A stretch of DNA of 64,000 nucleotides from NCBI GenBank assembly GCA_013239625.1, contig MU053629.1, forward strand, positions 4,305,567 through 4,369,566, in the 5' to 3' direction. Below the pieces are notes generated by a model. That model saw nothing but the letters and a program-made list of their open reading frames with translations. It had not been told where the DNA came from and did no database searches. The position numbers and the translations under genes are program-made. The DNA comes from Lama guanicoe. Taxonomy: Eukaryota. Shown here one piece after another: positions 1-64,000 of this stretch (position 1 is the first letter of the stretch; every line of letters begins with the position of its first letter).

Positions 1-200
1 GTCTGTTCAACTCCTCCCACCATTTTTAAATTGGGTTGACTTTTTATTACTAAGCCGTATGAGCTCTGTATACATTCTAGATACTAGATCCTTATCAGAT
101 ATACGTATGGTTGATAAACACTTCCTACCATTCTGCAGGTTACCTCTCCCCTTTCCTAAGTGTCCTTTGAAGTCCAATCTTGATGAAGTCCAATCTATTT
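1..200 (-). mobile_element. Old L1 ORF2 3' fragment
   Basis: TTCTAGATACTAGATCCTTATCAGATA and similar motifs; reverse translation gives L1 ORF2-like ISDKDLVSRMYTEL. Confidence 0.75.
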
Positions 201-276
201 CTGATTTGGTTGTTTCCGTACCATTAACTTTTGTGTGTATGTGTGTGTTTTCAGCTCCAAGGTACATTCTTCATTT

Positions 277-525
277 CTTTTTTTTTTAAATTGAAGTATG
301 GTTGATTTACAATATTGTGTTAGTTTTAGGTATACAGCAAAATAATTCAGTTTTATATGCATGTATCTTTTTCCGATTATTTTCCATCATAGGTTATAAA
401 AAGATACTGAATACAGTTCCCTGTACTATACAGTAAATCCTTATTGCTTACCTATTTCACATAGTTTGTATCTGTTCATCCCATACTCCTAATTTATCCT
501 TCCCTTCCACCCCCACTTGCCCTCT
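277..525 (-). mobile_element. L1 3' end (artiodactyl-type, older subfamily)
   Basis: Poly-T followed by ATTGAAGTATGGTTGATTTACAAT; same 3' end recurs at 34326, 37651 and 40226. Confidence 0.85.
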
Positions 526-1118
526 GCATCATTAACTTTTGAGGAAGAGACTAGGAGCGAAAAATTATTAGGTTATTCTATTACCAGGTTAAGTTGTTCA
601 GACTTTTAATAACCAAAGGACTGAGCTGTCTATTCATTTAAATCAGGAATTCACACTTAGGAAACACAGCCACTTTATCCTGGTGGAAGACAGGAAGGAA
701 GCTACTCATTTCTAAGTTTTTAATTAACTAGATTTTCAGGTTAAGCATTTGGTTTTTGAATGCCAAGTGGCCAGTAAACCACAAAGAAACAAAACCCTAG
801 GCAGATCTGTATGTTTTCAGGGATATTTGCCATACAGCTAAATTTTCATAGTCCTTACTAGAATTGGAAATGTTTTTTAAGATGAGCACATTTTAAATGT
901 ATTTTTAACGAGTTTCAAACTAATATTTTTCTGAATCAGTACAAAATTAAAGATCAGTATGGCAAAACCTCAGTATTCTAATACTGCTTGATAAATACCA
1001 AATAGATAATACATAATCCAAAGTAATTAATTGAAATTATGTAATCAGCATTGTAATAATCCCAAAGAATCAACTGTAATTACAGTATTACAGTCATTTT
1101 TTCTAATAAAAAAATCCC

Positions 1119-1245
1119 AGTCTTTTGAGGAATCTCCATACTGTTTTCCACAGTGGCTGCACCAAACTGCATTTCCACCAGCAGTGAAGGAGGGTTCCCT
1201 TTTCTCCACAGCCTCTCCAGCATTCGTCATTTGTGGACTTTTGAA
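1119..1245 (-). mobile_element. Short internal ORF2 fragment of the young L1 subfamily
   Basis: Near-identical to 29550-29680 and to the reverse complement of 51172-51300. Confidence 0.9.
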
Positions 1246-1252
1246 AAAAACA

Positions 1253-1377
1253 GGGGGAGGGTATAGCTTAAGTGGCAAAGCACAGTGCTTAGCATGCACA
1301 AGGCCATGGGTTCAGTCCCCAGTATCTCCTCCAAAAATAAACAAGTAAGTAAACCTAATCACCTCCCCCCAAAAAAA
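1253..1377 (+). mobile_element. tRNA-Ala-derived SINE (Vic-1-like)
   Basis: GGGGAGGGTATAGCT head, Pol III A/B boxes (TAGCTTAAGTGG, GGTTCAGTCCC), AAACCTAATCACCTCCCC segment, A-rich tail. Confidence 0.88.
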
Positions 1378-3099
1378 TTGTTTTAAATTTTTAATTAAAA
1401 ATTATTTTAATTAATTTAATTTTTAAAATTAATTTAATTTTTAAAAATTTTAAATTAAAAAAAAAACCAAAAAACTAGTCATGAATATCCTAAAAGTGAC
1501 ACTTTTAGGTGGCACTACTGTCCACATTTCCCTGTTTCACATTCAGTATGGTATTTACTATGTTACATATCATCAATTTCTGCTACAGGAGCCCATTTCT
1601 AATTTGTTCAGTTTCTTTATTTCCTCCCTCTGTATAGATTTTGAAGTTTGTAAATGCTTTTTTCATTGATAGCCAAAATCATACAATTTCTCCCCCGTAA
1701 CCTGTTCATGTGGTGATTCAAATAGATTTTTCTTTTATTAAAGAATGCGACACTTGGAATAACCCAACTAGGTCATATTATATTCTCTTTATGTATTTCT
1801 GGGTTAGGGTTGCTAATATTTTGATTAAAATCATGCATCTATGTTCATAAATGAGATGGCCTCTAATAAGTTTCTTCACTGGTACTACCTTTAGGGATTT
1901 GGATTGTTTTAAGCTAGCCTTAGAATGAATTAGGTAAGCTGCCTCTCTTACCGTTCTCTAGACTCTTGTGTAAAAATTTATTCCTTCCTTAAACAACTAG
2001 CTGCATATCCAATAGAAAGACAAACAAAAAAAGAATTACCTCTAATATCTTTCTTTACTTTGTCAACCAACTATTTGATTTAAATTTTTTTCTAGTTTAA
2101 AAAGCTTTGAGTGCTGATGGCTGCACGACTATGTGCATGTACCTTAATGCCTCTGAACCGTATACTTACACATGGTAAATTTCATGCTATGTATATTTAA
2201 CCACAATTTTTGAAAAGTAAGAGAAAAACAGAAGGAGAGAAAGATAAAAATGGGGGAAATGAAAGAGAAAGAGAAGTAGAAAAGACAGAGATCCTCCAAA
2301 CAAATAAACCAGTGTGAGCACCTGCTGGCAGACAACACTCAAAACTATACTTCAATAAAATATTAAAAAAACAAAAACAAACAAAAAAAACCAACAGTCT
2401 ACTGGGAAGCCGGCACAGTTCCCTAAGACCACCAGCAAAGTAAGACTCTGCAGAGAGCGCAGGAGGCAGGGCAATCCTGGGACAGTAACATGACTCACCA
2501 TATATTCATACAGAGCTGTGTCTCTAAGATGTGGGGCTATATACAAGGATGTCCCTTATGCTTCCTAAGATGAGGGTTGCATCCAAATATTGCTGAATTT
2601 CCATATCTAGGGCTCCTCTGAGAGGACAAGTTATGTTTCCTTCACACCATGTAGGTCAAGATCCTCTTAAACATGGAACTAAGCTAGTGGCAATATTTTG
2701 GCTTTTTGGTTAACAGCAAACCAATGTTACCACCACTGTAGAGAAAGAGTGAAATAAAACGAAGATACATCTAGGCAAAGAACCACGAAAAGCCCACAGT
2801 GGGCCTCCTTGCTCTGTAGTTCTCTTTAAGAGTACTGGTTAGTGCATCTGACTGCCCTTTACGACTAGAATAACATTCTGTTATTCTTATTTTGTAGTTG
2901 GCTTTATTCCTTTGATAACTATGTAAGTTTAGAAAGCTAAAGATCTAATCTGTTCTTAGGAAAAATAATTAGTACATACATGAAAACTTTCAAAAAGTGC
3001 CGTATACTGTATATACGTATTTACATGCAATATAATGTGTATGTGCAGTCGAACTGGAATAATTCTACATAATAAAACTGAAAAAGGGAAAAAATACTT

Positions 3100-3365
3100 T
3101 TATATATGATACCATAATAATGGATAACCATCATTATACATTTATCTAAATGCCAAAATTGTACAACACTAACAGTAAACCCTAATGTAAACCATGGGTG
3201 ATTACGATGAGTCAATACAGGTCCATCAACTGAAACAAACGTACCACTATTCTGGGGTGCTGATAAGAGGGAGCCCATACATGCGATGGGGTAGGAGACA
3301 TATGGGAAATCCATATACTTTCCTCTCAGTTTTTCTGTGAATCTAAAACTGCTCTAAAAAAAGTA
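3100..3365 (+). mobile_element. L1MC-like 3' UTR end
   Basis: AAACCCTAATGTAAAC...TATGGGAAATC...TTTTCTGTGAATCTAAAACTGCTCTAAAAAAA terminus. Confidence 0.8.
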
Positions 3366-4301
3366 GTCTTAATGATAACAATAAAGAATTTAATACTTGC
3401 ACAAAAAAAAAGAGTACTGTTTAGTGTCTGAACAGCATTTTTTTTTTCAAAAAATACCTTTGACCATAATTCCAAAGTAATAAAGTATATTCAGTCCAAC
3501 TTCTAAATTTATAGCTATAAATGTAAATTACAAGGCAGCACTTCTTTAATGTATAAACTTGGGGGACAGATTTTTTCAAAAAGTGACTGAAGCCAAATAA
3601 GCTCTTCTGAAAATATTTCTCATAAATATAACAAGCACCACTGAATATAATGTTATTCCAGACTGATCCAATTTAGGTACCATACCTTAAACGCACTGTT
3701 ATAGTGAAGACAGTCGACAGCAATGCCTCACTATGCTACGTTTTCAACAAGAAATGATGAAAGAATGAATGGGAAGGACCAAGCCTCAAGGGGAGCTTGT
3801 TCTGGTAACAAGGAGATGACAACGTAGGCTAAAATCTCTTCACTTTTTCTAGATCTGTCATGGCCTTAACCTGATTGCTGCTACAACAGAATAAAATCTA
3901 AATTATCTGTGCAATTCAATGTAACAGACATATTAGATTCCCCCTAGAAAGAATAAAGTGAGGAGAAAGGAGACAGAAGGAAAGGGGAGGAATACCTTTC
4001 TATGCCAGGAGGAAATTCTCCAGTGATGGCGTGGGCTAGAACAGATCTCAGGCAAGCTAAGGGGCGCCCAGCTCACTTTACACTCAAGGGTCAACCAAAC
4101 ACTGAAATGAAATATTCTACTTCTATAAAACTGATCTTCCACTTGACCCTTTATCTCAGTGAAGATGGGGTGAGCTCACTTAAATATGACTTTTCTTATT
4201 CCTTTCTGTAGTGTTTCACCCAGCATAACATGCCCACTGAGGCTGCCAAGTGCTACAGAGAAGAGCAAAACGCTGCGGAGGCCACAATTCCTGAAGAAAT
4301 A

Positions 4302-4722
4302 TGTTATAGGTGGAATTATATCCACCCTCAAATTCATATGTTGAAGTTCTAACCCCCAATACTTCAGAACATTACCTTATTTGCAGATACAATTAGCTAG
4401 GGGGAAATCATGTTGGGGTAGGTGGGCCCTTAATTCATTATGACTATTATCCAATAGCAAAGACGTGAACAGAGACAGGCACCCAGGAGGATACCTCGTG
4501 AAGACTGGAGTGACGCCACTGCAAACCAAAGAACTACCAGAAGCTAGAAGAGAGACCTGGAACACATCCTTCCCCAGCATCTTCCGAGGGAGCACAGCCT
4601 TGCTGACACCTCGATTTTGGACTTCTGGCATCTAGAACTGTGAGGCAATAAATACTTGCTGTATTTTGTTAAGCCTCCAGTTTGTTGTATTTTGTTTCTG
4701 CAGCCTCAAGCAAACTGCTACA
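4302..4722 (+). mobile_element. MaLR solo LTR (MLT1B/C-like)
   Basis: TG...CA ends; AAATTCATATGTTGAAG; CACCTCGATTTTGGACTTCTGGCATCTAGAACTGTGAG followed by AATAAA. Confidence 0.88.
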
Positions 4723-5623
4723 GACATTAAGAGGCTGATGCACACCAACGAGCCTACTCCCTTCTGACTGCATTTCGGACGCAGCTTCTCCCCCCACGCC
4801 TATGGCCGGCATGGGAGCCCAGGCCCGAGCGCTGAGCTGCAGCCGCAGCTGCCCGGTCTCCTGACTTCAGGCTCTACCTCCACCTGCTTCAATCGCCTGC
4901 ATACCACCATGGCATGAACCTTTCAAGATGCCAACTTCTCTGCACTACTCTCTGGTGAACAAAATCTCTAGTACAGGAAAAAGCCCAGATTCTCCTGCCT
5001 TGAATACAGGCCTCTCTCTTCTAAGCTAGCTCCAGCTGCTAGGTGAGAGTCTTCCAGTGGCCCTAGAACATAAACCTTCATTCTCCATGCCACACTTCCT
5101 GCCCTGCTTGCCACTCTCGGCCCACCCCTTCACCAACCTCAATCTTGACCATCTCATGAGGACGGCTGCCAAGACCCGCTTTCACCTTGACACTCTCTCT
5201 ATGCTCAAGCCCGCAGTAAAGGCCACATCTCTGGTCTTGATGCCTTTGCTGCTTTTATCAGTCATTCTGCACACATCAAAGGCTGCCTTGCACGGTTACC
5301 CAGCATTTTATAAGTGCACACTTTGGGCCTATGAGATCCTTAAGGATAGGATTCATATTTCACAATTTTGGGGTATTTCTCAAAGTCAAAGACAATGCCA
5401 GGCATATTACAGGCAAGCTCTAAATTCTTGAATTAACTATTAAACGAACATTTAAAATTCTTAGAAATGGTACTTTTGGCTCTTCTTTGACCTGGGGACT
5501 TAAAATTGAACAAATCTGCAGATTTGATACAACCCTAATGCTTCCACATATATCCAAAGAATTTAAAACTTCCAAGGAACAGGAGAAAAAACGCTGTAGG
5601 GCCTTCAGTCTCAAGTTACTTAC

Positions 5624-5707
5624 CATTCTTCATCACTACATTGGGCCAGACGTTGGCATTCAAGGCTTGGACAATTCGCTTTACTCCTGTGGATTCTGGG
5701 AAGTCAT
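5624..5707 (-). CDS. AAGAB: AAGAB coding exon 5 ([28 protein letters not shown]), 84 nt; later exons lie outside the window
   Basis: ATTAG acceptor, G|GTAAGT donor, frame continuous with exon 4. Confidence 0.96.
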
Positions 5708-5771
5708 CTAATCAGGGAGGAGAAATACATAAATTTAGGCGCACACTTATACATACATACATACATACCTA

Positions 5772-6043
5772 CAACTGTCCCTCAGTATCCGTGGGGGGCT
5801 GGTTCCAGGATCCCCCATGGATACCAAAATCTGTGGATGCTCAAGTCTCTTATATAAAGTGGCACAGTATTCGTATATAATCTATGTACATCCTCCAATA
5901 TACTTTAATCATCTCTCGATTACTTATGGTACCTACTACAATACAGATTTTTTGGAACTTTTTGGAATTTTTTTCTGAATATTTTTGGCCCTCTACTGCT
6001 TGAATCCGTGGCCGTAAAATCCCTGGACGCAGAAGGCTAACTA
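5772..6043. mobile_element. MER2-like Tigger (TcMar) non-autonomous DNA transposon
   Basis: TA flanks; CCCTCAGTATCCGTGGGG...GGATACCAAAATC...GATGCTCAAGTC; degenerate TIR at right end. Confidence 0.85.
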
Positions 6044-8986
6044 TATGTGTATATATAAGCCCTCAAGCCACGTTTTAAAATAACTGTGGCTTAATTATCT
6101 TGCTTATTTACTTGTTACTTCACATTGTAACTTACGTCATAAGGAAAAATATTGAGCAAATACAGAGCTTAGAGCTCCTGATAAGAATTATCTAGAAACT
6201 AAAACAATTAAATAAACACACAATATAAAAGGTTTATATAATAAAGTCAACCCCATTACCTCATCAATGGAATCCACTCATATTCCCCTGAAAATGTTAG
6301 TTTCCATCAATTACACAATCCTAGGATAGTACTAGAAATCCCAGTCTTGGCTATTTACAGACAGTGAGTTTCCTGAGGGCAGGAATCGTTCTCTTTGTGT
6401 GCTATAAAATCTTGTAAATGCCCTAACTTCTCCTAGGAACTATACAACGATAAGTACTGTTTATAACACATATTCAGAGAACAACTTCTTGATGAGAGAA
6501 AGTTTAAGAGAGAGAAGTGAAATTACTATAACCATAAGTGAAGGAGACAGCCAAAGGGTCATTGAAAAAAAAAAACTTAGTTTAGCGTGTCTAGAATTTA
6601 ACAGATACTGCTCAAAATAACAGGGCAATAATCTGACAGTGTATTAGTAATAAGGCTGTATTCTTAGCTACAATGTAGGTAAGAGTGTACAAAGGAAATG
6701 GAGAGCCTTCAGTTAACGAGTTTTGTAAGACTGCATGCAGAAAATAACAGCAGAAATAGTTTTCATGCTGTTTAAAGAGAAAAGTCTAACAGTTTACAGA
6801 GCACAGTCCACAGACAGCCTGTCTCTAGTGGCCTGGCCTGGCCCTGGGTGGTTTAACAGGAAGAGCAGAGAATCAGAAGTTAGGAGATACGAATTTGAAC
6901 CCAGGCTCTATAACTTACTAGCTATTTGACTAAGGGCAAATTACTCATGCTGTTCTCAAACACAAGTGGGGATGGCACCACTCTGCACCTCTCCCAGAGA
7001 GAAGGCGTGCTGGAACTGACGATTTACTGGTGTGACCTTTCCTTCTAGACTGGAAACTTGTGAAGGCAGGAATCATGTCTTCTTGAGTTCGTTATTCCCA
7101 CTCCCTAAACTAACACGGTGCCTGAAAGACGGCAGGCATTCAGGAACTGATGAGCTGACGACTCATTTACAGAACACCAACCCACCCACCAACCTAGCAG
7201 AAACATGGGCAGGACTAAACTGCAGACGCCCTACACAGATGCACATATCACCATCGACGTTTAAATGAAGAAATAAAAGGCATGTTTATCTTAACTATGA
7301 ATGATTCACTTCTTGAAAAAATAACTAATACTTCAGATGGTCTAACCAGGAACCAAAAATATGGTCTCAAATAAAGAGCTAGAATCAATAAGATGAATTT
7401 AACACGAACAAGCACCAAGTCTCATACTGATGTTCAGCTAATACATGTCAATAAAGGGTGAGGGTCTATGGCTTGGGAACATCTGCATTAAAACAGTCTA
7501 GGAAGGTTTTATTCACTTTACCTAAAGATGATATGTTGACATCTCTTTGAAGACTGAGATGAATTAATACAACATTATTCGGACAAGGAGCGAGAAGCAG
7601 CACAGTGGTATAAAGGAGCAGAGATTCCAAAATAAAACCAGATAAAATAAATGCCTCAAATTCTGACTCTCAAGAACAATAAGAAGAGAACATTCTAGTG
7701 CCAGAAGTGAACAATCACACACATGCTTATACACACAAAACAGGGTACAAGTTTTAGGAGTCCTAGAAAAACATGAAAGATAAATTATACTTATTAATTT
7801 TCAATATTCTTAAAAATGTACATGGGGGAAAAAAATCAGCCTTTCTATTTAATTTTTGTCCTTTTCTTCTCTGGCGGGGCTTTATTCCTGAAGACAAAAA
7901 CCATTTGGAAAAATTCTAAAAAAGCCAGAATATAGAAAAATAATTCTTAATTTCTTTTTTTTAAAAAAATATAGGCTTCCTGCAATGAGTACTTACAGCC
8001 TCCCTAGGTATTTTAATTCACATTAGCTGCCCTGCTTAGAATGTCTGTTGCAACAACTGGCATCTCCCTGCCAGTCCTCTAAGTCCAGGACCTTCTCCAT
8101 TTCTTCCCCATGGAGCAGCTGACATGTGAGAGCTCATGGTGCCAACGCATCCTTTGAGCTTCTAAAGAGAAATAATCTCCTCGTCTCTGAAATTCCATAG
8201 CACCAGTAACTTTTTAATAATACTTAAGACGTTCCAATTGGTAATTCAGTTGTCTGTGTACATGTTTCATCTCTTGCACTAGAGGATAAGGTTTTGGTGG
8301 GCCAAAACCCATCTGATCTTGGTAGACCCCAGAGCAGCTAACACAGCTGTACTTTGAAGGAGAAAAGATGGGTAGAGGGATGGGGGAAGGGGAAGAAGCA
8401 GAAAGTCTATTGTGAAGGAGAAGGAAGTACAGAGCCACCCCCGGAAGGCAGGGAGGGGTGACAGTGCATTCTGGGTCTATCTTTGGCGTCTAATGTCCAG
8501 AAGACATACGCATAGTATCGGCATGCCTCAGGGGTTCCTGGGAATTCAGCCTCTGGTTACTACAGATTAAAATAAGCACGACTCAACTGAGTGGAAAATA
8601 AATTCCTTTTCAAAATGCAATGTCAAAAAAAAATTCAAAATAAGGAACATAAACTTTAACCATTTATGAATATAGGTCAAACCCTCCTTTGCTGGTAGCA
8701 GAGAAAGGATAAGAGACTGGGGAAATGACTAAGATTTAAGGTAGAAATGTCTACCTGTAGCCACAAGAGGAAAAGAAAAATTCAAAAGTCCTAAAATGGG
8801 TGGTAAAACCACATAAATGGGTTATTCAATTAACAGATCACATCCGTGGATTTTGCACAAATATTTTCAAAGAGCTCAGGAAGAAACATTTTTTGAGTAT
8901 CACTTTGATTGTTCTTCCCTGCATTCAAATAATCTCTCATATCTGAATCCAAACACCATGTTTTCTCCTGACACACAAATACTCAC

Positions 8987-9076
8987 CATCCTCCTCAGGC
9001 AACTCTTCGGGACTAAGTTCCACCAATTCAAAGCCATGTTTGATACACCATTCTTGAGCTTTCTGTCGGTTTACAC
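8987..9076 (-). CDS. AAGAB: AAGAB coding exon 4 ([30 protein letters not shown]), 90 nt
   Basis: TTTTAG acceptor, G|GTGAGT donor; [12 protein letters not shown] motif. Confidence 0.97.
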
Positions 9077-9425
9077 CTAAAATAACATGCAAGACATTCT
9101 TTATAAGCAAAAATAAAACACAACATGAATATTGCCGCAATACCCTCCCCAGATCTCAAAGCGTTACCTTTCATGTTAACGTTATGCTAAAGGCATCCAA
9201 CATAAACCAATATAAAGAAAACCCGAAAGTCTGAGAAACCCAGTGTCCATTCTTTAAAAATAAAATGTAAAGAGTGCAAGATTTCAAAGAGAAAGAGCTG
9301 AAAGTATTTTTGTAAGGTAATAAAATCACATTAAGATGTACTTTCTAAGTTATGGGAACCAATGCATTGTTTACCAAGGAACGGCAAATGTGTGTACCAA
9401 CCACAGTCCCACTGGAGCGCCTTAC

Positions 9426-9522
9426 CGTTTTCAGAGACTCTATCACAAACCAAGATCATCACCTCAGGTAACCATGCTTCTGCCAGGGGAAGCCATGAGG
9501 AAACACTATCAAGACCAGATTT
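9426..9522 (-). CDS. AAGAB: AAGAB coding exon 3 ([32 protein letters not shown]), 97 nt
   Basis: Polypyrimidine tract plus CTAG acceptor, G|GTAAGG donor, open frame continuous with exon 2. Confidence 0.97.
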
Positions 9523-9648
9523 CTAGAGGGAGGAGAAACAAACACATGAACAGAAACAGGACAAGAGACATTAAGAGAACTCACAGGGGAAAAAAGAGAA
9601 ACGGCAAAATGATTTCTTATTCAAGGTCCGTGGGAAACAAAATCTTAC

Positions 9649-9839
9649 TTGTGTGCTGTCAAAGTAAACCACAAGGGCTTGGACAGAGTCTGCAATGTCT
9701 GCAGTGACGAGAAACTTGTTTGGCACCACACATAGATTGATATCTGCTGAATAGTATTTATTATCAATGGTCCAGGGATAAAATCTCACAGCATCGTCGG
9801 CAGTCACTTCCACAATAAGATCTTCTGTTCCAAGGATAT
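9649..9839 (-). CDS. AAGAB: AAGAB coding exon 2 ([64 protein letters not shown]), 191 nt
   Basis: TTTAG acceptor, GTAAGA donor, phase compatible with exon 1; characteristic [10 protein letters not shown] motif. Confidence 0.98.
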
Positions 9840-11034
9840 CTAAATAAATGACACAACATTACCATGGAAAATGCAAAACCAACATTCACTGGTCAATTTT
9901 CTCAGTAAGATACCAAATTAATAATGTACTTTCACTGCTTCTCTTTATACAAGGATTTCAAAGGGCATCCCATTTATTAGGGTATTTTCTTCTCTGATCA
10001 TTTGGCTGTAAAAGTAATGGTGACATAGGTTAATTCAATTAATTGGCTTCTGTCTTTCAGAACACAAAAACTATTGTGACCAGATAGACACTAGCAAAGA
10101 CCAAAACAGTCATCTAACCAAATGCCCAGAAAAGAGCAAGAAGAGAAAGAATGACATTTATTTTATTGCTTACATACTTCATGGGAGCTGAAAGATTATA
10201 AAAATTGTCAACAGTTTCTAACTATTCTGTACCTACTGCAAGCTAAAAGGAAGACAGCAGCAAGGCTAAGTCATTAATAAAATGGAAGAGCTAGACACAG
10301 TCCCTGGGCTGAATGCTCAGACATTAATTCAACTAGTGAAATAAAAGAACAGATATTGATAAATGACCCCATTCCATTTATATTCAGTCTTCTTTAGTTT
10401 CTTTGAAAGCCAACTCAAATTCTTGTTGACAAAGACACTTCTGGCAAATTTTAAATGAAAGGATTTGGGAAATTACTAAATCATTCAGAAGTCCATGTGC
10501 AGCATGGGTATAACAAATGAAATTCTTACAGTAAAAGCCAAGTCAGTCATGAACAAACAGAGATGTGGCCATGGAATCATTGGAGCATTCTGTCATAATA
10601 ATGTCATACAATATTTAGAACTGGAAGAGACATCAGAAATTGTTCCAACCCAAGCTCCATCTCTCATGCCCGTACCCAAAACCTCCATTTTATCCAGAGG
10701 TGGAAATGAGCTCAGAGAAGTGACATGACATGCCACTAATAATGGGTTATTATAAGAATATATAGCAAAAGGGCCACAAACTCCTTTTCAATGCATGCTA
10801 AGAGGAGTATATAAAATATTCCTCAAACTCATGACTTGCAAGACACAGAAGACTAGAAGTTAAATTTTAAATTCCAGAGCTAAGATTATATATTTGGAAC
10901 ATTCCCATAGTTTGGGAGTAAATTATTTAGTCCCAAAGACTGCTGGGAATAATGTATGATCTATGAAGCGTGTATGTGTGTATTACTTTCATCGGTAAAC
11001 TTTCATCATATGGTTATTAAGGTAATGAAACCTT

Positions 11035-11165
11035 TTTTTTATTTGGTCACGGGGAGGTAACTAGGTTTCTTTCTTTCTTCATATTTAGAGGCAGTACTGG
11101 GGATGGAACTCAGGACCTTGTACATGGTAAGTATGCACTCTACCACTTGAGCTATACCATCCCCC
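11035..11165 (-). mobile_element. tRNA-Ala-derived SINE (Vic-1-like)
   Basis: Reverse strand reads GGTATAGCTCAAGTGGTAGAG...; approximate TSD AAACCT(C)TTTTT. Confidence 0.88.
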
Positions 11166-11333
11166 TAAACCTCTTTTTTTAACTAAAAAATTAAATTTCA
11201 AGTAAATTTTAGAATTTACCTTTCACATAAAGCACATGTTGAAACTAACTTGCTAAAATTTTTCACTAAAACCAGTACTGACATTCTTGAATTAACAGAC
11301 GTTCTGTGCCAATACTTGAAAATCTGAGTTTAC

Positions 11334-12193
11334 ACTAAACCCATGCTAAAAAAAAATACTGACAGGTCTACTCTAAATAGAAAAGAAGCAGGATGCTACA
11401 AAAATGAGAAACTCATAACTGGAAAGGAGATAACTGCCATGAATTACAAAAAGAATAAACACAAAATTGTAAAAGAAGACATCTAAATCATTAAGAGTGG
11501 GAGAGGGAAGCAAGGAAAGCCATTGTGGAAAACGGTATGGAGATTCCTCAAAAGACTAGGAATAGACTTACCATATGATGCAGGAATCCTGCTCCTGGGC
11601 ATAAATCCAGAAGGAACCCTACTTCAAAAAGACACCTACACCCCAATGTTCATAGCAGCACTATTTACAATAGCCAAGACATGGAAACAGCCTAAATGTC
11701 CATCAACGATGACTGGGTAAAGAAGATGTGGGGATATTTATACGATGGAATACTATTCAGCCATAAAAACTGACAACATAATGCCATTTGCAGGAACATG
11801 GATGTTCCTGGAGAATGTCATTCTACGTGAAGTAAGCCAGAAAGAGAAAGAAAAATACCATATGAGATCGCTCACATGAGGAATCTAAAAACAAAACAAA
11901 ACATAAATACAAAACAGAAACAGACTCATAGACATAGAAAACAAACTTGTGGTTGCCAAGGGGGCGGGGGGTGGGAAGGGACAGACTGGGATTTTAGAAT
12001 GCAGAATAGATAAATAAGATTATACTGTATAGCATAGGGAAATATAAACAAGATCTTGTGGTAGCTCATAGCAAAAAAAAAATGTGACAGTGAATATATA
12101 TATATTCATATATAACTGAAAAATTGTGCTCTACACTAGAATTTGATACGACATTGTAAAATGACTATTACTCAATAAAAAAAGTTAAAAAAA
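11334..12193 (+). mobile_element. Young L1 insertion, internally deleted (ORF1 end/spacer joined to late ORF2 and 3' UTR)
   Basis: 16-bp TSD GAAAATCTGAGTTTAC at 11318-11333 and 12194-12209; [12 protein letters not shown]...[28 protein letters not shown] and A tail. Confidence 0.92.
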
Positions 12194-15134
12194 GAAAATC
12201 TGAGTTTACTTTATCTCTTTAAGAAATCAGCAGTTCTTTTCTGTTTAATTTCTACCTAAAGTTATCATCTTTTATTAATTTTCAATCAACTCCAGAGCAG
12301 CCAGCTGCAGTGTCCCGCATGGAGCATTATGACATGTTCAGGTAAGAAATAAGCAGGAAAAACACATAAATTACTAAAATCAAAGATCCTGCTTTCATGT
12401 AACTGTCTCACAGGAGAAACAAAACAAAACAAAACAAAAAACCCAACTCCTAGATCAAAGTCTATGTTGCATCCAAACCTAACATTTCAAACTTCAAGCA
12501 GGTGGCATAGCAATGTGCCAATAAAAGCACATATGGAAGAAGGCAAACTAAACCACGGAGCGTAGCAAACAATGTAAAAACTGATTTCTGTAAAGGGTAG
12601 GAGGAGCCACCATACGAAATCAGTATTCATTCATGTGCAATTTTTTAAGGTAACAAATTGACTATTTTTTTCTTAAAGGGGGGAAGCACAAAGAGTGAAA
12701 TAACACACTACGTGTTAACGGGGAAAGTCACAAGGAGCGGGGGACCAGTACCCCCCACCAGCATCACCACCAGCCCCTGATACTCCCTAACCTGGGTGTA
12801 TTGATAGAACTGGAATAAAATGTGACTTATGCTTTTTGCAAATCAGTGTCTTCAACTAACATAAAAAAAATTAAACCAAATTAAATGAAAATGTCATATA
12901 CTGAAAACTAACTGCAATTTAGAATATTTGGATCCATTAGGGATGGTTCATTTTATTCACTGATGTCTGAACTACAAGAGAACAAACCAATGTGTACCTC
13001 AGAGCTCTTCAAATTTCAATTACATAATACTGTCTTTGACTTTCAATAGATGAATATATTTACTCAGCATATAGAAAAAAGTTGTTTCTTTCTCTTTTCT
13101 CTAAATTCAGATGAGAACAGAACCAGTAAGTTGGGAAAATGAATTTCACCTTCCAAAGTTTAGGGAGCTGGGTAGGTTTTTGTTCTGTTTTGTTTTCATT
13201 CTTTGTGCTCAATTTGCTTATCAGATTTTTTTATTTTTACCATTTTATGTCTAATCAGATACTTTCAGCGAGGCTGCATATGGACTTTATTATCACATCT
13301 GTGCCACATCAGACTAGCGGGAGAAGACTGAAGATTATCTCATTCCAGTTCTCAGCATCAATATCATAATGTAGAGTTTAATTTAAAAAATGGAAATGTC
13401 TACACTAAGTACAGTTTTTCTCCCTCATCTTTTCTACTTGGTTTCAAATGCTTAACAAGTTCATTCTTTTCCAAATTTAAAACAAAAAGTACTCAAACAC
13501 TGGTGCACAGGCCAAGAGTTTCTGGAGATCAGTTGGTACAACTCACTCACTCCTTAGATACGAAAACTGAGGACCAGAAAAAAGAAACCACTTGCCGAAC
13601 AGGAGCAGAACCAAAAATACAATTCAGGTCACCAGCCTTCGTTCCTACTACACAGTGTCTGAGCTAGATCACACCCAGTGTCTAACAGTCACAAGCTGAA
13701 ACTAACCTACAAGCCTACAGTATCCTCTGCCTTTTCATGAAAACCAAAAATAATAGTTGGAATCAGGGCACCAGAACATAGGAACCCGGGGTACAACTAA
13801 CCCATCAAAAAACTGTCTATGAGTTTCAGGTATTTGTATGTCAAAAGGGAGTCACAGTGATCTTGTAGGAGTTTTTTTGTTTTTTTTTTTGTTTTTTCGC
13901 CAGACAGACTTCCTAGAAAAACCTGCCGTGGTCTCCCTTCTTTGCCCTTCCTTAAACGGAAGTCTGATGTAGTTAAGATGATGCACAAATAAAATCAAGA
14001 GCAGCTTCCCCCTCCTCCTGGAGGATGGTGGCCTGTCTCATTCACACTGCTGGCAGCCACCTGGTGGAGCTGTAATACATCCTTTTTTTTAAGAGACAAA
14101 TACTAGGTGATTGATTGCCGGGTGTGTGACTACAAACTTGGTTTCACAGCTTAGAACAGTTAATTCAAAGCGTTTGGGGATGAGAAGTTAAATGTCAACT
14201 CAGTTCCAGTAGCAAGTATAAACCTTGCCTTCAGTTTTAAATACAAATATAAATCTCTTTCTTTGTTTGAGATACTATTTTACGTAGCCATCAATTCTCC
14301 AGCAACTCCTACTTACTGTTCACTTCCCGGGTAAACTTACTGCCTCCACAGTCCCTCCCTCGTAGCAAGTCAGTGAAGAGATTCAAGAGTTGGAAGAGAG
14401 CCAGAAGCCAAGGACGCACCTCAGTTCAGTGACCCAGCAGCTCCCTCTTCCTGCTCCTCTTGGTTCCTTTATTTTCTTCCCTCAGAAAAAGTGTAAATTT
14501 GGAAAGCAATCGAAAGGAAGGAGGCAAGTAACTTCCTATGGTTCAGAATCAGTACGGCGTAATACTCTCTTTAGAATGAATTAAGAAGACCACTGAGGTT
14601 CCAAGACGAATTCCCAAAACACCGCAGATACCCAATTTCATACACATACACACATACGTGTACCCCTTACCCTCCCCCCTCATCTATCTACCCCAGTCAA
14701 AAAGGACCAAATCAGCACATTCTAAACTCAGAGAACTGATTTTGTCTTAGATTATCTCATACTTCCTAGTAGGAGTAAAGACTTTGAACACCAGTAAAAT
14801 TAATGTACACTTACTTAATCACGACATTCGTCGTGAAGAGATGTTGTCCAGTGGTTAAATCATATTTTCTACGCCCTGAGGGAAGTGATACCTGCTACCT
14901 CAAATCAAGATAATCCTTCTAGAAACCAGCACTTTTCTGAGAATACAGTGGCTTTCATTCTTTCTCACAGATCTGAAGCTGCCTTTACAGCCAGGTATTG
15001 TAACCTCCTACCTGGTACAACTGCCTTTCATGGTATCCACTCTTCTGGGGACGGACAGTTCCTCCCCTTCCCTTTGTGATGGCGGTACCACTAATCAGAG
15101 CAGAAGAGGCCCAGAAGCAGAGACAGCACAGACC

Positions 15135-15327
15135 CGGGGTCAGAGGGACCTGCCTTTGAATGCTGGCCCTCGGTAAGAATGACAAATTAACCTCTTTGTG
15201 TCTTATTTCCTCACCTGCAAAAGGGGACAAGAACACCCCTCAAATGGCTCCTTGCAGATTAAATAAAACCAATGCACATGAAGCACAGGCAGGCGCTGGG
15301 CACAGGGCAGACCCTCAGTAACTGTTC
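15135..15327 (+). mobile_element. MIR
   Basis: Core AAATTAACCTCTTTGTGTCTTATTTCCTCACCTGCAAAAGGGG. Confidence 0.75.
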
Positions 15328-16669
15328 ATTTCCTCCTTTCCAGATCAGTTTCCTGCACACGTGACAGCCCTCCGGACACACACTAAGGAGGGTCAGTGAG
15401 AAGCATTACAACTAGGAAATAATCACCTTCTTTAAGCTGCTCTGGCCCCTCCCTTCCCAAAATATGCCTTCACCACTTTTTCTTTTCCCTTATTCAGGCA
15501 CAGACCGAGACAGGAGAGAAAGCAATTAGGAAAATTAGAGGAGGCAAGCAGAGCAGAGTCTGACGTCAGTTGCAGGGGGAAGTAGGCATTATGAAAGAAA
15601 AGAATTGACCAAAATATGACTAGGAAGAAAACGTGACAGCCAGAGTTTTCATTAAGCAGCAAGGAAAGGCAAAGAGAGAGCTTCAAAACTCACAATGGCT
15701 CCACGTTGCTGCAACCAGTCACCAATTCACAGCCACGACTTCACGAGAATGCCATGTGAGGCGGGTGCTGCTCTGTCCAAGACTCAGGAGCAGTTACTAA
15801 CTGCCAGATTCTTCCCCACGTCCTAGGAGCAGACAGCACTATTGCAGGAAGAAGGGCCTGTGGAGCGTGTGTGGCATTTAAGGTTAAAACCTCGACATTC
15901 GGAGCTGGATCTTCAGAGTCAAATGTCGGGAAATTCTTATTAGTGATTCTCTGAGTAATCAGCCTGCAGCCTCCTGGTTCGACTGCACGCAGTTATCGGT
16001 CTCAGTATATGTGACAGAGCCCTCCGTGGAGCAGGACTCAGTGGCTGAGAAGAGGAGGGGACTGAGTTGAAGCATCCCCTGCTTTAACAGGAGTACAGCA
16101 ATTCTGGTTTGCTTACAACACTTCATTACCTTTTCCTCCCACACCCCTTCTCTCTGGTCCCGCTCTAAATTCACATTTTCACATGCTTCGGGGCTTTTTA
16201 GATCATAGCGGAAAAGTTCTCAAAGTGCAAGCAGAGGAAATCCAATCCCGTCCTCCTCCTTTTCCTCAAGTCCGCTTTCTCCCACTAGCCACCTGGGACT
16301 GGTCACCAGCGCCTCATGTTAAAATAATCAGGGACGGGGGGGGGATGTGGTGGGGAGGGGGGATTCACGGTCTGTTTGCCCTTAGAAGACCTCGTGACAC
16401 AGTGACAGACTACCATGCGCAAAAGAACACAGAGGGAGAAGCTGGCGGGAAGAGGAGGAAGAGTACGCAGATGGGCTTTCTGAGGGCCAAGGAGGAACCA
16501 TCAGCCTCTTAATTCCATGGGCTGCATGCAAAGACCACGTTAGCAATCCCAGTGGCACAGCTGAGGGACAATTTCTGCCCGTATCTCGGGGGGAAAGGAG
16601 GGGTCTTCTTTGAATTTCATTACTATTACCTATTTATTCAAAATTTAAGTTCTAGATATATATCTAAAG

Positions 16670-16868
16670 CAGTAGTTCTTTACCAGGAGGTGAGTTTTGT
16701 CTCCCGGGGGACATGTCAACCTCTGGAGACATTTTTGGTTGTCACAAGTTGGGAGATGCTACCGGCACCTAGTGGGCAGAGGCCGTGAATACAATGCACA
16801 GGACAGCCCCACACAAAAGAGAATTACTCAGCCCAAAATGTGAGCAGTGCTAAGGCTAAGAAACTCTG
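16670..16868. mobile_element. MER20 (hAT-Charlie) DNA transposon
   Basis: CAGTAGTTCT...AGAAACTCTG TIRs, perfect 8-bp TSD ATCTAAAG at 16662-16669 and 16869-16876, GGAGACATTTTTGGTTGTCACA core. Confidence 0.92.
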
Positions 16869-17529
16869 ATCTAAAGCAAAAGAACTTGCGGAACTGACTT
16901 AACTGTATTTATGAAATAAAATAAAAGTTGTGGAATGCAAAGTTGGTTTTAGTCTTTCTCACAGAACTGAAATTTGCCTTATACAGCCAGGCATCATAAC
17001 CTACCACCACAGATATAAATGCCTTTTATTTGCATCTGAGAAAAATCTCTCTCTGATAAAAATCCATCTCAAATGTATTCTTTAATTATTTTAACCATAA
17101 AAATTACCTGGCAATTAATCTTTGATGCTTCGAAAATAATTTATAAGTGGTGGCTTTTCTGGAAGAAAGAACACATAAGCCTAAACAGGACAATTATGAG
17201 ATGAAAATAAGTTTTATATTCAAATGGTAATTTTTCATACACAAATCAGTATTAAGTAATAAAACTTCACAAAAAACGTCAGTGACTTCTCAGGCTGACA
17301 ACAGAATCTGCAGCAGATACTAACATACTCTGAAAGAAGGTAAACATGTCTGAGATGAATTTTCCAAAACAGAGTAAATTTAATGAAGAACATTTATTCT
17401 GTACCTCCTGTATTCAAATACTGAAAATAAGCTTGGTCTGATGTAAAATATCACAAAGCTAACAGATCCAACATCCCAGGATCCAAAAGGTCCTTCAAGA
17501 AGGGCAGAATCATGATTGGACAACACGTA

Positions 17530-18920
17530 GTCAAAGGATCATGGAAAAAGAAAACACTGATAAGTTGGATTTCATCAAAACGTAAAACTTTAGCATTTCA
17601 AATGATACTATCAAGAAAACCAAAATATAAGCCACAGAATGGGAGAAAATATTTGCAAGTTACATATGTGATAAGGGACTTGTATCCAAAACACACAATA
17701 TACTCTTAGAACTCATTAATAAGAAGACAAAACAAATTTTTTAATAGACAAAAGCAAGAGATGGAAACAACCCAAGTGCCAGTCAACTGACGACTGGCTT
17801 AAGAAGACACATACAATGGAATAATACTCAGACATAAAAAAAATTAAATATTGCCATCTGCAGCAACGTGGATGGACTAGGTTAGTGAAGGAAATCAGAC
17901 AGCAAAAGACAAATATTATGTGATATCACTTATATGTGGAATCTAAAAAATAAGGCAAATGAATCTATATACAAAACAGTCACAGAAAGCAAACTTAGAG
18001 TTAGCAAAGGGGAGTGGGGGGAGGGATAAATTAACAGTACGAGATTAACTGATACAAACTACTATACATAAAATAGATAAGCAAAATGGATTTACCGTAT
18101 AGCACAGGAAATTATATTCAGTTATCTTGTAATGGAAAAGATTCTGAAAAAATATATATATAACTGAATCACTCTGTTGTATGTCTGAAACTAACACAAT
18201 ATTGTAATTCAACTATACTTCAATTTTTTTTAAAAATGAGCCAAAGATCTGAATAGACATTTCACCAAAGATGATATAGGAATGGATTATATGCACCTGA
18301 GAAGATTCTCAACATCATTAGCTACCAAGGAAATGCAAGTGAAAACCACAATGAGATACCACTTCATCCCTACTAGAATGGCTATAAATAAAAAATACAG
18401 ACAATACCAAGGGTTGCGAAAAATACGGAGAAGTTGAAATCCTCAAACGTTGCTGATAGGAATGGTAAAACGATATAGCCACTCTGAAAAAGTCTGGCAG
18501 TTTTGTAAAATAGTACAGTAGTTTCTTACAACGCCCATAACAGCACCATTCATAATAGCCAGAAAGTGGAAACAGCCAAATGTCTCTCAAGAGATGATGG
18601 ATAAACAAAATGTGGTCTAGCCATATGATAGATCATCAGTACATGCAACACGGATGAGTCTCAAAAACACCAAGGTAAGTAAAAGAAGCCAGACGCAAGA
18701 GACCCCCTCTTACGTGATTTCTTTTATGTACAATGTCCAGAAAAGGCAACTCTATAGAGAGGGAAAGTACACCAGCGGCTGCCCAGGGCGGGGGGTGGGA
18801 ACGCAGAATGACTGCTAATAGGTAGGTTTCCTTCTAGAACGACAGAAATGGTCTACACTTAAAACCCCCCAGTGGATTGTATGGTATTTAAATTACACCC
18901 CAGTAAAGCTGCTTAAAAAA
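17530..18920 (+). mobile_element. Old L1MB-like 3' portion interrupted by a younger L1 3' end at about 17755-18235
   Basis: ORF2-like sequence stops at ...ATAGACAAAAG and resumes at CCAAAGATCTGAATAGACATTT after an inserted L1 3' end finishing CAACTATACTTCAAT. Confidence 0.82.
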
Positions 18921-20210
18921 GCATGGGAGCTGGGAGATAACGCCCTGGTTTTATGACGAGGTGACTGGGCCACAGGTTTAAGAGACCTAGAATAATGATG
19001 GTACACGTGAAGACCTCAGTAACGATCCGTGGGATGAAAAGTGAACTTGCTTAAAGTCAGATAGCTAGGAAGAGCAGAACTCAGTGCTCAATTCCCACAT
19101 TTCCCCCCAACAAAAGTCCTGAACAGCCCCAGCAGAATTCACCCAGAATGGCCACCCTATTATGTCAGTTTAGCAGTGTGGTTTTTACTACCAAACGGTC
19201 ACGTTTTCCTGCTCTGAGCACACTGATTCTGATCCGGGCACGTTCACACGTTACCCTACCTGTGGGTGGAACCAGCCTGCAGGGCTGTGTGGACAATCCA
19301 ACTCTAAAAAGGCTATTTGTTACTGAACCTAAAACATCGCAAAGGCTCTTTAAGAGTCTCACAACTGTCCTCTCTGTTCTCACCCACCTCAGCCTGGCTT
19401 AGAGGGCTGTCGGGGTATCTGTGTGCCCTGGCTCCGACATAAATATGACGCTGTGTCCGGATTACCACTCTTGCCAGACACATTCAAAACAATTTTCACA
19501 CAGTAACCTTTAAAAAAAATGGTTTTATATCAGATTTCATTATTTACTGTCACTTTTTGTTGAGGAATTATACAGGGCAAAAGGTAGCGAGTTGTTTATA
19601 AACCAAATGACCAAGGCATAGTTTCTAGACGTTTTTACCTCTGGCTACACACAAACAAGCAGTTAGATGGTCCAGAAATAAAGGTCTGAGTCTAGACAGC
19701 ACTCAGAACCCTCTAGGATGACACGATACTCTCTGTATCATACGTGGTTTTGTGCAACGTGGGCTGATGCGCAGTATTTCGCCACTGCTGTCTCTCCTTC
19801 AGCTCTCCACCCTCGTTTATTGGAATGCCATTTGTCGGGAAGACAAAAACCTTATAATCATTTAACTCATCAACCACAGCTAAAGAATGTCTAAGATTTC
19901 AAAGAAATTCTCTATGGATTAAAAAAAAAATTGGGCACCGAGAGAGGCGTTTTCATTTATTATTAACTTGTCATAGTTCATCTACTAAGGCTCCAATTAC
20001 CATGAAAGAAAAAGTGTAAACTTATTTTGAGCCCTATAGTTCTCATTTTGGTAGTAAAATCTTCTAATTTCACCTTGAATGCCTACAGTTCTGTCACCAA
20101 GAAGTCCATCATATTTCACATATATAAAAGAACTAGAATTGAATCTTGGCTCCCCAGCTTTTATGAGCTGAACAACCTTAGAAAACCACAACCTCTTTGA
20201 GCTTTAATTT

Positions 20211-20220
20211 CACTCACTCA

Positions 20221-20257
<37 letters not shown>
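20211..20257. repeat. (CA)n microsatellite
   Basis: Direct reading. Confidence 0.95.
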
Positions 20258-20260
<3 letters not shown>

Positions 20261-21103
20261 AAGACAACACGAATGTGTTAAGTCCCTTTGGGTCTGGAGA
20301 GAATGTAAACTTGTATTTATTCCTTCCCTTATTCTTAGGTTGATGACTTAACATCCCTCTTTTAATAAAGATAAAAATCTTGAGCCTTCTTTTAATATTA
20401 CTTCAAAAATTTGAAATATATTAAGGATCATAGTTAAAAAGAAATCAGAGTTCTTCCCTCACCCCCATTACCGTGTGAAATCACTGCTTTAGTCTGACCA
20501 CTTCATGAATCCCTCTGTGATGACAACTCTAGGCCCTTGTGGTTAAATCTTGCTGCCCAATCTTTCTTCCTTTGAAGAAAATAAAGACTTGGAAATATAC
20601 AATCCCATCAAAGGCAGAGTCCTCCAACCACAACAAAATAAGCAACTTTGCTTAGGCAAAAATTCTTACTTATTCCCAGGGTGAACTAAAAGGCTCCACT
20701 CAGAATACCTCAAGCAGCTACAGAGTAAAGCACATTCAAAGATCCAAGCTCTCATCTCTATCCTGTTGCTCAAGAATGTTGGCTGAGCTGTACAGTAGCC
20801 CCTACTTCTGAAATAACAATGTTCTCCTCAGTAAATTACTTTAAGATCTTCGTGTAAGTACAGGAGTCTGACTGACCCAGAAGCAAAGTCCCAGTCGTAC
20901 AGAAGGATGAACGTTTCCCAAAGCAGCAACGCCATCCTGATGGCTGGCTTTGCCCGTATAATTCCCTGAAGCCTGGTTTACTCATATAACCAAGCTACCT
21001 GGTTCCGCGCTTTTAGAAACCTGAGGACCAGCAATTGCTTCCATGGGTAAACGCATCTGAATTCCAAACACAAAGTGTCAAATTCTCTACTACAAGTGAA
21101 GTG

Positions 21104-21169
21104 TCTACTGCAACTTGAAACTGGGGCTTGACTCTTTCTACCGCAACTTGAAACTGGGGCTTGACTCTT
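21104..21169. repeat. 33-bp tandem duplication, 2 copies, 1 mismatch
   Basis: TCTAC(T/C)GCAACTTGAAACTGGGGCTTGACTCTT at 21104-21136 and 21137-21169. Confidence 0.95.
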
Positions 21170-21328
21170 CAGTTTTCGAAAGAAAAATGTAAGAAAATTT
21201 AAGAAGCATTATATAATGTAACATAAAAATAAGTAAGTGATAACAGAATTTTACATCTAGAAGGGATGTTAGAGATGATCTAGAGCAATCTTTCATTTTT
21301 GATGTTAATTCTATGCAGGAGTGACTTT

Positions 21329-21360
<32 letters not shown>

Positions 21361-21369
21361 TAGATAGAT
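21329..21369. repeat. Compound (TAGA)n(CAGA)n(TAGA)n tetranucleotide repeat
   Basis: Direct reading. Confidence 0.95.
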
Positions 21370-24300
21370 GTAAATATATATATAAATAAAACGTCTCTAC
21401 TTTGAGTCCAGTCGAGAGAAAATAATGCAGACGCTGTCAGCCATGCAAATGCTCATTTTACAATACAGGTCTTGTGGACAGGGATTTCTTTTTTTCTTCA
21501 TTCAGAATTAAGACCTCAACCACTCTAAACGGAAATGCAAGCATATTTTAAAATCTTCTTTTAGAACCAACACCATCACCTTAAATTTAAATAGTTGTCT
21601 GTGACTGCTAAGGAATTCCAACAGGTTTCATTCACACGGTCCGTGCACACGAATCCCGAAGGTGAGCATATGCTCCAGCACTTGTCAGCTGAGCACTTTG
21701 GGCAACCCACCTAGTGCTGCCAAGCCACAGTTTCTCCATTTACAGATGGCGGAAAACCTGACTTCACGAAAGCACAGGGATACAGGGACCAAAATGAATT
21801 ATGCGAAAACATGTTTGGGAAGAGAGCTGACATACATATAAATGCTTGTTATGATTATAATATCTCCAGATCCCCACATTTCACTAAAAGAAAAAAAAGT
21901 CTGCTCCAAATGTTCAGGTATAGAACCTAAACGGCTGATGGTTGCTACGTTAGCATTACACATATTAAAACCAAACGGGATTTTTCTATCTAAGGCTCCT
22001 TCTAGGAAAAGAAGAGTAAGATCTTAAAAGCGAGGTTATCTACATTTTAATATTTTCACAAGTAAAGCACACAATTTCACTACACTCTTCTTGAAGGGAG
22101 GAATGGTATCTTAGTGGTCATTCTGGGTACTGTAACTGGCAAAGAGACCAGCTCTGTTCTTAATATCAGAATATACTTTTTGAGAATGCAAGTAAAATGT
22201 TCATTCATAGAAACATATGTGAGGGCAATCTGGCCTGGGGGTACGAACACTTGCTGTCACACCACATACAGCCTTGCACAAGCATCCTGAGCCTTCACGT
22301 CCCTTTAAAAGGCTACACTGGTAATGCCCCATTTATCTAAAGTCAGACATCTACCCACAATACTGCAGATAAGCCCTCTGAGTGACAAAGATGAAAAATT
22401 TCTTACAAAGTTCACACATACACTTTATCCATAGTAGAGGCCTACTGATTTTTATTTCAAGTTTATGAATAAACTTGGCTTCTTGGTTATGAAATATTTC
22501 CTGCTGTTGGTTAAAAGCGGTAAAATAGATCATAAGTTGAAGGAAAGAGAAACTGGAGAAACCCTAAAGGTTCTTCTTCCTGACATATGGAAGGAAACCA
22601 AACCTTCCCAAAAGGGTAAATTAGACTCAATCCAAAATCTGACTATGGCTTAATGTCACTGAACACTTAAAATCATTCATTATAGTAATCTTTATCTTTT
22701 ATGCCAAAATTAGACTTGATTTGTGATTAATTCAATCTTTAAGATAAAACAGAATGAATGCTCAGCAAATACCACATTCTAAAGCTATCCGTGGTTACCC
22801 TGCCTGTAAACCTGGAAGAAATGACGAAAGCCCTCTTTTATAGTTCACTTTTTCTCACTCAAGTAATCTCTTCACTGGCTGCTCTTATTTTTCACCACAT
22901 CACATGAAGTCACAAAAGAAAGGTCATCGAATTTCAATCACCACAAAAGTTATCCAAGAGGCATTTTATGAATAGAAATAAAGTGGATTATTTTACAGAA
23001 TTAATCTTACTCCCAATCATGCTAATCTACTTCAAAGTACAGTGGTACTGTTCATTAACCACAGGTAATCAGCTCCATCAAGGAAGTGACCTGTCTGCCA
23101 ATTCCGATCCTTAAAGCACATGACAGCCATAAGAAAACTTAAACATCTCTGAGACTGGCTTTGAAAGGACTTTCATATATCAGTTATGCATATAATTCTT
23201 TTGGACAGTTAAATACACCAAGAATCTTAAGAATTCTGAGTAAATATTGATATGTTCACTAGATGTAATATTTGAGGGAAACTAACTTATGATGTAATGG
23301 TAAATGAAAAACAGCAAGAGAAAAATTATTTATGAAATATTGTATGTCAGATATACAAATATATTTGATATATTTATGCAAATATTTAAGATACAGTATT
23401 TTAAATTTTTAAATATAACATTAAAATATGTTAAATTATGTTGTTATATGTAACAAAAATACAATATATTAAAATATAGTAATATATTTTAAAGTTATAT
23501 ATTAAAAATCAGGATAAAAATTACATATGAAATGCAGTTACGAAGTTTTAAAAACCTACACCTTGGAAAAAAAAGCTGGAAGGAAATGCACAGAAATGTT
23601 AACACAGTATTTGTGCTTGGCTGATAAGACCAGGGCCAACATCTTCTTTTCTCCATATGTTAAATTCTACTTAATGGAGTATGCACTACTTTTACAATGA
23701 AACAACAACAAAAAAAAAAAAAAAAAAAAAAAGAGAAAGGGGCACTGCTCAGAGGTAAGAAATGACATAATCAGAGCACTTGGTAAGTGTTGCAAGTAAC
23801 TTTTACCCTGGCAAGGAACTTTTTAAGTGATCACAAATGATAACTAAGTTATAGAGTATTTGTGCCGGAGGGACATCCTGCCTAACTGTCATTTGAAAAA
23901 ATGACAGGGAGAAGTTACAGTTTCCATGATGCTTTACAGTTTACAAAATGCTTTCAAAACGTCACATCGCCTATCCTTCAAAGAATCCTGTGAGATAGGT
24001 TCATGTGACCCACTTTCAGGATTGGGAAACTGAGGGCTTAGAGAGACAATGTGCTTCAGTAACAGTATGTACCACTTATCGACTGTTTACTCTGGGTTAA
24101 GCACAACAATCCTGTGAAAATTATCACCATTTCTCAGATAAGAAAACTAAAGGGCAGAGGTTAAGTGTGCTTACTACGTTACAGCTGAGCATCCCAGCTC
24201 TGACTCAAAGCCACGCATTTAAAACAGGAGTCCCGAGTTACAATCAACTTCGTAGAGTCCTTTAGTGGAGGAGTTGAGCCTATGACTCAGTCCTATTCTC

Positions 24301-24972
24301 TGTCTTCTACGCTGGTCTCCTCGCCCGCCTATGGTTCTTTCAAGAGTTACTTCGTTTGAGGTAATCTTAACCTTCATTTGCAACCACGATGAAGGTCCAG
24401 AGTCAGAGAGACTGGGCCCAGTAATAACCAAAAACTCGCTGACGGAGGGCGTAGCCTCAGGAGGAAGGCACGGCTGTGAATAACTGCGGGGTGGAGGGTA
24501 CAAGGCTAACTTAGCCTTTTAGTACACACATCGAGGGGTGGCCAAGAACCACACTCTTCACTTCAGGAGCAGGGCTGGGAACATAAACCACGATTCCTGC
24601 ACCTGACACTCGCGGGCCTCCGTACAGTTTCCAGAGCGCCTTTTCGGTTCACCTCAAAGGTTGCCCACAACGAGCCCCGGGCTGGGTGGAGGAGCGATTA
24701 GTCCCACTTTACAGAACATGCTGGAAGAAACGCAACGGTGGGCCGAGAAACCAGAGAAGCAACGAGTGTAGGAGCTAGGGGTGGACACCCGGGGGACTGG
24801 GCACCTCGACCGCGTGTGCGGGGCACCCCAGGGGCCTCGGACCACCACCGAGAGAAGAGTCCGGGGCCCGCGGCGGGGACAGAGGCCCCGACGGAGGCGG
24901 CGGTGCTGGGACTGTCGCCCGCCGAGGCTCGGAGCGGGGCTTGGAGGTGGGCCCGGACGCCTCGCTACTCAC

Positions 24973-25045
24973 GTTGGACCAGCCGGTCTGCGGAGAAGGT
25001 GGAGGAGCAGCTGGTGACAAGCGCGCAGGGGACGCCAGCAGCCAT
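24973..25045 (-). CDS. AAGAB: AAGAB coding exon 1 (MAAGVPCALVTSCSSTFSADRLVQ + 1 nt), 73 nt
   Basis: ATG at 25045 (GCGATGG context); peptide matches the N-terminus of alpha/gamma-adaptin-binding protein p34; ends at donor C|GTGAGT, phase 1. Confidence 0.97.
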
Positions 25046-25218
25046 CGCTGCACCCGCGAGCCGGTTCCGTCCGGGCGCCGCTTCCGCCTTGGGCGGCACC
25101 ACGGCCGCCGGCGCGCGGGGGAGACGCGCAGGGCAGGCGCGTCCTCGGAAGGCACGGCCGGCCCCGCCCCCGCCCCCTCTTCCGCTCCCGGCGTGGACCA
25201 GGCCGCGCTGCGCGTGGG

Positions 25219-25232
25219 GTTGCCATGGCAAC
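25219..25232. promoter_or_regulatory. RFX X-box, perfect palindrome GTTGCCATGGCAAC
   Basis: Exact match to the RFX consensus GTYNCC-AT-GGNAAC, between the two start codons. Confidence 0.9.
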
Positions 25233-25311
25233 GAGCTCGCTGCGCGGAGGGTTTCCGAGCCTAGAGACCGCGCCTGCGAGGAAAGGCGGGGAGCCCCGCC
25301 CGGCCCCAGGC

Positions 25312-25362
25312 ATGGCCCAGGAGACGGAAAACCACGACCCCATCGGATCCATCTTAATCCAG
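25312..25362 (+). CDS. IQCH: IQCH coding exon 1 (MAQETENHDPIGSILIQ), 51 nt
   Basis: GGCATGG Kozak context, CAG|GTGGGA donor; peptide matches the IQCH N-terminus; known head-to-head synteny with AAGAB. Confidence 0.94.
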
Positions 25363-25835
25363 GTGGGAAATGGGCCTCTCCTGGCCCTGCCCAGCTAAGA
25401 CCCCTGGAGCGAGGCGCAGCAGCGCCCATCCACTCGCGCCCATCCACTTGTAGCGCCGCCCCCAGCCGGCCTCCAACACGCGAGGGGCAGCGCCCCTCAG
25501 AGGACTCCCAGATTTGCCAATCTCGCCGGCCAGCCTCACACACCTCCGGAGCCTGACCCTGGAGGGTGAGCTTCAGAAGCACGACCATTCTGCCTCTGGT
25601 AAAACTCCAGGACCGTACGCCCCACCTAGGACCTTTACTTTGGAAAAATTCATCTTACAATGGGGCACCATCTTTAAATGTTAATGTTCTGAAAATTTTG
25701 AATCCATGATGTAGGGGAGTAAGTAAGATACAAATCAGACACATTGGAGAAGTGATAAGAAATTCGGGGAGAAATTGAAATATATGAACTGCTTTTCTTA
25801 AGTACCCCAATTTTTTGGATCTAAAAGTCCCTTGC

Positions 25836-26090
25836 AAATAAATGAGTTCTGGGGATGTAATGTACAGCATGTAATTATACCTAATAATATTCTCTTGTAT
25901 GTTTGAAAGTTGCTAAGAGTAAATCGTAAAAGTTCGCATCACAAGAAAAAAGATTGTAACTGTGTGGTGATGGATGTTAACTAGATTTATTGTGGTGATC
26001 ATTTAGCAATATGTACAAATATCCAATCATGTTTTATATGTGAAACTAACATGCTGTATGTCAACTATATATGAATTAAAAATAATAAAT
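25836..26090 (+). mobile_element. 5'-truncated L1MA-like 3' end
   Basis: 13-bp TSD AAAAGTCCCTTGC at 25823-25835 and 26091-26103; TTGAAAGTTGCTAAGAG...TGTGGTGATCATTT motifs. Confidence 0.88.
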
Positions 26091-26629
26091 AAAAGTCCCT
26101 TGCTGGGGAACATGCACATGGGGAACTATATTAAAGATAAAGTCTTGCTAATCAAGTGAAAGTTTTGAGTATAGAAATGTGGCTTAAAGAAAAAAAAACT
26201 CAGGGAAATAACTTTTTCTATTCTGAGGGCGAAAAAATCAAGAAACTATTAACTCCTCCAGTATATATCAATTTGTGACAGTTACACTCAGATGTTTTGA
26301 AAATGTTAAAACCATTTTGTTTTTTCACATGTGACATTTTAAAAACATTTAACGTATATCATCACTTTTAACTCATATTTAGCTCTCTTTGACTAAGGCT
26401 TGAAGTAATTTGCCTAAGGTCACTCTATCAGGACTCTACCCAGATCCGCAATGGGTCTAATTTTATCTCCTGCCAGAATCTTGGTCTCTTACCTCCCATC
26501 TGGAAGACTCTTTTAATTCACCTTTTCCAAGGTACAGACCCCTAAACTCACCAATTTCATAGACTTCACCATTATGAATCATACCCAAGTTTTCTTACCT
26601 CACCCTTTAGTATCCTTGCTTTCACCATC

Positions 26630-27280
26630 ACCCTAGAATGAGTTTAGGCAAACTGCCAAGTCTGAGGAGGTAACAGTTCCCACAAGACTGCCCTCACTTG
26701 GACACCAGACACAAGTTCAGGGTCCCTAGAACCAACCTCACTTCAGATCAACTCTCTACATATTTGGGGGGCCCCACCACCTCACATTGGCTAATTTGCT
26801 AGAGAGACTCTCAAACTCAGGAAAGCACCATGCTTACAATTATCGTGGTATTATAGCAAAAGGATACAGATTAAAATCAGCCAAGTGAAGAGATGCTTAG
26901 GGCAGGATCCAGGAGGGGTCTAAGTGCAGCTTCTGCCATCTTCTCCCTGTGGAGTCATGGAGAGCATTACCTCCTTCCAACCATGATGTGCAACAACATG
27001 CATAGATTATTGCCAACTGGGGAAGCTTTCCCAAGATATTAGCATCCAGAGTTTTTATTGGGGCTCGATCACACTGCCCATTTGGCTGACTTTTAGTTTT
27101 CAGTCCTTCCCAGAGGACAGACTAATGATTTCAGTCTAACTCCTCTAGAGGTTGGAACTGACAGCATGGCTGAAAGCCCCTATCATAAAAGACACCACTA
27201 TCAAGCAGGGCCCTCCAGGGGCCTAGAGATCACCTCCCAGTGTCCAAGGGCAAAGGCCAGACCTCTCTTTGGGAAGAGCT
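26630..27280. mobile_element. MER21-like ERV LTR
   Basis: CAAGACTGCCCTCACTT, AAAGGATACAGATTAAAATCAGCCAAG, CCAGAGTTTTTATTGGGG, GGCAAAGGCCAGACCTCTCTTTGGG. Confidence 0.8.
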
Positions 27281-27972
27281 AAGAATAGTCATATCCATAT
27301 TGATCAGCATCCTCGCTTGCTTGAAAGGGTTATTTTGTACACACTAAGTGCAGAGAAGGAGAGGCTACATGTTAACCTGGTTATATTGAGGCTGATCTTG
27401 ATACAGTATCAAATTCTCCCTGGTACTATGTAGAATATGTATACTGAGGAAATGTGTAAGACCCGCTGTTTTTCCCCTATGACCTGAATTTGTGTGAGCG
27501 TGTCAGCACACTCAGACATGCCAACGTGGGTCCACTTTGACCTGGAGCTGTGATCAGTTCCCTTCACACAGGCTCCCAACAGGCCGTACATCTAGAGAAA
27601 AGGATGCTTAGGTAGGCAAGTTGGAATACTGAGGTCTGACCTTGGCAACGTCTTTGCCAGGTGGGTAACTGTGAGCTAGTCACTTCACCTCTCTGGACCT
27701 CAGTTTTTCTCTTCTGTTAGTTACATAGCTTAGATGAGAACCACCTCTGACTAAATTGACCCAATTTCCCCCAAGATACGTAATTGTTCTTTACTGTAAA
27801 GTGGGCTTCCTTTACTGTTAGCCTAGGCAATCAAATAGTTTCTTTATACATATATTGTGTATGTATTTTTCTAAACAATAAAAGCAGAGATGCTTAATTC
27901 AAATCTCTCCTTGCTTTACCCTAATATATTAGGTCTGTGTCTCAATGAAATAGGTTAAACAGCTCTTTAGAC

Positions 27973-28169
27973 CAGTGGTTCTCTAAGCACAGTCCTGGGA
28001 CCAGCAGCATCAGCACCAACTGGGAACGTCTAAGAAATGCGAATTCTCAGACCCCAGGCCAGACCTACTAAATCAAAAGTTCTGGGGGCGGTGGGGCAGG
28101 GGAAGGGCAGCGATGTTTGTACAAGACTTTCAGGTGACTCTCATACACACTCAAGTTTGAGAGCTATTA
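27973..28169. mobile_element. MER5A (hAT-Charlie)
   Basis: CAGTGGTTCTC start; ACCAGCAGCATCAGCA...AGAAATGCGAATTCTCAG...AAGTTTGAGA end. Confidence 0.85.
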
Positions 28170-28887
28170 CTTCAGATCGTACTGTAAAATATAAACTGTT
28201 ATATGATTGCAAAGAAAAATCAAAGCTAACACAGTATTTACCAGGTATCATGCACGGTTCTAAGTGCTATGTATTTTTTAACTCATTTAACCCTTACAAC
28301 AAAGCTATCAGATATGTACTATTATTATTTCATGTTACAGAATGGAAACTGACTAAAGATGAGCATTGTGGGTAGACTCATGTACACAGAAAATGCAAGC
28401 AATCTTCTTAAACCTTTTCAATCCGTCAATCCTGCTATAAAAGGAAAGTCTTCCCTTGCTTCTTTTTGCTCCTTTCGAGATTTAAATCCTGCATTTTTCC
28501 CTGAAATTTCACCAACCTTTAGCTTTGTATATTTACAAATATACACTTGTATATTTGTAGATATTATGCATGTACTGGTTAATGGTAAGCCATGAAGTCT
28601 TTGGATCCAGACTGCATAGATTTGAATAGTTCCACCACTTAACGAGCTGTGTTACCTTGCACGGGTTAACCTTGCACTTACCCACTTTAAATCTCAGATT
28701 CCTCAAGTATGAAATGAAGGTATATTACCTCCCTCTTAGGAGTGAACATGAACTCCCTCTTAGGAGTCTCATAGAGATTAAAATATAGGATAACACATGA
28801 AGTATAACACTCAGTAGATGTCAGCTGTTATTAGGTCTGGTCTCTTACTCTTTTAACACTCTAGTTTGTGTATGTGTTTGTGTCTTT

Positions 28888-29827
28888 GTTTTAAGTTATA
28901 GTCAGTTTACAATGTTGTGTCAATTTCCAGTGTAGAGCACAATTTTTCAGTCATACATGAATATACATATATTTATTGCCATGTTCTTTTTAACCATGAG
29001 CTACCACAAGATCTTGTATGTATTTTCCTGTGCTATACAGTACAAACTTGTTATCTATTATATATATATACCTGTCAGTATCTACAAATTTTGAACTCCC
29101 AGTCTGTCCCTTCCTACCCTCCTCCTCCCGGCAGCCACAAGGTTGTATTCTATGTCTATGAGTCTGTTTCTGTTTTATATTTAAGTTCATTTGTCTTCTT
29201 CTTCTTCTGTTTTTTTTTTTTAGATTCCACATATAAGTGATAATCATATGGTATTTTTCTTTCTCTTTCTGGCTTACTTCACTTTGAATGACGATCTCCA
29301 GGTCCATCTATGTTGCTGCAAATGGCGTTATGTTGTCATTTTTAAGGCTGAATAGTATTCCATTGTATAAATATACCACTTCTTCTTTATCCAGTCATCT
29401 GTTGATGGACATTTAGGCTGTTTCCATGTCTTGGCTATTGTAAATAGTGCCGCTATGAACATTGGGGTACAGGTGTCTTTTTGAAGTAGGGTCCCTTCTG
29501 GAGATACGTCCAGGAGCAGGATTGCTGGGTCATATGGTAAGTCTATTTCTAGTCTTTTGAGGAATCTCCACACTGTTTTCCACAGTGGCTGCACCAAACT
29601 GCATTCCCACCAGCAGTGTAGGAGGGTTCCCCTTTCTCCACAGCCTCTCCAGCGTTTGTCATTTGTGGACTTTTGAATGATGGCCATTCTGACTGGTGTG
29701 AGGTGATACCTCATTGGAGTTTTGATTTGCATTTCTCTTACAATTAGTGATATTGAGTATTTTTTCATGTGCCTATTGGTCATTCGTATGTCTTCACTGG
29801 AGAATTGCTTGTTTAGGTCTTCTGCCC
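28888..29827 (-). mobile_element. Young L1, 5'-truncated (ORF2 C-terminus plus 3' UTR)
   Basis: 151-aa ORF2 C-terminal reading frame; TSD ATGT(G/A)TTTGTGTCTTT at 28872-28887 and 29828-29843. Confidence 0.95.
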
Positions 29828-32617
29828 ATGTATTTGTGTCTTTTTAAGATTACCCTGCTTTTTTACTCTAAGTTGCTGAAAGGAAAGGAAAAATTAATTT
29901 TAAGCTGTCTTTTTCACCAAAACTACTCCATTGTTAACTAGAACTCTGAGGGTGATGCTACTTGGCAAATAAGATATGCCTTGTTTCACTGTTACGAGCT
30001 GACTTTTTGGATATCCAACTTGACCCATCACAGGACTGGGCCCGTAGATCCTGGGTGCCTGGATAACGATCTACTCATTAACTCAGTGTCCAGTAATTTA
30101 TGTTCTGTTCAAAAATGGATGCAGCTGGACTAACATTATTATTACTTAGAAAACATAATAGACGGCACAAATTAATACTAAAAATAATATTCTGAGTAAA
30201 TATCTAAAATACTTAAGAGAACAATCTTTAAATACAAATAATCAGTGCTCTTCCTGTGACTCATTAAGAAAATATGTACTTTCTATGTTTGTAATTTCCA
30301 GGGTAGTCCTGATTGTGAATCATCTGTCCCAATCAGATCATGTATCAAAACCCACGTTTTCATTTCTGGTTCAGGAAATATGATTACCGTCTCCACCTGG
30401 AGCTCGATTAGGCAGCATTTTGTTAGCTACTTGATTTTTTCACTCTCAAGCCTATAATTGTAAAAGTCTCCTTTTTACAATTGTAGCTGGGTCTTTCCTC
30501 AACAAATCAGAGTAGTGAAGTTTTGCTATAATAATAATCATCATTCTTACAACTGAACTAGAGCCAGACCCCGTGCTGAGGTCTTAGATGGACTGTCTCC
30601 TGACAGCGACTCTAGTCGGCAGGTATTAGTCTGAGTTCCAGTTTACAGAACAAGAAACTAAACTACAAAGAGGTAAAGTAACTCACCCAAAGTAATAAAT
30701 CCAGTGTGTGCTGATCCTTAAACAGGTAACAGCACATTCGTGAAACAGTCTGAGAGAAGTGCGGTGGTAACTCTGGGAAGTTTCTCATACGTTTTCTTTT
30801 ACTGTTAAATCTTAGAGGCTCTGTCTTTATACTTTACTAATAAGAATGTGGTATCTTTATACTTTATAACTATTTGTTTGACCCAAATATTAAACCTATG
30901 TTTATGCAACAAGGATTATCAAGTCTGGCAATCAAATGAGCTTGTTAATTAGTTTTGGAAATCATATTTCAAAAACCCAACAGTTGTGCATAGACACCAA
31001 CCTTGGAAATAGTGTTGCTAATTGATAGCTTAATATTACCCCTGTCTTTCCCATCAATCCCTCTGTCTGGTTTGCCAGGAGCATATGACATAAAAATGAA
31101 TGGGGAGGCAATGAGCATGACTCAGCCACACTCGATCTTTAGCCGAGATGAATAAAATGGAATTATGACACTGCTTTTGACAATCTGGAGCCTGTTTGCA
31201 TGACTCTTTTAAATTCCAGAGCAAATCTCTTCTGCATTAAATCTTTCAAGGGCTCCTTATTAAGCAGCCCCGTCCCTAAACTGTCAAAATAATAACCTTC
31301 GTCCAAGTGGGAAATGCATTTGATGATCACAGAGATGATGAGTGACACATAAAATTTCAATATGGTAGATAGGATCTATTTGAAGAAAGAACGGAGATTT
31401 AGAACTTAATCTCTTTTCTCTCAAGTCTAGTAAAACATTTCCTACAGTACTTGTCTCTACTGCAATTAAACTATCTGGCAAAGAACGTAAAAAACTCTTG
31501 AGAAAGACTGAGAGCAATTCGAATCAATGAGCATTTACTAAGTGCCAGTTATAAGCAAGGCATTTCCCCGGGTTTCACAATTTAGAAGAAGAGAATTAAC
31601 ATTTGTTCAGTGCCCTCCTATGTGGCTGGCCCTGTACAAAGCGCTTTACACAATTAAACTCATTTTATTCTCACCACTATTCTGAGAGGTAGCCCAGAAG
31701 TGGGCTTGGCCTAGAATTGCCTCTTTGTATTTTCCAAATGTCTTTGGACCACAGATAGCAAATCAGGTTGCAGCAGAAATTTGGACAGAACAATCAAAAG
31801 AAGTACCTCTTCATCCTCAGTGCCTACGAGCAGACATTAGGTGTGTTCAGACTTCAATCTGTGAGCCTCGAAGGCTTTACACGATCATCTGTAAAGTGAC
31901 CAGATGTGTCTGCCAGGCTGTGATGCCCATCAGTGAAAAGATGCAAATCTTCTGATCTTTTGAATACTTGGCTCCTCGGGAATATTCGAGAATAATCAAT
32001 AACATAGGCTGGATCACTGTGTAGGTCCAGCTGTATTAACAGAGAAAAGGTAACTGTTTCCAAATGCCTTTAGCAACCCAGTCTGCAGATTGTTAGTGGT
32101 GTGACTATTGCGGTAACAGGTGTTTTGTTCATAAATTTGCATAACAAAATGTTTCTCTTGTGGCAGCAGCCCATACAATAATTGGTGCCATCTGTATTTA
32201 TCTGTTGAAGGTTGCTTTCTAATATGAATGCAGAGAGTCTTGAGCTGTCTCATTTCCTAATGCCCATTTGATTCTGAGGGTGCTCATCCTTTCCCAGGAA
32301 AATACAAATTAAAGTAACACGTTAAAGGAATAATGTGATGTTGCTCTTTCTTCATGGATCATTTTCATTTCTGACTCCATCAAACAAAACTAAGGCCACA
32401 CCTACAGAACAGCTTCTTCAGAGAAGTAAGTGGGAAGATCCAGACAGAATGGAACACATCTCAGAACCATAAAGACAGTCCTGTTTAATGAATGCCATGC
32501 TTAAAATCAACCTTATTGTCCCTAGCAATTCAAGCAAACTAAAAACTTTAAAAAAAAAACTGTTTTAGGTGGATTGTATATGTATTCTTTCGATATTTTA
32601 TATTTTTCTACCACCAG

Positions 32618-32740
32618 GTCCATGAAGATCTTCATCAATTAAAGGAGAAATTAACCCAATTTTCACCTGAGGAAAGAGGCGAGACTCTAGACATTCAGAA
32701 TCTTGAAACGGCAATCAAAAGGACTGAAATGGGGTTAAAG
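32618..32740 (+). CDS. IQCH: IQCH coding exon 2 ([41 protein letters not shown]), 123 nt
   Basis: T-rich tract plus CCAG acceptor, AAG|GTGAGT donor, phase 0/0, open frame. Confidence 0.95.
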
Positions 32741-33942
32741 GTGAGTAAAGCTTTAGATGTTAAATAAGATCCTGCAAGGAGACAGTTTCCTCCAGAAGAA
32801 GAGAACTGTGGCTCTCACCGGCCCCTGTGGAAATCTGTCATGGAGGTGGGCTTCGTTGGCCAGCAGCTTCCCGATTCTGTTCCCTTTTAAAAACCAATTA
32901 TTAACTGATTGATTGATTGATTGATTTACATCCTGTCACATTCCACAAAGAATTTGAGGCATTGATAGTATGTGATTATGCAGTGATAACCCCTCAAGCG
33001 TGGTTTGATAAAAAGAATTTCAGATTTTAACAATAGCTACTATCAGCCCCACAGTATGCCTGACAAAAAAGGTTCATACCGATACCCTGCAGAGAGTTTC
33101 CGTCAGATTCCCTGGGGTTCTCAAAAATAAACGTTTACTTTTCCCTAATAGCTTCTGTATTTTGAGGTTAGTCACTTTCGTAGTATCGTAATCTGGTCCC
33201 TCACATGGGAAATGTAAAAGAAATATATCAATTTGGAAACAGAGAAATAAAGTAGGTAGGCATTTCATCTTGACAGACAGATCCAAGGGCACACGAGAAT
33301 CCAGTCTTCAGATGAGGATGACTATCATACATAGAACAAGGGTCTATTTGCACATGGGGCCAAATAAAGACCATCTCCATCCTCTAGACCTCTAACCATC
33401 CGGGCCTCTGCTGTTGTTTCCGACTTCCACTCTACCATGTTATTAGCTTCCTAGCTCAGCTCCTGGGCTGTAAGAGGTGCTAAATCCTGTTGCCCCATCA
33501 GACAAGCATGCCATTGTCCTGTATTACCTGATGGGGAGAGGCTGGACCCCGCTGGAGTCTTTGGGTTGGCCGTTTTAAGTAATCTGTTACCTAAAGGCCA
33601 GACTCGTTCCTCAGATGCTTGCTTGAAGTCCCTGTAAGAGAAAGACATTACCCCACATCTGTATTGCATAGCGAGCTTCCCTGGCTAGGTGTGCAGTTTA
33701 ATTTGTGACGAGTGCTACAGGTCACTTAAGCTTTGAGTCTCAATTGTTTATTATGCTTTTTGGGATAAAGTAATTTGGCTTTGAGATGCATAATGATACC
33801 TCAGGCATGTAATAAACACGTAGCGTGTTGTGTCTTTTGGCTTAATTACACCATTCAGAGGGTCAACCTCATGAAATGGAGTAAATTAGCTGAGGATCTT
33901 AAGTCCACTCTAATGGCCTAAACTTTCACTTTTCTGTAACAG

Positions 33943-34034
33943 ATTCACATTGAGAAGTATTTAAATGTTGTACACCACCACGTGTTAACGACTCCAATTG
34001 ATGGTAACTTAGATTCTTCTAAAGCTTCCAAATG
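33943..34034 (+). CDS. IQCH: IQCH coding exon 3 (IHIEKYLNVVHHHVLTTPIDGNLDSSKASK + TG), 92 nt
   Basis: AACAG acceptor, ATG|GTAAGT donor, phase 0/2; IHIEKYLNVV motif. Confidence 0.94.
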
Positions 34035-34325
34035 GTAAGTAAAGTAGCCATTTGAGGGTCCAAAAGAAGCACTTTTCTCACGCAGGTGAGATGACTGTAA
34101 AGACAAAATTTCTTTGGCTTTGTTCACAACCGTTCTGCTAATATCAGTCGTTTTGCAAAAGAAGTAATGGCAGAATTTAGACTTTAATAGTTCATTCTGT
34201 GTTACTTTGACTGCATTCTGATGCTCGACACCATGACAATTATTTCAGGGTCCTAATTTCAGTGTTATATCTTTTTCATTTTTAGTAAAGCATATCCAAA
34301 ATTCAACTCCTAAAGGAAATATTTT

Positions 34326-34798
34326 TTTCTCTTTTATTATTGAAGTATAGGTGAATTACAATGTTGTGTTAATTTCTGGTGTACAGCATAGTGATTCAAT
34401 TATACATACATGTATTCCTTTTCATACTCTTTTTTCATTATAGGCTATTACAAGGTATCGAATATAGTTTCCCATGCTATACAATAGGACCTTGTTGTTT
34501 ATCTGTTTTATATATGGTAGTTAGTATCTGCAAATCTCAAATTCCCATTTTATCCCTCCCCACCCCCTTTCTCCCCTGGTAACCATAAGTTTGTTTTTTA
34601 TGTCTGTGAATCTGTCTCTGTTTTGTAAAGAAGTTCATCTGTGTCCTTTTTTTTTTTTTAATTCCACATATAAGTGATATCATGTGGTATTTTTCTTTTT
34701 CTTTCTGGCTTACTTCACTTAGTATGATGATCTCCAGGTCCATCTATGTTGCTGCAAATGGCATTATTTTATTCTTTTTTATGGCTGAGTACTATTCC

Positions 34799-34843
<45 letters not shown>

Positions 34844-34885
34844 CTTCTTTATCCAGTCATTGGTCAATGGATATTTAGTTTGCTT
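34326..34885 (-). mobile_element. L1 3' end containing a (CA)n tract at about 34802-34841
   Basis: 16-bp TSD CTAAAGGAAATATTTT at 34310-34325 and 34886-34901; MDLEIIILSEVSQKEKEKYHMISL. Confidence 0.93.
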
Positions 34886-35228
34886 CTAAAGGAAATATTT
34901 TAATGCAAGTCAATTTTTATGTTATGTGGAACTTTCTTTACAGTTATTAGCATGTCATATGTGCTTTACTGTAAAGATGATTTTGGTGTTCAGGATAAAC
35001 AAAACAAAAATAATAAAACTTGCTTGAAATAGTCATTGTGTAATATATCCTAAGAGATGCCTTATTAAAATTAAGATTGAATTAACAAGAAATGACCTTT
35101 CCTCACCTTAGACCTTCTTACTACATACAGGCCTCCTGAATTTGAGTGTATGCAGATTAAGGTTTTTGTACTAAGCTTTAAAACCCTGTGACCCTATTTA
35201 CATTATAAATATATACCAAACATGGGGT

Positions 35229-35372
35229 GGGGAGGGTATAGCTCAGTGGTAGAGTGCTTGCTTAGCATGCAGGAGGTCCTGGGTTCAATCCCCAGTACCT
35301 CCATTAAAAAAAAAAAATAAGCAAATAAACCTAATTACCTCCCTCTCCCAAACAAACAAACAAACAAAAAAC
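35229..35372 (+). mobile_element. tRNA-Ala-derived SINE (Vic-1-like)
   Basis: TAGCTCAGTGG A box, GGTTCAATCCC B box, A-rich middle, ACCTAATTACCTCCC, (AAAC)n tail. Confidence 0.92.
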
Positions 35373-37650
35373 CCAAACAATATAACAAAAGTTTTATATA
35401 TATATCTCAAGCATAAGTGCATCGCAGCCGACAGTGCAGCTGAGATTCAAAGAGCATGCATGGAAACATGGAAATCTGGAGCCAAGCGCCAGCTCTCAGC
35501 AGCGGGGAGCAGAGCCTTGGGTGGACACTCCCCTGCCTCCCCTTCTCCCACCTGCAGGCAGTGCCACAGGCACCCATCATCCCTTGGCAGTGGCAACCCT
35601 TCCCTCGTCTGTCTAGTGTTTAGTCATTTGTATCTTAGATTTTTCTAATTTGGGGATGACAATACGACCCGCAAATAGGTTAATAAACACAACCTTTTAA
35701 AACAAGGAATCTGTAGGTAAATAACAAACGGGATTCTTAGAGAAGAAAATGTGAGCGGTTACTTTACCAACTTACACAGACTCAGTTCTAAGTCAAGAAG
35801 GCCGCCCGGGGCAAAGTGGGAGGCCTGTTTAGAGGGCAGTCAGGCGATCTGGAGTGGGTGAGGTGTCTGTGGCCAAAGGGTGGGGCATACAAGCAGCAAT
35901 AAGGAAGCCTCAGGATGGAGGCGTGGGGAAAGCAAACCGGAGAAGAGATGTCAGTCACCAACTCCCATGAACGTTCTCCTGTCCGGTCTCCAGCTTGACA
36001 AAGAACAGAGAGTCTGAGCTGTAGATTTACAAGCTGAAAACAGCAAACTAGGTAGCAGAGAACCAAACGGAAAGATTCTGGCAAAGAGCTTTGCTTGCAC
36101 CGTCTTCTTCCTGGCCAAGGAGTGTCCCTGCCCCTATTAAGGTCTGGAAGAGTGAAGAAGTCGTTAACCGGGGCGTGGAGCTGACTCTCAGAAGTGTCCT
36201 CGGCTCTTTTCTTTCCCACTCAATATAATACCATCATTGGCCCTCTATATAGGGATGATGGGAGCTGGGCAAGTTCGTTATGAGCCCTCCAAGCCTGAGG
36301 AAGCACCTCAGTCCCTGCCGTGGATTTCGGGTGCTAAAGTGGCATGCAATTTGAAAATGAAATGAGGTCGGCCAAGGTCAAAAACTGGAGAAAAGGCCAA
36401 ACCAGGTCTTCAAAGGTAGTGGGCCCCAGGCTACTCACAGTGTGAGTCACAGGGAGTGAGTGGCTCAGGCAGGAAGAGAAGCAGTAGCAGCAGATGGAAA
36501 TGGAAAACACGAGACTCAGGAGATCAGGGACGACTGCCTGTGACTGTCATGTCACCAGGTCGATAGGCATGCCTGGTTCTGCACTTGCCAGGGTGTCCCA
36601 GCAACTGTCGTGAATGGACTTGGCTTCAGAGTCTGTGGTGGCCTGCTGGGGCAGTATATGCAAAGCAGGATGCAGAACCCAGAATTCCTTCAGGCTCACC
36701 TGCCTGGGATGAGGAGGTCTGACCAATTTGTTGCATTTTTCTTCTGAAGTTCTAAGACAAAGTCCTGCCAATACCCAATAAGAAGGAGATTTTTTCACTG
36801 TTGATGGCACGACTCACTGAGAATCAGGTTACTTAGTCTCAAAACTGATCAGGAAGTCAAAGAGGGAGACTTAGCTTCATGAGAGTTTCAAACTGGGACA
36901 GAAGCTGTATGGCCTTTTATCCCACGTGGCCATCAGTCAAAGAATTTGGACATGCACTGATCATATGTGCTTACTTATTTATTTATAAATTATATATTTG
37001 TTATCATATAGAGTGAATTATTATAAAAATACCCACATAGAAATGTTTAAATAATGAGATAAAGATGAAATTAAAAAGTTGAAGTTTTTTTTTACTTTAT
37101 TCACAGCACAAAACTTCTTTCTCTTGCTAAAAAAGTTTATTAATTATAATGTTTTAGTTTCTTAATCTTATAAATCATGACGGCTTTATACTGACTATAC
37201 ACGTAGCTGAGATTCAGCATTGATGCTGGTTGGATATAAGCCCAAATTTTAGTCTTCTGGATAATTTTTAACTTTTGGGGGGTTTGGGGGGCTGACTTTT
37301 TCTAAGTTTGATTGGTTGATCACCATTTTATGGTGATGGCTAAAGAAAGGCTCATCCTGAAGAAAAGCTTTAGTTCAGTTAAAAATAAATAGCAGAATCC
37401 ACAAACCCATTCATGAGTAGACTGCAGTACATAACAATGCTCCAGAAAAAAAATGTGTACCAATGCTGGCCCCACTGTTCATGCTTCTGTGGTTTGGAGC
37501 TTGCAGTCTTAGGAAGACGTCCAGAACTGCAGGTGACGTTTTGCACGTAGAAGTTTTTATACTCTCCTCCCATGACCAATGGTACTGTCTTATGTATTAC
37601 ATGAGATGTGGACACCCTATTTGGGAGACCACAGGTCTAGAGTAATGGTT

Positions 37651-38446
37651 CTTTTTTTAAAAATTGAAGTATAGTTGATTTACAATGTTGTGTTAGTTTC
37701 AGGTGTACAGCAAAGTGATGCAGTTATACACTTTATATATATTTTTATATATAGATATGTATGTATCTTTCCCAGATTCTTTTTCATTATAGATTATTAC
37801 AAGATGCAGAGTATAGTTTTCTGTGCTATACAGTAGGTCCTTGTTGTTTATCAATTTTATACATAGTAGTGTGTATCTATTAATCTCAAGCTCCTAATTT
37901 ATCCCATCTCCTCTTCCCTTTCTCCTTCCTGTGAATTCGTTTTCTATGTCTATGAATCTCTTTCTGTTTTGTAAATCAGTTCATTTTAATCATTTTTTTA
38001 GATTCTACATATAAGTGATATCATGAAATATTTGTCTTTCTCTGTATGACTTACTTCACTTAGTGTGATAATCTCTAGGTCTATCCATGTTGCTGCAAAT
38101 GACATTCTTTCATTCTTTTTTGTGACTGAGTAATAGTCCATTAAATATATATGTGTATCAGATCTTTATCCAATCATCTGTCAATGGACACTTAAGATTG
38201 CTTCCTAGTCTTGGCTGCTAAACACTGGGGTGCATGTATATTTTCAAATTGGTGTTTCCTACAGATATATTCCCAAGAATAGGATTGCTGGATCACATGG
38301 TAACTCTATTTTTAGTATTTTAAGGAATCCCCGTACTGTTCTCCATAGTGGCTGTACCAAATACATTCCCACCAGTAGTGTAGGAGGGTTCCCTTTTCTC
38401 CACACTGTCTCCAGCATTTATTATTTATAGATTTTCTGATGATGGT
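37651..38446 (-). mobile_element. L1 3' portion (artiodactyl-type)
   Basis: Poly-T plus AATTGAAGTATAGTTGATTTACAAT; reverse complement aligns to about 39470-40226. Confidence 0.92.
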
Positions 38447-38936
38447 AGAGTAGATTTTTAAACTTTGGTTTGCAGTCCTCTTTCACTGGCTCCCAGGTGG
38501 GGTCCTGGAATCTGCATTTAGTATTTCTAGTGCAGATGATCGATGCCTGGAATCCCTGGGACAAGCATGACTCCCTGGACTTGGTATACTTTTGGCCAAA
38601 TAGAAGGCCTGCCTCTGTGTGATCAAAAGCCTGGTCCTAGAAATTCTGCTACCCCATTGCTGTGAAGGGTTTGAGCAAGCCTCTTATACAAGGATTGAGC
38701 CAGGAGTGGGACCTGGCAGTCAAGCTGGTAGGACGGCCAATGTCTGCTTACATTGTGAGTCTGATGGAGTGGCAGAGGCCAAAAGTCCATTGACAACAGA
38801 GCACGGTTCCTATGAGTAACTGAGAATCAATATTGTTCAGACACCTGAGGCTTCACTCTACAGAAACCCAGGAAACTGAGACAGTTACTCCAAATGAGTA
38901 CTATCCCTGGATACACCTTTAAAAATGATTTAGAAA

Positions 38937-40226
38937 CTGGAAAGCCACCTGTAAACCAATGAAGTTAAAACACTCCCTCACACCGTACACAAAAATAAGC
39001 TCAAAATGGATGAAAGATTTAAACATAATATAGGACACCATAAAACTCCTAGAAGAGAACATAGGCAAATTGTTCTCTGACGTATATTATAGCAGTGTTA
39101 TCCTAGGCAAGTCTCACAAAGTAATAGAAATAAAAAACAAAAATAAACAAATGGGACCTAATCAAACTTATAAGCTTTTGCACAGCAAAGGAAACCATGA
39201 ATAAAACCAAAAGACAACCTACAGACTAGGAGAAAATGTTTACAAAGGATTAGACGGACAAGGGCTTGATTTCCAGAATATATAAACAGCTCATATAACT
39301 CAATAACAAAAAGCAAATAACCCAAACAAAAAATGGGCAGAAGACTTAAATAGACATGTCTCCAAAGAAGATGTGAGGTGGCCAACAGGTACATGAACAG
39401 ATGCTCAGTTATCAGAGAAATGCAAATCAAAACTATAATAAGGTATCACCTCACACCAGTCAGAATGGCCATCATTAAAAAGTACACAAACAAATGCTGG
39501 AGAGGGTGTGGAGAAAAGGGAACCCTCCTACACTGCTAGTGGGAATGTAATTTGGTGCAGTCACTATGGAAAACAGTATGGAGATTCCTTTGAAAACTAA
39601 AAATAGAGTTACCATATGACCCAGCAATCCCACTTCTGGGCATATATCTGAAGAAAACTCTAATTTAAAATGATACATGCACCCCAATGTTAGCAGCAAC
39701 ACTGTTTACAACAGCCAAGACACAGAAGCAACCTAAATGTCCATTGACAGATGACTGGATAAAGAAGTTGTAGTATATATGTACAGTGGAATACTACTCA
39801 GCCATAAAAAAGAATGAAATAATGCCATTTGCAGCAACATGGATGGACCTAGAGATGATCACACTAAGTGAAGGAAGTCAGAAAGAGAAAGAAGAATACC
39901 ACATGATATCACTTATATGTGGAATCTTAAAAACATGATTCAAACTTTATTTACAAAACAGAAAGAGACTCACAAACATAGAAAACAAAATTATGGTTAC
40001 CAAAGGGGAAAAGGGATAAATTAGGAGTTTGGGATTAACAGATACACACTGCTATATATAAAATAGATAAACAACAAGGTCCTACTATATAGCACAGGGA
40101 ACTACATTCAATATCTTGTAATAATCTATAATGAAAAAGAATATATATGTGTATGTATAACTGAATCACTATGCTGTACACCAAAAACTAACACAACATT
40201 GTAAATCAACTAAACTTCAGTTTAAA
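38937..40226 (+). mobile_element. L1 3' 1.3 kb (artiodactyl-type)
   Basis: 16-bp TSD AAAAATGATTTAGAAA at 38921-38936 and 40227-40242; ORF2 C-terminal remnants. Confidence 0.95.
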
Positions 40227-40888
40227 AAAAATGATTTAGAAAAAATATCCAATCATCATCATCCTCATTATCATCATTATGAATTTCATCATTATTGTCA
40301 GTATTTCTAAAACACTTGACAGTTTGCAAAGGACTCATTTTTTAACGTATGAGATAGATATGTACCCTTTTCTTTTAATGGTATGCAAACTGAGGCTCAC
40401 ACCAGGTCACACAGGTCATTGATGGTCAGGCCCAGAGGCAAGTCCAGTCAAGCATCTGCAACCTAGTACTCTTGTACGCCATAGCTACCTGAAAACCAGG
40501 GAGCCTGGCTTGCACAAGGGATGGTTTTCCCTGTTAGCAAGTGTTGCTCAAGAAAACATCTGATAGTTTGGTCTAGTAGAGACAAAACCCAGTGGGTGCA
40601 CAGACTGATGATAACGGATGCCAGCAAATGCAAGGTTTTCCCAGCGGTCATTCAGAAAACAATAAGGATGCTGTCAAACGTGGTGTATGTTCTCGAAAGA
40701 GCTCAAAGTGCTTTTGTATTGTTTTCAAGATAGGTTTCATGACATTCCCCACTTTGGCGATGATTCTTCCTCTGTGTCAAAGTGTGGTTCTTCCTCTTCC
40801 CCTTGCTGGCCTGCACAGATTTTATTGCCTGTGATACCTGCTCACACTGTTCATAATGACCACACTTTGCTTATTGACACTAAGAGTA

Positions 40889-41009
40889 GGGGGAAGGTAT
40901 AGCTCAAGTGGTAGAGCGCATGCTCAGCACCCACGAGGCCATGGGTTCAATCCCCGGTTCCTCCTCCAAGTGGAAATCAATGAATAAGCCTAATTACCTC
41001 CCCCTCATT

Positions 41010-41047
<38 letters not shown>

Positions 41048-41048
41048 A
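40889..41048 (+). mobile_element. tRNA-Ala-derived SINE with (CA)n tail
   Basis: TAGCTCAAGTGG and GGTTCAATCCC boxes; approximate TSD ACACTA(A/G)GAG. Confidence 0.9.
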
Positions 41049-41236
41049 CACTAGGAGGGTCACCACCATCTGTACCGACACTATCAGAACTGCACAGAAA
41101 TTTTCATTTTATATTCTGTAGTATGAGTGTTTAAGGAGGGGCGGAAAACAAGAACAAAGCAAATAAATGATAGTGAGAAACAGTGAGAAGGAAGGAAGAT
41201 GTTTTTGTTAAATGCTGAGTGTGGATCAGAATTTTC

Positions 41237-41363
41237 TTTCTTTTTTTTAAAGTTTATTTTGAGGTTTTTGTTTATTTTTGATGGAGGTACTGGGGATTGA
41301 ACCCAGGACCTCGTGCATGCTAGGCAAGCACTCTACCACTGAGCTGTACCCTCCTCCCCTCTA
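41237..41363 (-). mobile_element. tRNA-Ala-derived SINE
   Basis: 13-bp TSD GATCAGAATTTTC at 41224-41236 and 41364-41376; A/B boxes on the minus strand. Confidence 0.92.
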
Positions 41364-42544
41364 GATCAGAATTTTCACTCAATTATTGAAACACCTTGGA
41401 GCCAATCTCTTCTGGGTTGTTACAAAGCAGTAGACAAATCCCCCTTATACAGGATGATTCTACATTTCGGTTACAGAGAGAGATTGAAGCACAGGTAACA
41501 AGATGGTAACACTTGGTAATCCAGGAGAAGGGTGTTTGGATGCTCACTGCTCTTTCAAATTTTTTGTGAGTCTGAATTTTTTTTTAAGGAAAAATAAAAA
41601 ATTTAAAAAGCATCATAAAATAAAAAAATAACAAACTGGAAAAACTTTCCAACAGATAGGACACAAAAATTGCTAACATTCTTATGTACAAAGCACTCTT
41701 GCTAATAATAAAACCCATGACCTAGACAAAGGGACATCAATAAACTAGTCACAGAGACAGAAATGCAAAAAACCACTCAATACGTGCAAAATTTTTAATC
41801 TCACTGGTAAACCAGAGAAATGCGTATTAAGCTATATGTTTTTATTTTTCTTAACAAATTAGCAAAACAGATCATTTAAACCACCCTAATACCCAGTGCT
41901 GATGAGGGGGCCGAAAGATGGGCCTACTTCTATAAACGCTGGTGGAGGTGTTAAGTCGTCACACTCATCTTAAAGGAGATTTTTGAACTTTTTTGGGAAG
42001 ATCTTTTAAATTGCTTTTAGTTTAGTACTTGTACCTCTAGGAATTTAACCCAGGAGATAAGGAGAGGTACACATAGATCTCTGTATAAGTTTGTTCATTT
42101 AAGTGTTATAATTAATAGCAATAAATTTGGAAATACCGTCGACATTAACAGTAAGAGAATGATTAAACCTGTAACATGTATATGTGTATTATATAGCTAT
42201 TAAAACTGATATGGTCCAAGAAATATGAATGGCATGGAAAAATTCTCATCGTATGTATTGAAGGGAATAAAGGAAGATGCAAAATTGTATCTCAGTTCCA
42301 ATCGCTCCTAAATACATAATCTGCAGAGGTAAAAGGATTCAAAAGAAATACACCAAGAGAGTTTCACTTCTAGGAAAACGGTGTAGACATACTTTGCCCT
42401 ATTCTGTCTAGTAAATACAAGAAAACCCTGGATGTTATATATAAAACAAACTTAATAAGACTTTGAAAGGTGGAGATAAGGGGAGGATGTGATGGTTTGG
42501 TCCTTGGATTTTCTGCTTGCCTCATATATCCCATATCTGACCGA

Positions 42545-44330
42545 TACTATTTTCCTTTCCTCTGAAGAAGTTCTTTTTAACATTTCTTGAAAGACAAGCC
42601 GCTGGTGGCAAATTCCCTTAGTTTTTGTTTGTCTGAGAGCATCTTTATTTCTTCTTTACTTTTGAAGGTAATTTCACTAAATACAGAATTACAGGTTGGT
42701 GGGTTTTTTCTTTCCACATTTCAAATATTTCACTCCATTCTCTTCTTGCGTGCATGGTTTATGAAGAGAGGTTGGACGTGATTCTTACCCTTGTTTAATA
42801 GGTAAGTTTTTTTCCCAGTCTCCTTTCAAGACTTTCTCTTTGTCCTTGGTGTTCCATAGTTTGAATATGATATGCCTAGGTGTAGATTTTTTTGGCGTTT
42901 TTCCTACTTTGTATTCTCTGAGCTTCCTGGATCTGTGGTTCAGCATCTTTCATTAATTTTGGAAATTGTAACCTTTACTGTTCAAATATCTCTTCTGCTC
43001 CTTTGTTTCTTCTTTTTCTGATATTCTCATTATGTGTCGGTTACACCATTTATAACTGTCCTGTAGTTCCTGGATATTCTGTTCTGCTTTGTTAATTCTT
43101 TTTTCTCCTTGCAGTTCAGTTTTGAAGTTTATATTGATATTTCGTTCAGCTCACTAATTCTTTCCTGGGCCCAGCCCAGTCTACTGATAGGCCCATCAAA
43201 GGCATTCTTCACTTCTTACAATGGTTTTGATTTCTAGCATTTCCTTTTGATTCTTTCTTGAAGTTTCAACCTCTCTGCTTACATTACCCATCTCTTCTTG
43301 CATATGGTTCACTTTTTCCATTAGTACCCTTAACACGTTAATCACGGTTATTTTAAATTCCTGGTCTGACAATTCCAAAATCTCTGTCTTATCTGACCCT
43401 GATTCTAATGCTTACTGCCTTTTGTTTTTCTTGCCTTCTAGCAAGGCTTGTCATTTTTTGCTGGAAGCTGGACGTCATGTATTAGGTATTAGGAAATGTA
43501 CTAGGCATTTAGGGTGAGGTAAGGGGCCTTTGTCTGGCCAGGGGTTATGCTGTGTTTACTGTCTGCTGTAACTCTAGGTGGCTGAGGCTTCAATTTCCCC
43601 GACTACCTTTGTTTTTGTCCCCCTGACAATTGTCGTTGGGTTTCCCTAGAATCTCCATCCTGAATAGAGTCCGAGCCTTATGGATCCTTCATCTGTAATC
43701 CTCTGCATGCAGAGGCTCTGTGGATGCATTCACAAATCCTATGATTAGATCTCAATCTTTTAGTGGGTCTGTGCCCCTGCAGTGTTACCTTCACAAGTTT
43801 TCTCAGCATTTCCCCCCCACCCAGGTGAGACAGGAAGACTAGAGTGGGCTGGAGTTAGCTAACTGCCCTTCTTCAGGTCAGATAAGGCTTTGGTACAAAA
43901 GTTTTCCTTGAGACCCAGCCTTCCTTGCAGAGAACAGAACAAAGAGCAGAACTCTTGGAGTATTTTGAAATGCTTTCTTCTGTCTTTCCCCTGCTGGAAG
44001 CAGTAGGGGATTTTTCTCTGATCTTCTCAGAGAGAATGGTGGGGTGCCTGCAGGTAAAACTCATGGAAGTATAGGTCCTCCTAAGACGTGGCCCCTCAGT
44101 TTTTAACTCTCAAGCTAATCCACACGTAACTCTCAAATGAACCCATGTTTCTGCTCTTGGCCTTCATCCATCTCTTTCTCCAGTTGTTAAAGACAGCAGT
44201 TTTCTCTGTGATCTCAAGTCTTTGATGGATCTAAGAACAATCGTTTTTCAGTTTCTTCAGCTTTTTCTTGTTCTGAGGGTTGGAGTGATAACTTCTCAGC
44301 TCGTCACAGGTTGGAATGAAACCAGAAGTC
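42545..44330 (-). mobile_element. Ancient L1M 5' region and ORF1 remnant
   Basis: ORF1p-like ELSDQEFKITVINVLRVLMEKV...KNQKEMLEIK; typical antisense ORF1 pyrimidine-rich sequence. Confidence 0.8.
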
Positions 44331-45029
44331 CGTAAATTGCTTTTTAATGATAATTTTACTAAAGTGAGCATCACATAGAATCAAGAGATTGAGTCATTGG
44401 TTGTTGAGTTTAATTGACCTTATTATGTTGACCATTTTAAGTAACTGGAATCCGCTTTCAAATGAAAAATTTTAAGACCTGCATTACACACATATACTCA
44501 TTCTTACAACTTTATTTTGTTTTTACATTGCTATCCCACGGACCGCTCACTGCTTAACAAGGAAGACCTTTAACCGCCTTTGATCCTTAAGTCTTTGCAA
44601 TTACATAGAATAGCCAAAGTTTAAAGAATATAAGGATGAACTGCTTCGGGATCAGCATTTTGAATGTATTTAACATTGGCTATCTTGTGACTTGATTCTA
44701 TTAAACAAGATACAGTGTATTGTACTTTCTTAAAATCAAGAAATGTTTTATAGTGTAGTAATTCTGTCAATCGTGAGTTATATAAACTCAGCCAGAGATA
44801 GAGCTTTTTATTCATGCTATGATGGTCGTTATCAGACTTGGAAATTCTTATGCTTAATAAAGAACTGCAGCTTGATAGTGGTAAAAGTGCTAAATTTGGT
44901 CAAATTTATTGTAATTACCAATAGAATAGTTCCCGCAAAATGCAATTTAACTAGGAAGCATTGTTTTTAAATTACAATTTGTGAAGTTTTTAAGATAGCA
45001 GATTTGATTTAAATTTTTTTTTCACTTAG

Positions 45030-45147
45030 GTTGCTTCCAGCTGTAATTGATCAGAAATCATTTATTTTCCCTCTGGAATCAGGGGGTAAACTTTGGCAAC
45101 CCCAACGACTGCACGGTTCATTTCCACGTGCCTTTCCAAAAGTGAAG
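45030..45147 (+). CDS. IQCH: IQCH coding exon 4 ([40 protein letters not shown]), 118 nt
   Basis: Poly-T plus TTAG acceptor; first G completes the TGG codon from exon 3; AAG|GTAGGA donor, phase 0. Confidence 0.94.
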
Positions 45148-45157
45148 GTAGGAAGAG

Positions 45158-45390
45158 AGGGACAGACAGTGGATTGGTGGTGGCCGGAGGTTGGAAGGAG
45201 GAAGGAAGGGTTGGGGATGACTTCTAATGGGTGTCAGGTGTCTTCGGGGGATGATGAAATGTTCTGGAATTAAACAGTGGTGATGGCCGCACGACTCTTG
45301 TGAATCTACTAAACATCACTGAACAATACGCTTTGAAAGGGTGAATTTAAGAGATGTGAATTACATTTCAATAAAGCTGTTAGAAAAAAA
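45158..45390 (+). mobile_element. L1MB/MC-like 3' UTR fragment
   Basis: GGGGATGATGAAATGTTCTGGAATTA...GTGGTGATGG...TCAATAAAGCTGTT. Confidence 0.82.
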
Positions 45391-45624
45391 ATTGTTTTTT
45401 CAAAAGTGTGGATGGGAAATTGTGTTCTAAATGAGAATACATGCCACTGTTGTTTCAGGTATGTTGATGGCATGGTCAATTTCTATGACAAAAGAGCTTT
45501 CTTTGAACGGAGCCCTAGAAGTAAAGTTCCCAGGTGGCAAAGAATAGAGTCCAAGAGGTGTCTTGTCTTTGCCTCCATCGAGTGGACTTCCACTCTGATT
45601 CCCCTTCCCTCCCTGCCTCCTCAG

Positions 45625-45865
45625 CAGTGATAACGGCTCACCCCTTCTGGGCACCAGGTGCTGCTGTCAATGCTTTGGGAACACTAACTTGTTTAACCTT
45701 CAGAACAGTCCTAGAAGGAGATGTTAATATTACATCCATTTTATTGACGAAGAAACCAAGGTTCACGAATGTTAAATAAATTGCCCGAGAGAACACAGCG
45801 AAGGTCAGAGCCAGAATTATGAACCCAGAAATGTGGCGATCCAGAGCTGTGCTCTTAACCACTGT
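45625..45865 (-). mobile_element. MIR
   Basis: CCATTTTATTGACGAAGAAACCAAGGTTCA...GAACCCAG...GTGCTCTTAACCACTG. Confidence 0.8.
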
Positions 45866-46013
45866 GGTACCCTTTTTAAAATAATAGCTTTATCAACATA
45901 TGATTTGTATCTTGTAAAATTCACCCTTTAAAAAGTGTTCAGTCAGTGGTTTGTAGCATATTCACAGGGTTGTGCAGCTGTCAGGTGGCACCCTTTCTAC
46001 AACTGTTTGTGTT

Positions 46014-46872
46014 GGTTGTAGGCACTTTGGCAATAGGCATCTTTGCCGAGGTCATCTTTGCCGCAAGCATTTTCGCCACAGATATTTTTGCCGCATCACT
46101 AATTGGCCATAAGGCGATTTTGTTGTAAAATAATGAAAAATACAAGAGGAACATTAACAAGGACATAATGAAACAAGAGAAATTAATAACAAAATTTACA
46201 AGAATTTATTGCACAATACAGACTATTTGAATGTATTGAAAATGTGTGTAGATCATGGCAATACTGCGCAAACAACAGATTTTATCTTGTGGGTGGTACC
46301 TCAGCATTTGTCTTCCAAGTCTTTCATTCGTAGGATTTTATACACTTTTTTTTTAGCTTGTTGATTCATCTTCCTGTTTGGCATCATGCTTTTTGTTTTT
46401 CACTAACATTTTTTCCTTCTTTAAGAGAAGTATCAGTTTCCAAACACTAGGGTACACGTTTGTGCCTAAACTTTGTGTTGCGCTGTGAAAGCCTCTACAC
46501 TGATGTATTCATGGCATATTTGCCACATGTCCTTTGGTAGATGTTGCAAAGTTCTACAGGAGACATTGGCTCAAGTCTGCACCATCAAGGCCTTCAGACT
46601 CTTTCTCCTTCAAGATAGTGTGCTTCAAAACAAGAAACCAACTCTTGGGCGAAATAATCATCGTCCGGATAAAGGCATCAATAACGTCACTAACCAGAAG
46701 AAATGCTGATGCATTTCAGTCAGTGGGAACCAAACTGTCAAACCAAAAAGAGTCAACCAGTTATTCGATCTTTCATGGCACAATTGCCTTATGGCCAATT
46801 AGTTACGTGGCAAAAATTCTTACGGTAAAGACGTCTACAGCAAAGATGCTTATGATGAAAATACTGGACATG
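46014..46872 (-). mobile_element. Mutator-like (MULE/MuDR) DNA transposon, internally deleted, with transposase C-terminal remnant
   Basis: About 110-bp TIRs built of 15-bp subrepeats; 9-bp TSD GTTTGTGTT/GTTTGTATA; minus-strand decayed peptide AFLLVSDVIDAF...ELVSCFEAHYL...PMSPVELCNIYQRT...GFHS...YPSVWKLILLLKKE...LRSIA. Confidence 0.85.
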
Positions 46873-46879
46873 GTTTGTA

Positions 46880-47070
46880 TAATTCTGTATTTTCCTTTTC
46901 TCATACTTGTCACAATTTGTAACTAGATATTGAGTTGTATGATTTTTTTTTTTAATGTCTGACTTCCCACTAGATTACAGGCTTAATGAGGGCAGGATCC
47001 ATGTCCGTTTGTCCACCGCAATGTCATGCCAGGGAACTCTGAATAAATGTTTGTTGAATGAATAAATGAA
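46880..47070 (+). mobile_element. L2 3' end
   Basis: CCCACTAGATTACAGGCTTAATGAGGGCAGG...AATAAATGTTTGTTGAATGAATAAATGAA. Confidence 0.82.
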
Positions 47071-47683
47071 ACCACCACAGTGACCCCTAATGATGTGCTC
47101 ATCCCCATATAAAAAACTAGTCCGGCCTCCTCTGCGCTCTCGCAGCAGCCTACTCCTACCTTTGTCACTGCATTTGTCGCCCTGGGTTCCTTCAGCCACT
47201 ATCTGTGGAGTACTGGCTGTGTGCCAAGGGCTGTCAGGGGCACACTGGGGTGAGCAATTCAGACCAGGTGCCCACCGTCATAGAGCTTACATTCTAGGCG
47301 GGTGGAGGCAGACCATCAGTAAGAGTATACCAGGTAATGATAAAAGCTCTCTCAAAAATAGAACAGAGCGCCGTGATAAAGAGAGCTGAAACCTCTCATC
47401 TTCCTTACTTCCGAGTCTCTGCTTTTGTTAAAATTTTATCTTTTTGCCAAGAATCTCAGGAGGGCCATAGTTGGTCCACAAGCAGAAGATTGGAGATCTC
47501 TAGTTTATAGAGACAATGAAATAAAACATATGAAATTAGCACTGTTTTAGAACACAGAGTTGCTATTGTTATTCCAGAAAACAAACAAACAAAACTATGG
47601 CCAGAAATTTATTTTCCCAAAAGAGTTTTGAATTCTGGTAAGCGATTATAAAAGGCAAGGAATCTTATGTGTCTGTGTTCTTT

Positions 47684-47817
47684 GCAGGGGGGGGGGTTGT
47701 TGGGGGAGGTAATTAGGTTTATTTATTTATTTACTTTTAATGGAGGTTCTGGGGATTGAACCCGGGACCTCATGCAAGCTAGGCATACCCTCTACCATTG
47801 AGCGCTGCCCTCCCCAC
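47684..47817 (-). mobile_element. tRNA-Ala-derived SINE
   Basis: 12-bp TSD TCTGTGTTCTTT at 47672-47683 and 47818-47829. Confidence 0.92.
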
Positions 47818-49221
47818 TCTGTGTTCTTTTAAATACTGTGAGCCTGGGTGAGCTTCATTTAGAAAAGGGCCTGGACAGTTTCCCCCTGACTTCACCTCCA
47901 GGGCTGGACCCCTATTGTTGTTTTATATCTAGTATCAGTGACATCTGCTTAAAAACGCATAACCGTTGCCACAAAAGATAGCCCGAATTTTGCATTCTAA
48001 AGTCAATGGCAGATAGCGCTGTGTTCCCAGCTGTTCTGCGAGCCTACTACACCAACTTAAAGGCTTGCATTTTTAAGTCGTTGTGGAACCAGCTGAGATA
48101 GTCCCACCTCTAACTGCTCACTGTCAACCTTTTAAACTCAGTTGCTACTTTAAGCTCTCTCCAAAGTGAAGGAATCTATTTTTGGAATTCCCTCCCATGC
48201 CAAAAAATCTAAATGACAAATAATTAGGAGTTTCTCGATTGTAGTTAAGAATCACAATTTAGAATTGTTTATCAAGCTGCTTTTACATTTGAAAAAGCCC
48301 TATTCTGATGGTTTTTCTTTACAGTAGAGCTTAGCTCCAAGTCAACCCCAGCCCAACTTTTCTTCCAGGCACCTTGGGCTAGGGGCACAATAGTACTCAC
48401 CACAATCAAGGAAAGGGTTTGAAGTAACAACAAAAGATAAGGAGGAGGGAGGAAGAGAAGGAGAAAAACTTTATAGGCTAAGAGAGTATTTGATTTTCTT
48501 GCTGTGTCTGGTGAGCCAAGTCTGAAGGCAATTTCAAAATAGACGTTTCTGACGTTAGATCCAGGGACCTACTCAGAAGCATCATACATGTGTGTGGAGC
48601 AGGGAAAATAAACCCATCTCCCTGAGTTATTCTCCAAATGAACTCCATAAAAAGGATGCTCTGTCAATCAAACAAAAATATCTATTGAGATCCAATACGA
48701 TGCAATATACAACATCCGTGTCTAAGATGGGAGACTCATTCTGTGAATTTGGATCTCACTGAGAAAGTGAGTTTCAAAATTTGATCAAAACTAAAGTCTT
48801 GAGGATTTTTGGCATCACCAGGAAAGGTGTGGTGAGAGATCAAAGAAGGAAAAAGTCAGGGCAGGTAAGGGTTGCTTCACAGATTTTCACTGTGAGTTAT
48901 TCCTCACTTAACATTGGGTGGGAAATTTTGCTGATGAGACAGCAGTTGGATTTTACAGAATCAAGCAGGGGGAAGAAAATGCCTACACTTAACCAACAAG
49001 CATTGCCAGCTGTCTTCTCATTAGAATATAAGCCTCATGAGAGTAGAAACCTTTAAAAAATATTTTCCCTTTTTTTGTAGTTTATTAAAACCTTCTTAAT
49101 GTGAAAATACTCAGATAAATCAAAAATAGTACATGAATAACTATTTATCCTTCACCAAAGATTTAATAGTTGCTAACCTTTACCATTTTTGCTTCATCTG
49201 TTTTTTATTGGGATGTTTTAA

Positions 49222-49358
49222 AATTTTTTATTGAGGTATAGTCAGTTTACAATGTTGTGTCAGTTTCTGGTGGCCAGCACAATGCTTCAGTCATACATGG
49301 ATATACATATATTCATTTTCATATTCTTTTTCACCATGAGCTACAAGATATCAAATAT
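49222..49358 (-). mobile_element. Very short L1 3' end nested in an old L1MC/ME-like fragment (about 49070-49620)
   Basis: TTATTGAGGTATAGTCAGTTTACAATG terminus; approximate TSD ATGTTTTAAA on both sides. Confidence 0.78.
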
Positions 49359-49729
49359 TAGAATGTTTTAAAATAAAGACCTAATGACATTTCACCCCTT
49401 AATGCTTTAACATGCATCTTTAAAAATGAACATAGTCCTACTTACCCACACTACCATTGTCACACCTAACAAAATTTACAGTAATTCCTGAATATAATAA
49501 ATACCCAGCTGACATTCGGGTTTCCCCAATCATCCTCCAAATGGCTTTTACTGATCTTTTATCCAAACTTGGATCTGCTAAGATTTATCCATTCTGCTTG
49601 ATTATTTTATTTCTTAAGTCTCTATTAATCTAAAGCAGAGAGACTCTGTTTAGTTCATTGCTGTAATCAGTGCCTAGACACTGCCTTACCTGAAGCAGGC
49701 TCTCAATGGATGACAACTTACTGATGAGA

Positions 49730-49920
49730 AGTATGGGTTCACATCCCGACTCTTACTGTTCGTACCTTGGCTGGTCACTTAACCTCTCTGTGCCTCAGTT
49801 CCTCATCTGTAAAATAGACTGTATGACACCCTGCTGTCAGGATAAATGAATTAACATATGTAAATGTTTGTAACAGTGCCTCATGTAGGGTGAGTGCTAT
49901 ATAAGTGTTAATCCTTCTTA
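49730..49920 (+). mobile_element. MIR
   Basis: CACTTAACCTCTCTGTGCCTCAGTTCCTCATCTGTAAAAT core. Confidence 0.85.
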
Positions 49921-50660
49921 TTTGTTGATGAATACTGCTCAACCTCAGTTATGTACCTAATAAGTACCAGACACCACTTTTGGGCATCAGCCAAACTTCT
50001 CTGCTCTCATAGAGCTAATGTTCTAATGGGGTAAGGTAGTCATTAGGAAAACAGAAAACAATTTGAAAAGTAAACATATAGTATGTTAGTTGGTGAGAGA
50101 AAAGTTAGGGAAGGAACATGGGGAGTGTTGGGAGGGTCTCACGTGTAAGGTGACACTTGAGCAGAAATCTGATGGACATGAAGGGAGCAAGTCATTTGGC
50201 AAAAAAATTGCAGGAAGAGGATTGTAGGCAGAAAATGCAACCTGTGAAGACCCTGAATTAGGAATGTGAACAGCAAGGAAGCTGGAAGGGAATGTGCAAG
50301 GTGGAGAGAAGCAAGAACAAAGTAAGGACCAGATCTTGCAGACCGTTGTGAGGACCTCAGATGTCACTCTGAGTGACATGGGAAGCCACTGGAGGCTTTT
50401 CACCAGGGGACGGATAGGATCTGCTTCGCAATTTGCAAGGGTCACTCTGGCTACATCTTGTGATGAGAATGAGATATAGACGGGGGAAGGTGGAAGTGGG
50501 AAGACCATTTATGAGCCTGTGTTAGCCATGATGAGGGAATCATATCTCATCCTTACATTACCAAAGGGAGGAATTATTGTTAGTCCCATTTTACAGATGG
50601 GATTAATGAGGAGGAGGATGAGAGATGACAGGAATTTAAAGCTAAGAAATGGGAGAACTG

Positions 50661-51978
50661 ACCCTTATACCATACACAAAAATAAACTCAAAATGGATGA
50701 AAGACTTAAACATAGACAAGATAAAATAAACCTCCTAGAAGAAAACATAGGCAAAATATTATCTGACATACATCTCAACAATGCTCTCCTAGGGCAGTCT
50801 ACCCAAGCAATAGAAATAAAAGCAAGAATAAACAAATGGGACCTGATTAAACTTACAAGCTTCTGCACAGCAAAGGACACCATAAGTAAAACAAAACGAC
50901 AACCTACGGAATGGAAGTAAATTTCTGCAAAAGATGAAACTGACAAAGGCTTGATCTCCAGAACATATAAGCAGCTCATATGACTTAATAAGAAAAAAAC
51001 GAACAACCCAATCCAAAAGTGGGCAGAAGACCTAAACAAGCAATTTTCCAAGGAAGACATACAAATGATCAATAGGCACATGAAAAAATGCTCAATATCA
51101 CTCATTATCAGAGAAATGCAAATCAAAACTCCAATGAGGTATCACCCCCACACCAGTCAGAATGGCCATCATTCAGAAGTCCACAAATGACAAATGCTGG
51201 AGAGGCTGTGGAGAAAAGGGAACCCTCCTACAATGCTGGTGGGAATGCAGTTTGGTGCAGCCACTGTGGAAAACAGTGTGGAGATTCCTCAAAAGACTAG
51301 GAATAGACTCACTGTATGACCCAGGAATCCTGCTCCTGGGCATATATCCAGAAGGGACCCTACTTCAAAAAGATACCTGCACCCCAATGTTCATGGCAGC
51401 ACTATTTACAATAGCCAAGACATGGAAACAGCCTAAATGCCCATCAACAGATGACTGGATAAAGACGAAGTGATATATTTATACAATGGAATACTATTCA
51501 GCCTTAAAATACGACAACATAACGCCATTTGCAGCAACATAGATGGACCTGGAGATCGTCATTCTAAGTGAAGTTAGCCAGAAAGAGAAAGAAAAATACC
51601 ATATGAGATCACTCATATGTGGAATCTAAAAAAAAATAAATTATATGTATGTATGTATTATATATATAAATGCAAAACAGAAACAGAGTCATAGACATAG
51701 AATACAAACTTGTGGTTGCCATGGGGGAGAGGAGTGGGAAGGGACAGACTGAGAGTTTGAAATTTGTATAGATAATGGACAGGAATATGTAGAATAGATA
51801 AAAAGATTATACTGTATAGCACAGGGAAATATATACAAGATCCTGGTAGCTCACAGTGAAAAAGAATGTGACAATGAATATATGTATGTTCATGTATAAC
51901 TGAAAAATTGTGCTCTACACTGGAAATTGACACAAAATTGTAAAGTGACTATAACTCAATAAAAAAAAAGTTTAAAAA
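50661..51978 (+). mobile_element. Young L1 3' 1.3 kb inserted into a MIR
   Basis: 14-bp TSD AAATGGGAGAACTG at 50647-50660 and 51979-51992; ORF2 C-terminal frames with stops/frameshift; MIR halves on both sides. Confidence 0.95.
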
Positions 51979-53519
51979 AAATGGGAGAACTGGGGTTCAA
52001 ACTCAGCTCTATTTAACCTCAAGCTCCTGGCTTATCCTCAACATTGTTACAAATACAAACACGTGAGCTCCCTTGCTATGTGTCCCACAGGGACATTTGC
52101 AACTGGAAAAAAAAAAAAAGCAGCAGAATAAATTCCTGATTTGTCCACTAAGGGCCCTACCTATCCCCAGAATTATCCTCAGATATGTCCCTCTAAACTT
52201 TCCCAAAGAAACTTCTCAGTGCAGTGCTACTGATAAAGGTGACCTTTCTACTTTCTGATTTGTTGCAGTGATACTAACATGGCAATTATGAAGCCACGTT
52301 AGAATTACTGATAACGCACTGGGATATGTTATCATCTGCAGTGCTGTTTTACTGTAACCCGTTACCGTTCAACTGGTTAACATATATATTTTAAAGAGGC
52401 TTATAGTTTACAGTGTACATAAGTTATAGCTAATGGAATAGGTGTTTCAGCATGATATTTGGGGTTATTTCTATCAAAAATGGGCATTAAAAATGGGCCC
52501 TTAGGACTGTATCTTCTAATAACACTGTTTCTTTTTCTATATATACTATTATTTCTTTTACTGAAGTACAGTCAATTACAATGTGTCAATCTCTGGGGTA
52601 CAGCACAATGTCCCAGTCTTGCATATACATACACGTGTTCATTTCCATGGGAAGATTCAATTAGCTAAATATTTATGACCCCCAGCACCTTTTCCAGAAA
52701 CGTAAGCTATTTACAACAGTGAAGACTACTCAGATTGTATTATATGGTATTCCGTGGTTCAGTAACATTTCAGAGGTGGCATCCCATTTCTTAGATCTCT
52801 TTCCCTGGCTTTCAATGGATGCTAACTTTTGGACATGCAGGGAGCCGTCATTCCCTGGCCACCGACTCAGGAGAATAGCGTACAGCAAAGGAAGGGAGGG
52901 CATGAAATTAGCAATTGGCCCACGTGTCTTAAAAATGTCATAAAAATTGGATGGAATGTCGCCTTTGGCACACCCTAGTACTATGAACTGATGTCATCAT
53001 GGCGTATCATAAGAATAACACAGACTCAAACTAAAAAAAGTCTTTTCTCACTAGTGTGCTATTTCATTGCCTCAAATATTTTGATCTTAATGCTACTATG
53101 TGCCAGGCGCTGGAATGCAAATTTCAGTGCGGTAGTTGCTCCCAGTCTGTGCACAGGCATTTGACAGAGTGTGTGGTGAGTGTTAAATTAGAGGTTTGGC
53201 AAAAATACTCCAGTAGGGCCAAGGGGATGTGCCTGATGCCTGGGCTTTGTTGTAACCAGTAAGTACTTCGTCTCCAAAATCTGTTTCAAGCACAGCATCT
53301 CTGACCTCCAAGTCCCAGCCGCCAGCTCACAGAGTATGTCTTTCCAACAATTCTTCAATACAGTAAGGACCTTCAATCCATTGATGTCTCATTATTTCAC
53401 TATTTATCACTGTTGTCTTACTGGACTTTCTTCCTTAGCTAGATTAGATTGCGTGATTGTGGCAGAAATTGTGAGTTCCCAACCCATTATCCACTGCATT
53501 ATTATAAGCTGTGATTTTG

Positions 53520-53815
53520 TTCAGGATGGCATCGGGCCAGGAGGAATACGCTTACTCATTTCTGAGCCTTCCTTGCAACTAAGCACGACCATGCGTCCCA
53601 GTTCTGTCCAGTGAGTACTGAGCAGCAGTCTCCTGGGGTTGGTTCTAAGGGGATGCTTTGCTTTCCTGATAAAAGGATGTAGTAGCCACTGGCCTGTCCC
53701 CTCTCCCCTTTCCTCTTTCTTTCTACCTTGAACACAGACAAGACACCTGGAGTTGCAGCAAGCATTCTGCAACCACGAGGTGAGAAGCCTAAGGACAAAA
53801 GGCAATACTCTGATA
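53520..53815. mobile_element. Old MaLR LTR fragment (MLT1J/K-like)
   Basis: CCTTCCTTGCAACTAAG...CCCAGTTCTGTCCAGTGAG...GCTTTCCTGATAAAAGG...CCTGGAGTTGCAGCA. Confidence 0.7.
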
Positions 53816-56800
53816 TCACATACTCCCGCTTGCCATTTTAAGGTCTAACGCAAATCAGTTGGATTATGACGAAACCCACATATTGCGGTGTTTGGCACAA
53901 AATGGGAGCCGAATAACTATTAGCTCTCTTCGCCAACCTTCCTCTTGTTCTGCAATTCAACTCCTACGGGAATCAGAAAACAAGATGGGCATATCTGAAC
54001 GGAATTAAAGTCTTAAGGTTTTGTGAACCTGAGGCAGCCGGGCTTTTTAGAAGCAGCTTGGGGTTCGGTGATGCTGTAATTGTTGACCCCCTAGTCCTAG
54101 CAGGGAGGCAAGAGGGGATGTCATAAAGCACAGAATGTTAGACTTGAAATAAGAAATTAATGAATAATTACGTTGTAACTGCACTTGAGTTTTAAAGATA
54201 ACCTTTTATTTAGAAGAGTTATCGACAAGAAATCCATGTAATCATCACCCAACTGTAACAGTCACCATAATTTTATCATTCTTATTTCATCTATTCCTTC
54301 TCCTTTTTTTTTTTTTGGTGAAGTCTTTTAAAGCTTCAGAGGTGGTGTGCATTTCTTTTTATAGCATATCAGGAAGTAGTTTGTCTTTTCTCTTTTAATG
54401 ATGTTAAGATTGATCCTTGAGTCTGAGTATTACCAACTGGATCTATCCTCTATCAAGCTCCCGACAACCTTTCACCTAACGGTATTAGCAAACACTGATG
54501 TTCACCTAAACACATTCTTTCATCGGGGACTGCAAAGTTGTGATTTTATCATTCTATCCTTCCTTCTGCACATATTAACTTCTCTGAAGACCTTTCTATT
54601 AGCAACTCTTTGGTGAGTCTGAAAAATAGATTTTTAGGAAAAGAGCAATAAATGCATGATTCTTTTATCAATCTACTTTCAGATTAACTCATCAATTTTA
54701 TCAATTAGGTTTTTTGGGAGGGGGGAAATATTATTAAGAACTCGTGGATTTTTATATATTTGAAGTGTTTCAGTGCATTGCAGGATGATTCGGGGAAGCG
54801 GTAGGTTCCTGAGTAGCACTTTATCATTTGAAACATACTTAGCACACATTAGTCACTTAAACCTCACAAACAACCCTGCGAAGATACGTATTACCACCCA
54901 GGTTTACGAAGTTAAAATCTAGATCACATAGCTTGAACTACGACTTGGTGTCTGTTGTTCTTTTCATGGAATGTAATAATGGTTGAAAGAGTGTCAAAGG
55001 TGACTGGGTTCTTTTTCTCTTTTCCTTTTTTTTCTGGTTTTGAGATTAAACAGCAGACATCTTTAACCAGTGGGAATATGATATTAAGCAATAGACTCTT
55101 TAGAAGGCATTGCTTGGAGCAAACACTGTTGAGAATAATGTGATGCTGTGATAATACTGTAACTTAGTAAATAGCTTGTCTCAACTTTCTTTGTGAAGCA
55201 TTTCAATTTTGATTACTCTGTGTGGGATCTACTGCTCAGATGTATGTCATTTTATGGTCTGCCCATGTCTGGGGAGCTGGCATTATACGCTGCCTAGTGT
55301 TTTTAATTCAGAACTTCTTCTGAAAGAAACCCTAGCCTCTTATACTCAAACCCTAGTTTTAATAGCATAAGCTATTTCCTTCTTATATCGCTTTGTGGGC
55401 ATAGTAATAAAATAAATACCACAAAATCACTGATGAGATGAAAATTGAGCTCCCTGCTTCTGTGCAGCCATGTAGGTAAAACAGTAATTGGCTCTGATAA
55501 TAACTTTTGTTCTTACAAACCAAAGTCTAAATGAGAGTCACATTTGATATATCTGCTTGTAATTACTATCAAAAGGAGAGAATACAAAGTTTAGATTGTT
55601 TAGTGACTCAGGATAAATTAAATACATTGCTATCTTTTCCTGAATGATTTAAGAAAATTTTCTGAAAATATTTCTCTTATTTAGCTTACTGTTGGCAAAA
55701 AACGATCATCTTAAAGAGCATGCTTTTATGCTTAATGGAATGGTTAATTTTGATTTTGTTTTTTAAATCTATAAGTGTTTTTCTTGAAAAAAATCTTATT
55801 TCTGGGTCTGATAATGCAGCTTATGCTCACAAATATTTTTCTGTACATCTCTGCAGATGGTTTGTAAGACAGATTTGGGTTATGAATGTATTTGGTAGTG
55901 ACTTTCAGTAAGACCATTTGATATGTTTATATTATTTAAATATAGGCTCTCAGTATTTTTTAAAAGGGGAATTAAGCCACATGTGCTACATATCATCATT
56001 TTGGTCTACACCTGCTTTGGTGCCAAAAGAGTAAATATTAGTGTATTAATCATTTTCAAGGATCTTTCCATTGCTTTCCATTCCAAGCTAATTAATAAAG
56101 CTAATAAATAAAGAATTGCTATTACAGCCTGTCCTTTCTGTTGGACTTCTATTTATATTTTGATTTCTTTCCAGAAATATGTGCCCAGTGCCATAGAAAT
56201 GGAAAACGTAGAAGGAAACAACTAGATTTTCAGGCCAATTTTAACCAATGATTCTGTATTTGATCATTTCCTTTCAACAAAGTTGATGGAGCATAATAAA
56301 ACTAAGAAAACGGCTGTGGTCCACCGAGCCAATGATCCCAGAATTAAAAAGTTCTGACCAAGCTTAGGCATAATAGATGAAGCTATTACCATCAATTGTA
56401 TCCAGAATAAACATTTAAAAAAAACCCACCCTAATTACAGAAACCACATCCAGTCAATATAATACATATTAACAATTTCCTGATCCTTGGTAGAATGGAA
56501 ATTATTCTGCAAGTTTAATTAAGGAGGAAAAAATTATGTTCAGGTATTAATTTCAATAAAAGAGGCACTCAGCTTCCATGCAGAAACCACGGAGTGGTGC
56601 TGTAAGTGTGGGTTACCCCCAGAAGGAAAGCCATTTATAATTAGGCACTATGTTATTTTTGTTACCATGTGTACTTCAAGGAAAAGGGAAGAGCTGTGTC
56701 TTATTTGCAACCTGTGTCCCTGCATGGGTTAAATAAAGTGGACAGTAGAGTCACAGTTGTTTGGAGATTTGGTGTTTCTGTAGTCTTCCCCTTCACTGTG

Positions 56801-56984
56801 ACCTCAGGCACAGACCATTCACAAACGCTTACGATCAACGAAATGACCACAGCACGAGCTAATCTGTCTGGTTCCTGTAACTGTTTTAATAATTGCATCC
56901 GATCACCCTCAGAACTGACACTCCATTGAAAGGAAATCAGAGTTTTTAATTGCTCACAACATCTCCTTTTAAAAAAGTCACCAA

Positions 56985-57205
56985 TTCCACATGTTGTAGG
57001 ATGCCATTTATAAGAAATGTCTAGAAATGGGCACACCCAAGAGAAAGAAAGTCGATTAGCAGTTGTCAGATGCTGGGAGGAGGAAGAAATGAGCAGTGAT
57101 TGTTAATGGTATGAGGTTCCTTTTTGGGATAATGAAAATGTTCTGGAATTAAGGTAAGGGTGATGGTTATACAACATTGTGAATATGCTAAAACCCACTG
57201 AATTG
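56985..57205 (+). mobile_element. L1MB-like 3' UTR fragment
   Basis: TTTTTGGGATAATGAAAATGTTCTGGAATTA...ACATTGTGAATATGCTAAAACCCACTGAATTG. Confidence 0.8.
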
Positions 57206-58116
57206 AAAAAGTCACAAAAGACTTCAGAAACTGCTGGCGCTACCATAGTCCTCAAGCATCAATTTGCCTTTTAGCAACAAATCTTAGAAGGCAAAGCAGG
57301 GGAGGCGGGGCCTGGGGGGGTGATAGTTCTTTAAGAGACAGAAGTCTAACCGCTGCAATTGGCAAATAAAGAAACTGGCTTCCAGAGACGGGAGCTGACT
57401 CACCCAAGGTCACAGGCAGGCAGGCCAGGGGGGAGCAAGACGAGGGCTCCAGTCACCCATCCAGCACCCCTGCCCACCCCCACTGAGCTGCCCACTCTGG
57501 TGGTTTGTCTTTAAGCATCCCAGCAATAACTCGTTTGAAATTATTTTAAACGAGGAATACGTAGCTCAAACGAGATGCGTTTCTTTTTTCCTAGCGAAAG
57601 CATATATTTTTCCTACAGATAGCAAAACCTCTGTGAAGGAGTAGATGCATTTGTTGTGGTAAATTTCCCAAGTCCAAACGGAATGGTAACTGTAAATGTC
57701 CCTTGAGGAAAGTGGCCACATGAACAGCCCAAGGGAGCCCTCTACCTGCATAGCTGTAGTATAGATTTCTTGGCTAAAATTCTTGACCTGGAAAGCTGAA
57801 CATAAACAGAGACCAGGTATTCCATCCTTTGTCCACCTTGGTTGGCTTCTAGCACTATTTCTGAGAAAAATGAATGGTGTCCGAGGGTAGACTTTTATGA
57901 GCAATAGGATACCCAGAGGAAAATCTGCAGAAAATTCCTTGTCTATGAATAAAAGACTAATTAGTCACCTAAATAAAAGTCTCAAATATTTTTTTCCAGT
58001 GAGAATTATATTAAAATAATTATTCTCAAAGAACTTTATACTCCTTTGAGGATATAAAATGTTAGTCAGCATTTTTGTTCATCCGGCATGAAAGTTGCAT
58101 TGTTTCTTTGTTTCAG

Positions 58117-58233
58117 CGAAAGATAGGGCTGAATGTAAAAATCACGCAGGCTCCTGAAAACATCCGCCACAGAGCTGCTGTAAATACGACCCATGGAATC
58201 AGTTTGCCATATATTAATCAGAGAAAAGCAAGT
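58117..58233 (+). CDS. IQCH: Probable IQCH coding exon 5 (RKIGLNVKITQAPENIRHRAAVNTTHGISLPYINQRKAS), 117 nt, symmetric phase 0
   Basis: Strong TTTCTTTGTTTCAG acceptor, AGT|GTAAGT donor, 39 open codons in frame with exon 4; resembles a segment of IQCH orthologues as recalled. Confidence 0.82.
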
Positions 58234-61200
58234 GTAAGTAATGAGTTGTTTTAATGAGCTTTAATTTTTTTTTTTAGAATTAGAAGTTATTTATTAGCAG
58301 TATAAGATGCCATGTGGATTTTAAGTAAAGATTTTGATCCTTTTGTCCTTAGAAGATTTTTTGGAGATGAGATGGAGTGGCTTTCATTCTGTTTATAATT
58401 AGAAATGATTAAGAAAGTGTAAACCTCTTTTTAAAAGATCTGTTGATAGCTCATTCCAATTTCTCTACTGTATCTGTTATTCCTAAATAATCTAAGACCG
58501 TCATTTTAACAGGAGGAAATAAGCTAACAGACGGAATTAATACAGAGATGTTAAATATTTTATTTCTTGTATAAGCTTCCAGTGGAAAAGGCACAGTGTC
58601 AGCCTCCATGGTGTATACTCATACAATACGCAGAATTTTAAGAATATTATTCTAAATCTGAAGAAAGCAGGGATTAATCCTTTATGTCAGCAAAATGATG
58701 AGAAGGAAGAATAGTGACATGGAGATGGACATTAAGGAATCTCATAGTCTGTTTCTATTTTTGCCATTGGCTTGCTGCTAAGTGTCCCAAAGCAAGGATC
58801 GTAATCTTTCTGTGTGGCGGGGTTTTCTTAGGAGAGTCAAGAGTAGTGCTTCATTTTAATGGGAAAATTATTTCATTTGAGATCATTTCTAATACGAGAA
58901 CAATTACTGAAGTGACATCTACACATTTTTAAGTACATTTTTAAACCTTCGGCTTCTCTCAAAAGCTCTTAAATGTATCCTTCAGTGAAATCAAAACTAA
59001 AAACGAGATTAATTTTAGGGTTAAACTGCAAACCCATTTCTAACCGGCATAATAGTTGCTTAGATTAATCTTCTAAATTTCCTACACAGACATTTTCAGC
59101 TGCCTACTTCATTCATGAAGCCCTGAAAATATATTTTTAGTTTCTTTATATGTGCTTTATGTTATTTTAACAGGCTTGGTTTAAGAGCACTTTATCATAG
59201 AAATACTTTTATAGCCTAAGAAATAACCAGAAAGTTAGATATTTTTATCCTGCTGAAACTTTATTTAAAATGTCACTGTGAATAATGTGCGAGGGTTTTT
59301 ATCTGCTTCCCGTGAGCCCAAAGCCCTTGAAATAAAAATATTATTTCTCTGGCCGCACAGACAGAAGCAGACTTCTCTTTTGTTGTTGTTGGTTTTCCCC
59401 TCCAATCTAGAATTAATATTGGCTTAGCTGGTGGAGCGCTAAGTTTTTGTAGCCCAAGGCAACTGCAGCATTTCATGCAAACTTTTTCTGATGAGTATTG
59501 AAGTTTAAAAAGGCAGACCTCGCGACTGAGACGGCCTGAAGCTTTGCTTTAATGAACCTGCGTAAAGCTTCAGACATAAACAGGGAATTCAAAATTATAG
59601 CCAAAGTTGGGGCAGAATCTTAATTATTTATTATATATTTTTTTCAAATCTCCAAATAGGATGAGTGCCTTGGATATTGTGCCCATGTCCTCTGAACACG
59701 GAGGATCTGGGAGAGCACTTGACCTTGCATAACATATAGATACTGCATACTCACTTATCGTATTTAAGATCCCTTTTTCCCATACAGCTTGCCTCCATAA
59801 AAATCCACACCAGAGCACTTTAAAATGTATGTATCTTATGTACGTCTTGCTCAAACTTGTGGCATTTTAACCAAAATAGTTGACCCTATCATCTTAGGTT
59901 GATACGTGGATCTATGATGGTACGAAGTGAAAAACAATTTCATTTTAGTTTTGTAAAATAGAAGCGCTGTGCAAAAAGTCCCGTGAAAGAAATATTCCAG
60001 CGTTTGGTTTTAAACAATCAACGTAGAATACTTGGGAATAAATACAGTTGTGATTCACCACGTATAAAAACATGTTTTTGAAAGCACTTGTCCTGATCTG
60101 AAGCAATGTGCCCAGTGCTATGATGTATAGCTAATTGGAAAAGCAGAAGCAGGAGGGCTAATTGCTTTTTAGAAATACTCTAAACGCTCAGGGGGGATTA
60201 CTATTTGGCTGCCGAGGGCCATGTGCTTCCTTACTTCTTATGAAACTTGGACAGCCTGTCAAACGCCTATAAATAGTCTTGGACGTTTTTGACAGCAAAT
60301 TTGAATATGTTGCTGATTTACATGATCGGTTCCCAGATATTGGTATTTGCTTCCATTTTATGAAGAGGTGCATCCTTTCTGATAATAATGGGCTGATGTG
60401 AAGATTTTAGTGCGCTGAAGACACGTAATTCAGACACACACACACACACACACCCCTGCAGCCATACACATACACACCATGCACACTCAGCCCCCGCAGA
60501 ACTGCCTTCAGGGCTGTATATCCTGTAACTCTTTTGTGTAAAAGCCGTTTACAAAAAAAGTATTAAAAGTGAAAGTCACTGATTTTTTTTTTCAATATCG
60601 TAAATCTGCCAAATTGAAAACAAAAACCCTCCAACATGTTTCTGACGTTAAGAGCCTTACAGGTTTGGCAAGACCAAGAGAAATGTGGTACTGTGTGTAC
60701 TTACTCACTGACATTTTACTCCAGTCAGACTTCTTTCTAATGCAACACATTAAAAGATCTACAGAAAATTTGACTTTGATTTATTTTTTTTAAATGAGAA
60801 GGGTTTCTTAAAAGGCTTGAAACATGTATCTGTTAACATGAATTTTAAAAGAACGATTATGAATGCATAACAAAATAGCCAAACAAAACATTGCTTGGAG
60901 TTGCTGCACAAATAACTCCGATTATAACTGTTATGACCTAGAAAAGAATCATACAAACATTTTTCTTTCTGGCAACGTATGAGTTGCTGTAGAATTATAC
61001 CAGTTCTTTGGTCCCACTTTCCAAATAAATAAATATATAATGCAATGTAAACTTAGAATCTTTTATTTATTCATGAGGTTGAATTTAATACTATTATGAT
61101 TTCAAGATTTTATGAGTCATATGTTATGCAGTGTTTTTCACTAACTTGGTTGGGTAGCACCCACACTTCACAAATCATAGTTTCATTCTTTACTGTTTCA

Positions 61201-62730
61201 CTTGGGGTGTACACAGTAATCTCTCTCACTGAAAGAAAGCACGTTCATTTCTGAGATGATAAAGTGATGGAAAGTGAGGCAATTGTGTTAATGTCAAATG
61301 ATTAGAAGAAGCCCCAGAAGTAAGGGGTGGGGTGAGGAGGGGGGAGGGAGAAAGAAGGACGATTTCCAAACGTGATTGTGTTTTAAGCCCATGCATATGG
61401 CCACAGTTACAGTCACAACATAATTTGGCAACGGTAGCAGAATTAGATTTAAACAAATTGATGTTACACTGCAGTAATTCAGAATGAGCTTGTTGCATTT
61501 ATAAACCATAACAAGAAGCAGAGTGAATTAATAAGCCCTTCTTGTCACTAAAAATAAAAAAGGAAATAATTGCTGAGATGGAGTTAACTTAACAGATGAC
61601 TATAGTCAGCATCCTTTCAGCCTCGATACGGGAAAGTGAAGGTCACCCCCATCTCGGATGACAAAGAGGGAACATTTTTGTTGGTAAACAAATTAATCTT
61701 TTGAAAGGTCGCCATTTGTTTTAAGTTTTTATCCAGTCCTTGTCATCTGGAATCAGAGATTGACTGTCAGTTCACCAGGCAGGGGTGCAGCTGAAGCAGA
61801 CAGAGCTGCGTCTGTACAGAACAGCATTCCTTGACAAAACTCGGTGCCTGATTGTGATGCTATGGGCTGCTGGTTTACAGCTGTCTCCGGACAAGAATGG
61901 AGGCCCACCCCTGAATTCCAATAAGATGGGCCTGCATATTCCGCCTGCTGTAAGCTGGCCCTCTGCCCGCAAGTAAAATGTATTGTGGTTGGAGCCAGCA
62001 ATTATCTCTCTTACTTCCTTCTGTGCTGCTTCTGTTCCTTTTTTCCAAAAACAGATGTGGGTATTCACTCAGGTTCTGCATCCATTCTTCCTCACACCTG
62101 CCGGGGCAGAGTTTGGGCAGGGGTAGAGTTGGCGGGGGCCAGTAGACAACAATCAGATGTAATTTCTTTGAGCGCACTTTCAAAAGGGAGCGTTGATTTT
62201 TCAGGAAATGTGGAGTCAGCATCTTGGTCCCCCTCCCTTTTCCCAGGAGCATGTGGTAAATTAAATTAGTTGAACAAAAGGAGATAGCTTTCAAGACATT
62301 CAGAAATGCCACATCCCACTTATGACACACGGTCGTTATCCAAGGACCGCGACGGTGTGATCAGCATTCTCAATTCTGTCGTTAAAGAGAGCTTTCTCCT
62401 CAGGTCGCTTAGAAAGAGTTTTCAAGAAAACAGTGACTTTTCATGTTTGTCTTGACTCACAGCCTACGAAATGTGTTCCACCAACATGATAGTGGTGATG
62501 GTGAGAAGTAGTGTATTGGCTTTGTGTGTTGTTGCCACTGAGAATTTTAGTTCTGCTTGGGTTGTAGTGCTGGGTGGGACAGCTGAAGAGAGTGATGTGA
62601 CAAATGTCACTGGTTCATGTCCGGCTCTCTCACAAACGTCTATTACTCTGGGAGTGGGGACAGGCAATTAGAGACCATGCCATCATCAGCTAACGTTCAT
62701 GAAACATCTAGCTGTAGTGAGTTCTCCAAC

Positions 62731-63342
62731 TTTTTTTTTTAATTGAAGTATAGTCAGTTACAGTATGTCAGTTTCTGGTGTGCAGCACAATGTCCCAGTC
62801 GTGTGTGTATATATATATCTACACACACACATATATTCATTTTCATATTCTTTGTCATTAAAGGTTATTATAAGATATTAATGTAGTTCCCTGTGCTATA
62901 CAGAAGAAATTTGTCTTTTATCTATTTTTATATATAGTGGTTGACATTTACAATTCTCAAACTCTCAAATTTATCCCTTCCTACCCTCTTTCCCCAATAA
63001 CCTTAAGATTGTGAGTCTGATTCTTTTGTAGACAAGTTCATTACTGTCCTCTTTCTTCTTCTTTTTTTAGATTCCACATATGAGTGATGTCATATGGTAT
63101 TTTTCTTTCTCTTTCTGGCTTACTTCACTTAGAATGACAATCTCCAGGTCCATCCACGTTGCAGCAAATGGCATAATTTTATTCTTTTATATGGCTGAGT
63201 AGTATTCCATTGTATAAATATACCACAACTTCTTTATCCAGTCATCTGTCGATGGACATCTGGGTTGCTTCCATGTCTTGGCTGTTGTATGTAGTGCTGC
63301 TGTGAACATTGGGGTGCAGGTGTCTTTTAGAATTAGAGCTCT
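62731..63342 (-). mobile_element. L1 3' end (lineage-specific)
   Basis: Poly-T plus [50 protein letters not shown]. Confidence 0.92.
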
Positions 63343-63668
63343 CCTTGAGAAGGCTGTATTCCTCGAGTTTCTGTGCTGAGACCCTGCACACATTCCCAAA
63401 CCAACCCCACAGGGAAATTTTTAGCTCTGATAGTGATTCCTGTTCAGACTGCCCAGTGTGTGTTCTTACTAGAAGGGGACCCTCCCAGAAACAGCCTCCA
63501 TTCCCTCATGTGTAAAATGTCGGAAAGAATATCTTGTAGGATTGTATTGAGATTTAAATGAGATAATTCAAAGCACTCAGCAAAGGTCCTGGTACAAATA
63601 TTAGTTCTGCTCTGAAAATATTAGTTATGATTATTGGCAATGTTCACATATTGTATTATGCCATATTT

Positions 63669-63855
63669 CTCCCCCTTACCCCCAGTGGCTTGTCAATTCA
63701 CTTTTTTCTTTCTTTTTTTTGGTGGTGTGGGGGGAGGTTAACTAGGTTTATTTATTTATTTAAAAAATTTTTTTAGTGGAGGTACTGGGGATTGAACCCA
63801 GGACCTTGTGCGTGCTAAGCATGTGCTCCACCACTGAGCTATACCCTACCCCTAC
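63669..63855 (-). mobile_element. tRNA-Ala-derived SINE (63702-63852) plus 33 nt of extra 3' sequence inside the TSD
   Basis: TSD TGTATTATGCCAT(A/G)TTT at 63652-63668 and 63856-63872. Confidence 0.85.
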
Positions 63856-64000
63856 TGTATTATGCCATGTTTTATACCATCATTTAAAGCTTACATTCTT
63901 GTAGAGGCTGAGAGGTAGAACCAAGATATTACTGAGGTCCCTGGCAGGGATTCTGTTTAATATTTCACACGACAATGCCTTCTTTCCCCTGCCGATATGA

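Follow-up and report, generated by a model that had tools for sequence, protein, structure and literature searches.

How a Mutator-like element (MULE) came to lie in what appears to be an intron of a mammalian gene is the question raised by a stretch of 859 bp in the guanaco, Lama guanicoe (46014-46872, minus strand, of the 64,000-nucleotide window, which is the whole stretch of DNA that was analysed). The original prediction described this stretch as a transposon fossil with terminal inverted repeats (TIRs), a 9-bp target-site duplication (TSD) and a transposase remnant. The element is very probably the fossil of a Phantom-type (FLYWCH-DDE) Mutator transposon, a non-autonomous derivative formed by deletion, which is part of a multi-copy family, has relatives in crustaceans, entered by horizontal transfer and decayed neutrally. 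Membership in the MULE class, taken on its own and judged from sequence likeness, can be held with greater confidence than this full account.

The locus is real and shared, and no assembly artefact, since among the sequencing runs listed, 20 of 24, from nine studies and under five organism labels, contain a fraction of 0.76-0.97 of the words in positions 45700-47200. Exon-like frames are found at ~25320, 32600, 33940 and 45030, and are taken by us to be exons 1-4 of IQCH, which would place the element in IQCH intron 4. This identity was not confirmed by Pfam (150 of the 239 frames, all before 43 kb) or by a PDB search with one frame. A CpG island at 24001-26000 (GC 0.56, 124 CpG) includes what is probably exon 1 of IQCH, on the plus strand, and presumably, head to head with it, the start of AAGAB on the minus strand; the AAGAB start was not confirmed by the PDB search, which covered one frame. 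Just to the left of the element, two further inverted pairs are present between 45299-45348 and 45917-45966, one of 24 nt (79%), the other of 17 nt (94%). We take these to be two opposed old L1 3' end fragments, forming an older repeat beside the MULE, and the right flank (46950-47070) is presumably an L2 3' end.

Both ends of the element consist of long inverted repeats. The left (3') TIR, on the plus strand, spans ~109 bp (46014-46122) and is composed of an 8-bp terminus, five 15-bp subrepeats (46022-46096) and a conserved core (46099-46119), and the right (5') TIR, on the minus strand, spans ~94 bp (46779-46872) with an 8-bp terminus, four 15-bp subrepeats (46805-46864) and the core at 46782-46802. 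The inverted 21-mer formed by the two cores had been predicted and is indeed present with one mismatch (20/21), as is the predicted extra subrepeat on the left. The 15-bp arrays were not reported by TRF, as the units are too diverged. Inverted local alignment of the element ends gave a score of 79, a value also attained in 2 of 292 equally shaped control windows. Long TIRs are a MULE feature, and the termini of those found here (94-109 bp) are confirmed by an independent copy, P0079, which crosses a TIR and matches the right end of the window element at 35/45 bases and the left end also at 35/45 (random maximum 27/45 in 5000). Just outside 46872 and 46013 this likeness is at background level, and because it stops there, both element termini are fixed to within a few bases. 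No second copy of the element was found within the 64-kb window.

MULEs leave target-site duplications of 8-10 bp, and the element is flanked by a probable one of 9 bp, with a left copy at 46005-46013 and a right copy at 46873-46881 (both on the plus strand). The anticipated agreement of 7/9 between these flanks was recovered in the single copy examined, at the symmetric register. The chance of such a match is 0.0023 in a fixed register and 0.034 when a slide of 2 is allowed at each end; taken by itself, the TSD is thus evidence of modest weight. A match of 7/9 is also obtained on the same diagonal when the register is moved by 1 or by 3, and the register named above is the only one that results in termini of equal length.

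Between the TIRs, positions 46240-46712 (minus strand) carry what decay has left of a FLYWCH-MULE transposase, namely its C-terminal third. In a frameshift-aware alignment, this remnant corresponds to residues 309-467 of P0112, a protein of 467 aa from Macrobrachium rosenbergii that is the best full-length relative, with 74 of 154 residues identical and a score of 265 (25-36 in 12 shuffles). The peptide pieces read earlier from the minus strand lie in the right frames, and the span given for them (46255-46710) was slightly short of the actual 46712-46240. The remnant is damaged by three frameshifts (~46666, ~46494 and ~46255) and by at least three stops, three of them aligned, and the third catalytic residue (E384 of P0112) coincides with a frameshift. 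The FLYWCH finger and the DGTF (D190) and DFE (D252) motifs are all absent from the element through deletion, and the intact ORF with D, D and E that marks an autonomous MULE was not found in it. A short non-coding stretch (46713-46778, minus strand) separates the 5' TIR from the coding remnant, with the deletion junction at ~46713, where the 5' TIR side is joined directly to transposase codon ~309. On the other side, 30 nt past the end of the coding remnant, an AATAAA is present as predicted (46210-46205, minus strand), which may be an old polyadenylation signal; as the DNA there is AT-rich, this is weak evidence.

None of the window's three frames, read with stops as X, was matched by Pfam (0/3), and the class of the element rests on its relatives. 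These bear out the MULE class, since the remnant aligns to full-length proteins that pass the Pfam cut-offs for PF10551 (MULE) and PF04500 (FLYWCH). The window was also matched by tblastn with P0070, at an E-value of 5e-16 (best of 200 shuffles 0.015). A phmmer search of 1.84 billion proteins with one stop-as-X frame resulted in 42 matches at E <= 0.001, including one full-length protein of 453 aa from Caligus rogercresseyi with MULE and FLYWCH domains above the Pfam cut-offs. Further protein searches returned 6, 46 and 14 proteins; the last 14, from a profile search, are longer, and the best of them is from Macrobrachium rosenbergii (E 1.8e-68). All eight named relatives are crustacean (Macrobrachium, Palaemon twice, Lepeophtheirus twice, Oratosquilla twice and Caligus), in searches that were word-based and may miss closer relatives in other phyla. 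In the Atlas, the close relative P0070 falls with mostly arthropod MULE/FLYWCH clusters (0.98). The FLYWCH domain that the window copy lacks is found in these closest relatives and, in decayed form, in the sister fragment P0108.

The crustacean FLYWCH-MULE proteins (Macrobrachium rosenbergii XP_066969100.1, Palaemon carinicauda XP_068250292.1, Caligus rogercresseyi QQP42000.1 and those of Lepeophtheirus salmonis) share 48% identity with the window remnant. They are intact and 453-470 aa long, whereas the remnant is decayed, and the comparison was made at the protein level. A structure model of P0112 was built from 23 sequences with a pLDDT of 89; the fold from the single sequence (pLDDT 36) was of no use. 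The top PDB match of the model is ISCth4, an IS256/Mutator-type transposase, with a modest likeness (E 1.5e-4, TM ~0.3), and its top viral match is the bracovirus protein O92526 (E 6.8e-22), which is presumably a Phantom transposase. A PDB sequence search with 23 transposases matched just a FLYWCH domain.

The element is not alone. Protein matches, most of them short frames predicted from assemblies in ENA, Logan and JGI, gave 77 distinct representatives, which were split by eye into 63 of decayed type and 14 that were set aside (13 intact-looking and one spurious, P0026, which was dropped with its cluster as a spurious repeat match). At the protein level, this supports the expectation of a multi-copy element, as 63 of the 77 matches look like decayed pieces of paralogous copies. 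The decayed fragments form 29, 41 or 45 groups at 70, 75 and 80% linkage, giving a family of ~30-45 loci in a grouping that pools fragments irrespective of host species. When the 77 proteins were placed on 45401-47500, coverage was confined to 46055-46893, and in 34 cases (33 once the spurious P0026 is discounted) at least 15 residues align with parts of the element that are off frame or do not code. Because these parts align too, the likeness among the copies is one at the DNA level. The median pairwise identity of the decayed fragments is 50% (1294 pairs).

The deletion seen in the window copy is shared by the family. The same junction is present in each of the eight fragments extending to the remnant's 5' edge, with the match to P0112 beginning at residues 307-311, and before the ALAFL-like motif they carry the same non-transposase sequence as the window, where the intact transposases are coding. 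Two pairs among these eight are probably from the same locus, which leaves about six independent loci. The shared junction indicates that the deletion preceded the amplification. In addition, P0011, P0039 and P0079 have the order of TIR to transposase, or its reverse, that is seen in the window element. Another arrangement is found in P0108, a fragment from outside the window, in which an N-terminus from the FLYWCH region (P0112 residues 1-89, E 2e-11; 0 of 1000 shuffles as high) is joined to the C-terminus of the family. This fragment is the only one of its kind among 124 decayed-type proteins, and its structure points to a second deletion derivative, which kept the part lost in the window copy.

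DNA of other copies was also searched for. Of the stretches matched in two metagenome scans (36 in one, 254 in the other), none was confirmed, and three viral scans matched 2, 31 and 3 stretches and yielded no locus. Three related viral contigs (L001, L002 and L003) that share a 19-base match to the pattern of the TIR core were rejected, as their likeness (E 0.12) is one of chance. The sole locus found by the genome scan (L004) was matched by none of 19 transposases and was likewise discarded.

Among described systems, the element is closest in description to the Phantom group (group 20 of Dupeyron et al. 2019, PMC6446971), which has a TSD of 8-10 bp, TIRs of 18-613 bp, one ORF and hosts that include Crustacea. 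The relatives of the window element similarly carry FLYWCH and MULE domains in one ORF, and the group includes MuDR-3_Lsal of Lepeophtheirus salmonis, listed in neighbouring table rows (PMC6446971). Unlike the group, the window element is non-autonomous and lies in a mammal, and the cited passages of that paper accept no MULE in mammals (PMC6446971). Muta1 and Muta5 of Aedes aegypti, again likened by description, have a TSD of 8-9 bp and long TIRs in which a short terminal motif is combined with tandem repeats in subterminal position (units of 15 bp in Muta5), together with non-autonomous derivatives whose repeat numbers vary as in the window family (PMC5225508). Hundreds of such derivatives are described for Muta1, which mobilised them in yeast (PMC5225508). 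In contrast to the window element, Muta1 and Muta5 are young and have an insect host, and Muta1 is active (PMC5225508).

Within mammals, the nearest described elements are Ricksha and Ricksha_0, placental MULE-MuDRs held in Repbase and Dfam, which are likewise old, MuDR-class and non-autonomous, with long TIRs. We assume that the termini of Ricksha differ from those of the window element. The window family may already be catalogued, either as a Ricksha subfamily or as another Dfam or Repbase family that is undiscussed in papers, and this has close to an even chance of being so. A family of dozens of copies is easily picked up by de novo tools; 374 of 437 human MULE-MuDR protein fossils are already known to RepeatMasker (Frith, PMC9004415, Table 6); Repbase lists RICKSHA, RICKSHA_0 and Ricksha_a as its human MuDRs (PMC5753468); and the MuDRs of four bats are called ancestral and shared (PMC4971623). 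Against this, the window TIRs measure 94 and 109 bp, compared by description with 79 bp in Ricksha (PMC1431705), RICKSHA carries an ERVL/MLT2B insert that the window element does not have (PMC1431705; PMC3531169), and the interior of the window element is explained by a transposase remnant. This remnant aligns readily to MULE transposases, whereas the mammalian Repbase MuDRs were not matched to them in the cited passages of Dupeyron et al. (PMC6446971). The TIR length is a weak test, since the number of subrepeats varies, and 94 bp minus one unit is 79. The original prediction that the element may be no Ricksha and poorly catalogued agrees with the TIR length for its first part, and its second part was compared with published descriptions. 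No description of the window family was found in the literature searched, whose scope excluded subscription papers, Repbase Reports, Dfam and supplementary library files. We tentatively consider, at somewhat less than even probability, that this mammalian MULE family is uncatalogued and goes back to a horizontal invasion of its own, distinct from Ricksha, by a Phantom transposon of crustacean type, and that at least two of its deletion derivatives spread in an early laurasiatherian ancestor.

The origin of the family was approached by comparing its reconstructed protein with the intact enzymes. The majority residue of the 63 decayed fragments is that of P0112 in 104 of 149 columns (70%), a figure that is biased upward by keeping columns solely where a stretch had an identity of at least 40% to P0112, and unfiltered BLAST of the same majority against P0112 gives 65%. 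This identity of 65-70% to the crustacean proteins is accompanied by a common 99/97 clade with the remnant. A tree built from 36 rows groups the 12 decayed ones, that of the window element among them, in one clade (99/99), which is star-like with mostly unresolved inner forks. It nests in the 99/97 clade with the Macrobrachium, Palaemon, Lepeophtheirus, Caligus and P0070 proteins. As the node that joins the decayed clade and the crustacean groups lacks resolution, the tree names neither donor nor direction. The star-like shape would fit a single burst following horizontal entry. Inheritance from an early animal ancestor, with persistence in the vertebrate line and no horizontal transfer, is improbable; it draws on this tree node, on the lack of a named donor and on the word-limited searches. 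However, an identity of 65-70% to arthropod transposases over ~150 residues is something that a mobile gene would hardly have retained since arthropods and vertebrates diverged, none of the eight named relatives is a vertebrate, and the star-like clade fits one burst.

Two fragments of the family, P0014 and P0105, begin with what we take to be a ruminant SINE, and P0101 begins presumably with a carnivoran SINE. A laurasiatherian host range is a lead, not a result. The copies are estimated to differ by ~12-16% at the DNA level from their common form, corresponding to tens of millions of years, which is our own rough conversion from the 50% pairwise identity and a 74% agreement with the majority. 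This is similar to the divergence of TIGGER1 in four bats, which is 14-16% (PMC4971623).

It is very unlikely that the window copy was co-opted, whether for regulation or as a domesticated piece of transposase. In favour of this, the element lies ~0.9 kb past an exon-like frame, and its locus is present under five organism labels. Nonetheless, the remnant has three frameshifts and at least three stops, its sister copies are equally similar in off-frames, and none of the 20 runs that contain the locus was recorded as RNA, in a search that had asked for DNA. A chance juxtaposition of TIRs and TSD around a stray or contaminating fragment, to which the two control windows that equal the inverted-repeat score and the imperfect TSD lend something, is scarcely credible and appears already largely refuted on the sequence data, as P0011, P0039 and P0079 independently keep the TIR/transposase order, the likeness stops at both termini, and the locus with its flanks is found in the 20 runs from nine studies.

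For the deletion derivative of a Phantom-type transposon, the following history is proposed. An autonomous parent with a FLYWCH-DDE transposase of ~467 aa would have entered the germ line of an early mammal horizontally from an invertebrate lineage. An internal deletion may then have taken codons 1 to ~308, and with them the FLYWCH domain, D190 and D252, while both TIRs were spared. By analogy with Muta1, the parent transposase could have acted in trans on the short form and moved it by cut-and-paste, with the subterminal repeats as recognition sites and a 9-bp duplication made at each insertion; binding of the transposase to the 15-bp units is likewise suggested by analogy. The family would later have died out, with its copies decaying neutrally. 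The window copy is unable to encode an enzyme because of its frameshifts, stops and deletion, and it is most likely fixed in the intron and inert now.

The true absence of MULEs from vertebrates was listed as an open question by Dupeyron et al. (2019), whose cited passages report no MULE transposase in vertebrate entries, nor in a horse sequence reported earlier (PMC6446971). The window family is a direct counter-example to this absence, since its alignment with intact FLYWCH-MULE enzymes of crustaceans is clean. At the level of the class the point is already known, since human MULE-MuDR protein fossils have been tabulated (PMC9004415). The value lies in the family itself, its age, its host range and its tie to prawns and sea lice, and the single locus is probably inert. 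The family would offer a datable horizontal transfer, and if it does come from a separate, uncatalogued invasion, it would provide an alignable mammalian MULE transposase and show that MULEs entered the germ line of mammals more than once.

Two further observations were made alongside the element. In palaemonid prawns, a group of FLYWCH-MULE proteins from outside the window (P0112, P0167, P0116, P0113, P0123, P0075, P0076 and P0094) has intact frames in Macrobrachium and Palaemon, is 83-90% identical among its members and is annotated as uncharacterized; this group is a candidate for a recently active transposon. In the window, five tRNA-like heads (1257-1333, 11088-11161, 35232-35303, 41282-41353 and 63776-63848), four of them of tRNA-Ala(AGC) type, are probably tRNA-derived SINEs, and the tRNA-Ala heads presumably fit a camelid SINE.
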